From an uncultured Planctomycetia bacterium (GTDB taxonomy: Bacteria > Omnitrophota > Gorgyraeia > Tantalellales > Tantalellaceae), in NCBI GenBank assembly GCA_964409365.1, contig CAYPCX010000005.1, positions 1 to 63,221 of the forward strand: a stretch of DNA of 63,221 bases. Direction: 5' to 3'. The notes beneath the pieces were generated by a model. It saw nothing but the letters and a program-made list of their open reading frames with translations, had not been told where the DNA came from and made no database searches. The stretch's first letter is position 1, and every line of letters begins with the position of its first letter. Positions 1 to 63,221 of this stretch are shown piece after piece. Position numbers and translations under genes: made by a program.

Positions 1-2
1 TC

Positions 3-623
3 CGCAGGGCATCAGAGAACAGAGAGATCATTATTAAAGGAATAGGCGATGCCATGCGTGAAGCCCAGCTGATGGCCGGACGCATAGACACACTGATAAA
101 TGAAACCGAATCAAAACTGAATGAATGCCATCACGAGGCCAAGACGCTTCTTGACCTTGCAATGAGCGGCACAGTAACCAAAGGCGCCGCGTATAAAACA
201 AAAATGCATGAACTTGATAATATGATCGTGGCTCTGGAAGATAAGCTGACCAAACTCCGGACACAAAAGACCGCCAATGACATGACAGCCAACTCAGGCA
301 ACTACCTGCACGAAACCCTGCAGTTTGCCATGGAGCATCTCGACAAAGCCCCGGCAGATGCCCAGAAAAACCTTATAAAGGCCCTTGTCAAAGAGATCGT
401 AATCCATAAAGAGGTTATAAACATTAAAATGTACCTGGGCGATCCTGAAGAAACCCTGCAGGCCGATATTAACGATTGTAAGCACAATACCGAGCCCATA
501 AAAAAGAACTGCCCTGTTCCGGTAAAACACCAGAACAGGGCAGTAACCAACCAGACGCTTGGTGCGTCTGTTCGTCAACAATGGCTCCCCGGGTTGGATT
601 CGAACCAACAACCTACTGGTTAA
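3..623 (+). CDS. C-terminal part of a probable large serine recombinase (5' end outside the window); its last codons are the antisense of tRNA-Asn
   Basis: The frame is open from base 3 (RRASENREIIIKGIGDAM...). A long coiled-coil is followed by AQKNLIKALVKEIVIHKEVINIKMY, the typical LSR C-terminal pattern. It ends WLPGLDSNQQPTG* inside the tRNA. The catalytic domain is not visible. Confidence 0.6.
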   Translation, partial: RRASENREIIIKGIGDAMREAQLMAGRIDTLINETESKLNECHHEAKTLLDLAMSGTVTKGAAYKTKMHELDNMIVALEDKLTKLRTQKTANDMTANSGNYLHETLQFAMEHLDKAPADAQKNLIKALVKEIVIHKEVINIKMYLGDPEETLQADINDCKHNTEPIKKNCPVPVKHQNRAVTNQTLGASVRQQWLPGLDSNQQPTG

Positions 624-657
624 CAGCCAGTCGCTACTACCATTGAGCTACCGGGGA
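582..657 (-). tRNA. tRNA-Asn (GTT), intact, CCA encoded
   Basis: Reverse complement reads TCCCCGGTAGCTCAATGGTAGTAGCGACTGGCTGTTAACCAGTAGGTTGTTGGTTCGAATCCAACCCGGGGAGCCA (76 nt). Acceptor stem TCCCCGG/CCGGGGA, anticodon arm ACTGG-CTGTTAA-CCAGT, T-loop GGTTCGAATCC. Confidence 0.97.
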
Positions 658-660
658 GCG

Positions 661-903
661 TTATACTTGCAAACCATCCAGAAATTGTCTGCCTTTTCCG
701 GATTTCAAGAACTTCTCACGTTTAATAGCTTCCTTCTTCTCAGGATATCTCTCGCTATACAACAGGACAAAAGGCCTGTTCTGGCTCGTCCAAATGCTAT
801 CCCCCTTATTGTGCTCTTTTAATCTTTCCTCAGGGGTCTTAGAAGTATACCCTATGTACCTTTTGCTATTACGTAAACTCCTTAATACATAAACGTGATA
901 CAT
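661..903 (-). CDS. Stand-alone GIY-YIG nuclease (80 aa), copy 1
   Basis: VYVL...RYIGYT...ERLKEHN...REKFLKSG; the Tyr/Gly/Arg/His/Glu catalytic set of small GIY-YIG proteins is present. Confidence 0.9.
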   Translation of the reverse strand: MYHVYVLRSLRNSKRYIGYTSKTPEERLKEHNKGDSIWTSQNRPFVLLYSERYPEKKEAIKREKFLKSGKGRQFLDGLQV

Positions 904-928
904 TCATTTACTATATACATCGTTTACT

Positions 929-957
929 TTTATAAACCAATACACTTACATTGTCAA
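929..957 (-). promoter_or_regulatory. Sigma70-type promoter of GIY-YIG copy 1
   Basis: TTGACA (957-952), 17-nt spacer, TATAAA (934-929), 25 nt upstream of the ATG at 903. Confidence 0.7.
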
Positions 958-1021
958 CAGCCCCAGCCAGAGGCTGGTCAGCCTTCGGCTGAAGTCGCTA
1001 CTACCATTGAGCTACCGGGGA
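956..1021 (-). pseudogene. tRNA-Asn 5' half with a 30-nt insertion in the anticodon stem
   Basis: TCCCCGGTAGCTCAATGGTAGTAGCGACT + [TCAGCCGAAGGCTGACCAGCCTCTGGCTGG] + GGCTGTT; no T-arm or 3' half follows. Confidence 0.85.
963..992. repeat. Double 15-nt hairpin (REP-like); second copy at 1327-1356
   Basis: CCAGCC-AGA-GGCTGG directly followed by TCAGCC-TTC-GGCTGA. Confidence 0.85.
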
Positions 1022-1024
1022 GCG

Positions 1025-1267
1025 TTATACTTGCAAACCATCCAGAAATTGTCTGCCTTTTCCGGATTTCAAGAACTTCTCACGTTTAATAGCTTCCTTC
1101 TTCTCAGGATATCTCTCGCTATACAACAGGACAAAAGGCCTGTTCTGGCTCGTCCAAATGCTATCCCCCTTATTGTGCTCTTTTAATCTTTCCTCAGGGG
1201 TCTTAGAAGTATACCCTATGTACCTTTTGCTATTACGTAAACTCCTTAATACATAAACGTGATACAT
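1025..1267 (-). CDS. Stand-alone GIY-YIG nuclease (80 aa), copy 2, identical to copy 1
   Basis: Identical translation in the ORF track. Confidence 0.9.
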   Translation of the reverse strand: MYHVYVLRSLRNSKRYIGYTSKTPEERLKEHNKGDSIWTSQNRPFVLLYSERYPEKKEAIKREKFLKSGKGRQFLDGLQV

Positions 1268-1292
1268 TCATTTACTATATACATCGTTTACT

Positions 1293-1321
1293 TTTATAAA
1301 CCAATACACTTACATTGTCAA
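1293..1321 (-). promoter_or_regulatory. Sigma70-type promoter of GIY-YIG copy 2
   Basis: Same TTGACA-N17-TATAAA as 929-957, offset by 364 bp. Confidence 0.7.
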
Positions 1322-1385
1322 CAGCCCCAGCCAGAGGCTGGTCAGCCTTCGGCTGAAGTCGCTACTACCATTGAGCTACCGGGGA
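1320..1385 (-). pseudogene. tRNA-Asn 5' half with the same 30-nt insertion (promoter-proximal copy)
   Basis: Same as 956-1021; sits at the original chromosomal position behind the native promoter. Confidence 0.85.
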
Positions 1386-1416
1386 GCGAAGCATGTATGT
1401 CTTTCAGCGAACTCTA

Positions 1417-1445
1417 ATTATAGAGAATATACCAGACATTGTCAA
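1417..1445 (-). promoter_or_regulatory. Native tRNA-Asn promoter (consensus sigma70)
   Basis: TTGACA (1445-1440), 17-nt spacer, TATAAT (1422-1417), pointing toward the tRNA 5' end at 1385. Confidence 0.8.
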
Positions 1446-1528
1446 TTGTAAAGCCCTGCCGGGATATTTGCGCATTTTCCCCGTTTACACTTGGTATTCT
1501 CCCTTCAAAGCGGTATAATTTTGGTGTT

Positions 1529-3262
1529 ATGCGCTCCCCGGGTCTTAACATCATTACGGACGAACGGTACCGGAAACTCTTCGTTATTTCCGCCATCTTC
1601 ATACTGGGTTTTATTGTCTACGGTAATTCTTTCAGTAATGATTTCGTTTTCGACGATGACACTCAGATCGCGCGCAACACGGGAATAAGGAATTTCGGGA
1701 ATATATCCGGCATTTTCAGGCACAGCCTGACGTATTTTTCCGGCTCCGGCGAAGAAGGTAAGTTCTACAGGCCCCTGCAATCGCTTACATTGATGTGTGA
1801 CTATTCCCGCTGGGGACTCAACCCCCTGGGCTACCACATAACCAACACTCTTTTACACATCCTGGTCGCCGTACTGCTTTTTTTCATCCTGTGTTCCATA
1901 ACCAAAAGTACGCTCGTGGCCGCCCTGGCAAGCCTGCTGTACACGGTCCACCCGGCCAATACGGAAGCGGTTACCTACATATCCGGAAGAGCCGACTCAT
2001 TATCGGCGATCTTTTTACTGCTCATGATCATATTTCAGTACAGGTACTGGCTGAGCGGAGGGCGCAAAAAAGCGGCCTACTATTCCCTGATACTGGCGTC
2101 TTTCATTCTGGCTCTCCTCGGCAAAGAACACGCGGTACTGTTCCCTTTCCTCCTGATATTCTTTGAATATTGCATGCGTGACAGGGAAAAGTATTCAGGA
2201 GTGATCGGTAAAAAACTTCTTTTTTATATCCCGCTTTTCGCGGCGGCCGCTGTCTGGGCTTTAGTCAAGAACAGGATCGCCGTGACCGAGGTGATGATAA
2301 AACACCCGGTGGCGTTAAGGTCCAGATTGATAATGGCGCCCCGGGCGATATTTGATTATGTCCGCCTTACCTTATTTCCCGTGAACCTGCACATGGAATA
2401 CAGGTTCCCCGCTTTCAAGTCGCTATTCGAGCACGGTTATTTTGAGCCGTTCCTCTTTACGGCCCTTCTCCTGCTCCTGGTATGCTTCCTCTGGATAAAA
2501 GGCAGGAAAAGCATTAACTACCGCATCATGTTCTTCGGGGCGGGCTTCTTTCTGATATCGCTCTTTCCTTATTTGAACATAGCTTTTCAGCTGAACGCGC
2601 CGTTCGCGGAACACTGGCTTTATATACCCCAGATGGGCCTGATCCTGCTTATTATCTACGCCCTGTTCTACTCCGCAAGGACAAGCGCGGCGAAAAAAGG
2701 CATGACCTTGCTGTGCATAATAGCTATTTCCGCTTGTTCATACCTGACGATCAGGCAGAACACCGTATGGAAAAACGACTTCACCCTTTCCACCCACATC
2801 ATAAAATATGCACCTTACAGCGCGCACGCGTACAACAATCTTGCCGTCGAATACATCGAACGGGGCGACACTCTCAAGGCGAAGGAGCTTTTTGAAAAAG
2901 CCATTGAAGTGGACCCGTACTACGAGATCGCCAAAGAGAACCTGAGAAAACTGCAGCGTCAAATGGGTGAGACCGCGAAACCCGAAAAAGACGAACAGGT
3001 CTCCCCTGCCCGGGCCCTGAACGAGGAAGGGATCAGACAGGGAAAACTGGGGAACCTCGACGAAGCCATCAGGTTATTCAAGGAAGCCGCCGAACTCGAC
3101 CCGGATTCCGGCGAGACATATAATAATCTGGGATACGCATACTATAAAGCGGGCGACCTCGACCGGGCCGCCGAATATTTCAAAAAGGCGCTCGAGGTCG
3201 ACCCGGACCATGTAAGAGCCCGCCAGAACCTTGATTTCGTCAACAAAGAGATGAAAAGATAA
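1529..3262 (+). CDS. TMTC-like GT-C membrane protein O-mannosyltransferase with C-terminal TPRs
   Basis: NDFVFDD and YRPL motifs, VHPANTEAVTYISGRAD, KEHA, AEHWLYIP, QNTVWKND, then TPR repeats. Start placed at ATG 1529, just after TTGGTA-N17-TATAAT (1491-1519). Confidence 0.8.
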   Translation: MRSPGLNIITDERYRKLFVISAIFILGFIVYGNSFSNDFVFDDDTQIARNTGIRNFGNISGIFRHSLTYFSGSGEEGKFYRPLQSLTLMCDYSRWGLNPLGYHITNTLLHILVAVLLFFILCSITKSTLVAALASLLYTVHPANTEAVTYISGRADSLSAIFLLLMIIFQYRYWLSGGRKKAAYYSLILASFILALLGKEHAVLFPFLLIFFEYCMRDREKYSGVIGKKLLFYIPLFAAAAVWALVKNRIAVTEVMIKHPVALRSRLIMAPRAIFDYVRLTLFPVNLHMEYRFPAFKSLFEHGYFEPFLFTALLLLLVCFLWIKGRKSINYRIMFFGAGFFLISLFPYLNIAFQLNAPFAEHWLYIPQMGLILLIIYALFYSARTSAAKKGMTLLCIIAISACSYLTIRQNTVWKNDFTLSTHIIKYAPYSAHAYNNLAVEYIERGDTLKAKELFEKAIEVDPYYEIAKENLRKLQRQMGETAKPEKDEQVSPARALNEEGIRQGKLGNLDEAIRLFKEAAELDPDSGETYNNLGYAYYKAGDLDRAAEYFKKALEVDPDHVRARQNLDFVNKEMKR

Positions 3263-4437
3263 TGCTTTCCAAACCGAGATATATCGTCCACGTGGACATG
3301 GACGCGTTCTTCGCGTCCGTGGAACAACGCGACGACCCCGCTTACAGGGGAAAACCCGTAATAGTCGGAGCGGACCCCAAGGGCGGAAAAGGCCGGGGTG
3401 TAGTAGCCGCCTGTTCCTACGAAGCGCGGAAGTTCGGCATCCATTCGGCCATGCCGATCTCCACGGCTTACAGGAAATGTCCAAAGGGGATATTCCTTCC
3501 CGTCGATATGAAGAAATACGCCCGGGCTTCTCACAAAGTATTCGACGTATTTGAAAAGTTCACACCGGATATAGAACCGATAAGCATAGACGAGGCCTTT
3601 CTTGACATAACCGGAAGCTGGCGGCTCTTCGGCTCGCCCATCGGGACATGCCGGAAGATCAAGGCAATTATCAAGAAAGAAACGGGCCTGACGGCCTCGA
3701 TAGGCATGGCGCCCAATATGATGACGGCAAAGATAGCTTCTGAAACGGGAAAACCGGACGGGCTGGTCGTAGTAGAAGAAAAAGGCCTTCTCAAATTCCT
3801 TCATCCCTTGCCGGTGGACAGGCTTTGGGGGGTTGGCGAAAAAACACAAAAGGCTCTCCTTGAAATAGGCATAAAGACCATAGGGGCACTTGCCGCTAAA
3901 GGACAGGAAGAACTTATACGCATCTTTGGCAAACACGGCGAGCATATGTGGGAACTCGCCAATGGTATAGACCCGCGGCGGGTAGAGACGGACGAGACCA
4001 TGAAGTCGATAAGCAATGAACATACGTTCGACGCGGACACGAAAAACACGCGAAAGATCGAAGACACCATCATGTGTCTAAGCGAAAAGGTCTCAAGGCG
4101 TCTGAGAAGATCGGGCCTTAAAGGCAAGACGGTCACTCTCAAGATACGTCTCGCGGACTTCAGCACTTACACCCGCTCGATCACCATCGATACTTACACG
4201 AATTTCGTCGACGATATTTACAATAATTCCATGCTCATGGCGGATAAGTTCGCTCTGGAAAGAAAAAAGGTCAGGCTGCTGGGTGTGCGTGTGTCCAATC
4301 TCGTGGAAGGGTCACAACGACGAGACCTTTTTGACGAAGTTTCCGATAGATCCCGGAAGAAGGAAAGCCTCCACAAAGCGCTGGACAAGATCGTTGATAG
4401 ATTCGGGGAACGCGCGATCCACCGCAGGACCGCATAA
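3262..4437 (+). CDS. dinB: DNA polymerase IV (Y family)
   Basis: HVDMDAFFASVE, SYEARKFGIHSAMP, SIDEAFLD, little-finger C-terminus. Confidence 0.95.
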   Translation: MLSKPRYIVHVDMDAFFASVEQRDDPAYRGKPVIVGADPKGGKGRGVVAACSYEARKFGIHSAMPISTAYRKCPKGIFLPVDMKKYARASHKVFDVFEKFTPDIEPISIDEAFLDITGSWRLFGSPIGTCRKIKAIIKKETGLTASIGMAPNMMTAKIASETGKPDGLVVVEEKGLLKFLHPLPVDRLWGVGEKTQKALLEIGIKTIGALAAKGQEELIRIFGKHGEHMWELANGIDPRRVETDETMKSISNEHTFDADTKNTRKIEDTIMCLSEKVSRRLRRSGLKGKTVTLKIRLADFSTYTRSITIDTYTNFVDDIYNNSMLMADKFALERKKVRLLGVRVSNLVEGSQRRDLFDEVSDRSRKKESLHKALDKIVDRFGERAIHRRTA

Positions 4438-4439
4438 TT

Positions 4440-4467
4440 TTTGACTCTTAACTTTTCACTTTTAACT
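4440..4467. repeat. Degenerate heptamer array
   Basis: TTTGACT CTTAACT TTTCACT TTTAACT between the convergent dinB and DJ-1 genes; overlaps the DJ-1 stop codon. Confidence 0.6.
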
Positions 4468-5013
4468 TCTATACAGCATCTGCTCGGCAAGCATACCGGC
4501 TTTCGCCTTACCCACAAGGTTCTCGGCTATCTTAAGAGCGAACGGGAGCGCCGTTCCCGGGCCGCGGCTCGTGATGATATTCCCGTCCTGGACCACCTCA
4601 TCCTTGACATGTTTAACGCTGATATCGAAATTTTTCTCAAGGCCGGGATAGCATGTCGCTTTTTTTCCCTTCAGAACACCCGCGGGACCGAGCACAAGCG
4701 CCGGTGCCGCGCACACCGCGGCTATGACCCTGTTCTCCGAGTCCATCTTCCTGATATAATCTTTCACCATGGCCGACCCGGCCAGGTTCTCGGCACCGGG
4801 CAGGCCTCCCGGGAAAACAAGCGCGTCCGGAAGAGGTTCTCCCCCGTCAAAGACCTTGTCGGTCTTTATGACCGTCCCGCGCGCCGCTTTCACGTGGTCG
4901 CGGTCCAACCCCGCCACGGTCACTTCCACTTCGGCCCTGCGAAGGACATCGATCGGAGCCACGGCTTCCATCTCTTCGAACCCTTCTGCCAGAATGATCA
5001 TCGCCCTTTTCAT
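4462..5013 (-). CDS. DJ-1/PfpI (YajL/ThiJ) family protein deglycase
   Basis: GFEEMEAVAPIDVLRRA, PGGLPGA, AVCAAP nucleophile elbow, ITSRGPGTA. Confidence 0.9.
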   Translation of the reverse strand: MKRAMIILAEGFEEMEAVAPIDVLRRAEVEVTVAGLDRDHVKAARGTVIKTDKVFDGGEPLPDALVFPGGLPGAENLAGSAMVKDYIRKMDSENRVIAAVCAAPALVLGPAGVLKGKKATCYPGLEKNFDISVKHVKDEVVQDGNIITSRGPGTALPFALKIAENLVGKAKAGMLAEQMLYRS

Positions 5014-5780
5014 ATTACCTCCCCGGCGAACTTCACAGATATCCGTACCAGATCCTCTATCCCTTTATCATATTTTTCTCTGTCGGCGGACGAAAGCCCC
5101 TCCCAGAACGGTTTTTCGAGAGGAAGGTCGCTTACGAATACCAGTCCCGCCGCCTTCGTCCCCGTTACCCGAGCCGCCCGGAAAAAAGCGGAAAGTTCCA
5201 TTTCTACGGCCCTGAACCCTTTCTTAGAGACGGCGAGAATATCCTCTTTTCTTTCTTCCGCCATGATGGAACCTATGGTAAAGACCCTGCCTGTCCCGAA
5301 CCCTGCCTTCCCCGGCCGATCCGAAAGGACCTTCTTCAGTCTCTCCGTATACCCGATATCGGCGGATATCACTTCCCCTGAATCCATGACCCGGCCTATG
5401 TCAAAACTCTCGCTATGATACCTGGTAAAACCCTCGCCGTTAAAAGCGCCTTCGCAAACTATGAGATCCCCTATCGAACATCCCTTCAAGCCTCCGCAGG
5501 AACCGGCGAAAAGTAAACCGTCCACGCGGGTCCTTCCGAGAAGAAGCGCCGCCTCGCCCAAAAGACGGTCCCCTATCCCGCAACGTACGACAGCGAACCT
5601 GACCCCGTCTCTCTCGGCAATGATACCGGCATAAAGCGCGCCCCTGAAAGTCTCCAGCACATCGCAATATTTTTTGAACCGCTCTGCCGGAATAAAAGGC
5701 GTCAATATCACCGCCCCGGAGAATACCTGAGGGGCACAGCCAAAATAGTATCCGAAGATCTTCTGTCTGTCTTTATCCAT
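5010..5780 (-). CDS. Nucleoside phosphorylase family (PNP/UDP) protein
   Basis: GSCGGL, GDLIVCEGA, AVEMELSAF, LVFVSD motifs. Confidence 0.75.
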   Translation of the reverse strand: MDKDRQKIFGYYFGCAPQVFSGAVILTPFIPAERFKKYCDVLETFRGALYAGIIAERDGVRFAVVRCGIGDRLLGEAALLLGRTRVDGLLFAGSCGGLKGCSIGDLIVCEGAFNGEGFTRYHSESFDIGRVMDSGEVISADIGYTERLKKVLSDRPGKAGFGTGRVFTIGSIMAEERKEDILAVSKKGFRAVEMELSAFFRAARVTGTKAAGLVFVSDLPLEKPFWEGLSSADREKYDKGIEDLVRISVKFAGEVI

Positions 5781-5792
5781 TACACCTTATAC

Positions 5793-6527
5793 TTAATGCC
5801 GGGGTCTCCGGCATCTTTCACATTCCTTGTCGAGATCGGGATTGGCCCTCCCGCAGTTCCTGCATACCCAGAACCCCTCAGGAGGGTTTTTGATGCGGTG
5901 CTGCATCCTCAGATAAGGTAAGAGCCTGAAATGCGCGAACGCGTAACCCGCTCCCAGAATAAGGACCACCGTGAGCGGCATCAAAAAACCGGGGGGCGTG
6001 ATCACGGGACGCACCCTGTCCAGGTCCATCCCGTAACCTGCCAGGCGTTGTTCGATAAGTTGCCGGGCCGCGGGATACGCTTCCACTCCCGAAGCGCTAA
6101 GACTGCGTATAATAGGCCCCGAGATACGGTACCGGCCCGAATGAAAATCCTTCAACTTGTTAAGATAGCTTTTGTAATATCTGGCGGCGGTCCCATGATC
6201 GCCTTCTTTTTCATAAACAAGCGCTAAGAGAAAATCCGTGCCGAAATATTCGGGCCATACACCGCGTGCCTTCAGGAAAAAAGCTTTGGCCTCTTCCCAG
6301 CGACCGGACGAGAAAGCGTACAGACCGTCCGTAAGGTTGGCGGCAAAAATGTTAATATCGGTCTGTGTCCTTCCGTCCGCGGGTATCCTGTCCACCAGGC
6401 CCTGATTGAGGAAGAACCGTTCAAACGAGAAAAAGTCCCTTTCCCCGTCGGGAAACGCCTCCCGGGGGAAAGAGACCGTCAAAAAAGCAAAAAACAGAAA
6501 AATGAATACGGGTCTGCGTAAAGACAT
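5793..6527 (-). CDS. Hypothetical exported TPR protein with a TM helix and C-terminal RanBP2-type zinc finger
   Basis: Signal-like N-terminus, TPR-like helices, hydrophobic segment, WVCRNCGRANPDLDKECERC. Confidence 0.65.
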   Translation of the reverse strand: MSLRRPVFIFLFFAFLTVSFPREAFPDGERDFFSFERFFLNQGLVDRIPADGRTQTDINIFAANLTDGLYAFSSGRWEEAKAFFLKARGVWPEYFGTDFLLALVYEKEGDHGTAARYYKSYLNKLKDFHSGRYRISGPIIRSLSASGVEAYPAARQLIEQRLAGYGMDLDRVRPVITPPGFLMPLTVVLILGAGYAFAHFRLLPYLRMQHRIKNPPEGFWVCRNCGRANPDLDKECERCRRPRH

Positions 6528-6543
6528 GCCTCGTGCGTGCGGA

Positions 6544-6903
6544 TCACGCGGTACCTTTTATAAGACCAAGGACCTTCTCTATCTCAAAGGGTTTGTATAT
6601 TATTTCGGACGCCTTTTCTTCTATGGCCTTGTGGACCATCTCATCCACGGAATATCCCGTCATCATTATAACGACCGTGTCCGGGCGTATCTTCTTGACC
6701 TCCTTAAGTGTCGCGATGCCGTCCATCTCGGGCATCCTCAGGTCGAGGAAAAGTATATCGAAAGGATTGTTCCTGACCAGCTCTATGGCCTGCGCGCCGC
6801 CGTAACAGCTCTCTGCCTTGAGATCGTTGGCTTTCAATATGTCGCAGAATACATCGGCAAAATCCTTATTGTCGTCGACGATAAGAATCCTGTGCTCTTT
6901 CAT
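6544..6903 (-). CDS. Single-domain response regulator receiver
   Basis: ILIVDDN, FLDLRMPEMDG, MMTGY, YKPF. Confidence 0.9.
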   Translation of the reverse strand: MKEHRILIVDDNKDFADVFCDILKANDLKAESCYGGAQAIELVRNNPFDILFLDLRMPEMDGIATLKEVKKIRPDTVVIMMTGYSVDEMVHKAIEEKASEIIYKPFEIEKVLGLIKGTA

Positions 6904-6921
6904 ACATTTTCTCCGTTCATT

Positions 6922-7587
6922 TTATTTTTTGATGACCACGTTATCTATATAGACGGGGCCTTTGTATCTGGACCCTGTCCTGGAAGGAGGCGCCGCGTTA
7001 TACTCCACCCTGACGGCCACCTTTTTCACCTTATCTATATGGTAACAAAGACGTTTTTGTTTCCTGCCTCTCCAGGCCGATTGCTTAGGTTCGCCGGTAT
7101 CGGGATCTATCTCCAGCTTGTTCTCCAACTTCGCTTCTACCGTGGTCCATTTTCCCGGTTTAAGGGGAACGGATTCCCGCATCTGCGTAAAAAGCCATCC
7201 GTCCCCGACAGTAAGGATCAGGCGGCCTTCCAGCAGCCTTGGAGCGCTCCTAGGGATAAAGATATCCGCTGATATCGTATTATACTCCCTTAGATCCATA
7301 TCCTGTGCTTTTTCGACAATGGCCGCCGTCCATTCATCCCCGGGATAATCACAGATCATCTTCAGCGAAGCATTCCCCACGGATGCCTCTTCCGTGCTCG
7401 TCTCGGCCGATACGCCTTTATAGACCTCTATCTTGCTCAGATCGAACGCCCAATCGGGGATCTCCCACCCTTCAGTGCCATACTCAAAGTCAAAACGGAT
7501 CTCGTCGTTATTGTCTTCGGCGCAGAAAGAAGCGCCGGAAAAGGCCAAAAAGGCCCACAGTGCGAGTATTATCGTTTTTTTCATCAT
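6922..7587 (-). CDS. Secreted carbohydrate-binding-module-like protein (CBM27-like jelly roll)
   Basis: Signal peptide, FDFEYGTEGWEIPDW, GKWTTV, terminal PVYIDNVVI motif. Confidence 0.6.
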   Translation of the reverse strand: MMKKTIILALWAFLAFSGASFCAEDNNDEIRFDFEYGTEGWEIPDWAFDLSKIEVYKGVSAETSTEEASVGNASLKMICDYPGDEWTAAIVEKAQDMDLREYNTISADIFIPRSAPRLLEGRLILTVGDGWLFTQMRESVPLKPGKWTTVEAKLENKLEIDPDTGEPKQSAWRGRKQKRLCYHIDKVKKVAVRVEYNAAPPSRTGSRYKGPVYIDNVVIKK

Positions 7588-7656
7588 TGTTCTCTCCGGG
7601 CAAAAAAACCAACACCCTGTATATCAAAGTGATTTTAACAACCCTTATTTTATATT

Positions 7657-7686
7657 ATTATAAGGATTTATGCAAACTTTTGTCAA
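7657..7686 (-). promoter_or_regulatory. Probable sigma70 promoter for the 7587-4462 gene run
   Basis: TTGACA (7686-7681), 18-nt spacer, TATAAT (7662-7657). Confidence 0.55.
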
Positions 7687-7734
7687 TATTGCCGCCTTGC
7701 CTTTTAGATTATAATATGATACCCTTGTGTGATT

Positions 7735-8682
7735 ATGGAAAAATGTTCTATTATAATCGCTTCCTATAACGAAGCCGGAAACCTGAAAAAATGTCTTAAT
7801 TCGATAAGGGATCTGGACTACCCGAAAGAAGTTCTTGAAATTATAGTAGTTGATAACAATTCCTCTGACAATACCTCTGAAATAGTAGGTCAATTCCCGG
7901 AAGTCATTTATCTAAAAGAATATAGACAAGGAGCTGCCTTTGCCAGGAACCGGGGTATCACTAAAGCCGGGGGAAAAATACTGGTATTTCTCGACGCGGA
8001 CACCACGGTTGACAGGAACTGGCTCCGGCAGCTGACAGCCCCGTTCGAGGATCCCGGTATCGGGGCCGTGGGCGGGGCGATATCGCCCATTGATAAAAAT
8101 AACATATTCTCCCTGTATCTTGGAGTGTCGCTCTTTATGAGGTATCCCCTCTACGGGCAAAAAAGAGAGGTCCGAGGCTATCCGAGCTGCAACCTGGCGG
8201 TCCGCAGGGAACTGATAGACGGGGGATTCGACACCTCCGCCTTCAGCACATACGGCGAAGACAAGGACATCTGCTACAGGATCCTGGAAAAAGGATTTAA
8301 GGTCCTGTTCCAGCCCGAGGCGAAGATCTGTCACCGGCATCCCGGGACCATGGCTGAACTGTTCGGGCTGTTCGTCAAAAGTTCGGCCGGCAGGGCTGAC
8401 TTCGCGAAAAAATATCCCATGGCCCCGGACATCCTGCTCTTTAATCTCCACATACCTCTGGTATACACCCTGATCCTTCTCTTCGCTCTTTTTGTCCAGG
8501 GCATCAAGGCCTTCCTCATGGCCGCGTCCCCTGCCCTGGTCTATCTTCTTTACAGCAGTACGCTTTCTTTCATGAAAAGCAAAGACTTCCTGCTGAGTTT
8601 TGTCGTCAAACCGTTGTTCGATGTCCTTTCTGTGTATATAATATATGTATCTTACCAGTTCCGGAAACTGAAAAGGAGATAG
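7735..8682 (+). CDS. GT2 glycosyltransferase
   Basis: SIIIASYN, VVDNNSSD, ARNRG, FLDAD, GEDKD, C-terminal TM helices. Confidence 0.9.
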   Translation: MEKCSIIIASYNEAGNLKKCLNSIRDLDYPKEVLEIIVVDNNSSDNTSEIVGQFPEVIYLKEYRQGAAFARNRGITKAGGKILVFLDADTTVDRNWLRQLTAPFEDPGIGAVGGAISPIDKNNIFSLYLGVSLFMRYPLYGQKREVRGYPSCNLAVRRELIDGGFDTSAFSTYGEDKDICYRILEKGFKVLFQPEAKICHRHPGTMAELFGLFVKSSAGRADFAKKYPMAPDILLFNLHIPLVYTLILLFALFVQGIKAFLMAASPALVYLLYSSTLSFMKSKDFLLSFVVKPLFDVLSVYIIYVSYQFRKLKRR

Positions 8683-8683
8683 C

Positions 8684-9622
8684 ATGAATATCAGCGTGAT
8701 CATACCCGTATACAACGAAGAGAAGAACATCGCCCCGCTGCATTCGGAAACCCGAAAGGTCCTCGATGGTATGGGACAACCGTATGAGATCATCTTCGTG
8801 AACGACGGCAGCTCCGACAACACCCTGGAGGAACTGAAAAAGACCAGGCAATCGGGTCCCGGGACAAGAATAATAGACCTTAACCGTAATTTCGGCCAGA
8901 CGGCGGCCATCATGGCGGGGTTCGACGCGTCAAAAGGCGATATCGTCATAACGATGGACGGCGATATGCAGAACGATCCGCATGACATTCCGCGTCTCAT
9001 CGAAAAGCTCAACTCCGGCTATGACCTCATCAGCGGCTGGCGGAAAAAAAGGAAGGACTCGCTTCTCTTAAGGGTCCTGCCCTCAAAGATAGCCAACCGC
9101 ATGATATCGGCCGTGCTGAAAGTACCCCTGCACGACTACGGCTGCACCCTGAAAGCTTACAGGCGCGGCGCCATAAAAGACATACGCCTCTACGGGGAAA
9201 TGCACCGGTTTATCCCTGCGATCGCCAGCTGGCAGGGAGCGAAGATCGCCGAGCTGGAAGTGAACCACCGGCCCAGAAAATACGGGAAAACGAAGTACGG
9301 CCTGAACCGGACCGTAAAGGTCTTGCTTGATCTGTTGCTTCTCTCCTTCCTTTCTGAATACAGCACAAACCCGGTACGTTTTTTCGGAGGGCTCGGGCTT
9401 ATAAGCGCGGGCGTGGGATCTTTGGCTTTTCTTGTCATGATCTTGATGAAACTCTTCGGCCATGTAGATATGACCGGCAATCCCCTTCTCATCCTGAGCG
9501 TCCTCTTTTTTCTCGTCAGCGTGCAACTGATCCTGATGGGGTTCCTCGGAGAGATAAATATCCGGACTTATTATGAATCACAGAATAAAAAGACGTACTA
9601 CATCAGAGAGATCCTGGAATGA
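8684..9622 (+). CDS. GT2 polyprenyl-phosphate sugar synthase (ArnC/GtrB/DPM1-like)
   Basis: VNDGSSD, RNFGQTAA, MDGDMQNDP, HDYGCTLKAYR, two C-terminal TM helices. Confidence 0.9.
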   Translation: MNISVIIPVYNEEKNIAPLHSETRKVLDGMGQPYEIIFVNDGSSDNTLEELKKTRQSGPGTRIIDLNRNFGQTAAIMAGFDASKGDIVITMDGDMQNDPHDIPRLIEKLNSGYDLISGWRKKRKDSLLLRVLPSKIANRMISAVLKVPLHDYGCTLKAYRRGAIKDIRLYGEMHRFIPAIASWQGAKIAELEVNHRPRKYGKTKYGLNRTVKVLLDLLLLSFLSEYSTNPVRFFGGLGLISAGVGSLAFLVMILMKLFGHVDMTGNPLLILSVLFFLVSVQLILMGFLGEINIRTYYESQNKKTYYIREILE

Positions 9623-10785
9623 ACATCCTGATAATAAATTACGAGTACCCTCCTCTGGGGGGCGGCGGGGGCGTGTTTAGCCGCGACCTTGCCGAAGAAC
9701 TGGCAAAAAACAACGATGTCGACGTTCTGACCACTCACTTCAAAGGCCTTAAAAAAGAAGAAACGGTCAACGGGGTCAACATCCATCGCGTATGGGTGCC
9801 CGGCAGGAGATCATTATACTCCGCCACGATGGTCTCTCTGCTCTTCTTTCCATTGTCCGGCGCCATTAAAGGCCTCCGGCTGCTGCGGAAAAAAAAATAT
9901 GACATAATCAACACCCATTTCGCCGTGCCGACAGGACCGGCGGGCTTGGCCCTTTCCGCCCTTTCCGGAATACCCAACATCCTTAACCTGCCGGGCGGGG
10001 ACATCTATGACCCGAGCAAAAAGACCTCCCCGCACCGCCATGCTTTACTGCGCTGGACAGTCCGAAACATCATAAACAGGGCCTCAAAGGTCATAACGGA
10101 ATCCACGAATATCGCCAATTACGCGAAAAAGTTCTACAAGCCGTCAAAGGACATCACCGTGATACCCCTGGGTATACCCGAACCCGGCCTCAAGGCCGTT
10201 GGGCGGGAAGAACTTGATCTGAAAAAAGACGGACTTTATCTCGTTTCGGTAGGCAGACTGGTAAAACGGAAGGGTTATGATTTTTTGATCAAAGCCCTGA
10301 GCCTTTTGCGGAAAGAGACGCCTGAAATCGATCTTATATTGATAGGTGACGGCCCTGAACGCGGGTCCCTGGAAAAGCTTTCGGACGAACTCGAGATATC
10401 CGGCCGGATCATATTTCCGGGCGCCGTTTCCGACGAGGAAAAATTACAGTATCTAGCCGCCTCGGACATATACGTGCTGTCTTCCCTTCATGAGGGCTTC
10501 GGGATAGTGCTGTTGGAAGCAATGTTCTGCGGGTTACCTATAATAGCCACTAACGAGGGCGGGCAGACGGATTTCATCAAAGACGGCAGTAACGGCCTTC
10601 TGGTGTCCCCGGCCGATGCGAAAGCCCTGGCCGATGCTATTTCCGGCCTGGCTGCGGATGCCGACCGGAGGCACGCCATGGGCGGAACCAATAAAGAGGC
10701 TGCCAAACAATACAATATCTCTTCTATCGCAAACCGGTACGCCGAACTTTTCCACGGCATCATAACACAGAGAGAAACAAAATGA
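9619..10785 (+). CDS. GT4 glycosyltransferase
   Basis: NYEYPPLGGGGG, VGRLVKRKG, HEGFGIVLLEAM. Confidence 0.9.
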   Translation: MNILIINYEYPPLGGGGGVFSRDLAEELAKNNDVDVLTTHFKGLKKEETVNGVNIHRVWVPGRRSLYSATMVSLLFFPLSGAIKGLRLLRKKKYDIINTHFAVPTGPAGLALSALSGIPNILNLPGGDIYDPSKKTSPHRHALLRWTVRNIINRASKVITESTNIANYAKKFYKPSKDITVIPLGIPEPGLKAVGREELDLKKDGLYLVSVGRLVKRKGYDFLIKALSLLRKETPEIDLILIGDGPERGSLEKLSDELEISGRIIFPGAVSDEEKLQYLAASDIYVLSSLHEGFGIVLLEAMFCGLPIIATNEGGQTDFIKDGSNGLLVSPADAKALADAISGLAADADRRHAMGGTNKEAAKQYNISSIANRYAELFHGIITQRETK

Positions 10786-12380
10786 GCGGTCATCCCCGGC
10801 TGACGGACGAACAAAAAAGGTTCATAGAAGAGAATTATGAAAAGATGTCCGCCAAACGCATGGCTAAAAAACTGGGTCTCCCGCGTAGCGCGGTACAAAG
10901 ATACCACAAACAATTGCTGTCGGGCGCAGTACCCGCCGTCAAAGAAAAGGGCCCCTGCCGGCTGGAGAAGATATTTGCCAAAGGGAAAGCGAAAAACCTC
11001 ATCTGGATAGCATTTTTCGTGATACTGCTCCTGTCTCTAAGCCTGCGAAGGTACACTTTCAACCTCCCCCACTTCAGGGGCGACCAGCATCATTATGTCG
11101 CGCTGGCCTTCAAGCTCGACACCCAGGGCGTGAACGGTTATAACCTTAGAGGAGTAGACCTCTACGGTAACCGCCAGTCTCCCAATATCGCCGTGGCCGC
11201 GCCCGCCAAAGACAAAGGGCACATCCTCAAAAGCCTGGAACAGGGCAACATAACTTATTATGATCAGCCATTCCATCATGTCCCGTTCGGCTTTCCCGCA
11301 GCGATCATGATATCCCACGCGCTTTTGGCGCCCGGCGAGCCGTATTACATGCTTCATATACCCAACGATATGGAAGTGATCCGGCGCTCCCCACCCGGCG
11401 TGGGGCTGAGATATTTCCGGTTCGACCCGGACGTCGCGAAGAAACAGTTCTACTCGATAATAGTGCCGCTTTCGTTCAGCCTCCTGATGATCGCCCTTGT
11501 GTTCTTTACCGCAAGAACGCTTTACGAGAACGACCTTGTGGCGCTCGTAGCCATGTTCCTCATGGCTATCTCCCCCATAGACATACTTACGTCCCAAAAA
11601 TTATGGTCCGACGATATGACAGCCGCCCTGGGACTCCTGGCCGTGTTCCTGTATGGCCTGTCGCTTGAGAAAAAGAAGCCCCTGCTGGCCTTTCTGGGGG
11701 GCATATCATGCGGCATAAGCGCTATTACGAAACAGAACGGCGCGTTCATCGTCTTTGTGCTGATATTGTGGCATTTTACCGTCAACTCCGGCAAACTCTT
11801 TAAAAAAGAGACCTTTCTTAAAACGATATTCGACAAACACCTCATACTTTTCGGCCTGGGAGCGCTTTTGAGCGCCGGATACTGGTTCCTCAAAGTGACC
11901 TCTGTTTACGGGAATCCCGTATATATGCCCCATCAAGCGAAAATAGGTGAAGTCGCCAAGACCGACTGGTTCAAAACGGTGGGGAGCCGGCCGAAATATC
12001 TCTACCTGATCGGCATCCCTTATCAGAACCCGCTTTTCGCGCTGGCCTATATTTCACCGTTGTGGCTGTGGTTGGACAGGAAGAATTCCAGGAATACCCT
12101 GCTGTGCGTAATATGGATCGCCGTCTTCCTTTATATATTCCAGGTATACCTCGGTGGAGGGGGAAAAGAACATCGCTACATGCTTCCGGCATACCCGGCG
12201 TTCGCTATCCTGGGAGGGTATATTGCCGTTAAGCTGAAGGATCTTATAGACAGGCACCTTGGATTTAAAACGGGTACCGCGTTGCTCGTGATCGCGCTCA
12301 TAGCCTCGATGCTCTGGAGCCTCCCCATGGCGTATGAGACCCTTTTCTATAACGGGGCCCTGATAATGAAACCTTTCTAA
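10782..12380 (+). CDS. GT-C (ArnT/PMT-like) membrane glycosyltransferase with N-terminal HTH-like segment
   Basis: Many TM helices, RGDQ, SQKLWSD, TKQNG, EHRYMLP; N-terminus LTDEQKRFIEENYEKMSAKRMAKKLGLPRSAVQRY. Confidence 0.75.
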   Translation: MSGHPRLTDEQKRFIEENYEKMSAKRMAKKLGLPRSAVQRYHKQLLSGAVPAVKEKGPCRLEKIFAKGKAKNLIWIAFFVILLLSLSLRRYTFNLPHFRGDQHHYVALAFKLDTQGVNGYNLRGVDLYGNRQSPNIAVAAPAKDKGHILKSLEQGNITYYDQPFHHVPFGFPAAIMISHALLAPGEPYYMLHIPNDMEVIRRSPPGVGLRYFRFDPDVAKKQFYSIIVPLSFSLLMIALVFFTARTLYENDLVALVAMFLMAISPIDILTSQKLWSDDMTAALGLLAVFLYGLSLEKKKPLLAFLGGISCGISAITKQNGAFIVFVLILWHFTVNSGKLFKKETFLKTIFDKHLILFGLGALLSAGYWFLKVTSVYGNPVYMPHQAKIGEVAKTDWFKTVGSRPKYLYLIGIPYQNPLFALAYISPLWLWLDRKNSRNTLLCVIWIAVFLYIFQVYLGGGGKEHRYMLPAYPAFAILGGYIAVKLKDLIDRHLGFKTGTALLVIALIASMLWSLPMAYETLFYNGALIMKPF

Positions 12381-13345
12381 GACCCCTTGCCGGTCTTTTC
12401 CGACAGTAATATACCCAGGTATTTGAATACCCCGTAAAAATACCCGGCTGAATTCGTTACGGCCAGCAAGATCCTGCCGGGCAGAGCGGTAATAAGCTCT
12501 TTCGGGCTTTTCTCCCCTTTCCCGGCGTCCTGCAGGAATACCGCCAAGACAAAAACCAGGATAAGAAAAACCGAACAGGCCGTTTTTGCCCTGTCCGGAC
12601 AAAAGAACAAGACCAGTAAAATAAGAAGAAGGATGATACTGCGCAGCGACAAATAAGGAAATATCCCGTGCTTGAAGCGGACCCAGCAATTTCCCACCCC
12701 TAACAGGAAACTTTGTTTTACGGCGCCCGCGGCGGTCACCCGGTGAAAATGCACGACCTCGGCTTCATCGCAATAATAAACCCTGTACCCGGCCTTGACA
12801 AGGCGCAGGCACAGGTCCGTTTCGTCGGCTCCGTATTTCAGGACCTCGCTGAAAGGGTTATCAAGAAGTATCTCTTTCCTTATGGCCATGTTCGTCCCGA
12901 TGATCCTCCGCACATATCCGCTTTCCGCGGCTATCTTGTACCTGCCCTTGTCCAAAAGCTCCCAGTAACTCTTTATGGGAGGGTCCAGGATCCTTCCTCC
13001 GACAACCGCTATCTCCGGGTCGGCGCCAAAGGGTTCGACCAGCTTCCTGAGCCATCCGGCGTTGGCTACACAATCCGAATCGACATACGCTACGATATCG
13101 GAGTCCGCGGCGCGGGCCCCGATATTCCTGGACTTCATCAACCCTATATTTTTCTCATTCTTCAAGACCTTGAGACGCTCCTCGCCCGCGTATTCATCCA
13201 GTATACCGGCCGTTCCGTCGGTAGACCCGTCGTCGACAACGATGACCTCAAACCCTTCGAGGTCCTGCGAAAAGACCGAATCCAGGCATTTCCTTATAAA
13301 AAAAGCCCTGTTATACACGCAAATAACGATACTGGCCCTGTACAT
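12377..13345 (-). CDS. GT2 glycosyltransferase
   Basis: VVDDGSTD, SRNIG, YVDSDC, ADETDLC. Confidence 0.9.
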   Translation of the reverse strand: MYRASIVICVYNRAFFIRKCLDSVFSQDLEGFEVIVVDDGSTDGTAGILDEYAGEERLKVLKNEKNIGLMKSRNIGARAADSDIVAYVDSDCVANAGWLRKLVEPFGADPEIAVVGGRILDPPIKSYWELLDKGRYKIAAESGYVRRIIGTNMAIRKEILLDNPFSEVLKYGADETDLCLRLVKAGYRVYYCDEAEVVHFHRVTAAGAVKQSFLLGVGNCWVRFKHGIFPYLSLRSIILLLILLVLFFCPDRAKTACSVFLILVFVLAVFLQDAGKGEKSPKELITALPGRILLAVTNSAGYFYGVFKYLGILLSEKTGKGS

Positions 13346-13358
13346 ATCCTCCTCCGCT

Positions 13359-14534
13359 TCAACCCCTTGCCGACCCGCCCGGCTGGCATAAAGACAGGAA
13401 CTCTCCCACTACTTTCCTGATATCGAAATCGCAGATATCGATCCGTAAAGCGTCTTTATAATCCCCGTCAAAGAACTTCCTGAATATCTCAGGGCTGAAA
13501 TAGTCCGGGGAAAAACTGTATACGGGTCTTTTTGTCAAAGCATAATCTATTATCTTGCTGGGAACCTGGTTGTCGGAAATATTGCGCATGTCTATCAGGA
13601 AATCGCACTTGCTGAGCTCGCGGATGCACTCTTCCCTGGGCACCAAAGGCCTGAAGACGACTTTGGCGCCCATTTTCTCGGCATAGGGGACAAGTAGCGC
13701 CATGTTGTTCACGTCATCCGTATCCGTATATACGATAAAGGTGAACTCTTCCTTTATCCCGCATAAATATTCTAAAAAAGGTCCGGGATTCCTGAGCTTT
13801 TCATAAAATACGCCGGCATATCCGAATGTGGGAACGGTATTTTTTATATAAGTGCTGATATTGACGGAATCCAGGTCATAACCCTGCGGGATCACTTTTA
13901 TGCGGTCCCTTCCCTTGAGGTGCATGTATGAACCGACCGCTATTTCCGCGGGCACCACAATATAATCGAACATGTCCATCGCGCGTTTTTCCAGGCTCCT
14001 GTGGAAAGGCAGCAGGTTGAACATCCGGTTATAATAGTATGGGTCCCCGTAATCGGCTATTTTTATCTTTGCCAGGTCTTTGTTCCTGGAAACGGCCATG
14101 GCCGCGCCGAAATGCACGCTCGCGGGAAGCGCGACTGAGATCATAAGATCATACCTCTCATCATCCGAAACGAGCGCATCGGACAGGGTAAAGGCATACT
14201 CTGTTTCCGTACCGCAGATCAGGGGGTGCAAAAGGAACAGGGAGACCTTTTTACGGAGAAAGAAAAAAAGTGAACTAAAAAATGAACTTTTTTCCTCCCG
14301 CGATGGCACGCCTTTTTTTCTGCCTTTGTTCAAAAAAAGGCCGGTCCTGACCTTTTTCACCGTGAACCCGCACTCTTTCTCCAACCGTGAATAATCAAAA
14401 TCGTATTCCGGCGCGTACACGGTCACTTCATGCCCCTGGCGGGAGAACTCTTTCGCCAGTTCGTATGCCCTGAAAGCCCTGGGGGTGATCTCCGGATAAA
14501 AGAAGTATGTCGCGATCAGGATCTTACATTTCAT
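13359..14534 (-). CDS. GT-B fold (GT4-like) glycosyltransferase
   Basis: TYFFYPEITPRAFRAYELAKE, DYGDP, YAGVFY, PSKIIDY. Confidence 0.75.
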   Translation of the reverse strand: MKCKILIATYFFYPEITPRAFRAYELAKEFSRQGHEVTVYAPEYDFDYSRLEKECGFTVKKVRTGLFLNKGRKKGVPSREEKSSFFSSLFFFLRKKVSLFLLHPLICGTETEYAFTLSDALVSDDERYDLMISVALPASVHFGAAMAVSRNKDLAKIKIADYGDPYYYNRMFNLLPFHRSLEKRAMDMFDYIVVPAEIAVGSYMHLKGRDRIKVIPQGYDLDSVNISTYIKNTVPTFGYAGVFYEKLRNPGPFLEYLCGIKEEFTFIVYTDTDDVNNMALLVPYAEKMGAKVVFRPLVPREECIRELSKCDFLIDMRNISDNQVPSKIIDYALTKRPVYSFSPDYFSPEIFRKFFDGDYKDALRIDICDFDIRKVVGEFLSLCQPGGSARG

Positions 14535-17500
14535 GGGGACCGCCTCCTATGACAAATTCAAATCTCGACCGGTCTTTGGCTTTGCCCACCGCGGTGTATT
14601 TGCCCGTCCTTCTGATAATACCATATCCCGGCGAGTACTCGCATTCCCGTGTTTTCCATGCAAGACGTTCTGACCTTACATAAAGGTCCCTCTGGTGGTC
14701 CGGGGACAGGATAAGGTTGAAGTCCAGGTCCCATTCCCCTTCGCCGTGGAAGGTATCCTCGACCTCTAACCGCCCTTTTTTCTTGTGAAAAACCATCCGT
14801 CTCTCGTGGACAACGGGATGTGACAACCTTTTATAACCGTAATGCCTTCCGGCGAAGACATCCGTATCCTCACCGTTCTCCCATGCCGTGCACTCGGCAA
14901 CGGTCTCATCTTTCATAAAGAACGGATCCTTCACGTCTATCCTGTTCTGTTCCTCGCCTTTGACCATTACGGTATTATGATATGCGGTGCTCCTGAACAT
15001 GTTCCTCTTGCCCGGATCGACCGTGTAAAGATACGTGCCCGGGTCTACTATTACGTCTTTACCGTTCAAACAAAGCTCAAAACTTAGTTTATCGTTGTGG
15101 GCATGTCCACCTCTCCCGTTCAGGCCGTTCGGCCCGCACGAGACCAGGCAGTAGTTTTTATCACGACGCATCACGTACCAGCCCGTGTCAGGGAACGCTT
15201 TGGACCCTATTCCGGCGAGCGAGTTCCACTCCAGCGAATCCCAGACCCTCCTGCCCTCTTCTCCGTAGCAGATCAATATTTCGGCTATATCTTCTTCCGT
15301 CCCGAAAAACTCCCTTACTTTCCATTTCTTTTCCCCGAAAAAAACCCCGCCAAGCGCCAGGAGATACCTCATATCCAGGACCTCTCTGGGGTACAGCTTG
15401 AAAAACTGTCCCGAATCGTTATCCCCTATCTGGGGCATCCTGCCGTCCGGCTTCAGTAGGTGACAAACCGCGTCGAACATTCGGTACAATTTATCAACGT
15501 ATCTCTTCCCGAAGATCTTTTCCGACACCTCCCGGTGATTCTTCCCGTCAAAATCCGTATCATTTTTCACCATGAGCAGCGCGGAAAAGAAAAATATCTC
15601 CAGGACAAGACGGTGGTAACACGTCGACGCTTCAAAATCACATCCGTCATCATAGACCTGTCTCTCGATCTCCTTTACAAACTCTTTAATCGCGAATTTT
15701 TTCCATTTTCCGGCCGACCTGAATTCCGGGAACATGGTGCCGATGAACAAAAGTCCCGCGATGTCGGAAAGGTAGTGGTTCGAGATCACCCTCCCCCTTC
15801 GCTCGAGATTGCCCATGATATGCCTGCCATGTTCTTCCATGCTTTCAAGGAATACAGTGCGAAACCTGGGCGTGAGCGCTTCTGAGCCCCTGAAATATGA
15901 ATAACCAAGCATCCAGTTGCACGCACGGATGGCCACATCCATGGCACAGCTCCAGTTAACTCCATGCCCGGGTCTGTTGGCCCCGATCCAGTCCTCGACC
16001 TGGCCGCCGAATTCCTCCGCATATTTCCCGTTACCTGTTATCGCATACGCCATGCCCATCTCTGACAAGTGCTGAAACCTGGAAAGCTCCCAGGGGACCT
16101 TGATATCGGCTTTTCCGTATGGTATCTTTATCTTTTTGTAGTGCTCATCGGGGTCCCACCTGTACCCTGTCTTGAAATCGGTATGCCAGTCTATTCTTTT
16201 CCCCAGCTCAGTGTCCCCGGACCCTAGAAGATCAAAAACGTGGTCGCAAGCTTTGTCCGCCGCTGATATTATCTTCTCCTTCATCTCAGAAAAACTTTTG
16301 CCGGAAAACCGGGCAATAACACCCACAGGCGTAAGGACCTTTTTTCGCAGGCCCTCCCTCATCCCCCGTAATGTGTCCAGCTCCTGCGTGCTGGGTTCTT
16401 TCGCAACAAAAAGCGCAACAAGGTAAACCGCGCTTCCCACGATCACCCCCAACATAAGGTTCACGGCCGGGAAAGGGGTCGCCCCTTTCCCAATCGGATA
16501 AATGACCACGCCCATTACAGCCGAGGCGAACAGTACTTTTAGCAATGACTTGAAAGGAAATTTCCATACGAAATAAGCGCGAGAGAAAAATACCATCAAG
16601 GCCAGTAGAAAAACATACGAAACCAGAGTGGTGAGAGCCGCCGCCATGTACCCGTGGGACGGGATCAATAAAACATTAAGCAATATGTTCAAAAGCCCTG
16701 CGGCTATGATCGCCGTCATGATATACCCGGTCTTTTTCCGGAATATAAGTCCCAATTGAAACCTGTGCTGAAGGCCCATGAAAAAACCTCCCAGCGAGAT
16801 CAATAACACGATACGGTATCCTTCATAATAATCCCGTGCAACAAGGACCCTGAGAAGAGGTTTGGCCAGCACGCTCAGGCCAATAACGGCGGGCAGGCAT
16901 AGTATCAGATAATACCGGCTGAGTTTCGTGACGAACCTTTGGCTCTTTTCCATGCCGGATTTTTCCCAGACGCTTATGCCAAGCGGGCCGGATGCCAGCA
17001 TGAACACCGACGTGAGAAGAAGGATGCTTTTCTCCGAGATACCGTAGCTGGCCGAATATATCCCCACCTCCGTGCTTCCCCTGAAGAATTGAAGTATATA
17101 CCGGTCCGACAAGCTCAGTATCCACGCCGATAGATTAGCCAGGACAAGAGGAAGGCTGTATCTCGCCATCTTTAACGTGAATAAGAAAGAAGTCCCGCCG
17201 ATATCCCATGCGTCATTCCTTTTTACTTTTTTCCATAAAAACGGCAGAGCCGCGATCAGTCCCAAAATAACACCGAAAAGCAACCCCTTAACCCCGAGAC
17301 GGAAAAATACCACCAGGAATATCCCCAAGACCACCGCTGAAATACTCTTCCAGACCGCGAAAGCGCTGTAAGAATTCACCTGCCGCCTGACCCTGAGAAA
17401 ATGCTGGAACGTCTCAAAGACCGAAGTCAGTATGAACACCAGCGTGCCCAGGGCCATCAGGCAGAACAATCCCCCGGAAATGTGGTCCCTGACCAGGAAA

Positions 17501-17811
17501 AGCCCGGCAAGAAAAACACCGACAAGAAGGATTATGGTAAAGACGTTAAGAACCACCATTTTCCCGCAAAATTCGCCCACCTTATCTTCCCGCTCATACT
17601 CGGGGTAGAACCTGACGATCGACAGTGACACCCAGTTGGCAACTGCCACTAACACGGCCACGGTGGAAACGACCAGGACGTAGTAGGCATAATCGGCGGG
17701 AGCGAATAAACGGGTAACGATCGGGATGAAAATGAGCCCCACGATGCCCGGGATCATCCGCGCGGGCAGATATCTGATGATATCCTTAAGAAGCGCTTTT
17801 ATCATGTTCAT
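14524..17811 (-). CDS. Wzx/MATE-type polysaccharide flippase fused in frame to a heparinase II/III-like domain
   Basis: About 490 aa of multi-TM flippase (LSDRYIL, EVGIYSASY), then DIKVPWELSRFQH, SNHYLSD, FEASTCYHRL, PQIGDNDSG, GHAHND, DPGTY, RSTAYHN. Start at ATG 17811 overlaps the upstream TGA (ATGA). Confidence 0.85.
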   Translation of the reverse strand: MNMIKALLKDIIRYLPARMIPGIVGLIFIPIVTRLFAPADYAYYVLVVSTVAVLVAVANWVSLSIVRFYPEYEREDKVGEFCGKMVVLNVFTIILLVGVFLAGLFLVRDHISGGLFCLMALGTLVFILTSVFETFQHFLRVRRQVNSYSAFAVWKSISAVVLGIFLVVFFRLGVKGLLFGVILGLIAALPFLWKKVKRNDAWDIGGTSFLFTLKMARYSLPLVLANLSAWILSLSDRYILQFFRGSTEVGIYSASYGISEKSILLLTSVFMLASGPLGISVWEKSGMEKSQRFVTKLSRYYLILCLPAVIGLSVLAKPLLRVLVARDYYEGYRIVLLISLGGFFMGLQHRFQLGLIFRKKTGYIMTAIIAAGLLNILLNVLLIPSHGYMAAALTTLVSYVFLLALMVFFSRAYFVWKFPFKSLLKVLFASAVMGVVIYPIGKGATPFPAVNLMLGVIVGSAVYLVALFVAKEPSTQELDTLRGMREGLRKKVLTPVGVIARFSGKSFSEMKEKIISAADKACDHVFDLLGSGDTELGKRIDWHTDFKTGYRWDPDEHYKKIKIPYGKADIKVPWELSRFQHLSEMGMAYAITGNGKYAEEFGGQVEDWIGANRPGHGVNWSCAMDVAIRACNWMLGYSYFRGSEALTPRFRTVFLESMEEHGRHIMGNLERRGRVISNHYLSDIAGLLFIGTMFPEFRSAGKWKKFAIKEFVKEIERQVYDDGCDFEASTCYHRLVLEIFFFSALLMVKNDTDFDGKNHREVSEKIFGKRYVDKLYRMFDAVCHLLKPDGRMPQIGDNDSGQFFKLYPREVLDMRYLLALGGVFFGEKKWKVREFFGTEEDIAEILICYGEEGRRVWDSLEWNSLAGIGSKAFPDTGWYVMRRDKNYCLVSCGPNGLNGRGGHAHNDKLSFELCLNGKDVIVDPGTYLYTVDPGKRNMFRSTAYHNTVMVKGEEQNRIDVKDPFFMKDETVAECTAWENGEDTDVFAGRHYGYKRLSHPVVHERRMVFHKKKGRLEVEDTFHGEGEWDLDFNLILSPDHQRDLYVRSERLAWKTRECEYSPGYGIIRRTGKYTAVGKAKDRSRFEFVIGGGPHEM

Positions 17812-18902
17812 GACGATCTTTGACCGATCTTTCTCAATTTTTTCCTTATTAGCCCCAGATAACACTTGATGCACAATGGCTGCGCCAGCCATCCGAAAAA
17901 CTGTAAAAGATGCCTGAACCCGTATTTTCTTATCCTGTAGGGGAACCCGCGAAAACCGCTCAAAAGATACGTTTCGGCAATATCCTCGTACCACTCGCCT
18001 TTAGTCATCTCTCCGGACACAACAGAACGGGAGAGCTCGTCAATAAGGTCTCTCACTTCTTTTGAACCCCGCGCGTCGCACGGATGGACAGAACAACTGT
18101 CGTCCACCTGCACGGGGTGTATCTCGTGCTCGACTGCCTCCCCTTTTTTACCGAAAAAAGCCTCAAATATGAACGACTTATCGGTATCCGTTCTGGATAC
18201 TGTCCTGTCGAACTGGAAATTCCCGAGAGAATATACTATTACACCCTTGTTATATCGTTCAACGGCCTGAGGCACGTGGGGATGATGCCCTATTATCACA
18301 TCAGCCCCCTCGTCGATAAACCTGCGGGCTTTGCGGGCCTGAGAAGGCGAAGGATGAAAAACGTTCTCTATACCCCAATGAAGAGAGACTATCAGATGGT
18401 CGCACTCTCCCCTTAAACGTCCAATATCCGCGACCACCTTTTCTTCATCCAGCCTGTTCGTGAAAATACCTTCTCCCGCAAGCTTCCTGCCGGACATGCA
18501 ATAACCCAGAAAAACGAATTTCTGGCCTTTTATTTCCAAGGCGGCATAACCTTCGGGGAAACTTCTGTTCCCCCCTCCCGTAAAACGTATATCCGCCCGG
18601 CTCAACACATCCAGCGTATCGTTGAACCCGCCCGGGCCGAAATCCAGTATGTGGTTATTCGCGATATTGACGACATTGAACCCGACGCCGCTCAAATACT
18701 TTATTCTTTCGGGAGGATTACGAAGGAGGACCGTTTTTTCGGACTCTTCCCCTCCGTGAGACAGGACGGTCTCCAGGTTGCCGAACAGGATATCCGCCTC
18801 TTCCAGCTTCTGTTTAATGCACGCGAAGGGATCCCTGTCCCCTCTGGTCTGGAGGGAAATGTCCCCCACGGCCAATAATCTTACTGTCCTATCTTTATCC
18901 AT
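17808..18902 (-). CDS. CapA/PgsA family metallophosphoesterase-fold protein
   Basis: AVGDI, FGNLET, ANNHILDFG, SLHWG, IGHHPHV, YSLGNF. Confidence 0.9.
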   Translation of the reverse strand: MDKDRTVRLLAVGDISLQTRGDRDPFACIKQKLEEADILFGNLETVLSHGGEESEKTVLLRNPPERIKYLSGVGFNVVNIANNHILDFGPGGFNDTLDVLSRADIRFTGGGNRSFPEGYAALEIKGQKFVFLGYCMSGRKLAGEGIFTNRLDEEKVVADIGRLRGECDHLIVSLHWGIENVFHPSPSQARKARRFIDEGADVIIGHHPHVPQAVERYNKGVIVYSLGNFQFDRTVSRTDTDKSFIFEAFFGKKGEAVEHEIHPVQVDDSCSVHPCDARGSKEVRDLIDELSRSVVSGEMTKGEWYEDIAETYLLSGFRGFPYRIRKYGFRHLLQFFGWLAQPLCIKCYLGLIRKKLRKIGQRSS

Positions 18903-18916
18903 GACGGGTCCCTGAT

Positions 18917-20278
18917 CTATTTATCGGAAACTTTTGATATTATCCATTTAAATTTGCCCGAAGGCGCCCGCTGTATATTGTCCACTATCTGCCCCTTTAC
19001 CTCCGTACCGCTCATTATGTCCTCCAGGGCCCTGCACAGCGCTTCTATTTCCGCTTTCAGTTTTTTCTCATCGTGGTCCGGCCACGGAACGATCTTCACG
19101 TTCACCAGACCGGGGGTCTCCTGGATGATCTGATTATCGCGGATCTCCTTGAAATGCTTAAAAAGATGCGTTATGGCCGGCGAAGAGATGGCCTTTCCTT
19201 CAGCGGAAACAAGCAGATCCCCCAGCCTGCCCTCTATCCGTCCCAGTATGGGATAATAAGCCCTGCCGCAGCCGCCGCAGGGTGTCTCAAGGACATCGGA
19301 ACACCTGTCGGTGGTCCTGTACCTTATGAAAGGATTCGCGTAATTCAAAAAACTCGTGCCGATGATCTCTTTTGTGTCGCCGTCGATCTCCGTGATGCCG
19401 TACTGCGGCACACAATGGTAGGAACTATCTTTTTCGCATTCTCCCGCGATAACAGCCTGTTCGGACATACCGTAAAAACTATATGTGCGGCAATTGAACA
19501 CCTCCTGCGTTATGTCCCTTTCCCACTGATATACGGCTTCTGAGGCGAAGAGCACTGCCCTTAACTTGAACGGCACTTTAAACCCGTATTTTCTGATCCT
19601 GGAAGCCAGGGCCGCGATCGAGCCGGTATAACCGTGGAGATATTTCGCTTTAAAACGGCCCATCATACGCAGATAATAAGCCACTTCTTCCCTGCCTCCT
19701 ATGCCGGGCGACAACCTTAAGGCGCGCCTTTTAGGGTCATAATGAAATACTTTGCCCGGGACTACATCTCCGCGGACCTGTACGGAGAAATCGTCCGGGG
19801 TAAACCCCACTCTTTCCCATTGGTGAAAGACGAAAGCCAGTTCTTTTTCCCGGGTCTCTTTACTGGCGTAGAACTGCAGGGGTTTCCCCGATGTACCGCT
19901 GGTGGATATTTCCAACAGACTTTTTCTGTTGAGGTTTTCAGCGACCATACCGTCAAAATTCATCCTGAACGAATCTTTTGTCAAATACGGCAATTTCCCG
20001 AGATCATTCAAGTCCTTGATGTCAGAGGGTTTCAACCCTCTCTCGTCAAAAATCCTTCTATAGTAAGGCACATTATTGTAGGCATGGTCCAGGAGCTTCC
20101 CCAGCTGCTGCATCTGATAATCTTCAAGCTGTTGCTTCTTCCACCACTGGGATTCCCGTAAAAATCCGTAAGTTTTCCAGAACACCCTGGAGTACCTTAA
20201 TCTTCCCGGCAAGAAAGAATACAGACGCAATAACGGGAATTTTACCGCGTATGGGATATTGCTCACAAAATTCTTCAT
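18917..20278 (-). CDS. CapK / phenylacetate-CoA ligase-like adenylate-forming enzyme
   Basis: STSGTSGKPL, YGMSE, PFIRYRTTD, IEGR, PSGKFK. Confidence 0.85.
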   Translation of the reverse strand: MKNFVSNIPYAVKFPLLRLYSFLPGRLRYSRVFWKTYGFLRESQWWKKQQLEDYQMQQLGKLLDHAYNNVPYYRRIFDERGLKPSDIKDLNDLGKLPYLTKDSFRMNFDGMVAENLNRKSLLEISTSGTSGKPLQFYASKETREKELAFVFHQWERVGFTPDDFSVQVRGDVVPGKVFHYDPKRRALRLSPGIGGREEVAYYLRMMGRFKAKYLHGYTGSIAALASRIRKYGFKVPFKLRAVLFASEAVYQWERDITQEVFNCRTYSFYGMSEQAVIAGECEKDSSYHCVPQYGITEIDGDTKEIIGTSFLNYANPFIRYRTTDRCSDVLETPCGGCGRAYYPILGRIEGRLGDLLVSAEGKAISSPAITHLFKHFKEIRDNQIIQETPGLVNVKIVPWPDHDEKKLKAEIEALCRALEDIMSGTEVKGQIVDNIQRAPSGKFKWIISKVSDK

Positions 20279-20295
20279 CGACCCACCTGTGCTTT

Positions 20296-21411
20296 TCAGC
20301 GCTTCTTATCCGCAAGATCGGATACAACATCCTTATATTTAACGAACTCGACACTGCTTTCTTCGCTCAAATAGCTCAGTGTTCTTTCCAGTTCCGTCCC
20401 GTTGAAAAAAGTTTTTGGATGCCCTTCCATCACAAGTACAAGCCCCTTTCCGCGGGGCCTTTTTTTAAAAGAATCCATATACATTTTTCTGTTCCAGCGG
20501 AAACTATTGGAAATATCCCAGAAATAATATTTTTCTCCGAAGATCTTTTCAAATACCGGCGTACCGGTGCCCATGACCTTCCCATCGGGTTTATAAGGTC
20601 CGCCTTCACGGGTATCCGCTTTTCTTTTACACAATATCTTTTCCGCGATCATGTAAGGTATTCTTTCATAACGGCGGTACGGCATGGAAAAAACAGGCAC
20701 TTCAAGGACTGCGTTTTCCCCTCCGGACGACGGGCTGTTGATGTCTTCGGCGGATGCGTACCACGGCCGGCAATTGCTGTGGGCGTTCCTGAAATCCACA
20801 AAAAAAGGCTCGTGTACCAGGTACCTGCCCTTCGCCACGGTGCTGTCCACCCGTATATGATTGGCCTCAAGGGCAAGAAGCACTTCCTTCGCCGGCTGGA
20901 TGCACCATGCTCCGGACCTGAAAGCCATGCATTCGTACGGAACGTCTTCCTCCCTTAAAAGCTGCTCCAACGTCTCCTTACCCTTTTTTATCAGACCTTT
21001 CAGCGAAAGGATATCATCCTCGCTGCCCAGGCCGTGAGGGAGGTTCGGCAGCCGCCACCATTCATAGTTCAACTTCCACCCGCCGCCGGTATAATCGGCG
21101 CCTATCCACTGCGGGTGAAGATGCAGCTGGACATCATGCCCCCTTTTGACAGCCTTTTTCAACTGCCGTTCTATCATTATATGCGGCATGTAACCCAGGT
21201 CCCTCTCGAGCTCCTTACTGTGCTCTTTAAAAGCCCAGTACTCGCATACCTCCGCGAATATGGTGAACCTGGCGCCGTGCCTGTCGCATATATCAAGTAT
21301 CCTGTCCGTGGGCTCAACCACGCGTTCCAGTACGTCTCCCGTGCCGTTGCCGAACACCTCGTAATCTCCCGATACGATGATCTTTATTTTTTCATTCATG
21401 TTTTCTTCCAT
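20296..21411 (-). CDS. Polysaccharide deacetylase-like (CE4/WalW-type) protein
   Basis: SGDYEVFGNG, HDVQLHLHPQW, FRSGAWC, DST. Confidence 0.7.
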   Translation of the reverse strand: MEENMNEKIKIIVSGDYEVFGNGTGDVLERVVEPTDRILDICDRHGARFTIFAEVCEYWAFKEHSKELERDLGYMPHIMIERQLKKAVKRGHDVQLHLHPQWIGADYTGGGWKLNYEWWRLPNLPHGLGSEDDILSLKGLIKKGKETLEQLLREEDVPYECMAFRSGAWCIQPAKEVLLALEANHIRVDSTVAKGRYLVHEPFFVDFRNAHSNCRPWYASAEDINSPSSGGENAVLEVPVFSMPYRRYERIPYMIAEKILCKRKADTREGGPYKPDGKVMGTGTPVFEKIFGEKYYFWDISNSFRWNRKMYMDSFKKRPRGKGLVLVMEGHPKTFFNGTELERTLSYLSEESSVEFVKYKDVVSDLADKKR

Positions 21412-22360
21412 GCTGGGCCTTGTCTACGATCTTCCAAACGGCTTTTTTAAGGTACATGAAAAAGATCTGTGCCGTTAGCCAGGATCTGTAAGCTCCGCCG
21501 AGGCGGCGGGAATGACCGCTCAATTCATACGGCAGTTCATCAAAACACCTTTTGCACACCGTCTCGACCTTATACACTTCCCCTTCTGTCAGTTCCGTCC
21601 TCCACTTCCCGAGATTATCCGACATTATCGGTCTTCTGATGTTGTTTTTCCATTCGACCTCTCCCGGCACATAGATCCGGTCGGAATGTTCATGGAACTT
21701 CAGCATTTCCTCCCGGAAATCCAGCCCTAACCGACCGCACAGCCGTTTTATCTCTCTTTCCGGATGCCTGAGCAGGTCCTCGTAAAATATCTCCACGTAT
21801 TTCGCCCCGAAGTTCTCTTCCCCGAAACGTCTCGCGGGAGGGACTCTTTCCCTGTAGTAATAAGAATGCTGGGCGACGTCGGCGTTCGCCCATTTGACTT
21901 TTTTCAGCGACAATACGACATCCCGGGGATCCCTTATTATGTGGATAATATAAGCATCCGGAAAAACCTTCTCCACGAAAGGCAGGCATTCAATATAAAA
22001 AGGATCCTTCTCTGCGATCTTCTTTTTTCCCATTGTATTCGCGAACAGGGATAAGCTCATCATGAAGAAATTCCCCGCCGTGATATCGATGTTGTTCTCC
22101 CTGCACATCCCGGCGATCTCCTCAGCATCAATATGCAGTCTCCCAAAATCCTCATTGCGCCTTAAGTTATCTACGACCGCTCTTATCCCTCCCCTCTTAA
22201 ATAATCGCTCCCACTTTCCTGATACGATGTATTCCCTGAAAAAATGCGACTCCGGCGGTGAACATACATCAGGATGCGCGTTGAATATCGCCTGCAATAA
22301 AGTGGTCCCTGACCTTCTCGTGCCGGTCACAACATACATATCAGGGTTTTTGACGATCAT
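21392..22360 (-). CDS. PAPS-dependent sulfotransferase (Sulfotransfer_3)
   Basis: 5'-PSB GTRRSGTTLL, AEKDP, 3'-PB IIRDPRDVVLS, YEDL. Start at ATG 22360, after an AGAGG RBS. Confidence 0.88.
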   Translation of the reverse strand: MIVKNPDMYVVTGTRRSGTTLLQAIFNAHPDVCSPPESHFFREYIVSGKWERLFKRGGIRAVVDNLRRNEDFGRLHIDAEEIAGMCRENNIDITAGNFFMMSLSLFANTMGKKKIAEKDPFYIECLPFVEKVFPDAYIIHIIRDPRDVVLSLKKVKWANADVAQHSYYYRERVPPARRFGEENFGAKYVEIFYEDLLRHPEREIKRLCGRLGLDFREEMLKFHEHSDRIYVPGEVEWKNNIRRPIMSDNLGKWRTELTEGEVYKVETVCKRCFDELPYELSGHSRRLGGAYRSWLTAQIFFMYLKKAVWKIVDKAQHGRKHE

Positions 22361-22364
22361 CTTT

Positions 22365-23471
22365 TTACCTCGTTTTAAGGACGTCAACTATCCTTCGGGC
22401 GGCTTTACCGTCCCAGAGCGGCGGTATGGCCCCCTTCTTCCCTTTTCCTCTCAAGATCTTCAGACTTTCCCTGATGATCTTGTCTTTATCCGTCCCTACC
22501 AGTATATTGGTCCCTTTCTTTATAGTTACGGGCCTTTCGGTATTCTCACGGATCGTCAGGCAGGGTATTCCCAGATAAGTGGTTTCTTCCTGGATGCCGC
22601 CTGAATCCGTTATTACGAACATGGAGTCCATGTACAGCCTCAAAAAGTCAAGATACCCTAAGGGCTCCAGTAACCTCACCTTTTTTTTGTCATGCTTTAT
22701 GCCGAATTTCTTCATCTGCTTAACGGTCCTCGGATGCGCGGGGAATACCACCGGCAAATGACCGCCTATTTCATGGAACGCTTCGAAGAGCCTTCTGAGC
22801 GTATACTTATGATCGACGTTGCTCGGCCTGTGCATGGTTATTACCGCGTATCGCCTTTTTGTCAGACCCAGATCGGACAGGATACTTGACTTGCGGCTTT
22901 CGGCCCTGTATCTTATCAAAGTATCTATCATCACGTTCCCCACAAAATGTATCTTGCCTTTAGGCGCCCCTTCTTTTTTCAGGTTTCTGTTCGCGTCCTC
23001 ACAGGTCGTAAAAAGCACATCGGAAAGCCTATCGGTAACGATACGGTTTATTTCCTCCGGCATGGTCCTGTCAAAGCTCCTCAGGCCCGCTTCGACATGG
23101 ATAACGGGGATCCAGAGCTTGGAAGCCACTACACTGCAGGCCAGGGTCGAGTTCACGTCCCCGACCACCAGGACATAGTCAGGCCCGAGTTCCTTAAGCA
23201 CCTTTTCAAACCCTACCATGACCCTGGCGGTCTGCTCCGAATGGCTTCCAGAACCCACTCCCAGGTAGACATCCGGCCTGGGAAGATGAAGCTCCTCAAA
23301 AAAATAACGCGACATGTTCTTATCGTAATGCTGTCCGGTATGGACCAACACCTGTTCAAATCGGCGCGGGCGCTTGTCCATTTCTTTCATTATAGGCGCC
23401 ACCTTCATGAAGTTCGGACGCGCCCCCACGACGTGGACTATCTTAATTCTTCTTCTCCTGTGCGATGACAT
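22365..23471 (-). CDS. wecB: UDP-N-acetylglucosamine 2-epimerase (non-hydrolysing)
   Basis: GARPNFMK, HTGQHYD, VGDVNST, HVEAGLRS, MPEEINR, DSGGIQEE. Confidence 0.95.
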   Translation of the reverse strand: MSSHRRRRIKIVHVVGARPNFMKVAPIMKEMDKRPRRFEQVLVHTGQHYDKNMSRYFFEELHLPRPDVYLGVGSGSHSEQTARVMVGFEKVLKELGPDYVLVVGDVNSTLACSVVASKLWIPVIHVEAGLRSFDRTMPEEINRIVTDRLSDVLFTTCEDANRNLKKEGAPKGKIHFVGNVMIDTLIRYRAESRKSSILSDLGLTKRRYAVITMHRPSNVDHKYTLRRLFEAFHEIGGHLPVVFPAHPRTVKQMKKFGIKHDKKKVRLLEPLGYLDFLRLYMDSMFVITDSGGIQEETTYLGIPCLTIRENTERPVTIKKGTNILVGTDKDKIIRESLKILRGKGKKGAIPPLWDGKAARRIVDVLKTR

Positions 23472-23482
23472 GGATCTCCCCT

Positions 23483-23998
23483 TTATATGTTTTTGATCAT
23501 TTTTTCCATCATTTTCGCGTTTTTCATGATCTTCCTTATTTTTCCTGTCAAGCTGTCCAGTTCATCCAGGCTTTTCCTGTAGAACTGCAGCTTCTCCTTA
23601 TCCTCATCGGGAATAGCTGAAGCATCAAGGGATTTGAGCTTTTTCTTAACACTGCCGACCGTCTCCTCGCTCGTACCGACAGTCTCGGAAAACACTCTCA
23701 TCATGTGGTTCAGGCCGAAACCGATTATATCCCTGTTCGCCTTGTAATAATCTTTCCGGCTATCCCTGCCCCAGACCTTTTCGACCGCCTCCCACCTTTC
23801 AAGGCGCCTGATATTTATGCTGACGTTCCCCTTGCTCATCCTGCACACCCTGGCCAGATCGTTGAGCGACATCTCCTTCGGGCTCAGAAAAAGCGCCACA
23901 TAAAGCTGTCCCATGGATTTACTGAGCCCCAGGTTCGCGGCTATATTCCCGGCTTTGAATATCAGCTCATCCCTTAACCTATCGATCTCTCCAGTCAT
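23483..23998 (-). CDS. GbsR/MarR-family transcriptional regulator
   Basis: GLSKSMGQLYVALFLS, wHTH MSKGNVSINIRRLE, RKDYY. Confidence 0.85.
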   Translation of the reverse strand: MTGEIDRLRDELIFKAGNIAANLGLSKSMGQLYVALFLSPKEMSLNDLARVCRMSKGNVSINIRRLERWEAVEKVWGRDSRKDYYKANRDIIGFGLNHMMRVFSETVGTSEETVGSVKKKLKSLDASAIPDEDKEKLQFYRKSLDELDSLTGKIRKIMKNAKMMEKMIKNI

Positions 23999-24023
23999 AA
24001 GTCCCTCTCCAGCGTTTGTAATG

Positions 24024-24048
24024 TTTAGAATGTTTTAAACGTTCTAAA
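24024..24048. promoter_or_regulatory. Palindromic operator candidate
   Basis: TTTAGAATGTTT-T-AAACGTTCTAAA: 12-bp arms with 1 mismatch, between the promoter and the regulator start. Confidence 0.65.
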
Positions 24049-24058
24049 TACACTATAT

Positions 24059-24086
24059 AGTATACCTTATTATTAAAAGATGTCAA
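24059..24086 (-). promoter_or_regulatory. Sigma70 promoter for the GbsR-led glycan operon
   Basis: TTGACA (24086-24081), 16-nt spacer, TATACT (24064-24059). Confidence 0.6.
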
Positions 24087-24130
24087 GATACGGCGGGTAA
24101 AACACAGGATGGGGCTTGGAACGTAGAAAG

Positions 24131-24868
24131 CTAAAAAGACCTGTAATAAGTGTATTCCCTGATGTCTTCACTTATCTTCTTTAAAACACAATAGTTAGGT
24201 AGGCCTTTGACGGCTCTGTACCCCGAAAATATCATTGAATGGATATCAAGGGGTGTTTGGAACATGTTCCTTAAAAAACCCAAACCCCGTTGAAGCACTG
24301 AATTTGGTTTATTTATGAATTCGGTCGCCAGTTCATAGTTATTATTCTTCAATATGAAACTTATAAGTTTCCGGATAGACGGCATCCACAGATCATCGAA
24401 CATGACATAACCGCCGGGCTCAAGAAGTTTATCGGTATAGAAAAAATCCACCAGCGCATAATCAAAAAGGTGACTGCCATCAATGAAAACAAAACCAAAG
24501 GATTCTTTACTGCGCGTTAACTGCGGAAGGACATCATAAGAGGGCGCTTCGTAAAACCTGAACACATTTTCCAGGCCCGCTTTTTTGATATTCGTTAATC
24601 CGACAGACCTCCACATTGTATTTTCGAAAGGATCGATCGCGGTATGGTACCCTGCCCCGTTATCACGGTGCGCCTGGCATATAAACAATGTCGACAACCC
24701 ATAAGCCATCCCTATTTCCAGGGTGTTCTTCACTTTTGTCCTTCGGATCAGATCATAAAGCGCCTTCCCTTCATCAAAACTGATGGCTGTCGGAAATACT
24801 TCTACGGAACGTCCTTCTTCATCCTCTGCCCGGCCTGTATCGTAAATACGCTCTATCAAAGAATTCAT
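24131..24868 (-). CDS. Class I SAM-dependent methyltransferase (Methyltransf_24-like)
   Basis: LEIGMAYGLSTL, AIDPF, FIDGSHLFDYALVDF, GGYVMFDD. Confidence 0.85.
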   Translation of the reverse strand: MNSLIERIYDTGRAEDEEGRSVEVFPTAISFDEGKALYDLIRRTKVKNTLEIGMAYGLSTLFICQAHRDNGAGYHTAIDPFENTMWRSVGLTNIKKAGLENVFRFYEAPSYDVLPQLTRSKESFGFVFIDGSHLFDYALVDFFYTDKLLEPGGYVMFDDLWMPSIRKLISFILKNNNYELATEFINKPNSVLQRGLGFLRNMFQTPLDIHSMIFSGYRAVKGLPNYCVLKKISEDIREYTYYRSF

Positions 24869-25806
24869 GCCATACGCCCCTTCTTCATGAATCTTACGCC
24901 ATCAACGTATATGTCGGGTTCGGTTATGACCCCGTCAAGGTGAAGCGGCACGTCGTTGTCACCGCCGAAGGAGAGATTGTTGCCGACGGCTATGTGGACG
25001 GTGCCTATAACCTTTTCATCCTCAAGTATGTTGCCGATTACCTTTGCCTTGGGATTAAGCCCTATACCCAGCTCCGCCACTTTGTATGCTTCAGGCCCTA
25101 CCCTGTCGAGGCGTTTTGTTATCTGGTCCGCGCCTGTGCCGGTTATTTCGGTCACCATACCTCCGGTGACTTTAAAAACAAGGGGTGAAGACAGCAGGCC
25201 GCAATCGGCAAAAGAAGCGTCGACTATGAAAATGCCTTCGCAGGACTCGGGAGCGAACGATAATTCCCCCTCCGGCAGGTTACCGAAAGCCCCGGGATAA
25301 TCGAATGAACCGCCGTCTTGTCCGAAAAAAGAACTTGTCCCCACGGTGAAGGTAATATCAGTGCCCCTCTCTGTAGTAACACGTACCATATCCGCCTTTT
25401 TAAATATCCCGTATAAGCGCCTCGATTCCCGTTTCAGCGCGTCATAATCTATATCAAGGCATCTGTTGGCTATATCTTCAGTGATGGAAGGCATGGTCGC
25501 TACCCTGGCCCCGTTAGCGGTCGCCTCCCTCCTGGCTTTGGTGTGCGTGAGGGATCTTTCGGTCACGAGTATCTGGACGTCGTATTCCAGCATCTTCCGG
25601 GCTACATCCTCCGGAGGTTCCGTGCCGTGTTCTATGGTGGGTTCTATGACCACTATCTCCACTTCAGGACTTATGCTGGCGGCATGCTCATAAAAAGCCC
25701 TGCCGATCGGCTCTTTGATGGTATCGGTCACGATCAGGCAGGATTCGGTAGGTTTAAGTTTCAACGACCCCTCGAACACCGCCTTAATGGCATGTTGATC
25801 TATCAT
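24865..25806 (-). CDS. Peptidase M29 (aminopeptidase T-like) metallo-aminopeptidase
   Basis: GNLPEGE, AELGIGLNP, EDEKVIGTVHIAVG, HLDG. Confidence 0.85.
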   Translation of the reverse strand: MIDQHAIKAVFEGSLKLKPTESCLIVTDTIKEPIGRAFYEHAASISPEVEIVVIEPTIEHGTEPPEDVARKMLEYDVQILVTERSLTHTKARREATANGARVATMPSITEDIANRCLDIDYDALKRESRRLYGIFKKADMVRVTTERGTDITFTVGTSSFFGQDGGSFDYPGAFGNLPEGELSFAPESCEGIFIVDASFADCGLLSSPLVFKVTGGMVTEITGTGADQITKRLDRVGPEAYKVAELGIGLNPKAKVIGNILEDEKVIGTVHIAVGNNLSFGGDNDVPLHLDGVITEPDIYVDGVRFMKKGRMA

Positions 25807-25816
25807 TTTGCCTCTC

Positions 25817-25879
25817 TGGTTACTGGTTACTGGTTACTGGTTACTGATTACTGGTTACTGGTTACTGGTTACTGGTTAC
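25817..25879. repeat. (TGGTTAC)9 simple tandem repeat (one TGATTAC variant)
   Basis: Nine in-register heptamers between the EamA stop and the aminopeptidase RBS. Confidence 0.95.
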
Positions 25880-25884
25880 TGAAA

Positions 25885-26310
25885 TCACACGGTCCCCTTA
25901 AGTATCCAGAGCCCGGCCGTGATCAAGAGGACCGCGAGCACCTTCATGAGGGTCAGGGTCTCCCCGAGAAAGATGATCCCGAGAATGAACGCCACGAGAT
26001 AAAAACTTCCGGAAACGGGCACAACGAGCGACACTTCTCCGGTCTTCAGGCCGTAGTAGAACGCGACCACCGCCACGAAACTTCCCAGAAAACCGGCTAT
26101 TACCAGGAAAACGATCGACTTCGGGTCCACGGAACGTATCTGGGACGGTTTCAGGACCAGCGTCCCCATTATCATTATCGCCAGCACCCCTCCGATCAGC
26201 CTGTAAAAGAGGCCTACCATGGGTTCCACTTTTATCAGTGCCAGTTTTTCCAGGATCGGCACTATCCCCCATATGACAGCGGCCAGGACGGCCCACCAGA
26301 AAGCGTTCAT
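25885..26310 (-). CDS. EamA/DMT family small transporter
   Basis: Five hydrophobic helices; YYGLKTGEVSLVVPV, GIIFLGETLT. Confidence 0.85.
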   Translation of the reverse strand: MNAFWWAVLAAVIWGIVPILEKLALIKVEPMVGLFYRLIGGVLAIMIMGTLVLKPSQIRSVDPKSIVFLVIAGFLGSFVAVVAFYYGLKTGEVSLVVPVSGSFYLVAFILGIIFLGETLTLMKVLAVLLITAGLWILKGTV

Positions 26311-26478
26311 GTCATAACTCCTCTCATTAGTGCTTTATTTTAACATTTACACTCTTCCCGCGCAACCTGTCTATAAGCCAAAATACGTAAGGCAGCTTGC
26401 ATATTATTAGACGGCAATATATAATTGGGATAAGCATTAACCCGTTTTCTAAAAACGGAGTCGGAGGAGTGTCTTAAT

Positions 26479-28077
26479 TTGAGGCATAGAAAGCTTTTTT
26501 ATCCCTTTATAATACTGCTTACATTCACGGCGCTCTGCGCGGGCACCGGCGCCCAGGAAAACCCTCCTCGCGTAGACAAACCTCTGGTGTTCGCCGGGAA
26601 CGACGAGTTCGCCCCCTATTCCTCCCTGAAGAACGGTGATCCGGAAGGTTTTTCGGTCGATCTGATAAAAATACTGTCCGCCACGATCAACAAGGATATC
26701 GTGATAAAACTCATGCCCTGGGACAGGTGCATCTCCGAACTGAAAAACCGGAAGATCAACGGGATAATCGGCGCCCCCATATATAAAGAACGAGAGCCTT
26801 TTATCGACTACTCCGCGCCGGTGGCAAAAATAGATTTCGCCATATTCGTCGAAGCGACCAACAGCTACGTCCACTCGGTGGAATCCCTGGAAGGCATGGT
26901 CGTTGCCGTCCCCAGGGAAAGCCTTATAATAAACACCCTGCAGAAGGAAAAACGCATCACCATAATGCAAACGGCCTCCGTACTGGAAGCCCTCTACAAA
27001 CTGAAGAACCGTGAAGTGACCGCCGTTATAGCGGAAAAGAACGTCGCCCTTTACTATATACAGCAGAAGAACATCGAGGGCCTCAAGATGGTCGGCGCGC
27101 CTGTCGGGCCCGACTATGAATACGCCCTGGCCATAAAGGAAGGCGACGCGCAACTCCTTGATGAGATCGACCGCGGCATAACGATACTAAAGGAGAACGG
27201 CACGCTGGAAAAGCTCAAAAGGAAATGGTTCGGCCTGCGCCTGGCCGCTCCCTTCCCCTGGAAGATGGTCACCCTGATAACGTCCGGCATAACCGGCATC
27301 TTCATCATACTGGCCGGCATACTGTGGATGGTGTCCTTGAACGCGACGGTCAAGGCCAAGACCGAGCAAATACAGCTGATGAGCCAGAAAATGGTCGAGA
27401 AGGACAAATTGGCGGTACTGGGAAAACTTGCCGGCCAGATCGCGCATGAGCTGAGAACCCCCTTGAGCATCATCAACAACTCCGTGTTCCTGCTGCGAAA
27501 AGAAGGGAGCAGAAATAAGGAACTTTTCGAAAAACGCCTGCGCATACTCGAGGAAAAGATAAAGCTTTCCAGTAACATACTGGAAAGCATCCTCAGTTAT
27601 TCCCGCGTCAAGGCCGAGGTGGCCTCGACCATATCCGTCAAGGAATGCGTGGAAGAGGTCCTGAAGGACATGGATATCCCGGAAAGTATCGGGGCCGAAG
27701 TGAACTTCGAGAAAGAGGAACTTCTCACGGTCTTCATGGACTTCCACCAGCTTTACAGCGTGATCCGCAACGTCGTGCTGAACGCCCTGCAGGCCATGGG
27801 CAAGACCGGGAAACTCACTATCACGTCCTTCCCGTCGGACAAAGACACCAAGGTCAACATCCGCATCTGTGACACCGGCCCTGGTATCGCTGAAAGCGCG
27901 AGAAACAAGGTCTTCAACCTCTTCTACAGCACAAAGATAACCGGCACGGGACTGGGCCTTCCGATCTCCAAATCCATTATCGAAGCTAACGAAGGCGACC
28001 TTTTCCTGGGAGAGACAGGCAAAACAGGCACCTGTTTCACGATCCAGCTTCCTTCCACAAAGACGACCAAGAAATGA
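26479..28077 (+). CDS. Sensor histidine kinase with periplasmic PBP (SBP_bac_3) domain
   Basis: PBPb domain (GFSVDL, LKRKWFG), TM helix, H-box AHELRTPL, N/G boxes DTGPGI and GTGLGL; TTG start after GGAGG. Confidence 0.9.
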   Translation: MRHRKLFYPFIILLTFTALCAGTGAQENPPRVDKPLVFAGNDEFAPYSSLKNGDPEGFSVDLIKILSATINKDIVIKLMPWDRCISELKNRKINGIIGAPIYKEREPFIDYSAPVAKIDFAIFVEATNSYVHSVESLEGMVVAVPRESLIINTLQKEKRITIMQTASVLEALYKLKNREVTAVIAEKNVALYYIQQKNIEGLKMVGAPVGPDYEYALAIKEGDAQLLDEIDRGITILKENGTLEKLKRKWFGLRLAAPFPWKMVTLITSGITGIFIILAGILWMVSLNATVKAKTEQIQLMSQKMVEKDKLAVLGKLAGQIAHELRTPLSIINNSVFLLRKEGSRNKELFEKRLRILEEKIKLSSNILESILSYSRVKAEVASTISVKECVEEVLKDMDIPESIGAEVNFEKEELLTVFMDFHQLYSVIRNVVLNALQAMGKTGKLTITSFPSDKDTKVNIRICDTGPGIAESARNKVFNLFYSTKITGTGLGLPISKSIIEANEGDLFLGETGKTGTCFTIQLPSTKTTKK

Positions 28078-28448
28078 GCGAGAAAAAAGCGCCGAAAATA
28101 CTGCTTGTGGACGACGACCGGGACATGTGCGAATCCCTGGCGGATGTGCTCACTCTCGATTCCAATTACAACGTGAGCTTCACGACGGAACCTTTCAAGG
28201 CCCTTGAAATGGTACGATCCGAGGATTTCTCGCTGATCGTCGTCGACTACAAGATGCCGGACATGAACGGCGTTGAACTCCTGAAGCGGATAAAGCAGTC
28301 CAAACCGGGCACCGTCGTCTTTCTCCTGACGGCTTTCATATCCAATGAGCTCATCGAACAGGCCAAAAAAGAAGGCGCCGATAAGGTGCTCTCCAAGTTC
28401 ATCTGGCCTGAAGAGATCCTGAAATACATCAAGGAAGTCGTCGGATAA
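28074..28448 (+). CDS. Single-domain response regulator receiver
   Basis: LLVDDD, VDYKMPDMNG, LTAF. Confidence 0.9.
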   Translation: MSEKKAPKILLVDDDRDMCESLADVLTLDSNYNVSFTTEPFKALEMVRSEDFSLIVVDYKMPDMNGVELLKRIKQSKPGTVVFLLTAFISNELIEQAKKEGADKVLSKFIWPEEILKYIKEVVG

Positions 28449-28555
28449 CCTTTTCTTTTCCTGCTTGAATTTTCTCTTTGAATATGCTATTGTGTGTATC
28501 TGATTTTGCCATATCTGTTCTACACACCTATAATATTAATATAAGGAGTAATAGT

Positions 28556-30541
28556 ATGATCCTAATTCCTTTACTGGCCCTGGCGGGCTTACTGTTCGCG
28601 GCGGCCACCTATCTTCTCTTGCTGAAAAAACCCGAAGGGCTCGACAAGATGCGGGAGATCTCTCTTGAGGTCCACAAGGGAGCCATGGTCTTCCTGAAAC
28701 TGGAATATCGAATAATACTCGTCTTCGTGATAGTGATGTTCGCCATTATCTCAAAATTCCTCTCTCTTTACACCGGCATAGCTTACGCCACCGGAGCTTT
28801 ATGCTCGATGCTGGCCGGTTTCATAGGCATGAACGCGGCCACCCGTTCCAGCGCCAGGACCTGTGAAGCGGCAAGAAGCTCGGGCACGTCAGAGGCCCTG
28901 AGCGTCGCCTTTAAAGGCGGCTCCATAATGGGGATAACCGTGGCGGCACTGGGCGTGCTGGGAATAAGCGTGTGGTTCATGATAACAAAAGATACTTCGA
29001 TAATCACGGGGTTCGCGCTCGGCGCCAGCTCTATAGCGCTTTTTGCCCGCGTAGGCGGGGGCATATATACCAAAGCGGCCGACATGGGTTCAGACCTCGT
29101 GGGTAAAATAGAAGCCGGCATTCCGGAAGACGACCCCCGCAACCCAGGCGTAATAGCGGACAATGTAGGTGACAACGTAGGCGACACGGCGGGTATGGGA
29201 GCGGACCTTTTTGAATCGTATGTCGGTTCGGTCATAGCGACGATGGCCATCGGCGCCGTTATGGTGAACCCTTTGAGCGCCATGCTCTTTCCCATACTCC
29301 TGATATCGATCGGCCTCATCGCGTCGATGCTGGGAGTTATTTCGATAAACTTCCTCAAAAAGCTGAACCCGCAGACCGCTTTAAGGAATTCTACGCTTCT
29401 TTCAGCCTTGATCTTTCTTGTGGGGGCTTTTTTCACCTCGAGGGCGGTCTTCGGGGGCATAAACCCGTTCTGGTCCATTTTTTCCGGTCTTGCCGCGGGA
29501 ATACTTATCGGTTTCGAAAGTGAATATTTCACTTCGGGCAGACCGATAAAAGAAATAGCGAAAAGTTCACAGTCCGGGCCCGCGACGACCATCGTTTCCG
29601 GGCTTGCCGTCGGGTTCGAGAGCACCATACTGCCGATAATCACGATAAGCGCCGCCATGCTCATCGCTTACCATTTCAGCCAGCTTTACGGCATCGGGCT
29701 CGCGGCCGTCGGCATGCTCTGCACTATCGGTATCGTTATGTCCACCGATTCCTACGGTCCCATAGCCGACAACGCCGGTGGCCTGGCCGAAATGGCCGGC
29801 CTGGACAAAAGCGTGCGCGCTATCACCGACAAACTCGATTCGCTTGGGAATACCACCGCGGCGATAGGCAAAGGTTTCGCGATAGGGTCGGCGGCCCTTA
29901 CGGCACTTGCCCTCTTCGCGGCTTTCCAAAAGGTCACGGGCTTGAATGCCATAGACCTCATAAAGCCCCTTCCAGTAGCGGGGCTTTTCCTGGGGGCGCT
30001 TGTCCCCTTCTCCATCTCTTCGATGACACTGAAGTCGGTCGGAAAAGCCGCGAACGAACTTGTCCAGGAGATCCGCAGGCAGTTCAAGGAGATCCCCGGG
30101 CTCATGGAAGGCACCGGCAAACCCGACACGCAGAGCTGTATCGACATCGCCACGAAGAGCGCACTAAAGGAAATGATACTCCCCGGCATCGTGGCGATCG
30201 TAAGCCCGATACTCGTCGGTACCATCCTGGGCGTGGAAGCGCTTGGCGGCTTCCTTGCCGGCGCCACCGTATGCGGCGTGCTGCTCGGCATCATGATGGC
30301 CAACGGCGGCGGCGCGTGGGATAACGCGAAAAAGTGGATAGAGGAAGGGAATCTCGGCGGCAAGGGTACCGAAACGCACCAGGCGGCCGTTGTTGGTGAT
30401 ACTGTCGGCGACCCGTTCAAGGATACGACCGGCCCGGCGATGAACATACTCATAAAGCTCATGGGCATGGTATCTCTCGTCTTCGGGGGGCTTCTGCTCT
30501 CTCTCCACGAATGGTTCATGGGCTTAATAGGGAGGTTTTAA
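28556..30541 (+). CDS. hppA: Membrane pyrophosphatase, K+-dependent type (probably Na+-translocating)
   Basis: GGIYTKAADMGSDLVGK, DNVGDNVGD, GNTTAA, GGAWDNAKK, VGDTVGDPFKD; start at ATG 28556 after AAGGAG. Confidence 0.93.
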   Translation: MILIPLLALAGLLFAAATYLLLLKKPEGLDKMREISLEVHKGAMVFLKLEYRIILVFVIVMFAIISKFLSLYTGIAYATGALCSMLAGFIGMNAATRSSARTCEAARSSGTSEALSVAFKGGSIMGITVAALGVLGISVWFMITKDTSIITGFALGASSIALFARVGGGIYTKAADMGSDLVGKIEAGIPEDDPRNPGVIADNVGDNVGDTAGMGADLFESYVGSVIATMAIGAVMVNPLSAMLFPILLISIGLIASMLGVISINFLKKLNPQTALRNSTLLSALIFLVGAFFTSRAVFGGINPFWSIFSGLAAGILIGFESEYFTSGRPIKEIAKSSQSGPATTIVSGLAVGFESTILPIITISAAMLIAYHFSQLYGIGLAAVGMLCTIGIVMSTDSYGPIADNAGGLAEMAGLDKSVRAITDKLDSLGNTTAAIGKGFAIGSAALTALALFAAFQKVTGLNAIDLIKPLPVAGLFLGALVPFSISSMTLKSVGKAANELVQEIRRQFKEIPGLMEGTGKPDTQSCIDIATKSALKEMILPGIVAIVSPILVGTILGVEALGGFLAGATVCGVLLGIMMANGGGAWDNAKKWIEEGNLGGKGTETHQAAVVGDTVGDPFKDTTGPAMNILIKLMGMVSLVFGGLLLSLHEWFMGLIGRF

Positions 30542-30542
30542 A

Positions 30543-31064
30543 ATGGACCTTGATAAAGTTATCCGGAAGATACCGGACTTCCCGAAACCGGGAGTGCTCT
30601 TCTACGACATAACAAGTATCTTCATAAACCCCGAGGCGTTCCAGTACGTTCTGGACAGGATGGACGCGCTTTACGAAGAGTCGGAAGTGGACGGCGTCAT
30701 AGCCATCGAGAGCCGAGGATTCATCGTAGGGGCCCCGTTCGCCCTTAGAAGGTCCCTCCCGCTGGTCCTTGCCAGAAAGAGCGGTAAACTCCCCGGGGAT
30801 ACCATCGCGAAAAGTTATTCCCTCGAATACGGCGAGGCGACGCTCGAGATCCACAAAGCGGACCTGACACCCGGAAAGAAATGGCTGATCGTTGACGACC
30901 TGATAGCCACGGGCGGAACACTGGAAGCCGTAGCTCACATGGTGGAAAAACAGGGAGCCGAGGTCGCCGGTATCTTTTCGATCATAGGCCTTCCCTTCCT
31001 GAACTACATGGAAAAGATATCCCGGTACACCCCCCAGACCCTCATAGACTACCACGGCGAATAA
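30543..31064 (+). CDS. apt: Adenine phosphoribosyltransferase
   Basis: PDFPKPGVLFYDIT, IESRGFI, ARKSGKLPG, VDDLIATGGT. Confidence 0.95.
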   Translation: MDLDKVIRKIPDFPKPGVLFYDITSIFINPEAFQYVLDRMDALYEESEVDGVIAIESRGFIVGAPFALRRSLPLVLARKSGKLPGDTIAKSYSLEYGEATLEIHKADLTPGKKWLIVDDLIATGGTLEAVAHMVEKQGAEVAGIFSIIGLPFLNYMEKISRYTPQTLIDYHGE

Positions 31065-31088
31065 TTCATATTCTCGCCTCTTATGCGC

Positions 31089-31210
31089 AGGCAGTGAGTA
31101 TACCCTCTCTCGCTCAGGTTTTAACAGCCCTTCAGGCACGAAAAAAGTTACCTCAACCAGAGCTAACTTTTTCTTGTTAAAATCAGCTCGAGAGGGCACA
31201 CTCACTGCCT
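31089..31210 (-). ncRNA. Long hairpin A (candidate structured RNA or MITE-like element)
   Basis: Nested pairs AGGCAGTGAGT/ACTCACTGCCT, CCCTCTC/GAGAGGG, TTTTAACA/TGTTAAAA, AAAAAGTTA/TAACTTTTT. The ATA/CAC mismatch closes as G-U pairs only on the minus strand. Confidence 0.4.
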
Positions 31211-31253
31211 TCAAATAACAGTTTCCAATAAATAATGACTCTTATCGGAGTGA

Positions 31254-31443
31254 TGGGAAGGGTCGTGTCCCGAAGGAGCTTTCGCGATTCTAGCGTTTTT
31301 ATAACTTTTAAAGGGAAAAAAGCGTAAAGCTTGTTTGAGCCCCCCGTATTACTGGGCGGGGGCGAGTTTACTTTACGCCTCTTAAAACAGTTAGAAAAAC
31401 GCGTTAAAGAATCCCGGGCGGATGAGGGATATGACCCTTCCCA
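31254..31443 (+). ncRNA. Long rod-like hairpin B, 190 nt (6S-RNA-like candidate)
   Basis: 18-bp closing stem 31254-31271/31426-31443 with two G-U pairs on +, then a 14/12-nt bubble, then GATTC/GAATC, GCGTTTTT/AAAAACGC, TAACT/AGTTA, GCGTAAAG/CTTTACGC and a GC-rich apex. Confidence 0.45.
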
Positions 31444-31444
31444 G

Positions 31445-32803
31445 CTACCTCGCGAACAGGAAAATATAGCGGAGGATGAAAAGGACGGAGAAGATCGTGA
31501 TCAGGGGGTGCACCTCCTTGCCCCTGCCCGAGACGAACTTCAGCAGCATATAAGAAATGAACCCGAAGGAGATGCCTTCGGTGATACTGAACCCGCAGAA
31601 CGGCATCACGGTGATGGCCAGAAACGCCGGTATGGCTTCCGTATAGTCGTTCCATTCTATTTTTTTCACGCAGCTCATCATCATGCACCCCACGATTATC
31701 AGCGCGGGGGCTATTATCGGGTATAAATAGGTGCCGTTCGCCATCTTATACCCTGAGCCGATCATGGATATGATCGGTTTAAAAAAGAGCGCAGAGATCA
31801 TGAGCAGGCCGGTTACCACATTGGAAAGGCCCGTTCGGCCGCCCTGTGACACACCGGCCGCGCTTTCTATATAACTTGTCACGGTCGAAGTCCCTAAAAG
31901 AGCGCCGGTCACGGTCGCCGTGGCATCCGAGAAAAGGGCCTGTTTAGCCCTCGGCAGTTCATTGCCCTTCATGAAACCCGCTTTCTCCCCTACTCCTATA
32001 AGAGTGCCCACGGTATCAAAAAGGTCGAGGAAAAAGAACACGAATATGAGTTCCAGGAAACCTATGCTCAGGGCGCCGTGAAAATTGAGCTTCAAAAAGG
32101 TGGGTGCCAGCGATGGTATCCTGCTTGTAAGCCCTTCATAACGCGTGACCCCGGTCAGTATGCCGCACAAAGCGGTAAGCACTATCCCGATAAGTATGGC
32201 CCCGCGCACTTTGCGGACAAGCAGTATCGAAATGACCACCAGGCCAAAGAGAGAGACGAGGACCGGGGGCGTGTTCAGCCGGCCCAGCGTGACATAAGTG
32301 ACGGGATGCGCCGTGGTCACGCCCGACCACTCGAACCCGACCAGCGCTATCAAAAGGCCTATCCCCACCGCGATAGCGTTCCTGAGCGAGACCGGGACCG
32401 CCTTTATGATATTCTCCCTTATACCGAAAAAAGAAAAGATGATAAACACTATACCGGAAATAAATATGGCCCCCAAAGCCACCTGCCACGGTTGTACCTT
32501 GGAACTTTCTCCCAGTATATGGGCTATTATGGGGCAAGCCACGAAAGTGAAATACACGTTGTGCCCCATCGCGGGCGCGAGGGCTATCGGGTAGTTCGCC
32601 AGTATCGCCATCAGAAAACAGGCGACGGCGCTGGCGATACAGGTCGCCGTCATCACGGCGCCGAAATCCATGCCGGCCTGCGATAGTATCGCCGGCTGAA
32701 CGAATATGATGTAGGCCATCGTCATGAAAGTGGTCACGCCGGCGACCACTTCCGTCCTGACGGTGGTATTGTTCTCTTTGAGCTTGAAAAAACGTTCGAT
32801 CAT
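31445..32803 (-). CDS. NCS2 family (AzgA/PbuG-like) purine permease
   Basis: TEVVAGVTTFMTMAYI, APAMG, DLFDTVGT, YIESAAGVSQGGRTG. Confidence 0.92.
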   Translation of the reverse strand: MIERFFKLKENNTTVRTEVVAGVTTFMTMAYIIFVQPAILSQAGMDFGAVMTATCIASAVACFLMAILANYPIALAPAMGHNVYFTFVACPIIAHILGESSKVQPWQVALGAIFISGIVFIIFSFFGIRENIIKAVPVSLRNAIAVGIGLLIALVGFEWSGVTTAHPVTYVTLGRLNTPPVLVSLFGLVVISILLVRKVRGAILIGIVLTALCGILTGVTRYEGLTSRIPSLAPTFLKLNFHGALSIGFLELIFVFFFLDLFDTVGTLIGVGEKAGFMKGNELPRAKQALFSDATATVTGALLGTSTVTSYIESAAGVSQGGRTGLSNVVTGLLMISALFFKPIISMIGSGYKMANGTYLYPIIAPALIIVGCMMMSCVKKIEWNDYTEAIPAFLAITVMPFCGFSITEGISFGFISYMLLKFVSGRGKEVHPLITIFSVLFILRYIFLFAR

Positions 32804-32818
32804 GCCAAAACCATTATA

Positions 32819-33724
32819 CTAGACCAGTCCCTTGAAATCAATTCCCCGGTAGACCGCGAGATGGTCCTGCTGCTGGAGAAGCGGCCTCTTTTTCCGCCAG
32901 AACTTCCTGTAGACGAATTCCGTGATCTCCTCTTTCTGGGACGGCGTATACTTATGCACGAACGGGTAAAGCAATATCATCCACACAACGGCCATGAACT
33001 TCCCGAAATCGTTAACGAAAAAACGAACGGTATTTGTCCTGGACAGGATCTGCGCCTTTGCGAAAAGAGGGTCTTTCATGAGGTCTTTTTTCAGCTTCAA
33101 AAGGCTCTGGCCATTGTGGTGTCCGAAATACTTGCCCACGAAATGATTGTACAACCAGGTCGTGGTATAGTCGTTACCGCTCTCGGAAGCCATAAGTACC
33201 ATATGCATGGCGCCCTTGCCCGCAAGAATGTTCCCGTAAAGGTTGCGTATCATGGCATGCCACACTTTCTCTTCACAGTAATAAAGGGAGTGATGAAGCG
33301 TTATCAGGTTGACTTTTCTCCCGTTAAGTTTATTTTTAAGGAAATCGCGCGTCCTTTCAGGAAAAGGAAATATCTTGTTGTAATCGGCGCGAATAGTGGT
33401 GACATGGCTCGTGTGCTGGCGCTTTACGCGTTCTTTCACGATGTCCAGCGCCGCCTCCTCCAAATCCAGAAGATAAAGCCCCCCGTTGAAAGCGGTCTCA
33501 AGGATGCGGAACTGCGGTTCCGCGCTGGAGCCGATGGAAAGCGCTCTCATAGCCCAGCCGAGAGGCATCGCCTTACCCAACGTCCTGATCACCCTGGCCA
33601 ACTGTTCGCCTATGTCCACCTTGTCGTTACTGTAACGCGACCAGATCTGGTCCTCACGATACATATCGACCTCCCCGGCCCGTATGCCCAGCTCTATCAT
33701 CTTCCTGTCCATAGATCGTGCCAT
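32819..33724 (-). CDS. Hypothetical protein, probable class I SAM-methyltransferase fold
   Basis: ALSIGSS (motif I-like), LYLLDLE, ADYN, LITLHHSLYY; strongest ORF in the operon context. Confidence 0.6.
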   Translation of the reverse strand: MARSMDRKMIELGIRAGEVDMYREDQIWSRYSNDKVDIGEQLARVIRTLGKAMPLGWAMRALSIGSSAEPQFRILETAFNGGLYLLDLEEAALDIVKERVKRQHTSHVTTIRADYNKIFPFPERTRDFLKNKLNGRKVNLITLHHSLYYCEEKVWHAMIRNLYGNILAGKGAMHMVLMASESGNDYTTTWLYNHFVGKYFGHHNGQSLLKLKKDLMKDPLFAKAQILSRTNTVRFFVNDFGKFMAVVWMILLYPFVHKYTPSQKEEITEFVYRKFWRKKRPLLQQQDHLAVYRGIDFKGLV

Positions 33725-33776
33725 TTAACCACTCTCCCTTGACTTATCCGCCTATTAATAATATAACAATAATATC

Positions 33777-34985
33777 ATGGCTGGCAAAAAAAATATCTTT
33801 TTTCTTTTTTTTCTGCTCCTGTGGTGCGCTGTATCGTTGTGCCCGCAGAACGCCTCTGACGCCGCTTCGGGCAAAGAACCGCGCCTTGGCGTGTGGATAA
33901 CCGTCTTTACCCCGGAGAAGGTGCTGTTTTCAAAAGCGAGCGCGGACCGTCTTATAGGCCGATGCCGGACCTCGGGGATAGACCACATATACCTCCAGGT
34001 ATACAGAGCCGATAAAGCCTATTACGATTCGGACATCACCGACAGGTCCGCTTATGAAAAAATGCTCAAAGAGGCCGGCGGGGATAATATAAAATATCTT
34101 ATCCGGGAAGCGCACAAAAGCGGCATAAAGGTATACGCATGGCTGAACCTTTTGAGCATATCCCAGAACAGCGGCGCCAACATTTTAAAAAAATACGGGA
34201 ACCAGGTGCTGACCCGGGACCAGCACGGCAGGACCTCGCTCCGCAAAGGCGACAAGGACAAACTGGACAAGTACTATATCCGCGAGAACCAGCTTTTCCT
34301 CGAACCCGGGGACGAACGTGTAAGGAGCTACCTTGCCTCAATAGCGGCGGAGATCATGAAAAAATACCCGGACCTGGACGGACTTCACCTCGACTATGTG
34401 AGGTATCCGGCCGTGGTGCCTTTCAGTCCCGGGTCGCGTTTTATCTCCCACGGGCTGGGCTACGGTTACGTAAAGACCAACCTGGATAATTTTAAAAAGA
34501 ACACGGGGCTCAACGCCAGGACCATGGAAGGTTCCCGTGACAACTACAGGAAGTGGGACGACTGGCACAGGGACCAGGTAACCACCCTTGTAAAGGACAT
34601 CTCGGGCCGCGTCAAGGCCTTATCCCCGTCCGCCGAGATCTCCTGCACGATAGTACCGTCCATCGAAAGGACGCATCTGGTCACTTTCCAGGACTGGACC
34701 GAATGGCTGCGCGAAGGGTACGTCGATTACGTGACGGTCATGAACTACACGGATGATACGAAACTTCTGGAACTGAACTCCGGCTCCATGCTCCTGCCGG
34801 AAGTGGAAGAAAAGGTATACATAGGGGTAGGCGCGTACCTGCTCAAGAAAAAAACCGCGGTCCTGAAGGAACAACTCTCCTATCTGATCGAACTTTCCCC
34901 CGCCGGTATAGTGATATTCTCGTATGACGACATCGCGGACAACGAAGAGCTGCAGGTATTCCTGGAGAAAAATTTCAAAGGTTAG
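33777..34985 (+). CDS. Exported GHL10/DUF187 glycoside hydrolase-like protein
   Basis: Signal peptide, IYLQVY, AHKSGIKVYAWLN, LDGLHLDYVRYP, FQDWTEW, VMNY. Confidence 0.85.
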   Translation: MAGKKNIFFLFFLLLWCAVSLCPQNASDAASGKEPRLGVWITVFTPEKVLFSKASADRLIGRCRTSGIDHIYLQVYRADKAYYDSDITDRSAYEKMLKEAGGDNIKYLIREAHKSGIKVYAWLNLLSISQNSGANILKKYGNQVLTRDQHGRTSLRKGDKDKLDKYYIRENQLFLEPGDERVRSYLASIAAEIMKKYPDLDGLHLDYVRYPAVVPFSPGSRFISHGLGYGYVKTNLDNFKKNTGLNARTMEGSRDNYRKWDDWHRDQVTTLVKDISGRVKALSPSAEISCTIVPSIERTHLVTFQDWTEWLREGYVDYVTVMNYTDDTKLLELNSGSMLLPEVEEKVYIGVGAYLLKKKTAVLKEQLSYLIELSPAGIVIFSYDDIADNEELQVFLEKNFKG

Positions 34986-36007
34986 ACGGTATCCGGCCCG
35001 GACGCCTTTCTCAAGCGGTTCATGACGGCCAGGCCCAACCCCTTTTCGGGTATGCCTTCGGCGACTATCACGCCGACCTCATCGGCATCGAATTCCCTCA
35101 ATATATGGAAAAGCCTGGAAGCGCATACCTTGCCGTCAGCCCCCGGGCCCAGGACCTTCACGTCAAAACCGTCAAAGCTCCCGGCATGTTCCTCCCTGGC
35201 CATTATGCCTACCTTCCGCCCGCGCGAGGCAAGATCTGAGGCAACCTCGATCGTCTCATTTACCTGGGAAGGGCCGTCCGCGACAAGCACAATGTCCGCT
35301 TCCGGAGAATAATGCTGCGGATACGTACCGGGCGAACTTTTGATCCTTTCGGCTTCCCCGGCCACTTCTACCCTGCCAACGACCAGTCTCAGCTTTTCCA
35401 CATCCGTACCACCGGGCCTGAGCACTATAGTGCGGCCTTCGATGAACTCAACAACGGTCGACTCTATGCCGATATCGGTGCTTCCCCCGTCGAGCACCAT
35501 GTCTATCCTGCCGTCAAGGTCATCGATAACGTGCCGGGCCGTGGTCGGTGAAGGCCGGCCGAAGAGGTTCGCCGACGGGGCCGCTATCGGGACTCCCGCA
35601 GTTTCGATCAGTTTTTTCGCTACCGCGTTCGACGGCATGCGTAAAGCCACGGTATCCAGGCCTGTTGTGACAAGGTCAGGTACTTTATCGGACTTTTTCA
35701 GCACCAGCGTCAAAGGCCCCGGCCAGAAGCGATCGGCCAGCTTCTCCGCCTCAGGAGGCACTTCCTTTGCCAGGGCATAAAGGTCTTCCCGCCTCTCTAT
35801 GTGGACTATAAGAGGATCGTCAAGCGGCCTTTTTTTCGCTTCGAATATCCCGGATACGGCTTTCACGTCAAGCGCGTTCGCGCCCAAGCCGTAGACCGTC
35901 TCGGTAGGAAAAGCGACAAGGCCCCTGTTGTGTATGACCTCGGAGGCCTGTCTGAGTATTTCGGGATCGACCCTGAGCGGGTCCACCTTTAAGACGCGTG
36001 GTCTCAT
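34982..36007 (-). CDS. sua5: Threonylcarbamoyl-AMP synthase, Sua5 type
   Basis: [55 protein letters not shown]. Confidence 0.95.
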
Positions 36008-36912
36008 ATCGCAAGTTCTTTGCCGGTGAGGATGCTGTACGCCTGGAGATACTTTTCAGACGTCTTTGATACGATATCCTCGGGAAGTTCCGGACCCGGG
36101 GGAGTTTTGTCCCAGTCCAGCGTCTCGAGATAATCCCTGACGAACTGTTTGTCGAAACTTTTCTGGGGACCGCCCGGAGAATATTCGTCCTTCGGCCAGA
36201 ACCTTGAAGAGTCAGGGGTAAGGACCTCATCCATGAGGATGATCTTTCCCTCCACTTTACCGAACTCGAATTTCGTATCCGCTATGATGATGCCTTTCGA
36301 ATCGGCGTAATCCCTGGCCTTGGCGTAGATAGCGATGCTTGTGTCCTTGAGAAAGGTGAAAACATCGTCGCCGACCATCTTTTTCATCTCGTCCTGGGAT
36401 ATGTTCTCGTCATGGCCGGTCTCGGCCTTTGTAGCGGGAGTGAATATGGGCCCCGGCAGCTTATCGGACTGGCGAAGACCTTCAGGCAGTTTTATATTAC
36501 AAACGCTGCCGGTCTTCCGGTAGTCCTTCCATCCGGATCCCGATATATATCCTCTCACTACACACTCCACGGGCATGGGTTCCGCCTTCCTGACGAGCAT
36601 GGACCTGCCCTCCAGCATGCCCCGGTAAGACCCGAGTTTCGGCTCGGCCGCTATTATCCGGTCCACATCCACCGTTATCACGTGGTTATCGACCACGTCT
36701 TTCAGGAAATCGAACCAGAACGCCGAGATCATGTTCAGGACGCGGCCCTTGTTCGGTATGCCGTTCGCCATCACGACGTCGAACGCCGATATCCTGTCGC
36801 TCGCCACGAACAGCAGCTTATCCCCGAGATCATAAACATTGCGGACCTTTCCCTTCTTGAAGAGAGGTACATCTGAAAGATCAGGTGACATCAAGGGTTT
36901 TGTGGTTTCCAT
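36004..36912 (-). CDS. purC: SAICAR synthetase
   Basis: [46 protein letters not shown]. Confidence 0.96.
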
Positions 36913-36928
36913 GATAATGCTCCTTGTT

Positions 36929-38857
36929 TCATCGTCGATCGCTGAATTTTGACCGCCCCTGGTGCTCTCTTTCCAGAACGAACGGCGACACGTAATCCCC
37001 GTGTTTCTTCCGGCATTCCTCGAGGCGTTCTTTCTGGTCCTGCATGGCTTTCATGAAAGCGTGCGGCGTGTCGAAGACCTTCGCGTGGTATATCTCCATC
37101 ATCCTGTCCTTTTTGGCCAGGCGCTCGGGAATGCGCAGGGTGAACTGCTCCTCGTACTCTTCTTTTGTATATTCCTTATTGTGGACCTCTTTGAAAAGCC
37201 TTTTCAGGTCATTGTATTTCGGTATATATCCTGTCGGCGCTTTTATCGCGTCCACCTCCCCGTTGACGCGAAGTTCCATCCACTTTACCCATACATGCTT
37301 GTCTTTTATGCCGTTGAGATATTTGCCGTCCTTGCCCCTGAGAAAGTAGTTCACGTGGAATACAAGAGGAGGTTTCGAAACGTCCTCGACTATATCCAGG
37401 TTGTTCTGGATGTACCTCCCGATAGGTATAGAGAGAAAATCCAGGTTGGCCATGAGGTTGAACACCCTCACGCCCTCCTTGCCGAGCGTGGCGGCCGTCG
37501 TTTCGGATTCTATGGTAGAGGCCTGGGTAAGGATCCCGTGCTCCCAGTCAAATGACTGTTCCACGGGCATGCTTGTATCAGAATCCCTGCCGCCGTATAT
37601 TATCCCGCCTACCTCCACGCCATCGGGGTTTTCCAGATTTTTATCGCAATTCTTGAGGGTATCTATCCTGATAGTATACCGCGCGTTCTTGTGGGCATAC
37701 GGCACCTCTTTGTCGTCCGGCCCCTTTTTCCCGGGAGCCCATTCCCCTGAAAAATTGACGCCCCTCTTGGGCGCGGGTCTCCCGTCGCCGAGCCAGCGGG
37801 GGTCGTTCTTGTCGTCCACCAGGACATTGGAGAAAATGACCTCGCCGGGCGTGGTGAGCGCCTCGAAGATGGACGGGTCGTTCTCCATGCTCACGTCCTG
37901 TATGATGCCGAATATCCCTCTTTCTACGTTGACCGCGCGTACCTTGCCGCCGATCTGGCGGAGATACGCTATGTCATCCCCTATTATCGTCTCTCCTTCG
38001 AGCATGGCCGTCGCTGTTTTCCCGCAGGCTGACGGGAACGAACCCGTAAAGTAAGTGACCCTTTTTTTGTCGGGTCCGTGTACGCCCATTACGAACATGT
38101 GTTCGGTCAGCCAGCCTTCTTCAGACGCCCGTTTTATAGCAAGCCGCATGGCGAGCTTTTTCAATCCCACGGTATTGCCGGCATACTGCGTGTTGGCGCT
38201 GAAGACCATCTCTTCCTCCAGGTCTATGTACACCCTGCGGTGATAAACATCGCTGCTTACCGTGCCGTCAAGTTCACCTGCCGTGTGGACGAACCGGAAG
38301 AACCTTCCGGAGCCCCCCATCTTGCGGAACTGGTCGTACCCGCTCCTGTACAGTATGTCCTCCGAATGAGCCACGTAAGTGGAATCTGTTATCTGGACCG
38401 CCGGGGTCGAGAACACCGAATCGGTGGGCCCGAGGCAGAAAAAGCACACGTACATCTCTTTGCCCTGCATGGCGTTCTCGAAGAGCCCATGCACTTCTTC
38501 CAGCCCTTTATCGCGGTCTTCGGACTTTATATCCGACCCGAGCACTTCATCGGGCCTCAGAAGATATTTTGTGTTGGCCTTATCCCTGGCCTGGTCATAG
38601 TAACCGTCAAAATGTATGGTATGCCCTCGCGTGGCCAGGGGTTTTTCTTCCCCGATCCCAATGGACCTGTTACGGATATATTCCGCGTCCTTTCTCGAAT
38701 CGGTCCTGACAAAAACAGAGCCCGGGTTGAAAAGGGTCACATATTTTGCCACGAAATCGTGGAGTTTGGTGTTGTCTATAGCGGCCAATTTTTCATAGTT
38801 TTCCGTGCCGCACTTTTTCTTCAATATCTCAAGACTCTTCGACACCACTACCTCCAT
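36929..38857 (-). CDS. pckG: GTP-dependent phosphoenolpyruvate carboxykinase
   Basis: [38 protein letters not shown]. The start is at 38857 or one of the nearby GTGs (38848/38845). Confidence 0.92.
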
Positions 38858-38943
38858 TTCATGTGAAACAAACCTGATCCTATCTGCGCTGCTGAAAATA
38901 AGATGATATATGTTATAATAATATGGTTCGGGTGTCAATGTTT

Positions 38944-38971
38944 CAGAGAACAGAAGACAGAGAACAGAAAA
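38944..38971. repeat. Heptamer array CAGAGAA/CAGAAGA x4
   Basis: CAGAGAA CAGAAGA CAGAGAA CAGAAAA immediately before the nfi ATG. Confidence 0.7.
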
Positions 38972-38973
38972 AA

Positions 38974-39636
38974 ATGCGTTATCACGATCTCCATAAATGG
39001 GATATTTCGCCCCGGGAGGCCATACGGCTTCAGGAAAAATTGCGGGAAAAGGTCGTCCTCAGGAAGATCCCCGTCAGTAAGGTCCGGCGAATAGCGGGCG
39101 TGGACGTCTCGGTGAAGGACGACCGTTCGAAAGCCGCCATCGTAGTGCTTTCCTACCCCGGCCTCGAAATAATAGAAACGGCCGTCGCCACCGCGAAAGT
39201 ACCGTTCCCTTATGTTCCAGGGCTCCTTTCCTTTCGGGAAGGCCCGGTCATACTCAAATGCGTGAAAAAACTTAAAACGGAACCCGACCTCTTCGTTTTC
39301 GACGGCCAGGGACTTGCCCATCCCCGAAGAATAGGCCTTGCCACGCACATGGGGCTTATCCTCGCAAAGCCCAGCATAGGCTCCGCGAAAAGCCACCTGT
39401 ACGGGAATTTCAAAATGCCAGGCCGGAAAAAAAGATCGTATTCACTGATCACGGATAAGGACGGATCTTCTATCGGCGCTGTCGTCAGGACGCGCGACGC
39501 CACCAATCCCGTTTTTGTCTCGCCGGGGCATCTCGCGGATATAACCTCGTCCGTGAACGTCATCCTCGCGTGTTCCCCCATATACAAGATCCCCGAGCCG
39601 ATCCGCGCCGCCCACAACGCGGCCTCCCTGACCTAG
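38974..39636 (+). CDS. nfi: Endonuclease V (deoxyinosine 3' endonuclease)
   Basis: AGVDVS, FPYVPGLLSFREGP, DGQGLAHPRRIGLATH, IGSAKS, VFVSPGH, PEPIRAAH. Confidence 0.95.
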   Translation: MRYHDLHKWDISPREAIRLQEKLREKVVLRKIPVSKVRRIAGVDVSVKDDRSKAAIVVLSYPGLEIIETAVATAKVPFPYVPGLLSFREGPVILKCVKKLKTEPDLFVFDGQGLAHPRRIGLATHMGLILAKPSIGSAKSHLYGNFKMPGRKKRSYSLITDKDGSSIGAVVRTRDATNPVFVSPGHLADITSSVNVILACSPIYKIPEPIRAAHNAASLT

Positions 39637-39742
39637 GTTTCAGGTCTCAGGTATTAGGTTTCAGGCTTTTGAAAAAAACGTGTCTTCTTCCTCCACCTGA
39701 CACCCGACACCCGATACCCGACACCTGAGACCCTTGACCCTG
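39635..39742. repeat. Two oppositely oriented heptamer arrays (AGGTYTC x4 and CC(C/T)GAYA x6)
   Basis: 39635-39662 and 39696-39742; GGTCTCAGG and CCTGAGACC are reverse complements. Confidence 0.75.
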
Positions 39743-39769
39743 CGCCGCTTTGGTTATATAATCAACCTG

Positions 39770-40174
39770 ATGAAAAATCCCGTTTCGATCAAATATTTGA
39801 TCCCGGTACTCGCGGCCTGTCTTCTCTGTGGGGGATGCGCCCATTATTCCACCGACCTATGGGCCATACCGGGAAGAAGCATAAAAGACCTCGAGCAGGT
39901 CCGGGACCAGGGCGTCACGAAAGAGGTCCCCCTCCCCTATAACGAGGCCTACGACAAGGTCTTGCAGATCCTCAGGGACAAAAAGCTCACCATCTTCATG
40001 GAAGATAGAGGAAGAGGCTACATCGTGGCCATGGGCTTTCACAAACAGGTCGACACGACGCGCGTAGGCATCTTCTTCGAACAGTCATCGGAAACAAGCA
40101 CAACAGTAACACTTAGCTCGCTGAGCAGCACGGCCCTCGCGAAAGCGGACGCCATCATCTTGGGCAACCTGTAG
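39770..40174 (+). CDS. Hypothetical lipoprotein
   Basis: Lipobox-like LLCGGC after a hydrophobic signal; small alpha/beta domain. Confidence 0.7.
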   Translation: MKNPVSIKYLIPVLAACLLCGGCAHYSTDLWAIPGRSIKDLEQVRDQGVTKEVPLPYNEAYDKVLQILRDKKLTIFMEDRGRGYIVAMGFHKQVDTTRVGIFFEQSSETSTTVTLSSLSSTALAKADAIILGNL

Positions 40175-40184
40175 AAGGAGCAAC

Positions 40185-40745
40185 ATGAAGTACGCGATCG
40201 ACATCCGTACGGGAAACCTCCTTCTGATCGACGGTAAGATCTTCAAGGTCGAAGAGGTCGAGGTCAAAGGCTCCGCCAAAGTCCACAAGACCGTCAATAT
40301 CAAGATGCGCAGCATCCTTGACGGCAAGTTCATGGAGCATACCTACCACCAGGAAGACAAACTCGACGAAGCGGACGTGTCGAACAGGTACTCGACGTAC
40401 TCGTACAAGGATGGCGAAACGTTCGTCTTTCTCGACGAAGAGACTTACGAGAATTACACCGTGAGCAAAGAGATGATCGGTGAAAGGGAAGTCTTCCTTA
40501 AAGAGAACCAGAGATACCAGGTAAGCGTTTACGAAGGCCGGCCCATAGACGTCATCTTCCCCGAACGCGTCCGTCTCAAGGTCGTGACCTCCCCTCCCGG
40601 CATAAAACAGCACGACTCCACGACAGCCAAGGAGATCACTCTCGAGAACGGCATGAAGATCGACGCGCCGCAGTTCATCGAGGAAGGCGACATAGTGGAG
40701 GTGGACTCGAATACCGGCAAGTACATCGACCGCATCCAGGAGTGA
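40185..40745 (+). CDS. efp: Elongation factor P family protein with atypical tip loop (GSAKV)
   Basis: KOW-OB-OB layout; FVFLDEETYE; TSPPG...KEITLENG...PQFIEEGDIVEVDSNTGKYIDR. Confidence 0.85.
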   Translation: MKYAIDIRTGNLLLIDGKIFKVEEVEVKGSAKVHKTVNIKMRSILDGKFMEHTYHQEDKLDEADVSNRYSTYSYKDGETFVFLDEETYENYTVSKEMIGEREVFLKENQRYQVSVYEGRPIDVIFPERVRLKVVTSPPGIKQHDSTTAKEITLENGMKIDAPQFIEEGDIVEVDSNTGKYIDRIQE

Positions 40746-40891
40746 CCGGGTCTCAGGTGTCAGAAGACAGACGACAGAAGACAGAGGGAAGTGTCAGAGT
40801 GTCATCGCTCGCTTCGCTCGCTAGTGTCAAAGTGTCATACATGTACTGAAAGGTACAGGTTTCAGGTCTCAGGTTGCAGGTTTCAGGTAAG
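40746..40891. repeat. Compound heptamer array plus CGCTCGCTTCGCTCGC motif
   Basis: CAGAAGA-, AGTGTCA- and AGGTTTC-type units between the convergent efp and lipoate ligase genes. Confidence 0.75.
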
Positions 40892-41620
40892 TTAAAAAGC
40901 GAAATTCCATTCGTCCTTTGAATACTTCGATGCCACTAGCCCGTCGAGTTGATCAAGAAAATTTTTATCCGGTCTCCATCCAGAAATGTCCTGGGGTAAA
41001 AAAGCCCCCTTTATGACATTTCTGACCTCAGTGGGAGTGATCGGTATATTGACCATAAAATTTTCGTGCGAGCGGCCGCTGCGGTATTCTGGTTCCGTAT
41101 CAGGATGGCTCAGGTAACCAGAAACCTTTCCGATATCCAGACCACACAGAAAGGTCCCATGATGAAGAAAAAATCTGCGCTTCCTGGCTTGCGCATTGCC
41201 TGATATTTTTTTCCCGTCCAGAGCAAGGTCGGATAGTGGATAAAATCTTACGTCAAAACTCTTTTTCCCCAACCCATCCGAGATCTTGCCAAGAATATCC
41301 CGGTAAGAATCCCTTATATTCCTGTATCGCTCACTCCTGTCATAAGAAAGGACCAGTGTATAATTAAAACACCCCGGACCTTGCAATACTGTACCGCCCC
41401 CGGATATGCGCCGTATTATCTTTAGTCCATCCTGCCTGCATCTTTCCAAATGGCAATCAGCGCCCACTTCTCTTGCTCTGCCTAATACCACGAAAAAAGA
41501 AGGCGGATCCCAAAACCAGATAGTCTCCCCTATCTGTCCTGATTCCGCCTTTATCAATAACAGTTCATCAAATGCAATTGCTTCTTCGGGAGTTTTGGGG
41601 GTATATCTTGCAAGTTTCAT
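40892..41620 (-). CDS. Lipoate-protein ligase A / octanoyltransferase family protein
   Basis: FDELLL, VVLGR, RRISGGGTVLQGPGCFNY, GKKISGNAQ, HHGTFL. Confidence 0.88.
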   Translation of the reverse strand: MKLARYTPKTPEEAIAFDELLLIKAESGQIGETIWFWDPPSFFVVLGRAREVGADCHLERCRQDGLKIIRRISGGGTVLQGPGCFNYTLVLSYDRSERYRNIRDSYRDILGKISDGLGKKSFDVRFYPLSDLALDGKKISGNAQARKRRFFLHHGTFLCGLDIGKVSGYLSHPDTEPEYRSGRSHENFMVNIPITPTEVRNVIKGAFLPQDISGWRPDKNFLDQLDGLVASKYSKDEWNFAF

Positions 41621-41632
41621 AAAGGTTTCTTC

Positions 41633-41665
41633 CCTGAGACCTGTTACCTGAGGCCTGAAACCTGA
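41633..41665. repeat. Heptamer array CCTGANA x5, inverted relative to 40857-40891
   Basis: CCTGAGA CCTGTTA CCTGAGG CCTGAAA CCTGA, abutting the gcvPB stop. Confidence 0.75.
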
Positions 41666-43114
41666 CTACGGCAGGCATGCCAGGTCCATGTCTTTGGCTG
41701 CTTTAACTTCGTCAGGCCTGCGGACCGGGGCTTTTTCCGGGAACTCCTTGAAAACCTCGGGATCTTTTTCGGCGAGTTCCGCCAGTTCGATCATGACCTC
41801 GATGAACCGGTCGAGCGTCTCTTTCGACTCGGTCTCGGTAGGTTCTATCATCATGGCTTCCTTCACTATGAGCGGGAAATACACCGTGGGCGGGTGGATG
41901 CCCTTGTCGATGAGGGCCTTCGCGATATCGAGCGCGCGGACGCCCTTTTCGGCCTGGCGGGAAGCCGACAGGACGAACTCATGAAGACAGTTGCGTTCAT
42001 ACGGTATATCATAGCATTTTTTGAGCCGTTCCTTGACGTAATTCGCGTTCAGGACCGCGTTCTCGCTCACCTCGACCAGTCCCTCTCTCCCCAGAAGGAG
42101 TATATACGCATACGCTTTGAGCATCACGGCAAAATTGCCGTAGAAGGGGGACATGAACCCTATCGAAAGAGGCCTGTCATAATCAAGGGCGAAGGTCCCG
42201 TCCTCCCTCTTGATCACCCGTGAAACAGGCAGATACGGCGCCAAGTCTCCCTTGACGCCTACCGGGCCTGACCCGGGGCCACCGCTGCCATGAGGGGTAG
42301 CGAACGTCTTGTGCAGGTTAAGATGGACCACATCGAACCCCAGATCACCGGGACGCGCCTTCCCCATTATCGCGTTCAGGTTCGCGCCGTCGTAATACAC
42401 CAGGCAATCCACCTTATGCGCGAGATCCGATATCTTTTTTATATGCGGATTGAAGACGCCCAGCGTGTTCGGGCAGGTCAGCATGACCGCGGCCGTTTCT
42501 TCGTTCAGCTCGGCCCTGTACTCATCGAGGTCCATCACGCCGTGCTCGTCCGAACGGATGGTCTTGACCTCGTAACCGGCTATCGCGGCCGACGCTGGAT
42601 TGGTGCCGTGCCCCGAATCCGGTATAAGTACGTACTTTTTCCTGTTCCCCTTATGCCGGTGATAAGCGGCTATTACCATTATCCCGGTGAGCTCGCCGTG
42701 GGCGCCGGCCATCGGGTGGCAGGTGTATTCGTCCATGCCGGTTATCTCGCACAGGGCCTTTTCCAGATTATAGATGATCTCAAGCGCGCCCTGCGTGAGC
42801 ATCGCTCCCATGATAAGCTGGGGATACAACGGATGCAGGGAAACGAACTCCTCCATAGCGGCTATTTTTTCGGTGAACTTAGGGTTGTACTTCATAGTGC
42901 AGGAACCGAGAGGATAAAAATGCGAATCGACGCCGAAGTTCCTCTTGGAAAGGTTGGTAAAATGCCGGATGACGTCGAGTTCCGAAACCGAAGGCAGTTC
43001 CGCGTCCTTTTTCCTCACGAACTTCTTATCCAGTTCGGCATCGGCCGGAACGTCTTTTGCCGGCAGGGTCAAACCCTTCCTTCCATGCCTGGACTTCTCG
43101 AATATCAGCTCCAT
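41666..43114 (-). CDS. gcvPB: Glycine dehydrogenase (decarboxylating) subunit 2
   Basis: [32 protein letters not shown]-Lys motif [18 protein letters not shown]. Confidence 0.96.
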
Positions 43115-44451
43115 AGAGCTTCCTCCAGGGCGTTCGCGAACTGCGAGATCTCCTGTTTGGTCCTCTTCTCCGTGACCGCCACGAGCAGGTAGTTCTCCAT
43201 GCCCTTGTAATACCTTTCAAGCGGGAAACCCGCGGCTATACCTTTCGTTATCAGCTTGCCTATGACCTCACTCGTCCTTTTAGGCAGTTTGATTATGAAC
43301 TCGTTAAAAGTGGGCCACTTTTTCACTTCCACGCCTTTTATCTCTCCGAGCCTTTCCTTGGTATATTCCGCCTTGTCCATGCAAAGCTGCGCCGTCTTCC
43401 GGAGCCCGGCCTTCCCCAAAAGACACATGTAAATAAGCGCGCGCAAGGCGCACAAAGCCTCATTGGAACATATGTTTGACGTAGCCTTTTCCCGGCGTAT
43501 GTGCTGCTCCCTCGCCTGCAGGGTAAGGACGAACGCCCTTCTTCCGTCCTCATCCCTGGTAGCTCCCACGATCCTGCCGGGCATCTTGCGTACCAGTTCT
43601 TTCCTGGTCGCCATGAACCCAAGATAGGGGCCGCCGAAGGAAAGCGGTATCCCGAGGCTTTGCCCTTCCCCGGTGACTATATCCGCCCCCATTTCTCTCG
43701 GCGTCTTAAGAAGTCCCAGGGCTATGGGATACACGCTCTCGATCACCAGTATGCCTTTTTCACGGCACCGCCGGGCTATATCACTGTGATCATCCACCGT
43801 CCCGAAAAAATTAGGGTTCTGGAGTATCACGGCCGCGGTTTTTTTATCAAGATATTTATCTATCTCGTCGCGGTATTTGTCCCTGCCGCTGTGAAAGAGG
43901 GGCGTCTCGACGAACTCGATAGAAAGATTGCTTGTATATGAACGTATCATCTTCCTGTAGACAGGATTGACGGCACCGTCCATTATGACCTTGTTCCTCC
44001 CGGTCAGCCGCAACGCCATCATGACCGCCTCATAAAGCGCTGTTCCCCCGTCGTAAAGCGACGCGTTGGAGACCTCCATGTCCGTAAGCCGGCATATACA
44101 GCTCTGGTACTCATATATGGCTTGCAAGGTGCCCTGCGACGCTTCCGGCTGGTAAGGGGTATAGGCGGTATAGAACTCCGAACGTGACGCTACGGCATCC
44201 ACCGCGGCGGGGATATAGTGGTCATAGAAGCCTCCCCCCACAAAATTGACGAGGTCCGTAGCATTCTTCGAGGCCAGGCCTTTCAGGTACTTGACGACCT
44301 CGAATTCCGACCTCCCCGGCGGGAGGTCAAAAGAACGCGCTCTCAGTTCGGACGGTATGACGGAAAAAAGCTCTTCGACTTCGTCCGAGCCCGCCCCGAT
44401 GGCTTCCAGCATCTGGATCTTTTCTTCGGGAGTATGGGAAATATAGCTCAT
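43105..44451 (-). CDS. gcvPA: Glycine dehydrogenase (decarboxylating) subunit 1
   Basis: [42 protein letters not shown]; ATG 44451 overlaps the gcvH stop. Confidence 0.95.
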
Positions 44452-44834
44452 CAGCCCTGCTCGTTGAGGTATTCCTGGTACGCCGCCGCGTCCAGAAGGC
44501 TCTTTTGTTCCCCAAGGTCGGATACGCTTACCCGGCATATCCACCCGTCGCCGTAAGGCGAACTGTTTATCGTCTCGGGACTCTCCCTGAGGACCTCGTT
44601 GACCTCCAGAACCTTCCCCGAAAGGGGCGCATATACATCACTGGCCGCCTTTACCGATTCGACCGTGGCCACGCTGTCGGACTGTTTGACCTCAGCGTCC
44701 TTCTGGGGAAGCTCCACAAAAGTTATGTCCCCGAGTTCGGACTGGGCGTGGTCCGTGATACCCACCACGGCTTCATTACCCTCTATTCGCACCCATTCAT
44801 GCTCTTTGGTATATTTCAGTTCCCGCGGTATCAT
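44451..44834 (-). CDS. gcvH: Glycine cleavage system H protein
   Basis: YTKEHEW, GITDHAQ, lipoyl-Lys VESVKAAS, INSSPYGDGW. Confidence 0.96.
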   Translation of the reverse strand: MIPRELKYTKEHEWVRIEGNEAVVGITDHAQSELGDITFVELPQKDAEVKQSDSVATVESVKAASDVYAPLSGKVLEVNEVLRESPETINSSPYGDGWICRVSVSDLGEQKSLLDAAAYQEYLNEQG

Positions 44835-44843
44835 CCTGCCTCC

Positions 44844-44920
44844 TTGCTCTCTATTCCTTACTCTCTACTCCCTACTCCATACTTGACACTTGATACTTGA
44901 TACTTGATACTTGATACTTA
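44844..44920. repeat. Compound heptamer array: 5 YTAYTCY-type plus 6 ATACTTG-type units in one register
   Basis: Eleven consecutive 7-mers; the last unit contains the gcvT stop. Confidence 0.85.
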
Positions 44921-45994
44921 ACGCTTGTATACCGGTATATCCTTTATGGTCGCCTTTATTTCCGTCTTCCCGTCCGTGAGAAGCACCTCACCCCCGTCAC
45001 CGGTAAGGTTCTTATCAATATAGCACAGACCTATGCCTCTTTTCAAACACGGAGAAAAAGCGCCGCTGGTGACCTCTCCCACTTTCTTTTCACCCACATG
45101 AACTTCAAAACCTTTCCTCGCGCTCCTTCTGCCCTCGCAAATGAAACCCGCCAAAAGCAGCTTGAATCCCTCATCCTCCTGCTGCAGAAGCGCGTCTTTT
45201 CCAAGAAAAGACTTCTCCATGCCGACGAACCTTCCCAGATTCGCTTCAAAAGGGGTATGCGCTTCATCTATATCGTTACCGTAGAGAGCATAACCCATCT
45301 CCAGCCTGAGGGTGTCGCGCGCGCCGAGCCCGACGGGCTTCACACCACCCGTCTTCAAGAGCATATCCCAAATATCCGGCGCTCGTTCCGCCTGGAAGAA
45401 AAGCTCAAAGCCAAGTTCGCCCGTATAGCCGGTACGGCTGACTATCGTGTCCATCCCGCCTATTTTGCACCACGCGAAGTGGTACCTCTTTATTCCCGAG
45501 ACCGCGCCCTTACCGACAAGCGAGGCAACAACGTCACCCGATAACGGTCCCTGAACGTCCAGCTTGGCCGTCTTTGCGGATACATCCCGGAGCTCGGTGC
45601 CGGCGGAGATGTTCTTTTCTATCCATGCCCGGTCCTTGTCCGTGGTCCCGGCGTTCACGACCAGAAGGAACTCGTGCCTCGAGAGACAGAAAACTATGAG
45701 ATCATCGATCACGCCGCCCGCCTCGTTCAGGATAAAACCGTAACTGCATTTTCCCACGGGCATATCACCTATCCGTCGGGTCATGAGTTTTTCCAGATCA
45801 CCAGCGGCGGTCTCCCCCCGCAGGATGAACTCGCCCATATGGCAGATGTCAAAAAGTCCCGCGGCCGTCCTGGTGTGGATATGCTCCTCTATTATGCCCG
45901 TGTACTGGACCGGCATATACCATCCCGAAAAAGGGACCATTCTGGCTCCCGCCTCAAGATGCTTGTCATAAAGAGGGGTCTTTTTTAGATCCAT
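44918..45994 (-). CDS. gcvT: Glycine cleavage system aminomethyltransferase T
   Basis: KTPLYDKH, FSGWYMPVQY, GLFDICHMGE, SRTGYTGELGFE, GLGARDTLRLEMG. Confidence 0.96.
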   Translation of the reverse strand: MDLKKTPLYDKHLEAGARMVPFSGWYMPVQYTGIIEEHIHTRTAAGLFDICHMGEFILRGETAAGDLEKLMTRRIGDMPVGKCSYGFILNEAGGVIDDLIVFCLSRHEFLLVVNAGTTDKDRAWIEKNISAGTELRDVSAKTAKLDVQGPLSGDVVASLVGKGAVSGIKRYHFAWCKIGGMDTIVSRTGYTGELGFELFFQAERAPDIWDMLLKTGGVKPVGLGARDTLRLEMGYALYGNDIDEAHTPFEANLGRFVGMEKSFLGKDALLQQEDEGFKLLLAGFICEGRRSARKGFEVHVGEKKVGEVTSGAFSPCLKRGIGLCYIDKNLTGDGGEVLLTDGKTEIKATIKDIPVYKR

Positions 45995-46032
45995 TGAATA
46001 AATAAGGATAAATCGACACAGATAGGCCAAAA

Positions 46033-46101
46033 ACCCAGGCGTGCGGCTTTTGGCGTTTTGCTCCCTCGTGGTTACCCACTTGAAAACGCCAGTTGCACCT
46101 C
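46033..46101 (-). promoter_or_regulatory. ZMP/ZTP (pfl) riboswitch
   Basis: The minus strand reads GGTGCAACTGGCGTTTTCAAGTGGGTAACCACGAGGGAGCAAAACGCCAAAAGCCGCACGCCTGGG, matching the pfl consensus blocks ACUGGCG / GUGGGnAACCAC / GGGAGC / GCCGnnCGCCUGGG. Confidence 0.88.
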
Positions 46102-46105
46102 TTTC

Positions 46106-46133
46106 ATTATAAAATATTCGTCTATCTTGTCAA
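46106..46133 (-). promoter_or_regulatory. Sigma70 promoter of the gcv operon
   Basis: TTGACA (46133-46128), 16-nt spacer, TATAAT (46111-46106), directly ahead of the riboswitch. Confidence 0.8.
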
Positions 46134-47030
46134 GACCTGTTCCCGCTTTACGCACGCGAGGAACGATTCATAAGCGCGGTAGGAACTCCTGACCATCGGC
46201 CCGGCCAGGCAGGCACCGAACCCCATCTCACGCGCTTTTTCCTCGAAATAAGCGAACTCGTCGGGACTGTAATACTTTTTGACCGGCCAGTGCTTCCCCG
46301 ACGGCCCCAGATATTGTCCGATGTACACTATATCGACCCCGGCGCTGCGCAGATCGCGCATGGTCCGGAAAATATCCCCTTTTTCCTCCCCGAGACCCGC
46401 GATGATCGCGGATTTTACAAGGATACGCGCGCCTTTTTTCTTAAAACCGGAAAGTCCCTTGAGCGTGTCAAGCGATGTCCGATAATCCGAGTCCGGGCGC
46501 ACGGCCCCGTAAAGATTCTCCGGCATCTCAATGTTGTGGCCGATCACTTCGGCGCCGGAAAACGCCACTTTTTCCAGGAACTCTTTTTTCGCGCCGAGAT
46601 CGGACACAAGAAGTTCAACGGTCGCCTCGGGGGCGTACGCCTTTATCTCCCTGGCCGTACCGGCAAAATGCCCGGCCCCCTTGTCGTAGAGGTCATCCCG
46701 CGTCACCGATGTGACAACGACATATCTGATGCCGAGTTTCCCGACGGCCCTGGCTATCCTTCCCGGTTCGCGGAAATCTATCCCCCGCGGCTCGCCTTTT
46801 TTGACGTCGCAAAAAAGACATCCCCTCGTGCAGATATCCCCCATAATAAGGAAAGTAACGTGCCTTTCCTGCCAGCACTCGCCCCTGTTGGGACACGACG
46901 CTTCCACGCAGACACTGTGAAGCCCGAAATCGCGCAGAAGCTCTTTCACCTCGTTAAAGTTGCCGCCCCATGCGACTTTTCCCCGTATCCAATCCGGCCG
47001 TATCATAATAAAATTATATTCTGGGGACAT
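46122..47030 (-). CDS. lipA: Lipoyl synthase
   Basis: CX4CX5C (CVEASCPNRGEC), CX3CX2C (CTRGCLFC), TSVTRDDL, VRSSYRA. Start uncertain (47051, 47030 or 47006). Confidence 0.93.
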   Translation of the reverse strand: MSPEYNFIMIRPDWIRGKVAWGGNFNEVKELLRDFGLHSVCVEASCPNRGECWQERHVTFLIMGDICTRGCLFCDVKKGEPRGIDFREPGRIARAVGKLGIRYVVVTSVTRDDLYDKGAGHFAGTAREIKAYAPEATVELLVSDLGAKKEFLEKVAFSGAEVIGHNIEMPENLYGAVRPDSDYRTSLDTLKGLSGFKKKGARILVKSAIIAGLGEEKGDIFRTMRDLRSAGVDIVYIGQYLGPSGKHWPVKKYYSPDEFAYFEEKAREMGFGACLAGPMVRSSYRAYESFLACVKREQVLTR

Positions 47031-47051
47031 GTCTGCTCGCCTACATGTCAC

Positions 47052-47813
47052 CTACACAGACGTGTCCCCAGAACCTCCGTCCTTGTTGACTTCCCGTAGT
47101 AATCTCAACGCGTCGCGCGGCGCGTTCGCCTCCGCGTCGTTGTTAAAATATGCGTAAACGTCTTTACCCGCCTCCATGGCTTTTTTTATGAAGTCAGCCC
47201 ATTTGCGTATTTTTTCAGCCTGGTATTTTCCACCGTAAAGGCCGGTGGTCCCGTGGAAACGGATATAACACAGGGGCCCTACCGATATCTCCGGCGAAGC
47301 CGATCCCTTCATGTCATGGAGACACACGGACATCTTCTTCCCGGCAAGTATGCCGTACACGCCGTCGCAATACCAGGAAGGGTCCCTGAACTCAAAAACG
47401 TATGCCAGGTCTTTCGGCAGGATGTCGGTGAATCCGTCAAGCCGGCCCTCGTTCACCGCCCAGTGCGGAGGCAATTGAAAAAGTACGGGCCCCAGGTGCT
47501 CCTTCAGGATACGGGCGTGTTCCAAAAAACGCTTTACCGGTTCGTCGGGATCTTTGAGCTTTTTCATGTGAGTGATGAACCGGTTACCTTTGACAGCGTA
47601 AAGAAAACCGGACGGCGCCTGGTCATGCCATCTTTTGAAAACGGTCTCCTCCGGCAGCCGGTAAAAAGTGTTATTGATCTCGACCGTGGAAAAGATGGAA
47701 GAATACCCCTCGAACCAGGTCTTCGAGGAACTTTTGGCCGGATAGAAAAGCCCTTTCCAGTGGTTATAGTTCCAGCCGGAACAGCCTACATGCAGTGAAG
47801 GCTTTTTTTTCAA
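47052..47813 (-). CDS. DUF72 domain protein
   Basis: VGCSGWNYNHWKG, VEINNTFY, LFQLPP, EFRDPSW, YIRFHG, YFNND. Confidence 0.9.
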   Translation of the reverse strand: MKKKPSLHVGCSGWNYNHWKGLFYPAKSSSKTWFEGYSSIFSTVEINNTFYRLPEETVFKRWHDQAPSGFLYAVKGNRFITHMKKLKDPDEPVKRFLEHARILKEHLGPVLFQLPPHWAVNEGRLDGFTDILPKDLAYVFEFRDPSWYCDGVYGILAGKKMSVCLHDMKGSASPEISVGPLCYIRFHGTTGLYGGKYQAEKIRKWADFIKKAMEAGKDVYAYFNNDAEANAPRDALRLLREVNKDGGSGDTSV

Positions 47814-47866
47814 GATCGACTCTCGCCTGACACCTTTCCCCCGTCAGAACGCTGTTGACAAAGGAT

Positions 47867-50800
47867 CTACGCGGCTTCCGTTTTAACGGGGTTTACTTCT
47901 TCTTTTTCCTCCCCGCAGTATTTTCTTTCGGAGAGATACTTATAAAGGTCGTAATGGTCCCTCACCAGCTTCTGCGCCTTGTTCAGGAGCATCTTGGCCC
48001 TTTCTGGATCCGACTTTTCCAGCATCCTGTACCGGTTCTCGTTATAAATATAATCCTCGAGCGGTATGTCGGGTTCTTTGCTGTCCAGGACGAGCGGATT
48101 TTTACTCTGCGCGCAGAGTTCCGGGTTGTACCTGAAAAGCGGCCAGTGGCCCGCCGCGACGGCCTTTTTCTGTTCGTCGCACCCGTTGACCAGGTCGAAA
48201 CCGTGGGCGATACAGTGCGAATAAGCGATGATAATGGACGGCCCGTCGTACATCTCCGCCTCTATGAAGGCCTTGACCGCCTGCATGGGGTTGGCCCCCA
48301 TGGCGATCTTCGCCACGTAAACATACCCGTAGCTCATCGCCATCATACCCAGGTCCTTCTTCCCTATGGGTTTACCGCTTGCCGCGAACTTGGCGATAGC
48401 GCCCATCGGCGTGGCTTTTGACGCCTGCCCGCCCGTATTGGAATAGACCTCCGTATCCAGGACCAGGAGGTTCACGTTTTTGCCCGCGGCCAGGACATGG
48501 TCCAGTCCGCCGTAGCCGATGTCATAGGCCCACCCGTCACCGCCTACGCCCCACACCGATCTGGGGACAAAATAATCCAGGACCGAAAGGAGTTCCTTGC
48601 ACTCGACCGATTTGCACTGCCTGAGAAGCGGCTCGACCTTGGAGATGCGCAGGCGCTGGAGCTCGAACTCTTCCTGCGTTTTCTGCGGACACGCTTTTAG
48701 CTCTTCAAGAAGCGTGATTATCTCCTTCTGGCATTCACCTTTCGATATTATTTTGTCGGCAAGCGTCCTGGCGTATCCCGCGTACTGGTCCGCCGCCAGG
48801 CGCATCCCGTAAGCTATCTCCGCCGCGTCCTCGAACAGGGAGTTGTTCCACGTCGGGCCGCGCCCGTCGGCGCGCTGGCAATACGGCGTGGTCGGCAGAT
48901 TCCCCCCGTAGATGGAAGAACAGCCGGTAGCATTGGCGATTATCGCCCTGTCGCCGAAAAGCTGCGTCAAAAGCTTCACGTAAGCCGTTTCGCCGCAGCC
49001 CGCGCACGCTCCCGAAAACTCGAAAAGCGGCTTGATGAATTGTATACCGTTCATTACGCTGCGGTTATAAAGATGCGGCTCGGGATCGGGTATGCTTAAG
49101 AAATACTCAAAGTTCTTTTCTTCCTGTTCCCTGAGCTCCTCCTGCGGCATCATCTTTATGGCCTCTTTGGCTTTCATGGGACAGTTATGTACACAGACGC
49201 CGCAGCCCGTGCAATCCTCCGGAGCCACCTGGAGGGTGTAAACATAACCCTCGGGCCCTTTCGGTTTGGGAGCGGCATGCTTGAACGTCCCGGGCGCGTC
49301 CTTCAGGAGCTCTTCCTTGTATATCTTCGCGCGTATGACCGAGTGCGGGCACAGCATGGTGCACTTGCCGCATTGGATACAGGTCTCCGGGTTCCAGACG
49401 GGCATGTTGATGGCTATGTTGCGCTTCTCATACTGCGTCGTGCCCGTCGGCCAGGTACCGTCGGACGGCATTTCCGATGTCGTCACGGTCTCGCCTTCCC
49501 TGCGCAGGAGCTTTGCCGTCGTCTCCTTGACGAACTCTGGCGCGTCATCCGGAACGGTCGGCGTTTCCTCGACCTTACCCGTGAACTTTTCAGGCACCTT
49601 GACCTCTTCGCATGCCTCCAGAGCCGCGTCAACAGCGCGGGCGTTCATGTCGACGATCTTATCGCCTTTCGAACCATATGTCTTTTTGATGGCGTGCTTG
49701 ATGGCCTCTACCGCCTTCGCCTCGTCCATCACCCCGGATATCTTGAAGAAAGCGGTCTGCATAGTGGTGTTGATCCTACTCCCCAGACCGATATCCTCGG
49801 CTATCCTGACGGCGTTTATCACGTAGAACTTCAGTTTCTTGTCGATGATCTGCTTCTGTACTTTGGGGGGAAGCTGCTCCCACACGCTACCGGCATCATA
49901 CAGGGACGTAAGGAGGAACGTCCCGCCTTCCTGCAGGTTCTTCAGCATATCATACTTCTCAAGGAAGGAGAAATTGTGGCATGCCAGGAAGTTCGCTTTC
50001 GATATAAAATAGGGGCTGCGTATGGGTTTGGGCCCGAAACGCAGGTGCGATATGGTGACCGCCCCCGCCTTCTTCGAGTCATACTCGAAATAACCCTGGG
50101 CGTAATTGTCGGTCTCCTCGCCTATTATCTTGATGGAGTTCTTGTTGGCCCCTACCGTACCGTCCGACCCGAGGCCGTAGAACATCGCCCTGTAGGTCTG
50201 GTCGCTTTCAGTGCTGAAAGCGGGATCGTAATCGAGGTCCGTCTTCGTCACGTCATCTATGATCCCCACGGTGAAATGGTTCCTGGGTCTTTCTGAGGCC
50301 AGGTTATCGAAGACGCCCTTGATCATGGCCGGCGTGAACTCGGCCGAACCGAGCCCGTACCTGCCGCCGACCGTCTTCGGGTACGTCTTGAACGGTGCGA
50401 ACCCGCCTTCGAGGGCCTCTCCTATGGCCGTACGTACATCCTCATACAGCGGTTCACCGAGGCTCCCCGGCTCCTTGGTCCGGTCAAGGACGGCTATCGC
50501 CTTTGCCGTCCTGGGAAGCGCCGAAACAAAAGCCTTGGTGTCCCATGGCCTGTACAAGCGCACCCTGACGACGCCGACCTTCTCCCCTTTGGCGTTGAGA
50601 TAATCGACCGTTTCATGCACTGCCTCACCGCCGGAGCCCATTATCACTATGACCTTGTTCGCATCCTTCGCGCCGATATAGTCAAAAAGGTTATACTGAC
50701 GGCCCGTTATCTTCGCGAACTTGTCCATGGCCTTTTGAACTATGGCGGGACATTCCAGATAGTACTTATTCACCGATTCTCTCCCCTGAAAATATACATC

Positions 50801-51466
50801 GGGGTTCTGGGATGTTCCCCGAAGCACCGGATGCTCGGGGTTCATACCCCACTTCCTGTGCGCCCAGATATACTTTTCGTCAAGCATCGCCTTCATATCG
50901 TCGAAAGTCAGTTCTTCGATCTTCTGTATCTCATGTGATATGCGGAACCCTTCGAAAAAATGGAGGAACGGTACCCTGCTTTCCAGCGTCGCGGCTTGGG
51001 CGATAAGAGCGAAATCCATGGTCTCCTGCACACTGCCCGAAGAAAGGAGCCCCCAGCCTGTCGCCCTGGTAGCCATTACGTCGGAATGATCGCCGAATAT
51101 GGAAAGCGCCTGGCACGCGATCGAACGCGAAGCAATGTGGAAGACCGTCGGCGTAAGCTCACCGGCTATCTTGTACATGTTGGGTATCATCAAGAGAAGC
51201 CCCTGTGAAGCAGTAAAAGTCGTGGTCAGAGCTCCCGTGGTCAGCGATCCGTGCACCGCGCCCGAGGCGCCGCCTTCCGACTGCAGCTCGACTACCGTGG
51301 GGACAGAGCCCCATATGTTCGTTTCGCCTTTGGCGGATTTCTCGTCGGCTATCTCTCCCATAGGGGAAGACGGTGTAATAGGATATATAGCTATGACTTC
51401 GTTCGTCGCGTGCGCCACATGCGCGACAGCACTGTTGCCGTCATAAGGAACCATATTACGTCCCAT
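47867..51466 (-). CDS. nifJ: Pyruvate:ferredoxin (flavodoxin) oxidoreductase, homodimeric type
   Basis: YPITPSSPM, QSEGGASG, GLGSDGTVGANK, two 4Fe-4S motifs, SGACAGCGET, GGDGWAYDIG, DTEVYSNTGGQ. Confidence 0.96.
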   Translation of the reverse strand: MGRNMVPYDGNSAVAHVAHATNEVIAIYPITPSSPMGEIADEKSAKGETNIWGSVPTVVELQSEGGASGAVHGSLTTGALTTTFTASQGLLLMIPNMYKIAGELTPTVFHIASRSIACQALSIFGDHSDVMATRATGWGLLSSGSVQETMDFALIAQAATLESRVPFLHFFEGFRISHEIQKIEELTFDDMKAMLDEKYIWAHRKWGMNPEHPVLRGTSQNPDVYFQGRESVNKYYLECPAIVQKAMDKFAKITGRQYNLFDYIGAKDANKVIVIMGSGGEAVHETVDYLNAKGEKVGVVRVRLYRPWDTKAFVSALPRTAKAIAVLDRTKEPGSLGEPLYEDVRTAIGEALEGGFAPFKTYPKTVGGRYGLGSAEFTPAMIKGVFDNLASERPRNHFTVGIIDDVTKTDLDYDPAFSTESDQTYRAMFYGLGSDGTVGANKNSIKIIGEETDNYAQGYFEYDSKKAGAVTISHLRFGPKPIRSPYFISKANFLACHNFSFLEKYDMLKNLQEGGTFLLTSLYDAGSVWEQLPPKVQKQIIDKKLKFYVINAVRIAEDIGLGSRINTTMQTAFFKISGVMDEAKAVEAIKHAIKKTYGSKGDKIVDMNARAVDAALEACEEVKVPEKFTGKVEETPTVPDDAPEFVKETTAKLLRREGETVTTSEMPSDGTWPTGTTQYEKRNIAINMPVWNPETCIQCGKCTMLCPHSVIRAKIYKEELLKDAPGTFKHAAPKPKGPEGYVYTLQVAPEDCTGCGVCVHNCPMKAKEAIKMMPQEELREQEEKNFEYFLSIPDPEPHLYNRSVMNGIQFIKPLFEFSGACAGCGETAYVKLLTQLFGDRAIIANATGCSSIYGGNLPTTPYCQRADGRGPTWNNSLFEDAAEIAYGMRLAADQYAGYARTLADKIISKGECQKEIITLLEELKACPQKTQEEFELQRLRISKVEPLLRQCKSVECKELLSVLDYFVPRSVWGVGGDGWAYDIGYGGLDHVLAAGKNVNLLVLDTEVYSNTGGQASKATPMGAIAKFAASGKPIGKKDLGMMAMSYGYVYVAKIAMGANPMQAVKAFIEAEMYDGPSIIIAYSHCIAHGFDLVNGCDEQKKAVAAGHWPLFRYNPELCAQSKNPLVLDSKEPDIPLEDYIYNENRYRMLEKSDPERAKMLLNKAQKLVRDHYDLYKYLSERKYCGEEKEEVNPVKTEAA

Positions 51467-51548
51467 TGCAGAACCTCCTGTTTTAAATGTTTGATAAGGG
51501 GTGAATTGACGTGTTTTAGGTGCTTATTGTATCATAAGTAACAATCAA

Positions 51549-51583
51549 AAAAAAGGGCGGAACTTGAAGTTCCGCCCTTTTTT
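51549..51583. terminator. Intrinsic terminator (bidirectional shape)
   Basis: AAAAAAGGGCGGAACT-TGA-AGTTCCGCCCTTTTTT, downstream of the 52400-51606 gene. Confidence 0.85.
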
Positions 51584-51605
51584 GAACATCACGCAAAGAA
51601 TGAAC

Positions 51606-52400
51606 TTAGGCTATTCCCTCCGGCTGCTGCGGCTGCTGCGCGCCGCCCCCGACAAGAGACATGTAAAAGCTCATGAACGCGATCATCATGACTATCGGTA
51701 TATAGGACTGCACCGCCGCGTTCACGATCGCTATGATGATCTGGCTTATGTTCACCGCCAGAGGCACCGTGATGAGCCCCACTATAAAACCTATAATAAG
51801 AGAGATGAGCAGGCTGATGACAAGGAGCACGACGAAAAGACCCAGGGTCTTCCAGAAATTGGACTTTGCCGTGGCCACACCCTTCTTCAGGGCGGCCAGC
51901 GCGCCTATATCATCCACGACTATCGAATATATGGGGTATATCAGAAGTGTTATCGCCACAATGGCCGCCACCGTGACCAGGGTAGCGACAATGCTCCTTG
52001 TTCCTATATTATCGCCCAGAAGCAGTATCCCGGCACTGATAAGGCTGAGCACCAGGACGATACCTATCGCTATGAGTATATATAGCAGAAGCAGCACAAG
52101 TATGCGTACGTAGAACTTTTTCCCGTAGTCCGTGAACTGGGCCATGCTGGAAGAAGCGGTCTTTATCTGGTCCTTAACAAGCCCGAGAGCCCCGCCCTGC
52201 AGGAAGATGAAGACCAGGAAGAACAGTATGCTTGAGATGATGGATACCGCTATGATCCCGGGGTTACCGGCCCTCGCCGGGTTGGCCAGAGGCAGGCTGA
52301 TAAGCCCTATGACCACGTTGAACACGAAAAAAACAAGGATCACGTTCATGAGCTTCGCGGACAGCGCGAAACCTTTTTTGACAGCTTCCATAACGCCCAT
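51606..52400 (-). CDS. Conserved integral membrane protein, function unknown
   Basis: Six to seven hydrophobic helices, ALAALKKG...NFWKTL pattern, host-like codon usage. Confidence 0.75.
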   Translation of the reverse strand: MGVMEAVKKGFALSAKLMNVILVFFVFNVVIGLISLPLANPARAGNPGIIAVSIISSILFFLVFIFLQGGALGLVKDQIKTASSSMAQFTDYGKKFYVRILVLLLLYILIAIGIVLVLSLISAGILLLGDNIGTRSIVATLVTVAAIVAITLLIYPIYSIVVDDIGALAALKKGVATAKSNFWKTLGLFVVLLVISLLISLIIGFIVGLITVPLAVNISQIIIAIVNAAVQSYIPIVMMIAFMSFYMSLVGGGAQQPQQPEGIA

Positions 52401-52548
52401 AGATTACCTCCTTTAAAAACCTTAAAAAAGGAACTCTGACCTGTTATGCTCCAATAATTTAGCTACTAAAAGTATAATGAAATAATGGCAAATGTCAAAG
52501 CACAAATACCAAAGTTTTTGTCATCGGATTTCACCATTTGTCATTACA

Positions 52549-53151
52549 TTATATGCCCCTGCGTTCCTCCAGGGCCCTCTGCAGGGTAGCCACATCCGCG
52601 TATTCCACGCTCGCCCCTACCGGTACGCCGTGCGCCAGGCGCGTGACCTTCACTTTCAGGGGTTTGAGCACCTCCATAAGATATAATGCCGTCGTTTCGC
52701 CTTCCGTCGTGAAATCAGTGGCGATGATGACTTCTTTTACCGCCTCTTTTCTTATCCTGCGGATAAGTTCCTTTATCTTCAGATCGTCCGGCCCTACCCC
52801 GTCTATAGGGGAAAGTTCACCGAGAAGGACGTGATAGAGACCCCGGTATATACCGCCTTTCTCCATGGCTATGACGCCGCTGGGCCCCTCGACCACGCAT
52901 ATCATCGACGCGTCACGCGACGGATCGGAACATATCCCGCAGATCCGGTCCTCGCTCAGGTTGTTGCACCTGGCGCAGAACCTTACGTTCTCTTTGACCT
53001 CCCTGATAAAACGGAGCAACGAATCTATTTCCTCGCCGGAAGACTGGAGAATATGGAAAGTGAGCCTCTGCGCCGAACGCGGACCGATGCCGGGCATCCT
53101 GCTGAACGCCTCTATGAGCCTGGTCATGGCCCCGGGGAAACCTTTTATCAC
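52549..53151 (-). CDS. recR: Recombination mediator RecR
   Basis: PGIGPRSAQRL, C4 zinc finger, Toprim domain, GVPVGASVEYAD. Confidence 0.96.
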   Translation of the reverse strand: MIKGFPGAMTRLIEAFSRMPGIGPRSAQRLTFHILQSSGEEIDSLLRFIREVKENVRFCARCNNLSEDRICGICSDPSRDASMICVVEGPSGVIAMEKGGIYRGLYHVLLGELSPIDGVGPDDLKIKELIRRIRKEAVKEVIIATDFTTEGETTALYLMEVLKPLKVKVTRLAHGVPVGASVEYADVATLQRALEERRGI

Positions 53152-54854
53152 TTGTTGTCCTCCGTGTAATCACGGATGACCTGGCCGCCGAAGACGTCTA
53201 TCGTCTTCTCGATCACGGGTTTCATATTCTCGCTGACCTTGGTTTTCTTCCCGGGTACCGCGGGGGGCTCTTCATCCGGGGCCTTCCCCAGGAATTCCAG
53301 AAGAGTGAACTCAAGCTTGGGGGTATTGCCCGTGACCTTGCTCACCGCTTCCTCTATAACGCTCTTGTTGCTTTCCGCCTCAAGCGCGTCTTTATTGAAA
53401 GAATGCTCTTTCGCGAAACCTATTACCACCTTTTTATCGCTGAACTCCACGGGTTTACCCGCGCTAAGGAAAGTGAAGACCGACATCTTCTTGCCCTTGA
53501 CGTAATTCAGCACGGCTTTCCAGTGGGCTTTAGCCGAGTCAAATCCCCCGGGCGGCTGGTCCGCATTGTCCGGTTCTTCCAGAAAATCCTGTTTTCCGCG
53601 GCTGTCCCTGGAAGACCTGACGCTCTGCACATGGTATCCGTTCTGGTCCGCTGACGCCATGGCCCCGGCTGACGCGGTCTTACCGGACGGGGCATCGGCA
53701 GCCGGGAAAAAGCCGCCCTCTCCCATACCCTCAAGTCTTGAAAGGATGTCCGGGAGCGCGAGCACGTACCTGCGCCTGGTAAGACGAATAAGGGTTATCT
53801 CCAGCGGCGCGCGGGCGAACACAGCGCCCTTCATTAGGGTCAGACAGTGGGAAAGGTTCTGCAGTACGTACAGTATCTCTTCCAGCGAAAGCTTTGCCGT
53901 CTCCTGCTCGAGCTTCGCGAGCTCTTCATCCGTAAAAGCCATATCCGTCGTCGTCGAGCCGACGGTTTTCAGCACCATGAGGTCCCTGTAATGGGCGATA
54001 AGGCTGTTCACCAGAAAAACCGGATCCTTGCCGTTATTTATCATCTCGTCCAGTATGACGGCTACCGCTTTCGGATCGTTGCCTATGATAGCGCCCGAGA
54101 GCTCGAACATCTTGTCCTGGTGTATCATGCCGAGAAGCTCGACGACCTCTTCGGGCAGTATTTTCTTCCCCGAGAAAGAGACCATCTGGTCCAGTACTAC
54201 CAGCGCGTCCCTGAGGCTGCCGTCCGCCGAACGGGAGATCAAAAGGGCCGCCTTTTCGTCGACGTTTATCTTCTCCTTTTCGGCTATATCCACCAGCCGG
54301 TCAAAGATCATCTTCGGGGGTATCCTCTTGAAGTCGAACCTCTGGCACCGCGACATGATGGTCGCGAGGACCTTGTGCGGTTCGGTAGTGGCGAATATGA
54401 ACTTGACGTGCTCCGGCGGTTCTTCCAGCGTCTTCAGGAGCGCGTTGAACGCTTCCTGGGTCAGCATGTGGACCTCATCTATGATGTATATCTTGAACTT
54501 TCCTTTTGAGGGCGAGAATTTGACGTTCTCCCGCAGGGTCCGGATCTCGTCGATGCCCCTGTTGGACGCGCCGTCTATCTCGAGAACGTCTATGCTGTTA
54601 GCCTGGGATATCTCCCGGCAGGAAGTGCAATCGTTGCACGGTCTTTTCGACGCCGCCCTTTCGCAGTTGAGCGTCTTGGACAAGAGGCGGGCCACGGACG
54701 TCTTGCCCACGCCTCTCGGCCCGCAGAAGATATAGGCGTTCGCTACCCTACCCTGCGAGATGGAGTTCTTGAGCGTCCTTGTAACGGCTTCCTGCCCTAT
54801 CACGTCGTCAAACGTCTGGGGCCTGTATTTCTGGGCTAATACCTGGTATGACAT
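53148..54854 (-). CDS. dnaX: DNA polymerase III subunits gamma/tau
   Basis: KYRPQTF, GPRGVGKT, EIDGASNRG, IIDEVHML, LLKTLEEPP, SRCQRF, GSLRDA. Confidence 0.96.
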   Translation of the reverse strand: MSYQVLAQKYRPQTFDDVIGQEAVTRTLKNSISQGRVANAYIFCGPRGVGKTSVARLLSKTLNCERAASKRPCNDCTSCREISQANSIDVLEIDGASNRGIDEIRTLRENVKFSPSKGKFKIYIIDEVHMLTQEAFNALLKTLEEPPEHVKFIFATTEPHKVLATIMSRCQRFDFKRIPPKMIFDRLVDIAEKEKINVDEKAALLISRSADGSLRDALVVLDQMVSFSGKKILPEEVVELLGMIHQDKMFELSGAIIGNDPKAVAVILDEMINNGKDPVFLVNSLIAHYRDLMVLKTVGSTTTDMAFTDEELAKLEQETAKLSLEEILYVLQNLSHCLTLMKGAVFARAPLEITLIRLTRRRYVLALPDILSRLEGMGEGGFFPAADAPSGKTASAGAMASADQNGYHVQSVRSSRDSRGKQDFLEEPDNADQPPGGFDSAKAHWKAVLNYVKGKKMSVFTFLSAGKPVEFSDKKVVIGFAKEHSFNKDALEAESNKSVIEEAVSKVTGNTPKLEFTLLEFLGKAPDEEPPAVPGKKTKVSENMKPVIEKTIDVFGGQVIRDYTEDNK

Positions 54855-54904
54855 GGTTAAACAACTTTATAACACAGGGGTAAAATAAATGCAAGGCCCG
54901 CGTT

Positions 54905-54975
54905 CCAGAGATCAGAAGTCAGAAGACAGAGGTCAGATCTTCTCTGTCATCTGACCTCTGTCTTCTGTTTTCTGA
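54905..54975. repeat. Heptamer-built inverted repeat (probable terminator)
   Basis: CAGAAGACAGAGGTCAGAT (54920-54938) pairs perfectly with 54949-54967; 10-nt loop; spans the TGA of the upstream gene. Confidence 0.8.
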
Positions 54976-55750
54976 AATACGCCACCATGCGGGCATACAT
55001 GAGCTTTCCGTTGAAATAAGCGCCGACCAGTTTGCCGTCGTTCCCTTTTGCCCCTTTCACGGGTCCGGGGCCGGAACCCATCGGGGCCGGCTGGGGCGCG
55101 ATCCCGCCGCTGGCCAGTATACCCACTATCGAACATGAATCTTCCCATCTGGCAAAACACTCGGATATCGCGCCGGCCGAAGCGCGCAGGACGACCAGCG
55201 TGCTTTCTTCCTGCCGCGGCGCCCTGTAAAGCATGTAATTGTAAAGTTCCGTTTCCGACATGTCCTTCGCTCCCGGGGAACTACCGGAACTTACCACGAC
55301 GGGCATGTTATTACAGGGCGGCAGCGTATACGTGCAGGACGCTCCCTGAGGGAACGGTATGTTCCTGTGCGCGTAACCTTTCTGCCATTTCCGCATACCG
55401 CTTTCGACGGCTTCCGCTACGGCCTTAACGCAGCCTATATAATCCTGGGGCCTGCCGCTCCTGTCAAAGTATGAAAGTATGCTCGATGCCGTAAGTACCG
55501 GCCCCTTCAGGCCGCCCGGCCTGAGGATGCCGTATGACCCTTCGACGTCAACGTCATTGACCAGGATGGAATCCTGCCACCTCCTCCAGGCCTTACTGAC
55601 AAGAGAGGACATATCTTTCGCGAACTCTTCCCTGCTTTCAAGTGTAGGAAAAAGTCCTTCAGAGGTTTCAGCAGCGGACGGGCCGCAGTAAAAAAATACG
55701 GCAAATAGAAGCAGAAAAGTGAGCGTCCAGGGATGCTTCATACCATTCAT
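54947..55750 (-). CDS. Secreted hypothetical protein with internal W-x-x-W helical repeats and a Pro/Gly-rich tail
   Basis: Signal peptide; AWRRWQDS, MRKWQKG, FARWEDS; GGIAPQPAPMGSGPGPV. Confidence 0.7.
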   Translation of the reverse strand: MNGMKHPWTLTFLLLFAVFFYCGPSAAETSEGLFPTLESREEFAKDMSSLVSKAWRRWQDSILVNDVDVEGSYGILRPGGLKGPVLTASSILSYFDRSGRPQDYIGCVKAVAEAVESGMRKWQKGYAHRNIPFPQGASCTYTLPPCNNMPVVVSSGSSPGAKDMSETELYNYMLYRAPRQEESTLVVLRASAGAISECFARWEDSCSIVGILASGGIAPQPAPMGSGPGPVKGAKGNDGKLVGAYFNGKLMYARMVAYFRKQKTEVR

Positions 55751-55784
55751 TATATTCCCGCCCGAGCGGGTGTGTCAAAGGAAG

Positions 55785-56612
55785 TTATCTCCGCCCGGAT
55801 AGCTTGATCTTTTCGAACGCGCGGCGGATATCTACCAGCACTATTTCCGGAAAATCGGCTGCCGTTATATTGGACCGGAACCGGTCATAAAAATACCCGC
55901 GGGGATAGCCGCTATGCCACGGCTTGCATTGCGTAAGGTAATGGATCACCGCGGGGGCGCACTCTCCGGCATCATCATAAAAGGGAGAAAAATTATACCT
56001 TCCTGGGAAACTGCAGGTCTTCGCCCGGAATATGAGGTTAAGGAGCTGCTGGTCCTTTGTTTTTGAAAAAACGTCCGCGCCGAACTTTTCTATCAGCTCC
56101 CGGGCCATGTCCGGAAGATAGCGCCACTCCGCTGGTCGCAGGGCAAAAAGACCGGCATTGAAAGCGGGCCTCTCCCAGTCGGCATCGATCACTTCCTTCA
56201 GCATCTCCCTGTGCTGTACGCGAAAGATGTTCTTGAGTGCGGTCCTTTCATTCACGACTCCTACCGTCCCTTTGGGGAACGAAAAAAGCTCATCTATCGC
56301 ATCCAGCACCACCGTGTCGGCATCGAGATACAGCACCTTATCATAGTCCAGGTCCGTGACCTCAAGTTTGAGGAGCGTAGTGTTGCCTATGTAACTGAAT
56401 TTCCCTCTTCCTTCAAGTTCTACGGAAGGCTTTTTGGGTATGACGTCCGCGAATGCGCGGACTCTCGCGGACTGGCGCTTGGTAAGACCGCCGTCGAACA
56501 CGACGACGTCAAGATGAGGATTCGTACGGCGCAGGCTTCTTAAAAGCGCGATAAGCGCGGGGAAATAATCAGCGTCGGAGGCGGTAACGACGCACCGGTC
56601 ATGCCTGGTCAT
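55785..56612 (-). CDS. GT8 family glycosyltransferase
   Basis: VLYLDADTVV, FNAGLF, KDQQLLN, VIHY...KPW. Confidence 0.88.
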   Translation of the reverse strand: MTRHDRCVVTASDADYFPALIALLRSLRRTNPHLDVVVFDGGLTKRQSARVRAFADVIPKKPSVELEGRGKFSYIGNTTLLKLEVTDLDYDKVLYLDADTVVLDAIDELFSFPKGTVGVVNERTALKNIFRVQHREMLKEVIDADWERPAFNAGLFALRPAEWRYLPDMARELIEKFGADVFSKTKDQQLLNLIFRAKTCSFPGRYNFSPFYDDAGECAPAVIHYLTQCKPWHSGYPRGYFYDRFRSNITAADFPEIVLVDIRRAFEKIKLSGRR

Positions 56613-56618
56613 ATCGCA

Positions 56619-57599
56619 TTATCTTCTTTTTCGTTTCGCGAACAAAGAGGCGGAACCGAATATCCCGACGTTTCTCTTCAGCTTGGCCTGGACTACCGGC
56701 GTTTTGCTCGCGAAGATATTTATGGTGTGCTCAAGAATGGACTTGCGGATCTCCCTGAAAAGGGGTTTTCCGATAAGCGAGACCCCTCCCCCGATAACGA
56801 TGATCTCGGGATCCAGCAGGTTTATCATGCTCCCGAACCAGATGCCCAGAAGTTTAGCCTCTTCCTTCACGGTCTCGATGGCAAGCCTGTCCCCTTCGGC
56901 GGCGGCCTCGCCGATGGTCACCATGGTTATGTTATCGAGCTCGCCGTCGACCATATCAACTATATCGGTCTTCAGGTCCGGATGCTTTGCCAGTTTTTTG
57001 ACCAGGCGTTTCACCGTGTAGGGCCCGGAAGCGATGGCTTCGATGCACCCGATGTTGCCGCAGCCGCATTTCGCGTCTTTCGCGTCATAGTTGATGGTCA
57101 CATGCCCCCCCTCACCGGCCAGGCCGTTCTTGCCGTGATATATCCTGCCGTCGATGATCACGCCCGTCCCTATCCCGGTGCTTACCGTAACGTAAAAGAC
57201 GTGCTTGTATCCCTTAGCGGCGCCCCATATCATCTCGGCCACAGCGGCGGCGTTGGCGTCGTTCTCGACCTTCGTCTTTATCCTGAATTTCTTCCTGATG
57301 AGCGAGGCGAGCGGCACTTCCTTCCACCCGGGAAGATTAGGGGGATTATGGACGATGCCTTTCAAAGGGTCGAGGGGCCCGGGGGCGCAGACGCCTATAC
57401 CTTCGACGGATTTTCTGCTTACCTTGCTGATCTTGAGAAGGTCTTCGATAGACTTATAGACCTGGCCCAGAGAGGCCTTTATGCCTTCCTCGGCCAGCGT
57501 GGGCAGTACTATTTTTTCCTTAAGCTTGCCGTCGGCGGTAATAAGCCCCGTGGCGATCTTCGTCCCGCCGATATCCACACCCATAATGTATTTCTTCAT
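56619..57599 (-). CDS. ROK family sugar kinase (glucokinase-like)
   Basis: GVDIGGT, ENDANAAA, STGIGTG, GEGGH, CGCGNIGCIEAIASG. Confidence 0.92.
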   Translation of the reverse strand: MKKYIMGVDIGGTKIATGLITADGKLKEKIVLPTLAEEGIKASLGQVYKSIEDLLKISKVSRKSVEGIGVCAPGPLDPLKGIVHNPPNLPGWKEVPLASLIRKKFRIKTKVENDANAAAVAEMIWGAAKGYKHVFYVTVSTGIGTGVIIDGRIYHGKNGLAGEGGHVTINYDAKDAKCGCGNIGCIEAIASGPYTVKRLVKKLAKHPDLKTDIVDMVDGELDNITMVTIGEAAAEGDRLAIETVKEEAKLLGIWFGSMINLLDPEIIVIGGGVSLIGKPLFREIRKSILEHTINIFASKTPVVQAKLKRNVGIFGSASLFAKRKRR

Positions 57600-57621
57600 A
57601 AAGAATTCCTTTCCGGTCTTT

Positions 57622-58761
57622 TCATGAAAGACGTCCCCGGTAATCCTGGTAACCGAACTCGCGCACTACCCGCACATTGCCGGTCCCGGGATCATAAATA
57701 GCGATCGACGGGAGACGCACCCCGTTGAACGTGTTGTTCTTGACCATAGTATAATGAGCCATGTCAAAAAAGACAAGCCGTCTTCCCACTTCGAGCGGCT
57801 CGGGAAAAGAATAATCCCCGATGACGTCGCCGGCAAGACAGGTCATGCCTCCCAGGCGGTACGTATACTCATGTTCGCCCGGCCGGCCCGACCCCTCTAT
57901 TTTAGGGCGGTACGGCATCTCCAGGACGTCCGGCATGTGCGCAGCGGCCGAGGTGTCAAGTATGGCTATATCCTTTTCGTTATGCGTTATGTCGAGCACG
58001 GACGCCACAAGAAATCCCGCGTTGAGCGCTATGGCCTCGCCCGGTTCGAGATAGATCTTCACGTTATACCTGTCCCTGAAATCCTTTATCAAGCGGCACA
58101 GCCTGTCCACGTCATAGTCCGGCCGCGATATGTGGTGGCCGCCGCCGAAATTCACCCATTCCATCTTATGGATAACAGGACCGAACTTCTCCTCTACCGC
58201 TTTCAGCGTCCGCTCCAGGGAGTCCGAATTAAGCTCGCACAGCGTATGAAAATGCAGTCCCTTAATGCCGCCTAAGTCTTCGCCACGGAACTGCTCCGCG
58301 CGTATACCGAGACGCGAGCCGGGCGCGCACGGGTCATAGAGCGCCACCTTGACCTCGGAGTGTTCGGGATTTATGCGCAGGCCGCACTTCACGGGTTTAC
58401 CGCAAGAGCATGCCGCCTGTTTGAACCGCTTCCACTGTGAAAAAGAATTGAACGTGATATGGCTGGCGTACTTCAGGAGTTCATCGAACTCGTTATCCCT
58501 GTACGCGGGGGCGCACACGTGGACGTCTTTGCCGAATTCCTCGAAACCCAGGCGCGCTTCGTCAAGCGAGCTCGCCGCCGTTCCCGTGAGGTATTCCCTG
58601 ACCAGCGGGAAAGTGCTGAACATCGCGAAACCCTTGAGCGCGAGGACTATGCTGCATCCCGTCTCCTTCTGTACCTTCCCGAGCACTTCAAGGTTCTTTT
58701 TTAAAAGCCCTTCGTCCACTACGTAACAGGGCGTGGCAGGGACTTTCGACGCAAGATCCAT
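57622..58761 (-). CDS. nspC: Carboxynorspermidine decarboxylase
   Basis: LALKGF, ASSLDEA, GLHFHTLCE, NFGGGHH, EPGEA, HMPDVLEMPYRP, HYTMVKNNTFNG. Confidence 0.94.
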   Translation of the reverse strand: MDLASKVPATPCYVVDEGLLKKNLEVLGKVQKETGCSIVLALKGFAMFSTFPLVREYLTGTAASSLDEARLGFEEFGKDVHVCAPAYRDNEFDELLKYASHITFNSFSQWKRFKQAACSCGKPVKCGLRINPEHSEVKVALYDPCAPGSRLGIRAEQFRGEDLGGIKGLHFHTLCELNSDSLERTLKAVEEKFGPVIHKMEWVNFGGGHHISRPDYDVDRLCRLIKDFRDRYNVKIYLEPGEAIALNAGFLVASVLDITHNEKDIAILDTSAAAHMPDVLEMPYRPKIEGSGRPGEHEYTYRLGGMTCLAGDVIGDYSFPEPLEVGRRLVFFDMAHYTMVKNNTFNGVRLPSIAIYDPGTGNVRVVREFGYQDYRGRLS

Positions 58762-59937
58762 CTAAACCTCTTTCGCTACCCAGGGCAGCCCGTAAACGTT
58801 AAGCTCTTCCATAAAAGGATCGGGATCCAGCTCTTCAACGTTGAATACGCCGTCACCCTTCCACGTGCCTTTGATCATCAGCATCGCTCCTATCATGGCC
58901 GGGACCCCGGTGGTATATGAGATCGCCTGGGACTTGACCTCTTCGTAACACTTCGCGTGGTCGCAGACGTTGTAGATATAGATCTTTTTCTTCCCGCCGC
59001 GGGCGATGCCTTCCATCATGCATCCTATGTTCGTCTTGCCGGTATAGTTCGTCCCGAGCGTCGACGGTTCCGGCAGGACGGCTTTCAGGAATTTGAGAGG
59101 GACGATTTTTTTCCCTTCGAAATCGACCGGATCTATGCGCGTCATCCCCACGTTCTGGAGCACTTTCAAGTGGTTGATGTACTGTTCGCCGAAGGTCATC
59201 CAGAAGCGTATGCGCTTAAGGCCCCTGACATTTTTCACGAGAGACTCCTCTTCCTCGTGATATAACAGGTACATCTCCCTCGGCCCGATCTCGGGAAAAT
59301 CAAAGGTCTCGTGGACCGACAGGGGATCCGTCTCTATCCAGTCGCCGTTCTCCCAGTATTTTCCTTTCTGCGTGATCTCGCGTATGTTTATCTCGGGGTT
59401 AAAGTTGGTCGCGAACGGATGGCCGTGCTCGCCGGCGTTACAGTCCATTATATCGATATAATGTATCTCGTCGAAATAATGCTTCTGGGCATAAGCGCAG
59501 AAAATATTCGTCACTCCCGGGTCAAAACCGCACCCCAGGAGCGCCATGATGCCTTTGTCCCTGAAACGGTCTTTGTAATCCCACTGCCACTTGTAACAGA
59601 ACTTGGCCTCGTCGGGAGGTTCGTAGTTGGCGGTATCGAGATAATGCACCCCTGCCTCGAGGCACGCGTCCATGATGGAAAGGTCCTGGTACGGAAGAGC
59701 GACGTTGATCACCAGGTCCGGCTTGAACTTCTTCATCAGCCGGACGACTTCCTCCGGCTTGTCCGCGTCCACCCGGGCGGTCTTGATGGGCCTCGATAAT
59801 TGCGCGGCTATTTTTTCGCATTTTTCCACCGTCCTGCTCGCGAGGCATATCTCTTCGAAGACCTCGGGCACCTGCGCGCACTTGTGCGCGACAACGCCCC
59901 CTACTCCACCAGCTCCTATTATCAGCACTTTGCCCAT
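58762..59937 (-). CDS. Carboxy(nor)spermidine dehydrogenase (saccharopine dehydrogenase family)
   Basis: IIGAGGVG, NVALPYQDL, YLDTANYE, GFDPGVTN, NFNPEINIRE, SYTTGVPA; adjacent to nspC. Confidence 0.92.
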   Translation of the reverse strand: MGKVLIIGAGGVGGVVAHKCAQVPEVFEEICLASRTVEKCEKIAAQLSRPIKTARVDADKPEEVVRLMKKFKPDLVINVALPYQDLSIMDACLEAGVHYLDTANYEPPDEAKFCYKWQWDYKDRFRDKGIMALLGCGFDPGVTNIFCAYAQKHYFDEIHYIDIMDCNAGEHGHPFATNFNPEINIREITQKGKYWENGDWIETDPLSVHETFDFPEIGPREMYLLYHEEEESLVKNVRGLKRIRFWMTFGEQYINHLKVLQNVGMTRIDPVDFEGKKIVPLKFLKAVLPEPSTLGTNYTGKTNIGCMMEGIARGGKKKIYIYNVCDHAKCYEEVKSQAISYTTGVPAMIGAMLMIKGTWKGDGVFNVEELDPDPFMEELNVYGLPWVAKEV

Positions 59938-60102
59938 CTCTATGCTCTCCTTTAAATGACTTTGACCCTTATGCAATCTCCCCCTTATTATATGACTTTG
60001 GGGGATATATTTTATCAAAAGAGACCCCCGGTGTAAAGCGCACCCCACCGGACCACCCATCCTTTTACTTGACTAAAAGGACCGTGAGTATAAAATGTCC
60101 CT

Positions 60103-61524
60103 ATGCGGCTTTCCGGGAACAAGATACGTCTTTTTTCAGGGGCTCTGGCCCTTTCCCTGGTCTTTATCCTGCTAAGGTCGAGAACACTCGGGCACCTTTT
60201 GATGTGGGACGAGGCCTGGAACATACTTTCACTGAGGGCTTTTCTGGCCCATGCCGCCAGGGACCCGTTCTACTGGTACTACAAGTTCCACCCGCCGCTT
60301 TACATGTTCTTCGCGGAGCTGTTATCCCCTTTCAAAGACGGTATAGACCTGAGGCTGGAATACCTTTCCCTGGGTTTTTCATTCGGGACTTTTCTTGTGA
60401 CCTATTTCCTCAGCGCCAGGATAGGCGGATGGAAATACGCGTGGCTGGCGGGGCTCGTCCTGTGCATGATGCCGCTTTCGATGGGATATGACACCTGGAT
60501 AAAAAGGGACTCCCTCGCGATGCTTTTCGGTTACCTCGCTCTTCTCTTAATACTCGATAAAAGGTTTTTCTGGTGCGCGGCCGCGCTTTCCTTTTCGCTC
60601 CTCAGTAAAGAGAGCGGCTTTTTCTTCGTCCTTTCCTGCGTCGTGCTCGTCTTCATCCTTGATAAAAAGAGAATATTCAGGGCGCTAATGACGCTTTTTC
60701 TTACGATAGCTGTTTTGACCGGATGGTGGTACGTAATCCTGAGCAATCTCTCAGGAGACGTGATCGGCTTTTTCTTCTCACGGGAAGTATACGGCACGAC
60801 CTGGACAAAACCCGTGTTTTATTATCTCATGAAACTTTTGCCTGACCTCGGGCCGGCCATGCTGCTCTTAGCCGTTATCGGCGTGTTCTATCTCGCCGGA
60901 GCGGCCATTACCAGGAAACAGCCGCGGTGGGCCGTTCCCATGGTGACCGCCCTCTGCGTATATATACCTATATCCTGTATATTCGTGACAAAAACGCCGT
61001 GGCTGTCATTCTCAGCGGCGCCCGCGCTTGCCATGATCGCCGGGGGCGGAGCACTGTGCCTTTGGAAAGCGTCACGGAAGATAAGGACACTCTTTCCCGT
61101 ATTCGCGCTTTTAATAGTTCTTTCGGCGCTTACGGGGATCACCTTCTCTTACCGGGATTATCATGAACACACTTACCCCAACGGCTGGCCGGGCGCGATC
61201 GCGTCCAGGGAACTTGCCTCATACCTTAACGGGCGCATGAAGGATGATGATAAGCTCCTCATTTCGGGATTCGCGTACTGGCAGATGCCCGTCTGCCCTG
61301 TGTTCTACTATTACTGGAAACCCCACGAGGTCATGATAATGAAGGGTAAGCTGAAACCCGCCGGCGTCCTGAAAAAACTCGGCGAATACGACTTCGACTG
61401 GCTTGTCGTAACGGATTCTCCCGATCAGGATAAAGGTCAGAAGAAAGAAGCACAGGAGATATCCCGGCGCCTGAAGAAAACGCCGGAGACCGCCGGGTGG
61501 TCGTACGTGTGGAAACTTGACTAA
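60103..61524 (+). CDS. GT-C (ArnT/PMT-like) membrane glycosyltransferase
   Basis: LMWDEAW, HPPLY, KRDSL, SKESG, about 11 TM helices, soluble C-terminal domain. Confidence 0.82.
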   Translation: MRLSGNKIRLFSGALALSLVFILLRSRTLGHLLMWDEAWNILSLRAFLAHAARDPFYWYYKFHPPLYMFFAELLSPFKDGIDLRLEYLSLGFSFGTFLVTYFLSARIGGWKYAWLAGLVLCMMPLSMGYDTWIKRDSLAMLFGYLALLLILDKRFFWCAAALSFSLLSKESGFFFVLSCVVLVFILDKKRIFRALMTLFLTIAVLTGWWYVILSNLSGDVIGFFFSREVYGTTWTKPVFYYLMKLLPDLGPAMLLLAVIGVFYLAGAAITRKQPRWAVPMVTALCVYIPISCIFVTKTPWLSFSAAPALAMIAGGGALCLWKASRKIRTLFPVFALLIVLSALTGITFSYRDYHEHTYPNGWPGAIASRELASYLNGRMKDDDKLLISGFAYWQMPVCPVFYYYWKPHEVMIMKGKLKPAGVLKKLGEYDFDWLVVTDSPDQDKGQKKEAQEISRRLKKTPETAGWSYVWKLD

Positions 61525-61548
61525 CCTTTAAGTCCCGGGACGATCCGA

Positions 61549-63221
61549 TTATGCCGAATGACGTATCTTTATTGTCCGGTTATTTATTTCCTTAATGGCT
61601 TCCACGGATATCCTTTCCATGGGAAGCAGTTCTATTATCTTCAAAAGGGCTTTGGCCGTTGCTTTTACATTCCCGCTTAAAAGCGCGGATATATCGGCAA
61701 CGGTCAGTCCAGCTCCACTCTGTTTATAAGACTTCATTAACGCGTTATATTCCTTTACCGTCTCTTGTTTAAATTCCTCATCGTCAGGGTTCCTGGCTAT
61801 ATGAACAAGGCGCAGGCCGAATACCGTGGCCCGTTCAACGCCCCTGTGGTCGCCCTTAAGCCCGAGCGGGACGATGATAGATCTCTTCAGATCGTCGCTT
61901 TTACGTATATCCTGCGCGAGTTTCTGTTCGTCGTTATAATTATTCGTACCAAAGAGGGATATACAATTGGTTTTGCCCCTTAGATCGTCCGGGAACGCTT
62001 CCCCGGAAAGTCCATACCTTTCGTAAACCGCTTTATCTATCATCCCTTCCGGGTCCTGCATGGTGTAAAGTTCTATATATATGCGCGGGCACGCGGCTAA
62101 TTCTTCCAACCACTCCTTCAATGGTGACCCGTCCACCAGCTTGCCGTCATCCCCTGTGGCATCGGCAAGCACCTCGATAGGCACACGAATAAGGACCGGC
62201 GTATCACCCGGGACATCACTAAAGATCCCCTCGTTCCTCTTAAGATACGCGTCCGTTTCTTTCCGGAACTTATCAGGCGTCCTCTCTGCAATAGCGTCGC
62301 TTGTCTGAATGCCCAAAATTATTATCTCCACGATGCTTACTTTCTCCTCATCATTTATGCGCGCAAGGACAGCTTCCTTGACCGTTTCTTCAAATGTTTT
62401 TGACTCTTCCGTACCATCCAGGGCGGACGTAACCGCTGTTATTGATATCTCTTCTCCGCGTTCACGTAACGTGCCGATATTATATACCGCTTCATCTGTA
62501 TAATTTCTTATTGCGGGTTCAACCGGCGCATTTGGGAATGTCGTCCAGGTCTGCACGCGGCCGCTGAGATAATGTATATATTCATAAGTGTGACCGCTTG
62601 AAGGATGCAGTTCCGTCTCCTTCTTTAACACATCGGTGCCCTGCCAGTATTGCTGGACGCTCACCTGTATCACCGAATGATGGCTGCTGCAGTCTCCCCC
62701 CGCCGCGATGATCCTGCCGATATCGTCCGCCGTTATATCGGGCGTATCGTTCACGTCGTAAAAAGGCTTGTCCTCAAAATCATATTTGACCCTGTAAAAA
62801 TAATATGTCTGGCCGTTGTATTCGGTGGGATGGGACCCTAGCGTGATAGAACTTATACGGCCGCTGTCATAGGTCTCGGACGCGATGACCTCGAAATTCA
62901 TCATCTCTTTAGGCGCCTGCAGGACTATTTCCACCCACTTGTCCTTCATAAGATCTTCAAGGTGGTTTACAACCTCGCCCGCCGTCGGCATAACGACTTC
63001 CGTTTCCGGGACCGTATCAACCGGGCCGGGTATCACTACCGTCCCTCCCGCTGTCACTTCATAGCCATGTTCCCTCAATGTGCCTATATCATAGATAGCC
63101 TCGTCGGTATATCTCGTTACTTCCGGTCGCACTGGAGCGTTCGGGAACCTGGTCTCAACACGCACACGGCCGCTGAGATAATGTATATATTCATAAGTGT
63201 GACCGCTTGAAGGATGCAGTT
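61549..63221 (-). CDS. 3' end of a large repetitive protein (start outside the window)
   Basis: The frame stays open to the window edge (LHPSSGHTYEYIHYLSGRVRVETRFPNAP...). It has a 203-aa internal repeat followed by a distinct C-terminal domain. Confidence 0.8.
   Translation of the reverse strand, partial: LHPSSGHTYEYIHYLSGRVRVETRFPNAPVRPEVTRYTDEAIYDIGTLREHGYEVTAGGTVVIPGPVDTVPETEVVMPTAGEVVNHLEDLMKDKWVEIVLQAPKEMMNFEVIASETYDSGRISSITLGSHPTEYNGQTYYFYRVKYDFEDKPFYDVNDTPDITADDIGRIIAAGGDCSSHHSVIQVSVQQYWQGTDVLKKETELHPSSGHTYEYIHYLSGRVQTWTTFPNAPVEPAIRNYTDEAVYNIGTLRERGEEISITAVTSALDGTEESKTFEETVKEAVLARINDEEKVSIVEIIILGIQTSDAIAERTPDKFRKETDAYLKRNEGIFSDVPGDTPVLIRVPIEVLADATGDDGKLVDGSPLKEWLEELAACPRIYIELYTMQDPEGMIDKAVYERYGLSGEAFPDDLRGKTNCISLFGTNNYNDEQKLAQDIRKSDDLKRSIIVPLGLKGDHRGVERATVFGLRLVHIARNPDDEEFKQETVKEYNALMKSYKQSGAGLTVADISALLSGNVKATAKALLKIIELLPMERISVEAIKEINNRTIKIRHSA
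62558..63221. repeat. Intragenic repeat with 609-bp period
   Basis: 62558-62612 and 63167-63221 are identical over 55 nt; the neighbouring codons keep similar amino acids (FPNAPV..YTDEA.Y.IGTLRE). Confidence 0.9.

Follow-up and report, generated by a model that had tools for sequence, protein, structure and literature searches.

Near the left end of the window (the whole 63,221-nt stretch of DNA analysed here) lies a tRNA-Asn locus occupied by a tandem array of small units, each comprising tRNA-Asn nt 1-29, an ORF for an 80-aa GIY-YIG protein and a double hairpin. Tandem Repeats Finder reports one array at 629-1388 with a period of 364, 2.1 (~2.09) copies, 100% matches and 0 indels (score 1520). 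A repeat search agrees with this and resolves the layout as A(32 nt)-B(332 nt)-A-B-A, where repeat A is CGC followed by tRNA-Asn nt 1-29 and occurs in three copies (629-660, 993-1024 and 1357-1388); the two units, 661-1024 and 1025-1388, are identical to each other. The tandem array of 364-bp units that the original prediction had placed in a tRNA-Asn locus is thereby confirmed. ARAGORN, with which Rfam concurs, detects a single tRNA in the entire 63 kb, namely Asn-GTT at 582-657 on the minus strand. Read 5' to 3' along that strand, the features of the locus are:

1417-1445, minus strand: native sigma-70-type promoter of the tRNA locus, TTGACA-17-TATAAT, with 12/12 consensus matches, 28 nt upstream of the first tRNA fragment
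1357-1388, minus strand: repeat A copy 1 (CGC + tRNA-Asn nt 1-29), the 5' remnant on the native leader; a member of the 32-nt repeat family, identical to nt 1-29 of the intact tRNA
1327-1356, minus strand: double hairpin 1, TCAGCCGAAGGCTGA (1342-1356) + CCAGCCTCTGGCTGG (1327-1341), exactly between tRNA nt 30 and the preceding nt 29
1320-1326, minus strand: tRNA-Asn nt 30-36 (GGCTGTT), the remnant continued past the hairpins, as read in the sequence; a continuation of 2-13 nt is also found in related loci
1268-1319, minus strand: spacer with promoter-like TTGACA (1316-1321)-17-TATAAA (1293-1298); no Shine-Dalgarno before the ATG; longer than in most relatives
1025-1267, minus strand: GIY-YIG ORF copy 1, 80 aa, single domain (ORF list, Pfam, AlphaFold)
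993-1024, minus strand: repeat A copy 2 (CGC + tRNA-Asn nt 1-29; repeat search)
963-992, minus strand: double hairpin 2, identical to double hairpin 1 (pattern search, unit comparison)
956-962, minus strand: tRNA-Asn nt 30-36 stub, copy 2 (unit comparison)
904-955, minus strand: spacer copy 2, with TTGACA at 952-957 and TATAAA at 929-934 (unit comparison)
661-903, minus strand: GIY-YIG ORF copy 2, 80 aa, stop TAA at 661-663 (ORF list, Pfam)
582-660, minus strand: CGC + the only intact tRNA-Asn(GTT) (582-657; ARAGORN; Rfam tRNA, 66.6 bits); CGC and the first 29 nt form repeat A copy 3
508-544, minus strand: intrinsic terminator, a 17-bp stem followed by a T run (inverted repeat), closing the promoter-remnant-ORF-remnant-ORF-tRNA transcription unit

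One array period spans exactly the stretch from the hairpins to tRNA nt 29. Since the hairpin pair follows tRNA nt 29 and is itself followed by nt 30-36, the remnant in each unit amounts to tRNA nt 1-36 split at 29/30 by the 30-nt hairpin pair. The earlier description of the unit as free of integrase, transposase and terminal inverted repeats accordingly holds in part: its ORFs include no integrase or transposase, and the GIY-YIG gene is the sole one with a Pfam match, but the 30-nt double hairpin constitutes a palindromic terminal structure. Among known RNA families Rfam matched only the tRNA in the unit. Pfam detects no domain, of a recombinase or of any other kind, in the neighboring ORF at 3-620, which extends past the window's left edge. 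The native promoter is present as anticipated, while the additional promoter envisaged for each unit fares less well: TTGACA-17-TATAAA can be read there, but the promoter scan did not call it, as its -10 hexamer lacks the conserved final T, and it is not conserved in the family. At the end of the array the stop codon is followed by CGC and then by tRNA nt 1 at 657, and the intact tRNA-Asn thus does begin 3 nt beyond the nuclease stop, as had been noted.

The 80-aa ORFs match the Pfam GIY-YIG domain over residues 1-70 (E=4.6e-17), with a further sub-threshold match to T5orf172. The AlphaFold model (pLDDT 94.7) is a bare GIY-YIG core; the protein stops right after the catalytic core at 80 aa, in keeping with a family consensus of 80-81 aa, and neither Pfam nor AlphaFold indicates a separate DNA-binding domain. 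The nearest structures are UPF0213 and Slx1, and by sequence the nearest are the UPF0213 proteins 1ywl and 1zg2 (E about 1e-10), along with Slx1; no curated NCBIfam name exists for the protein. An alignment of 30 relatives shows no variation at Y5, Y16, G18, H31 or E63 and at least 90% conservation of R27, which bears out the retention of catalytic residues asserted earlier. With dN/dS values of 0.08-0.24 (median 0.17) the ORFs are under purifying selection. The likening of the protein to homing endonucleases is not borne out in the classical sense: those enzymes join a DNA-binding domain to the catalytic one, which this single 80-aa domain does not, and the nearest characterised enzymes are the Ssn nucleases, which depend on hairpins in single-stranded DNA.

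Relatives of this protein form a large family conserved across phyla. Among the matches listed, at least 570 of 599 candidate stretches in species-representative genomes encode them, and 5,388 protein clusters (at 50% identity) from more than 10 phyla are recovered at E<=1e-10. Several database proteins hold two GIY-YIG stretches, representing read-through of tandem ORFs. In the 112 loci that were compared, a same-strand tRNA begins within 40 nt of the stop of 55 of the 96 non-redundant homologous ORFs, 12 further ORFs precede a tRNA-Asn split by a group I intron, and nearly all the remaining ones adjoin truncated, masked or hairpin-broken tRNA copies. A lack of tRNA association among homologs had been set beforehand as grounds for refuting the original prediction, and these counts decisively show the opposite. 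Family members generally have the tRNA 5' part copied upstream of the ORF, as expected if the unit supplies it, and the part shared by remnant and intact tRNA is usually identical. A minority of loci display a mirror-image variant in which the intact tRNA is followed by the ORF and then by a hairpin-broken copy; here the 3' part of the tRNA is duplicated and the hairpins lie downstream of the ORF. No member of the family occurs in 72,556 plasmids or 50,697 phage genomes, and 2.9 million viral contigs yielded only 2 matches. Exact look-ups of three window proteins gave no other assembly of the window's species, the 27-nt leader pattern had no match in metagenome contigs, and the protein scan of those contigs returned only distant relatives (at most 67% identical). 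In the full-text literature and the 2006 survey of the superfamily, with subscription journals outside the scope, we could not find a description of a tRNA-linked minimal GIY-YIG gene with hairpins, let alone of a large family in which such a gene and a hairpin pair are wedged into tRNAs.

The double hairpin is the second shared component of these loci. The window pair has a DNA folding energy of -11 kcal/mol (z=-4.1), and the pattern CMGCCNNNGGCKG occurs 4 times in the 63 kb, every time within the array, against an expectation of 0.39. The related loci contain 198 perfect 15-nt hairpins in 428 kb versus 0-4 in shuffles; they are found in 74 of 80 loci, 121 of them lie within 100 nt upstream of an ATG, and few are more than 1 kb away from an ORF. 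Under strict criteria, 72 of 110 ORFs have a hairpin pair in the 160 nt preceding them, and in many members the gap from hairpins to ATG is only 7-25 nt. The hairpins are always paired and, in the 40 mapped cases, inserted with no base lost or duplicated. The family pair takes the form YSMGCC-NNN-GGCKSR x2 and sits at Y|RRCT sites: of 70 insertion sites, 59 have T and 11 have C at position -1, and positions +1 to +4 read R-R-C-T. In the window the intact tRNA-Asn beside the ORF retains T|GGCT, and the partial copies are disrupted by the hairpins exactly at this consensus. The stems covary, with Watson-Crick pairing in 706 of 744 pairs, and the loops are RRA in hairpin 1 and TYY in hairpin 2, which makes the 30-mer two-fold symmetric. 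The stems bear no RNA-type signature, G-U-type pairs (12) showing no excess over A-C-type pairs (9); this and the two-fold symmetry point to a signal at the level of DNA rather than RNA. Hairpins are nested inside hairpin loops in loci L041 and L097, are longer in the second ORF lineage of L114, and split full-length tRNA copies in L019 and L041. Many other hairpin-split copies lack parts of the tRNA and hence cannot be functional. Two further ideas about the hairpins were rejected. Their arms do not behave as guides matched to the local target (3.71 versus a null of 3.65 identities out of 6, a value reached by 228 of 2000 shuffles). Nor do they correspond to the published Ssn motif, as 0 of 62 pairs match the SRM consensus HGTCWY..YYVSBRH..WNVSBRG..RNCYNB, which has 2 matches in 499 kb of loci (chance level) and none in the window.

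Comparisons between loci reveal that these units come and go. The serial expansion proposed for the window has parallels elsewhere: L013 carries an array of 294 bp x 2.1 at 100% identity, different ORFs follow one another in L037, L097 and L114, and degenerate or heterologous series are seen in L010, L027, L037, L050, L097 and L114. L021 and L041 have flanks that are 93-97% identical and ORFs that are only 68% identical, whereas between L021 and L019 the flanks are about 79-84% and the ORFs 86% identical; these contrasts imply that ORFs turn over between near-identical loci. At orthologous sites the unit may be present or absent: of the tRNA-Phe sites, that of L010 is empty, that of L007 holds a remnant and a hairpin but no ORF, and that of L097 has an ORF in place. 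Rightwards from a point no more than ~5 nt away from where the hairpin pair begins, L114 and L117 are 99.7% identical over 1.5 kb; their left flanks are unrelated. A single element is here joined to two distinct left flanks, the divergence setting in at the hairpin edge. Together with the precise insertion junctions, this breakpoint at the 5' edge hints at the predicted Ssn-like cutting 5' of the hairpin. The acceptor arm of the remnant in L114 differs from that of the intact tRNA. In L097 a gene for a large serine recombinase directly follows the tRNA-Pro.

On balance, we think it probable that the array represents two copies of a selfish nuclease-hairpin mini-element that resides in tRNA genes, spreads by break-and-copy and rebuilds the tRNA. 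We infer each enzymatic step of this break-and-copy route, including cleavage of the tRNA gene and copying during repair. The element would consist of the 30-nt dyad-symmetric double hairpin, the tRNA stub, the gene for the 80-aa GIY-YIG protein, and tRNA nt 1-29 in a spare copy. The tRNA promoter would transcribe the whole locus, and the ORF, lacking a Shine-Dalgarno, would presumably yield its product at a low level. A nuclease of the Ssn type would bind its cognate GC-rich hairpin in single-stranded DNA and nick at the hairpin foot. It would also cut hairpin-free Y|RRCT sites, which tRNA genes present at conserved places, such as T8|AGCT, TT|GGCT in the D loop and T29|GGCTGTT in tRNA-Asn. 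Repair of the break would then use an occupied copy as its template: a short repair tract would transfer the hairpin pair only, and a long one the hairpins, the ORF and the tRNA 5' part, with the tRNA being rebuilt at the far end. As the rebuilt tRNA would retain the site, re-cutting and out-of-register repair could add units to generate an array; alternatively, arrays could arise by unequal exchange between the 32-69-nt direct repeats. That the intact tRNA keeps the presumed T|GGCT site and yet survives implies that such cutting is rare, confined to single-stranded DNA, or absent, and the target of the predicted nuclease may be something other than the tRNA gene. Three further observations count against the break-and-copy model: it gives no account of how an element gains the 5' part of a new tRNA species (compare L114), the mirror-image variant falls outside a simple scheme of 5' replacement, and the absence from plasmid and phage collections leaves it with no evident carrier for horizontal spread.

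These loci could also be the work of a true single-strand transposon, comparable to IS200/IS605 or rolling-circle elements but with a GIY-YIG enzyme, in which nicks at the 5' foot of the hairpins and at the Y|RRCT of the downstream tRNA would release or copy the unit (hairpins to tRNA nt n) for insertion into single-stranded DNA at a nicked tRNA gene. The array period running exactly from the hairpins to tRNA nt 29, the placement of the hairpin pair always after a pyrimidine with no target duplication, and the coincidence of the L114/L117 breakpoint with the hairpin edge would all fit; moreover, Ssn acts on single-stranded DNA only, and its authors remarked on an IS-like repeat-gene-repeat layout (PMC11893778). 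We nevertheless judge this unlikely: GIY-YIG enzymes hydrolyse DNA without passing through a covalent intermediate, which would leave the joining to host functions; entry into other tRNA species would give chimeric tRNAs, at odds with the usual identity of remnant and intact tRNA in their shared part; and no free or circular form is known. An equally doubtful proposition is a domesticated, host-serving Ssn-like system controlling recombination, transformation or the integration of foreign elements at tRNA loci, with the tRNA fragments being by-products of local recombination rather than of element spread. Strong purifying selection on the ORF would suit such a role, as would the precedent of Neisseria SsnA, which modulates natural transformation and does not move itself (PMC11893778), and the status of tRNA genes as common integration sites, of which the serine recombinase gene in L097 is an instance. 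It sits poorly with the patchy distribution of the family, the turnover of ORFs between near-identical loci, a tRNA-Phe site that is empty, degenerate or occupied across related genomes, the copies in series and in tandem, and the restriction of the hairpins to tRNA/ORF loci rather than a genome-wide spread (all 4 in the window being within the array).

The 100% identity of the two units, and the failure to find a second assembly of the window's species by protein look-ups or in metagenome contigs, raise the question of whether the second unit is an artefact of assembly, the real genome having a single remnant-hairpins-ORF-tRNA insertion. This is quite improbable, given that the join of ORF end, repeat A and hairpin exists only in a tandem array and the repeat is just 32 nt long, such that an assembler ending at k>32 would need reads across the join. 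Furthermore, the independent genome of L013 carries an array of the same kind and the two-stretch database proteins attest to tandem ORFs; even if the artefact were real, it would alter the copy number and not the nature of the element. Lastly, the hairpins might act in RNA as processing sites, stabilisers or insulators of a tRNA-ORF co-transcript, with the protein perhaps acting on RNA or tRNA. Their location 7-60 nt ahead of the ATG, within the 5' untranslated region of a unit driven by the tRNA promoter, and the hairpin-split full-length tRNA copies of L019 and L041 would be compatible with this. We consider it very improbable, however, because the RRA/TYY loops create a two-fold symmetry expected of DNA and not of RNA, the pairing counts lack a G-U excess, the mirror-image variant has its hairpins downstream of the ORF, many hairpin-split copies are non-functional through missing tRNA parts, and SsnA neither binds nor cuts RNA (PMC11893778).

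A bolder and more tentative proposal, which we regard as possible but short of probable, is that these units define a new class of minimal autonomous mobile elements of ~290-370 bp, with an 80-aa hairpin-dependent GIY-YIG enzyme as the only protein. The 30-nt double hairpin would itself be insertable at Y|RRCT with no target duplication, and the elements would have colonised many tRNA isoacceptor types in more than 10 bacterial phyla and some archaea, keeping the tRNA functional by part duplication and disabling the displaced copy. Were this true, the tRNA genes of much of the uncultured bacterial world (Patescibacteria, Omnitrophota, Binatia, Bdellovibrionota-like forms, Chloroflexota and others) would host one of the smallest self-sufficient elements known, and the Ssn-type single-strand nucleases would acquire an evolutionary background as enzymes of mobile elements. 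Many new pairs of nuclease and hairpin, having a short and defined consensus of putative cut sites, would also become available as possible tools for work on single-stranded DNA. The tRNA annotation and the assembly of these genomes are affected as well, for the elements leave tRNA fragments and pseudo-tRNAs split by hairpins, lengthen ORF calls into tRNAs and fall at contig breaks.

Several known systems share parts of this organization. In fungal mitochondria, such as those of Allomyces, mobile endonuclease ORFs bring a replacement gene end, leaving a functional gene and a pseudo-fragment, and such insertions are accompanied by short GC-rich double-hairpin elements, which are dispersed and vary in size (26-79 bp). 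The mitochondrial case may be a parallel to our loci in that an ORF enters an essential gene and carries a copy of the displaced part, and in the double hairpins; it differs in concerning organelle genomes and the 3' ends of protein genes as targets, as opposed to tRNA 5' parts. Islands that integrate into tRNA genes encode a recombinase, of either the tyrosine or the serine type, and normally duplicate the 3' part. Such islands and prophages likewise target a tRNA gene, restore it by a carried copy and leave a partial copy at the other end, but the unit described here is 364 bp, encodes no recombinase and duplicates the 5' part (nt 1-29), a 3' duplication being seen only in the minority variant. 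IS200/IS605 and REP/RAYT elements are comparable in being very small, with ends defined by hairpins and insertion after a short specific sequence with no target duplication, and in acting on single-stranded DNA, as is predicted here. They rely on a HUH Y1 transposase with a covalent intermediate, whereas a hydrolytic GIY-YIG enzyme is the only protein here and Pfam detects no HUH (Y1) transposase TnpA among the ORFs of the unit; nor do those elements rebuild a tRNA.

The Seg and I-TevI enzymes are about 200-250 aa long, with linker and DNA-binding domains. The protein of our loci is in contrast a bare 80-aa core with no joined DNA-binding domain; those enzymes are also phage-borne, unlike a family absent from phage and plasmid collections, and come with neither a double hairpin nor a duplicated tRNA part. 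The free-standing GIY-YIG homing endonucleases of phages, such as SegB in the tRNA gene cluster of T4 (PMC2330249), do share the GIY-YIG core and the location of a free-standing gene beside tRNA genes. Their proposed route of spread, like the one proposed here, is the cutting of a gene-less copy and repair from a gene-bearing one, and presence/absence polymorphism is likewise seen in our loci (the tRNA-Phe site in L010, L007 and L097, and the ORF replacement between L021 and L041).

Judged by published features, the closest known biochemistry appears to be that of the Ssn nucleases, even though their SRM motif is absent from our loci. These enzymes (SsnA of Neisseria meningitidis; CDD cd10448; Chenal et al. 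2025) are proteins of ~94 aa with a single GIY-YIG domain, which bind a hairpin repeat (NTS/SRM) as single-stranded DNA only and make their cut a short way upstream; copies of the repeat often flank the genes, and a role as mobile-element enzymes was raised by their authors as no more than a hypothesis (PMC11893778). The Ssn repeats are scattered in hundreds of copies, while the hairpins described here are a fixed dyad-symmetric pair of 15-mers limited to tRNA loci and inserted precisely within tRNA sequence, with a tRNA copy on either side of the gene, one intact and one broken; tRNAs go unmentioned in the Ssn study (PMC11893778). The likenesses are nonetheless considerable: both are single-domain GIY-YIG proteins of ~80-94 aa, in which Y6/Y17/E64 of SsnA correspond with the same spacing to Y5/Y16/E63 (PMC11893778), and both have genes adjoining a cognate GC-rich hairpin repeat. 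For Ssn it is the stem sequence that matters, with the loops free, just as the stems here are conserved and covarying while the loops vary, and in both systems differing protein lineages have differing hairpins, as exemplified by the second ORF lineage of L114.

The array in the window lies on the minus strand and, read in the direction of transcription, is made up of the following parts.

Layout of the tRNA-Asn array in the window
1445-1417, minus strand: native promoter TTGACA-17-TATAAT (promoter scan)
1388-1357, minus strand: CGC and tRNA-Asn nt 1-29
1356-1327, minus strand: 30-nt double hairpin
1326-1320, minus strand: tRNA nt 30-36
Between the tRNA nt 30-36 stub and the ORF, minus strand: 52-nt spacer
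1267-1025, minus strand: 80-aa GIY-YIG ORF
1024-661, minus strand: second run of the identical 364 bases
660-582, minus strand: CGC and complete tRNA-Asn(GTT)
544-508, minus strand: strong terminator

Tandem Repeats Finder describes the array as 2.1 copies with a period of 364 and 100% identity. The two 364-base units are identical, three in-register copies of the 32-nt tRNA piece are present, and only one complete tRNA is recovered in the window by both ARAGORN and Rfam. The encoded protein matches the Pfam GIY-YIG domain with E=4.6e-17. The layout given in the original prediction, a tRNA-Asn-anchored tandem array of a minimal GIY-YIG element, is hence correct apart from two points: neither the double hairpin of each unit nor the stretch of seven tRNA bases after it had been noticed, and the promoter assigned to the unit reads TTGACA-17-TATAAA, which is without the conserved T at its end and drew no call in the promoter scan. 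Ten bases, TTGACAATGT, are common to the native promoter (1436-1445) and the unit promoter-like sites (1312-1321 and 948-957), a match that may be due to chance as roughly one such match is expected per 1.3 kb. The plus-strand GC skew is negative across the window (1-63221), so that the strand carrying the tRNA and the two nuclease genes is the G-rich and presumably leading one. A plus-strand ORF (3-623; at least 206 aa, with the look of a coiled coil) extends beyond the window's left end and stops within the opposite-strand tRNA-Asn; no Pfam domain was detected in it, and the suspicion that it represents the tail of a recombinase found no support.

The window's unit is one member of a very large, tRNA-gene-associated family. 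A first protein search recovered 76 relatives, the best of them 77% identical, from Omnitrophota, Patescibacteria and other hosts, frequently on very short contigs, with the annotated C-termini of some running into tRNA D-arm sequence. At least 570 relatives are present among the 599 candidate stretches listed in a scan of one genome per species, and a profile search of 1.84 billion cluster representatives yielded 5,388 clusters at E<=1e-10. For the 80 best loci, the start of a same-strand tRNA is usually no more than a few bases from the ORF stop. Among 96 non-redundant ORFs the tRNA starts within 40 nt of the stop in 55, and in 19 of these the gap is -10 or -11, the stop codon being the TAG from tRNA nt 8-10. 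The tRNA most commonly used is Asn-GTT, followed by a range of others (Pro, Gln, Ala, Ile, Met, Val, Arg, Phe, Thr, Cys and Gly), and in 28 of 46 cases the nearest protein relative shares the tRNA type, where chance would give 25%. Twelve ORFs that seemed to lack a tRNA (the homologous loci L002, L023, L026, L030, L046, L053, L054, L060, L064, L070, L074 and L107) lie directly in front of a tRNA-Asn(GTT) gene that is split after the anticodon by a group I intron placed in the anticodon loop; these genes are missed by ARAGORN, and the intron is confirmed by Rfam in all 12 (Intron_gpI, 64-101 bits). The partial tRNA copy upstream of the ORF in the window ends at nt 36, the same point at which these introns begin. 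Most of the remaining ORFs are cut by a contig end, N-masked or followed by hairpin-broken tRNA copies. The finding in the window is real, and more interesting than a single odd locus.

Nearly all loci share one order: a leader, tRNA nt 1 to n, two adjoining 15-nt hairpins, the next 2-13 tRNA nt, a spacer of 7-60 nt, the ORF and an intact tRNA. Each hairpin is formed by six perfect base pairs and a 3-nt loop (consensus YSMGCC-NNN-GGCKSR). Perfect hairpins number 198 across the 428 kb of loci, where shuffled sequence yields 0-4; at least one is present in 74 of the 80 loci, and 121 hairpins are situated within 100 nt before the ATG. All four occurrences of the core pattern in the 63-kb window fall within the array, where the hairpin pair folds as DNA at -11 kcal/mol (z=-4.1). 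The 40 mapped hairpin pairs are inserted without base loss or duplication, and the tRNA insertion sites are few: 8/9, 12/13, 17/18 (D loop), 28-29/30 (tRNA-Asn anticodon stem), 34/35, 54/55 (T loop) and 63/64. The insertion is preceded by a pyrimidine (T 59, C 11; n=70) and followed by R-R-C-T, a consensus with which the window site ACT|GGCTG agrees.

Within the stems, 706 of 744 pairs are Watson-Crick and covariation is apparent, pair 1 being T-A or C-G and pair 3 A-T or C-G; G-U-type mismatches (12) are not commoner than A-C-type ones (9). The loop of the first hairpin is RRA (last position A in 55 of 62) and that of the second TYY (first position T in 56 of 62), thereby making the whole 30-mer two-fold symmetric. 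Such symmetry is expected of a duplex or cruciform read on both strands rather than of an RNA element, and the hairpins thus look like a DNA-level signal. In two loci a hairpin or pair is nested inside the loop of another hairpin (L041, 3597-3657; L097, about 2430-2480), indicating that the hairpin module is itself insertable and that the 15/30-nt module can target its own kind. A second ORF lineage (79 aa), in locus L114 (1845-1915), is accompanied by longer variant hairpins, e.g. TGCCGCC-AGA-GGCGGCA, inserted at tRNA-Tyr 35/36 after a G, which suggests co-variation of nuclease and hairpin.

The AlphaFold model of the 80-aa protein is a bare GIY-YIG core (pLDDT 94.7), with the UPF0213 proteins, the Slx1 nuclease domain (TM 0.64-0.68) and the I-TevI catalytic domain as its closest solved structures. 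No variation at Y5, Y16, G18, H31 or E63 occurs across 30 relatives, and R27 is conserved in at least 90%. The dN/dS among relatives ranges from 0.08 to 0.24, with a median of 0.17, implying that the protein has been kept functional.

Comparison of related loci points to gain, loss and movement of the element. L021 and L041 have flanks that are 93-97% identical and GIY-YIG proteins that are only 68% identical, whereas L021 and L019 have flanks of about 79-84% and proteins of 86% identity; at this locus both the copy number of tRNA-Asn and the copies split by hairpins differ among the three genomes. In an Ile-Phe-Pro cluster with flanks 86-96% identical, the tRNA-Phe site is empty in L010, is without an ORF in L007, where a hairpin and a 12-nt remnant are present, and holds an ORF in L097. 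L114 and L117 are 99.7% identical over 1.5 kb with unrelated left flanks, the identity beginning no more than about 5 nt from where the hairpin pair starts. ORFs are found serially before successive tRNAs (L097-L105 and L114), two occur in one tRNA (L037), L013 contains another perfect tandem array, of 294 bp x 2.1, and several database entries have two GIY-YIG stretches within a single protein. Four loci, mostly from Chloroflexota-type genomes, show a mirror-image arrangement.

Mirror-image loci (intact tRNA, ORF, hairpin-broken copy)
L065, 1919-2323
L077, 2896-3311
L080, 2925-3259
L091, 9-739

In the second tRNA copy of these loci, single hairpins take the place of the D arm or of portions of the anticodon or T arm; the hairpin of L091 differs, being a 16-nt TCCTTCCGGGGAAGGA. 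Downstream of the intact tRNA-Gln of L075, at 3372-3777, nt 18-74 of tRNA-Gln recur in three tandem copies of 160 nt, all of them interrupted by hairpin modules at 34/35 and at 54/55; one copy has an N run. In L114 the remnant left of the hairpins (1424-1442, GCCGAAATAGCTCAGTT) has an acceptor arm unlike that of the intact tRNA-Thr beside the ORF (1737-1812, GCCGTTGTAGCTCAGTT), which implies that more than a simple rebuilding of the resident gene lies behind the element-linked tRNA in this case. In L097 (2800-4470) tRNA-Pro is immediately followed by an opposite-strand gene for a 556-aa large serine recombinase, as is also the case in L100, L103 and L104; L099 and L102 have unrelated genes at that spot, and an identical 85-aa nuclease occurs in contigs with and without the recombinase. 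An island that integrated into the 3' end of the tRNA is the probable explanation. The tRNAs of the L097 cluster are also each followed (1761-1898 and 2224-2440) by a further palindromic repeat (ctcgattcgtct..., gaatcgagtgtcctg...gtcgaagggcattcg), unrelated to the 15-nt hairpins.

From the observed anatomy, site consensus, selection and polymorphisms we infer a four-step cut-and-repair mechanism. The tRNA promoter would drive the whole locus as one transcription unit. The nuclease would recognize its own hairpins in single-stranded DNA and nick at the hairpin foot, and might also cut hairpin-free Y|RRCT sites in tRNA genes. The break could then be repaired from an occupied copy, transferring either the hairpin pair alone or the hairpins, ORF and tRNA 5' part, in which case the tRNA would be rebuilt. 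The rebuilt tRNA would retain the site, and re-cutting with out-of-register repair, or unequal exchange between direct repeats, may yield arrays like that in the window. Taken as a whole, we give this scheme slightly better than an even chance of being right.

The literature searched holds no description of tRNA-linked GIY-YIG ORFs arranged with hairpins. We rate the element as a nuclease-hairpin pair serving as a tRNA-resident mobile element, with a fair chance that it merits the name of a new class of minimal mobile element. The closest resemblance is to the Ssn family, whose members are proteins of about 94 aa with a single GIY-YIG domain. They bind a GC-rich hairpin repeat solely as ssDNA, the cut falling a few bases to its 5' side; they accept any loop, and activity persists with the two stem halves on separate strands (PMC11893778). 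Their genes are often flanked by the repeat, a layout likened by the authors to an insertion sequence (PMC11893778). The tRNA-linked family has the same protein type, Tyr-Tyr-Glu spacing and pairing of gene and hairpin. On this analysis an Ssn-like mode of action, with nuclease and hairpin as a pair, is probable for the element; we do not class it as a member of the Ssn family (cd10448), because the published Ssn motif is absent from it and tRNA is nowhere mentioned in the Ssn paper (PMC11893778). Presence or absence at a conserved site recalls free-standing homing endonuclease genes, but the element is without their DNA-binding domain and phage habitat. As in tRNA-integrating islands, the tRNA is rebuilt from a carried copy, although here there is no recombinase and it is mostly the 5' part that is duplicated. 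In fungal mitochondria there are endonuclease ORFs that bring a replacement gene end, and double-hairpin elements are also present there; together these offer a close analogy in logic.

Follow-up and report, generated by a model that had tools for sequence, protein, structure and literature searches.

The window analysed here is a stretch of 63,221 nucleotides from an uncultured bacterium that GTDB places in the Omnitrophota. Near one of its ends it carries an intact tRNA-Asn gene, and upstream of this gene, in the orientation of the tRNA, lies a tandem repeat spanning positions 629-1388 (period 364, 2.1 copies, 100% identity). Read along the minus strand, each 364-nt unit holds a leader joined to tRNA nucleotides 1-29, a 30-nt insert, tRNA nucleotides 30-36, a promoter-like sequence and an open reading frame (ORF) for a GIY-YIG nuclease (Table 1). 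The -35 hexamer of the promoter-like sequence overlaps the anticodon GTT; this sequence fails the strict rule of the promoter scan, having A and not T at position 6 of its second hexamer. No further 3' fragments of tRNA-Asn were found in the window. The displaced tRNA copy arose when a GIY-YIG cassette carrying a duplicate of tRNA nucleotides -3 to 36 came to lie before the functional tRNA gene.

Table 1. Features of the tRNA-Asn locus, with positions in the window.
Feature	Position	Strand	Basis or remark
Intrinsic terminator, 17-bp stem and T-run, downstream of the tRNA	508..544	-	Terminator scan
Intact tRNA-Asn(GTT), CCA encoded, without insert	582..657	-	ARAGORN; Rfam tRNA 66.6 bits
tRNA nt 1-29 of the intact gene plus 3 leader nt (CGC); first of three copies of a 32-nt segment	629..660	-	
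GIY-YIG ORF copy 1, 80 aa; stop 3 nt before the tRNA 5' end	661..903	-	Pfam PF01541 E=4.6e-17; UPF0213/Slx1 branch (predicted)
Promoter-like TTGACA-17 nt-TATAAA before ORF copy 1	929..957	-	By eye
tRNA nt 30-36 (GGCTGTT) resuming after the insert, copy 1	956..962	-	
30-bp double-hairpin element copy 1	963..992	.	Minus strand: TCAGCCGAAGGCTGA at 992-978, CCAGCCTCTGGCTGG at 977-963
Displaced tRNA-Asn 5' fragment copy 1 (leader CGC plus nt 1-29)	993..1024	-	
GIY-YIG ORF copy 2, 80 aa, identical to copy 1	1025..1267	-	
tRNA nt 30-36 resuming after the insert, copy 2	1320..1326	-	
30-bp double-hairpin element copy 2, identical to copy 1	1327..1356	.	
Outermost displaced tRNA-Asn 5' fragment (leader CGC plus nt 1-29), abutting native upstream DNA	1357..1388	-	
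Native consensus promoter TTGACA-17-TATAAT, 12/12	1417..1445	-	Promoter scan

Since the two inserts are identical members of one tandem repeat, we counted them as a single observation. In four metagenome runs the depth of the unitig containing the 364-nt unit was 14.4, 12.4, 12.7 and 11.9, compared with 13.1, 14.3, 8.3 and 13.3 for the unique right flank. Since the depth of the unit is about that of the flank, the true copy number is probably about one, and the array of two units may depend on the assembly. We found no empty site and no joints among the unitigs of these four runs, which contain the window sequence, and none of the RNA runs searched contained the 364-nt unit. One promoter matching the consensus at all twelve positions and one terminator bracket the array; thus the tRNA fragments, the GIY-YIG ORF or ORFs and the tRNA are probably co-transcribed from the native promoter.

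On the minus strand the intact tRNA-Asn gene reads GCGACT/GGCTGTTAACC (a slash between sequences marks the junction), with nothing between GCGACT and GGCTGTT. Both displaced 5' copies read GCGACT/TCAGCCGAAGGCTGA-CCAGCCTCTGGCTGG/GGCTGTT/GACAATG. The insert is exactly 30 nt long and consists of two perfect 15-nt hairpins, which are also the centroid structure when the insert is folded as DNA. It splits the tRNA sequence between nucleotides 29 and 30, on the 5' side of the anticodon stem; 7 nt later the tRNA homology ends. This agrees with the preliminary description of the locus, which had placed a 30-nt double hairpin at the anticodon stem of both displaced copies and none in the intact gene. 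The motif CAGCC-N3-GGCTG occurs four times in the window, each time within one of the two inserts, where 0.03 occurrences are expected. Perfect hairpins with a 6-bp stem and a 3-nt loop of any sequence number 33 in the window, and only at the inserts do two of them stand side by side. The doublet matched no Rfam family, the intact tRNA being the sole Rfam match in the window. We also considered, and rejected, that the doublet might be an intrinsic terminator; only the terminator downstream of the tRNA qualifies, and doublets usually have T before and A after them.

Relatives of the GIY-YIG protein were collected (76 listed, up to 77% identity), and 80 further loci, with proteins 47-76% identical, came from scanning a single genome for each GTDB species. 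Nearly all of the sequences compared are metagenome assemblies. The hosts of the GTDB loci belong to the Patescibacteria, Omnitrophota, Elusimicrobiota, Dehalococcoidia and others, the taxon labels of some metagenome-assembled genomes (MAGs) being doubtful. The closest relatives with genomic context lie on a JGI metagenome contig (L001) and in an Omnitrophota MAG (L005), and their proteins are 76-77% identical to that of the window. In both, the 29/30 site of a displaced 5' copy of tRNA-Asn is again occupied, here by TCAGCCGAAGGCTGA-CCAGCC(TAT/TGC)GGCTGG, and another doublet lies farther 5' in each locus, after nucleotide 8 in L001 (8/9) and after nucleotide 13 in L005 (13/14).

The typical unit is composed of a tRNA 5' fragment, a doublet, 2-9 tRNA nucleotides, a short leader, the GIY-YIG ORF, a spacer of 0-40 nt and an intact tRNA, and the displaced fragment corresponds to the resident tRNA. 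Asn is the most frequent partner tRNA; Ile, Val, Pro, Thr, Ala, Gln, Met, Phe, Arg, Gly and Cys also occur. The doublets sit after tRNA nucleotide 8, 12-13, 17, 28-29, 34 or 54, and the one proximal to the nuclease lies 2-9 nt from the end of the tRNA homology. Three loci (L012, L013 and L015) have a mirror arrangement in which the intact tRNA is followed by a doublet-bearing 3' fragment. At a fourth (L031) an intact tRNA-Asp is followed by a doublet-interrupted 3' copy, and the nuclease gene is absent, which counts against a link with the nuclease. In L001 and another locus (L009) the functional tRNA-Asn is itself split at the anticodon loop by a group I intron.

Among 82 non-redundant GIY-YIG loci an intact tRNA was present within 200 nt of the nuclease gene at 63. 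A doublet was found within 400 nt at 54 loci if perfect and at 63 if near-perfect, and 19 of the 82 had no recognisable doublet, which counts against a link with the nuclease. Perfect doublets numbered 73 in 87 kb around the GIY-YIG genes, compared with 5 in 520 kb of flanks, an enrichment of about 80-fold within 400 nt of these genes; the co-occurrence of the doublet with GIY-YIG genes that the preliminary description had suggested checking was therefore borne out. Most of the near-nuclease doublets (66/73) interrupt tRNA-derived sequence, and with the 30 nt taken out the tRNA match runs across the junction. We found no doublet in a functional tRNA. Since removal of the doublet yielded a complete tRNA in none of 90 cases, the element, where it lies in tRNA sequence, is found only in disabled copies.

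The doublet is not restricted to these units. A scan of metagenomes with a degenerate 30-mer returned at least 128 doublets on at least 120 stretches. Of the 128 listed, about 13 have an ORF of the window's GIY-YIG family within 200 nt, and all of these 13 lie in tRNA-like sequence, as judged from flanks read by eye. For about 90% of those listed there is no GIY-YIG ORF on the same metagenome stretch, which counts against a link with the nuclease. The preliminary description had likened the doublet to REP sequences, which holds in that it is a dispersed family present in homologous GIY-YIG/tRNA units. It had also allowed that the doublet might be an abundant repeat scattered independently of GIY-YIG or tRNA loci and lacking from homologous units; scattered away from such loci it indeed is among the matches listed, but the homologous units do carry it. 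A phage origin was also considered and set aside, as IMG/VR viral contigs hold just 15 doublets, none of them near such a GIY-YIG ORF.

More than half of the doublets listed (76/128, 59%) lie inside long ORFs. As 30 nt equal ten codons, these are read through in frame, and the encoded peptides resemble SAKGGSASGG in 42 of the 76 listed ORF copies, PPEADPPLA in 18 and RQRRIRLWR in 16. The host genes, identified by reading the sequence, include those for DnaE, UvrC, an RseP-like protease, an enzyme of the CCA-adding/poly(A) polymerase type, LysRS, RecG and GyrB; the identity of DnaE and RecG was confirmed against solved structures. When a RecG with the element was aligned to Thermotoga RecG (1gm5), a 9-residue gap fell exactly at the element. 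Of 99 Patescibacteria RecG relatives with a locatable site, 95 are free of the insert, including the closest (75-85% identical), and 4 have a doublet-like insert at the same Phe/Lys junction. This gap and this distribution indicate a genuine insertion with presence/absence polymorphism. The remaining metagenome copies listed are intergenic, beside terminators or in tRNA-like pieces.

We derived the form of the element from 71 distinct doublets of the first locus set. Hairpin 1 reads [T/c]-C-[C/A]-G-C-C, loop [A/G]-N-A, G-G-C-[G/T]-G-[A/g], and hairpin 2 reads [T/C]-C-[A/C]-G-C-C, loop T-N-[T/C], G-G-C-[T/G]-G-[A/G], so that the overall consensus is [YCMGCC-NNA-GGCKGR][YCMGCC-TNN-GGCKGR]. The final base of loop 1 is A in 70 of 71 and the first base of loop 2 is T in 70 of 71. 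With A closing loop 1 and T opening loop 2, the doublet reads alike on either strand; each match listed for the search pattern fell on both strands at one place. The element is always exactly 30 bp long with two hairpins per run, and the first locus set contains no runs of three or more.

Stem positions 3/13 and 18/28 were left free in the search pattern, which makes them an unbiased test of pairing, the sets of perfect hairpins having been preselected for it. Each of the two pairs is formed in 94 of the 99 distinct metagenome elements listed, by C-G, A-T, G-C or T-A. Since the free positions pair in all four Watson-Crick ways, the two short hairpins are the conserved feature, rather than the sequence. 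One long hairpin, with arm 1 paired to arm 4, was rejected as the conserved fold, being fully paired in just 32 of the 99 elements listed. Also rejected was a doublet made by replication of a single hairpin into a 30-mer palindrome: loop 2 was the reverse complement of loop 1 in 17 cases with 24 expected, and the two stems were the same in 48 with 55 expected. Whole-30-mer palindromes are not in excess, and the two hairpins of a doublet behave as independent draws from the family, a point that counts against our preferred reading below. Together these results indicate that the 30 nt in the window are very probably one member of a family of double-hairpin insertion elements, dispersed and exactly 30 bp long.

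The insertion step is pyrimidine-T followed by purine-purine (YT/RR), the window example being ACT/GG. Dispersed copies sit in TTT/.../AAA, and tRNA copies at YT/RR steps such as GTT/GG, CTT/AG, GCT/CA and TTC/GA. The three sites used in tRNA-Asn (8/9, 13/14 and 29/30) are the YT/RR steps of that sequence. At tRNA junctions, where the pre-insertion sequence is known, there is neither duplication nor loss of the target. A derivative of a MITE or DDE transposon was rejected on this ground, although the two halves are inverted-repeat-like.

The outermost hairpin base follows the flank, with T after T in 92% of cases and C after C in 47% (odds ratio 10, p=1e-14). It had been proposed that the GGCTG of the local anticodon stem is the source of the hairpin core, or that the core follows it. 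We found that an arm GGCTG followed by G occurs beside a GGCT flank in 11 of 30 cases and beside other GG flanks in 9 of 22 (p=0.78). The same hairpin types are flanked by AGCTCAG, CAATGG, GGTTAGAGC and GAATCC at other sites, and by AAA in protein genes. The likeness of the hairpin core to the anticodon stem is coincidental, save for the outermost base, and this part of the preliminary description is not supported.

The protein of 80 residues is a bare GIY-YIG domain, with the PF01541 match covering residues 1-70. Residues Y5, Y16, G18, H31, E51 and E63 are invariant in 28 homologues. The family profile matched the UPF0213 proteins EF2693 (1ywl, 4.8e-11) and BH0048 (1zg2, 1.7e-10) and SLX1 (6seh, 2.6e-5), and gave 0.19 for I-TevI (1mk0). 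These E-values favour UPF0213 and SLX1 over I-TevI and place the protein, as judged by profile similarity, with the structure-specific Slx1/YhbQ/YazA branch and not with the I-TevI type. Slx1, YhbQ and YazA are structure-selective nucleases of a single family (PMC7017083). The protein is not Slx1 proper, as it is the catalytic domain only, without the C-terminal PHD/RING-type zinc finger; nor is it a homing endonuclease of the I-TevI/Seg type, as its 80 residues leave out the second, DNA-binding domain. No NCBIfam or PHROG family matched it. A long sequence could hardly be recognised by a catalytic domain of 80 residues, which makes structure the likelier substrate, with hairpins, cruciforms and tRNA-gene stem-loops as predicted targets.

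We also asked how nuclease relationship and doublet site go together. Similarity between GIY-YIG proteins was 0.60 between doublet-site classes and 0.61 within them, which counts against a link with the nuclease. Nearest-neighbour GIY-YIG proteins shared the site class in 32 of 53 cases, a value reached in 1 of 2000 permutations; of the two comparisons this alone gave a signal. The idea of one nuclease lineage per doublet site gains little from near-equal similarities, and we set it aside.

Our preferred reading, to which we give a probability of about one half, is that the element is a dispersed 30-bp double-hairpin insertion family that enters at breaks made, or is mobilised, by the adjacent nuclease. 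There is about one doublet per 40-nt tRNA fragment beside the GIY-YIG genes and about one per 100 kb of flanks, which points to a mechanistic or strongly selected link and suggests that nuclease and element work together. The mechanistic link itself we hold tentatively, at rather less than even odds; nuclease and element occur in the same taxa (Patescibacteria, Omnitrophota and others), and common phylogeny may confound their association.

In the mechanism that we propose, the element would enter at DNA breaks, one hairpin at each broken end and both with the same polarity; alternatively, a short stretch may be copied from a template, with 1-3 nt of microhomology as the guide. Read inward from each flank the doublet has the two-fold form x-C-M-G-C-C-N-N-A-G-G-C-K-G-x', with x tied to the flank, which suggests that both sides of the break are treated alike. 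At the tRNA locus the receiving breaks would be made by the neighbouring structure-specific GIY-YIG nuclease, or this nuclease may mobilise the element as RAYT does for REP. Copies entering a functional tRNA would be lethal, while dispensable fragments and permissive sites in proteins would retain harmless copies. Selection or intrastrand template switching may keep the stems perfect. As side effects, the tRNA-like site in the displaced copy would be split, and protected from re-cutting if the enzyme targets that site, and the displaced copy would be kept from forming a tRNA-like structure.

The doublet might instead be an independent selfish element moved by other machinery, which piles up in displaced tRNA sequence because this is neutral, hairpin-prone, highly transcribed DNA with suitable YT/RR steps, the GIY-YIG gene being a bystander. 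This would fit the many listed doublets that lie far from GIY-YIG ORFs in unrelated genes, the YT/RR rule that tRNA-Asn sites share with dispersed copies, and the tRNA-Asp locus where doublet and tRNA duplication occur without a nuclease gene. The density beside the nuclease genes argues against it: even if only a tenth of the flanks were neutral, flank density would rise only to about one per 10 kb, so that neutrality alone is insufficient. The regular 2-9 nt between the nuclease-proximal doublet and the end of the tRNA homology also speaks against it, and we consider this explanation unlikely. A small tRNA intron, of the archaeal bulge-helix-bulge type or similar, with the interrupted copies being functional, would account for a precise 30-nt interruption of tRNA sequence, and archaeal tRNA introns can occupy non-canonical positions. 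However, excision restores no detectable tRNA in the 90 cases, the copies in the window are without any 3' half, no Rfam family matches, and the same 30 nt are read in frame within protein genes; the chance that these are introns is close to nil.

Quite improbable, in our view, is that the doublet was acquired by chance and kept as a cis-acting part of the cassette, where it could disrupt the target of the nuclease (self-immunity), block pairing between the displaced copy and the 3' half of the tRNA in a common transcript, or make the 5' end of the nuclease mRNA more stable. Several observations accord with such roles. Only about 3-50 nt separate the nuclease-proximal doublet from the start codon that follows it, and in most loci a promoter of its own would not fit; in the window the fragments, ORFs and tRNA stand between a single consensus promoter and a single terminator; the stems stay perfect while the adjoining fragment sequence drifts; and the group I intron in the functional tRNA-Asn of L001 and L009 is another way to alter the DNA site. 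But the two-fold symmetry, with loops NNA then TNN, favours an origin at the level of DNA over an RNA function, and a role in the 5' UTR is impossible where the doublet sits in a 3' fragment on the downstream side of the tRNA (L012, L013, L015 and L031). The window retains 32 nt of uninterrupted homology, so recombination would hardly be blocked, which also counts against a cis-acting role. A scar of local hairpin-primed repair, its palindromes copied from the anticodon-stem GGCTG at the cut, is very improbable. The arms GGCTGA and GGCTGG in the window do resemble the adjoining GGCTGTT, and the outermost base does follow the flank, but the same hairpin types recur beside flanks of unrelated sequence, both in other tRNAs and within protein genes, arm and flank show no association (p=0.78, above), and palindromes made from the flank would lack the fixed GCC-NNN-GGC cores.

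The reading in which the nuclease makes the breaks or mobilises the element can be set beside known systems. Mitochondrial double-hairpin elements (DHEs) were reportedly the subject of work by Paquin et al. in 2000. In form and behaviour these DHEs of chytrid fungi and fission yeasts are the closest match. Those of Allomyces, other chytrids and Schizosaccharomyces consist of two GC-rich hairpins, are dispersed and are presumed to be mobile (PMC10085805, PMC2800124), and those of Allomyces are without flanking duplications (PMC2800124). DHEs and the bacterial element are alike in being short and GC-rich, with two adjacent hairpins, in being dispersed in AT-richer DNA, in occurring also inside RNA genes, in conserving structure and in lacking flanking duplication. 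In contrast, DHEs are organellar, their sequence is presumably unrelated, and they are not known to occur in frame in protein genes or to have a defined Slx1-like nuclease partner. The element described here is bacterial, exactly 30 bp long and tightly linked to tRNA-adjacent GIY-YIG cassettes.

In genomic logic the closest parallel is REP/REPIN with RAYT, and in effect on proteins the Rickettsia palindromic element (RPE). REP and REPIN are short palindromic repeats, often doublets, which are scattered and regularly flank one nuclease-type gene, RAYT. Our element resembles them as a dispersed palindromic doublet (at least 120 metagenome stretches plus the GTDB loci). However, RAYT is an HUH/Y1 enzyme of the IS200/IS605-like kind, whereas the regular neighbour of the doublet here is a GIY-YIG gene, and REPs are extragenic and longer, whereas the majority of copies listed here are intragenic. 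The RPE is likewise palindromic and inserted in frame in protein genes, but it is about 100-150 bp long, is found in Rickettsia only and has no associated nuclease gene, whereas the element of 30 bp occurs in the Patescibacteria, Omnitrophota and others. Given its other bacterial phyla, its length, its mostly intragenic copies among those listed and its partner gene of the Slx1/UPF0213 branch, the element is a member of none of DHE, REP/REPIN and RPE.

The lodging of a GIY-YIG gene among tRNA genes recalls phage T4 SegB, a free-standing GIY-YIG enzyme whose gene lies in a tRNA gene cluster and which furthers its own inheritance through cleavage of tRNA-gene DNA (PMC2330249). Seg and I-TevI enzymes have a separate DNA-binding domain, unlike the bare catalytic domain here, which we assign by profile to the UPF0213/Slx1 branch, and Seg loci are without duplicated tRNA halves and hairpin doublets. 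Among proteins of solved structure, the nearest in sequence are those of the Slx1/YhbQ/YazA family (1ywl, 1zg2 and SLX1). Slx1 cleaves branched and stem-loop DNA (PMC7017083). Unlike Slx1, the protein described here has neither a zinc-finger domain nor an Slx4 partner. We know of no YhbQ-type gene that is mobile, tRNA-linked or hairpin-associated, and in the searchable literature, whose coverage is incomplete, no bacterial element of this kind and no tRNA-linked UPF0213 cassette is described. REP/REPIN, RPE, mitochondrial GC clusters and DHEs are all small palindromic insertion elements; such elements are, to our knowledge, widespread, and a mover is known only for REP, in the form of RAYT.

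The rules of the element are strict and easily searched: exactly 30 bp, two hairpins, mirrored loops and no target duplication. Essential genes of candidate-phyla bacteria contain the element in frame, close relatives differ in whether they have it, and its SAKGGSASGG-type inserts of 10 residues, together with the interrupted tRNA pieces, will mislead gene callers and tRNA finders. The candidate partner gene is concrete and short enough to express. If the link is true, it would give a first function to tRNA-adjacent UPF0213-type GIY-YIG genes, would offer a testable mechanism for DHE-like elements generally, and would account for the arrays of tRNA half-genes in these genomes.

It is possible, though we regard it as doubtful, that the 80-residue Slx1/UPF0213-type GIY-YIG protein is the trans-acting enzyme of a new class of 30-bp double-hairpin mobile element. 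The nuclease gene would then persist as a cassette; this would duplicate a portion of a tRNA gene and leave behind a disabled copy marked by the doublet, while the elements would colonise protein and RNA genes in the Patescibacteria, Omnitrophota and other uncultivated phyla. This would be a partnership like that of REP and RAYT built on another enzyme fold, and a bacterial counterpart of the mitochondrial DHEs.

The native tRNA-Asn promoter and the promoter-like site of both window units have the 10-mer TTGACAATGT in common, and in the unit's site the -35 hexamer coincides in part with the GTT anticodon that the displaced tRNA fragment retains. In the four metagenome runs that contain the window sequence (X1-X4), we found a contig that matches the tRNA 5' end followed by GCGTTATA and then differs, reading ACTTAAAAATCATCCGGTGAATTTTAATTA (point of comparison: window 661 and 1025). 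This shared start followed by divergence indicates that these communities also contain a second, distinct variant of the cassette next to a tRNA-Asn.

The other side of the window tRNA was also examined. Comparison of the ORF that reaches into the tRNA 3' end against Pfam gave no credible match. Coverage of this side in the metagenome runs is shallower (depth 4.5-6.6 versus 8-14), with many SNPs, and alternative sequences meet tRNA-Asn at about 582-596, which suggests that the segment at the tRNA-Asn 3' end is variable or inserted.

Features of the window and of metagenome or GTDB loci (L numbers) that carry doublets
Feature	Location	Strand	Family
TTGACAATGT, native tRNA promoter	window 1436-1445	-	
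TTGACAATGT, promoter-like site of each unit	window 948-957, 1312-1321	-	
Truncated ORF, at least 189 aa, reaching into tRNA-Asn 3' end	window 1-623	+	
Two doublets on one contig	L089:6243-6315		
Two doublets on one contig	L162:4911, 6099		
Two doublets on one contig	L205:3554, 4277		
Two doublets on one contig	L182:2425, 2658		
Two diverged tRNA-Val-like copies downstream of intact tRNA-Val(GAC)	L006:2300-2530		
Repeat of about 100 nt, two copies	L006:640-740, 790-890		
Intact tRNA-Asp(GTC) with downstream 3' copy	L031:860-1010	-	
Group I intron, anticodon loop of functional tRNA-Asn	L001:2761-2952		RF00028
Group I intron, anticodon loop of functional tRNA-Asn	L009:2704-2939		RF00028

At L031 a 3' copy of tRNA-Asp, 100% identical, lies 10 nt after the intact gene; its first base is nt 12, a doublet interrupts it after nt 17, and one more 3'-end fragment lies beyond. 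No GIY-YIG ORF was found near these copies, so the tRNA duplication here bears a doublet but lacks the nuclease gene. Both tRNA-Val-like copies of L006 are interrupted after nt 8 by an imperfect 31-nt doublet (TCCGCCGAAGGACGGA plus TCAGCCTATGGCTGA), and their 5' acceptor strands mismatch their own 3' ends. Within each copy of the L006 repeat we observed a single hairpin of the doublet family, TCCGCCTTAGGCGGA. Where two doublets share a contig, some pairs are spaced 13 nt apart; others are identical and their flanks are alike, as would be expected if the doublet was copied locally or travels within larger repeats.

In four GIY-YIG protein relatives (P0002, P0008, P0045 and P0050) gene callers read through tRNA fragments and doublets, and the extended proteins therefore have artificial N- or C-terminal tails, for example ...SGFSRRLTSLRLG... 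and ...PVQPEADPPQAEA....

The intron-bearing tRNA-Asn genes of L001 and L009 (RF00028 intron matches of 84 and 93 bits, respectively) adjoin GIY-YIG units and are overlooked by ARAGORN because the intron occupies the anticodon loop. Since this intron interrupts the tRNA-Asn DNA only a few nucleotides from the point at which the displaced copy carries its doublet, it could also protect the working gene against a nuclease acting at the DNA level.
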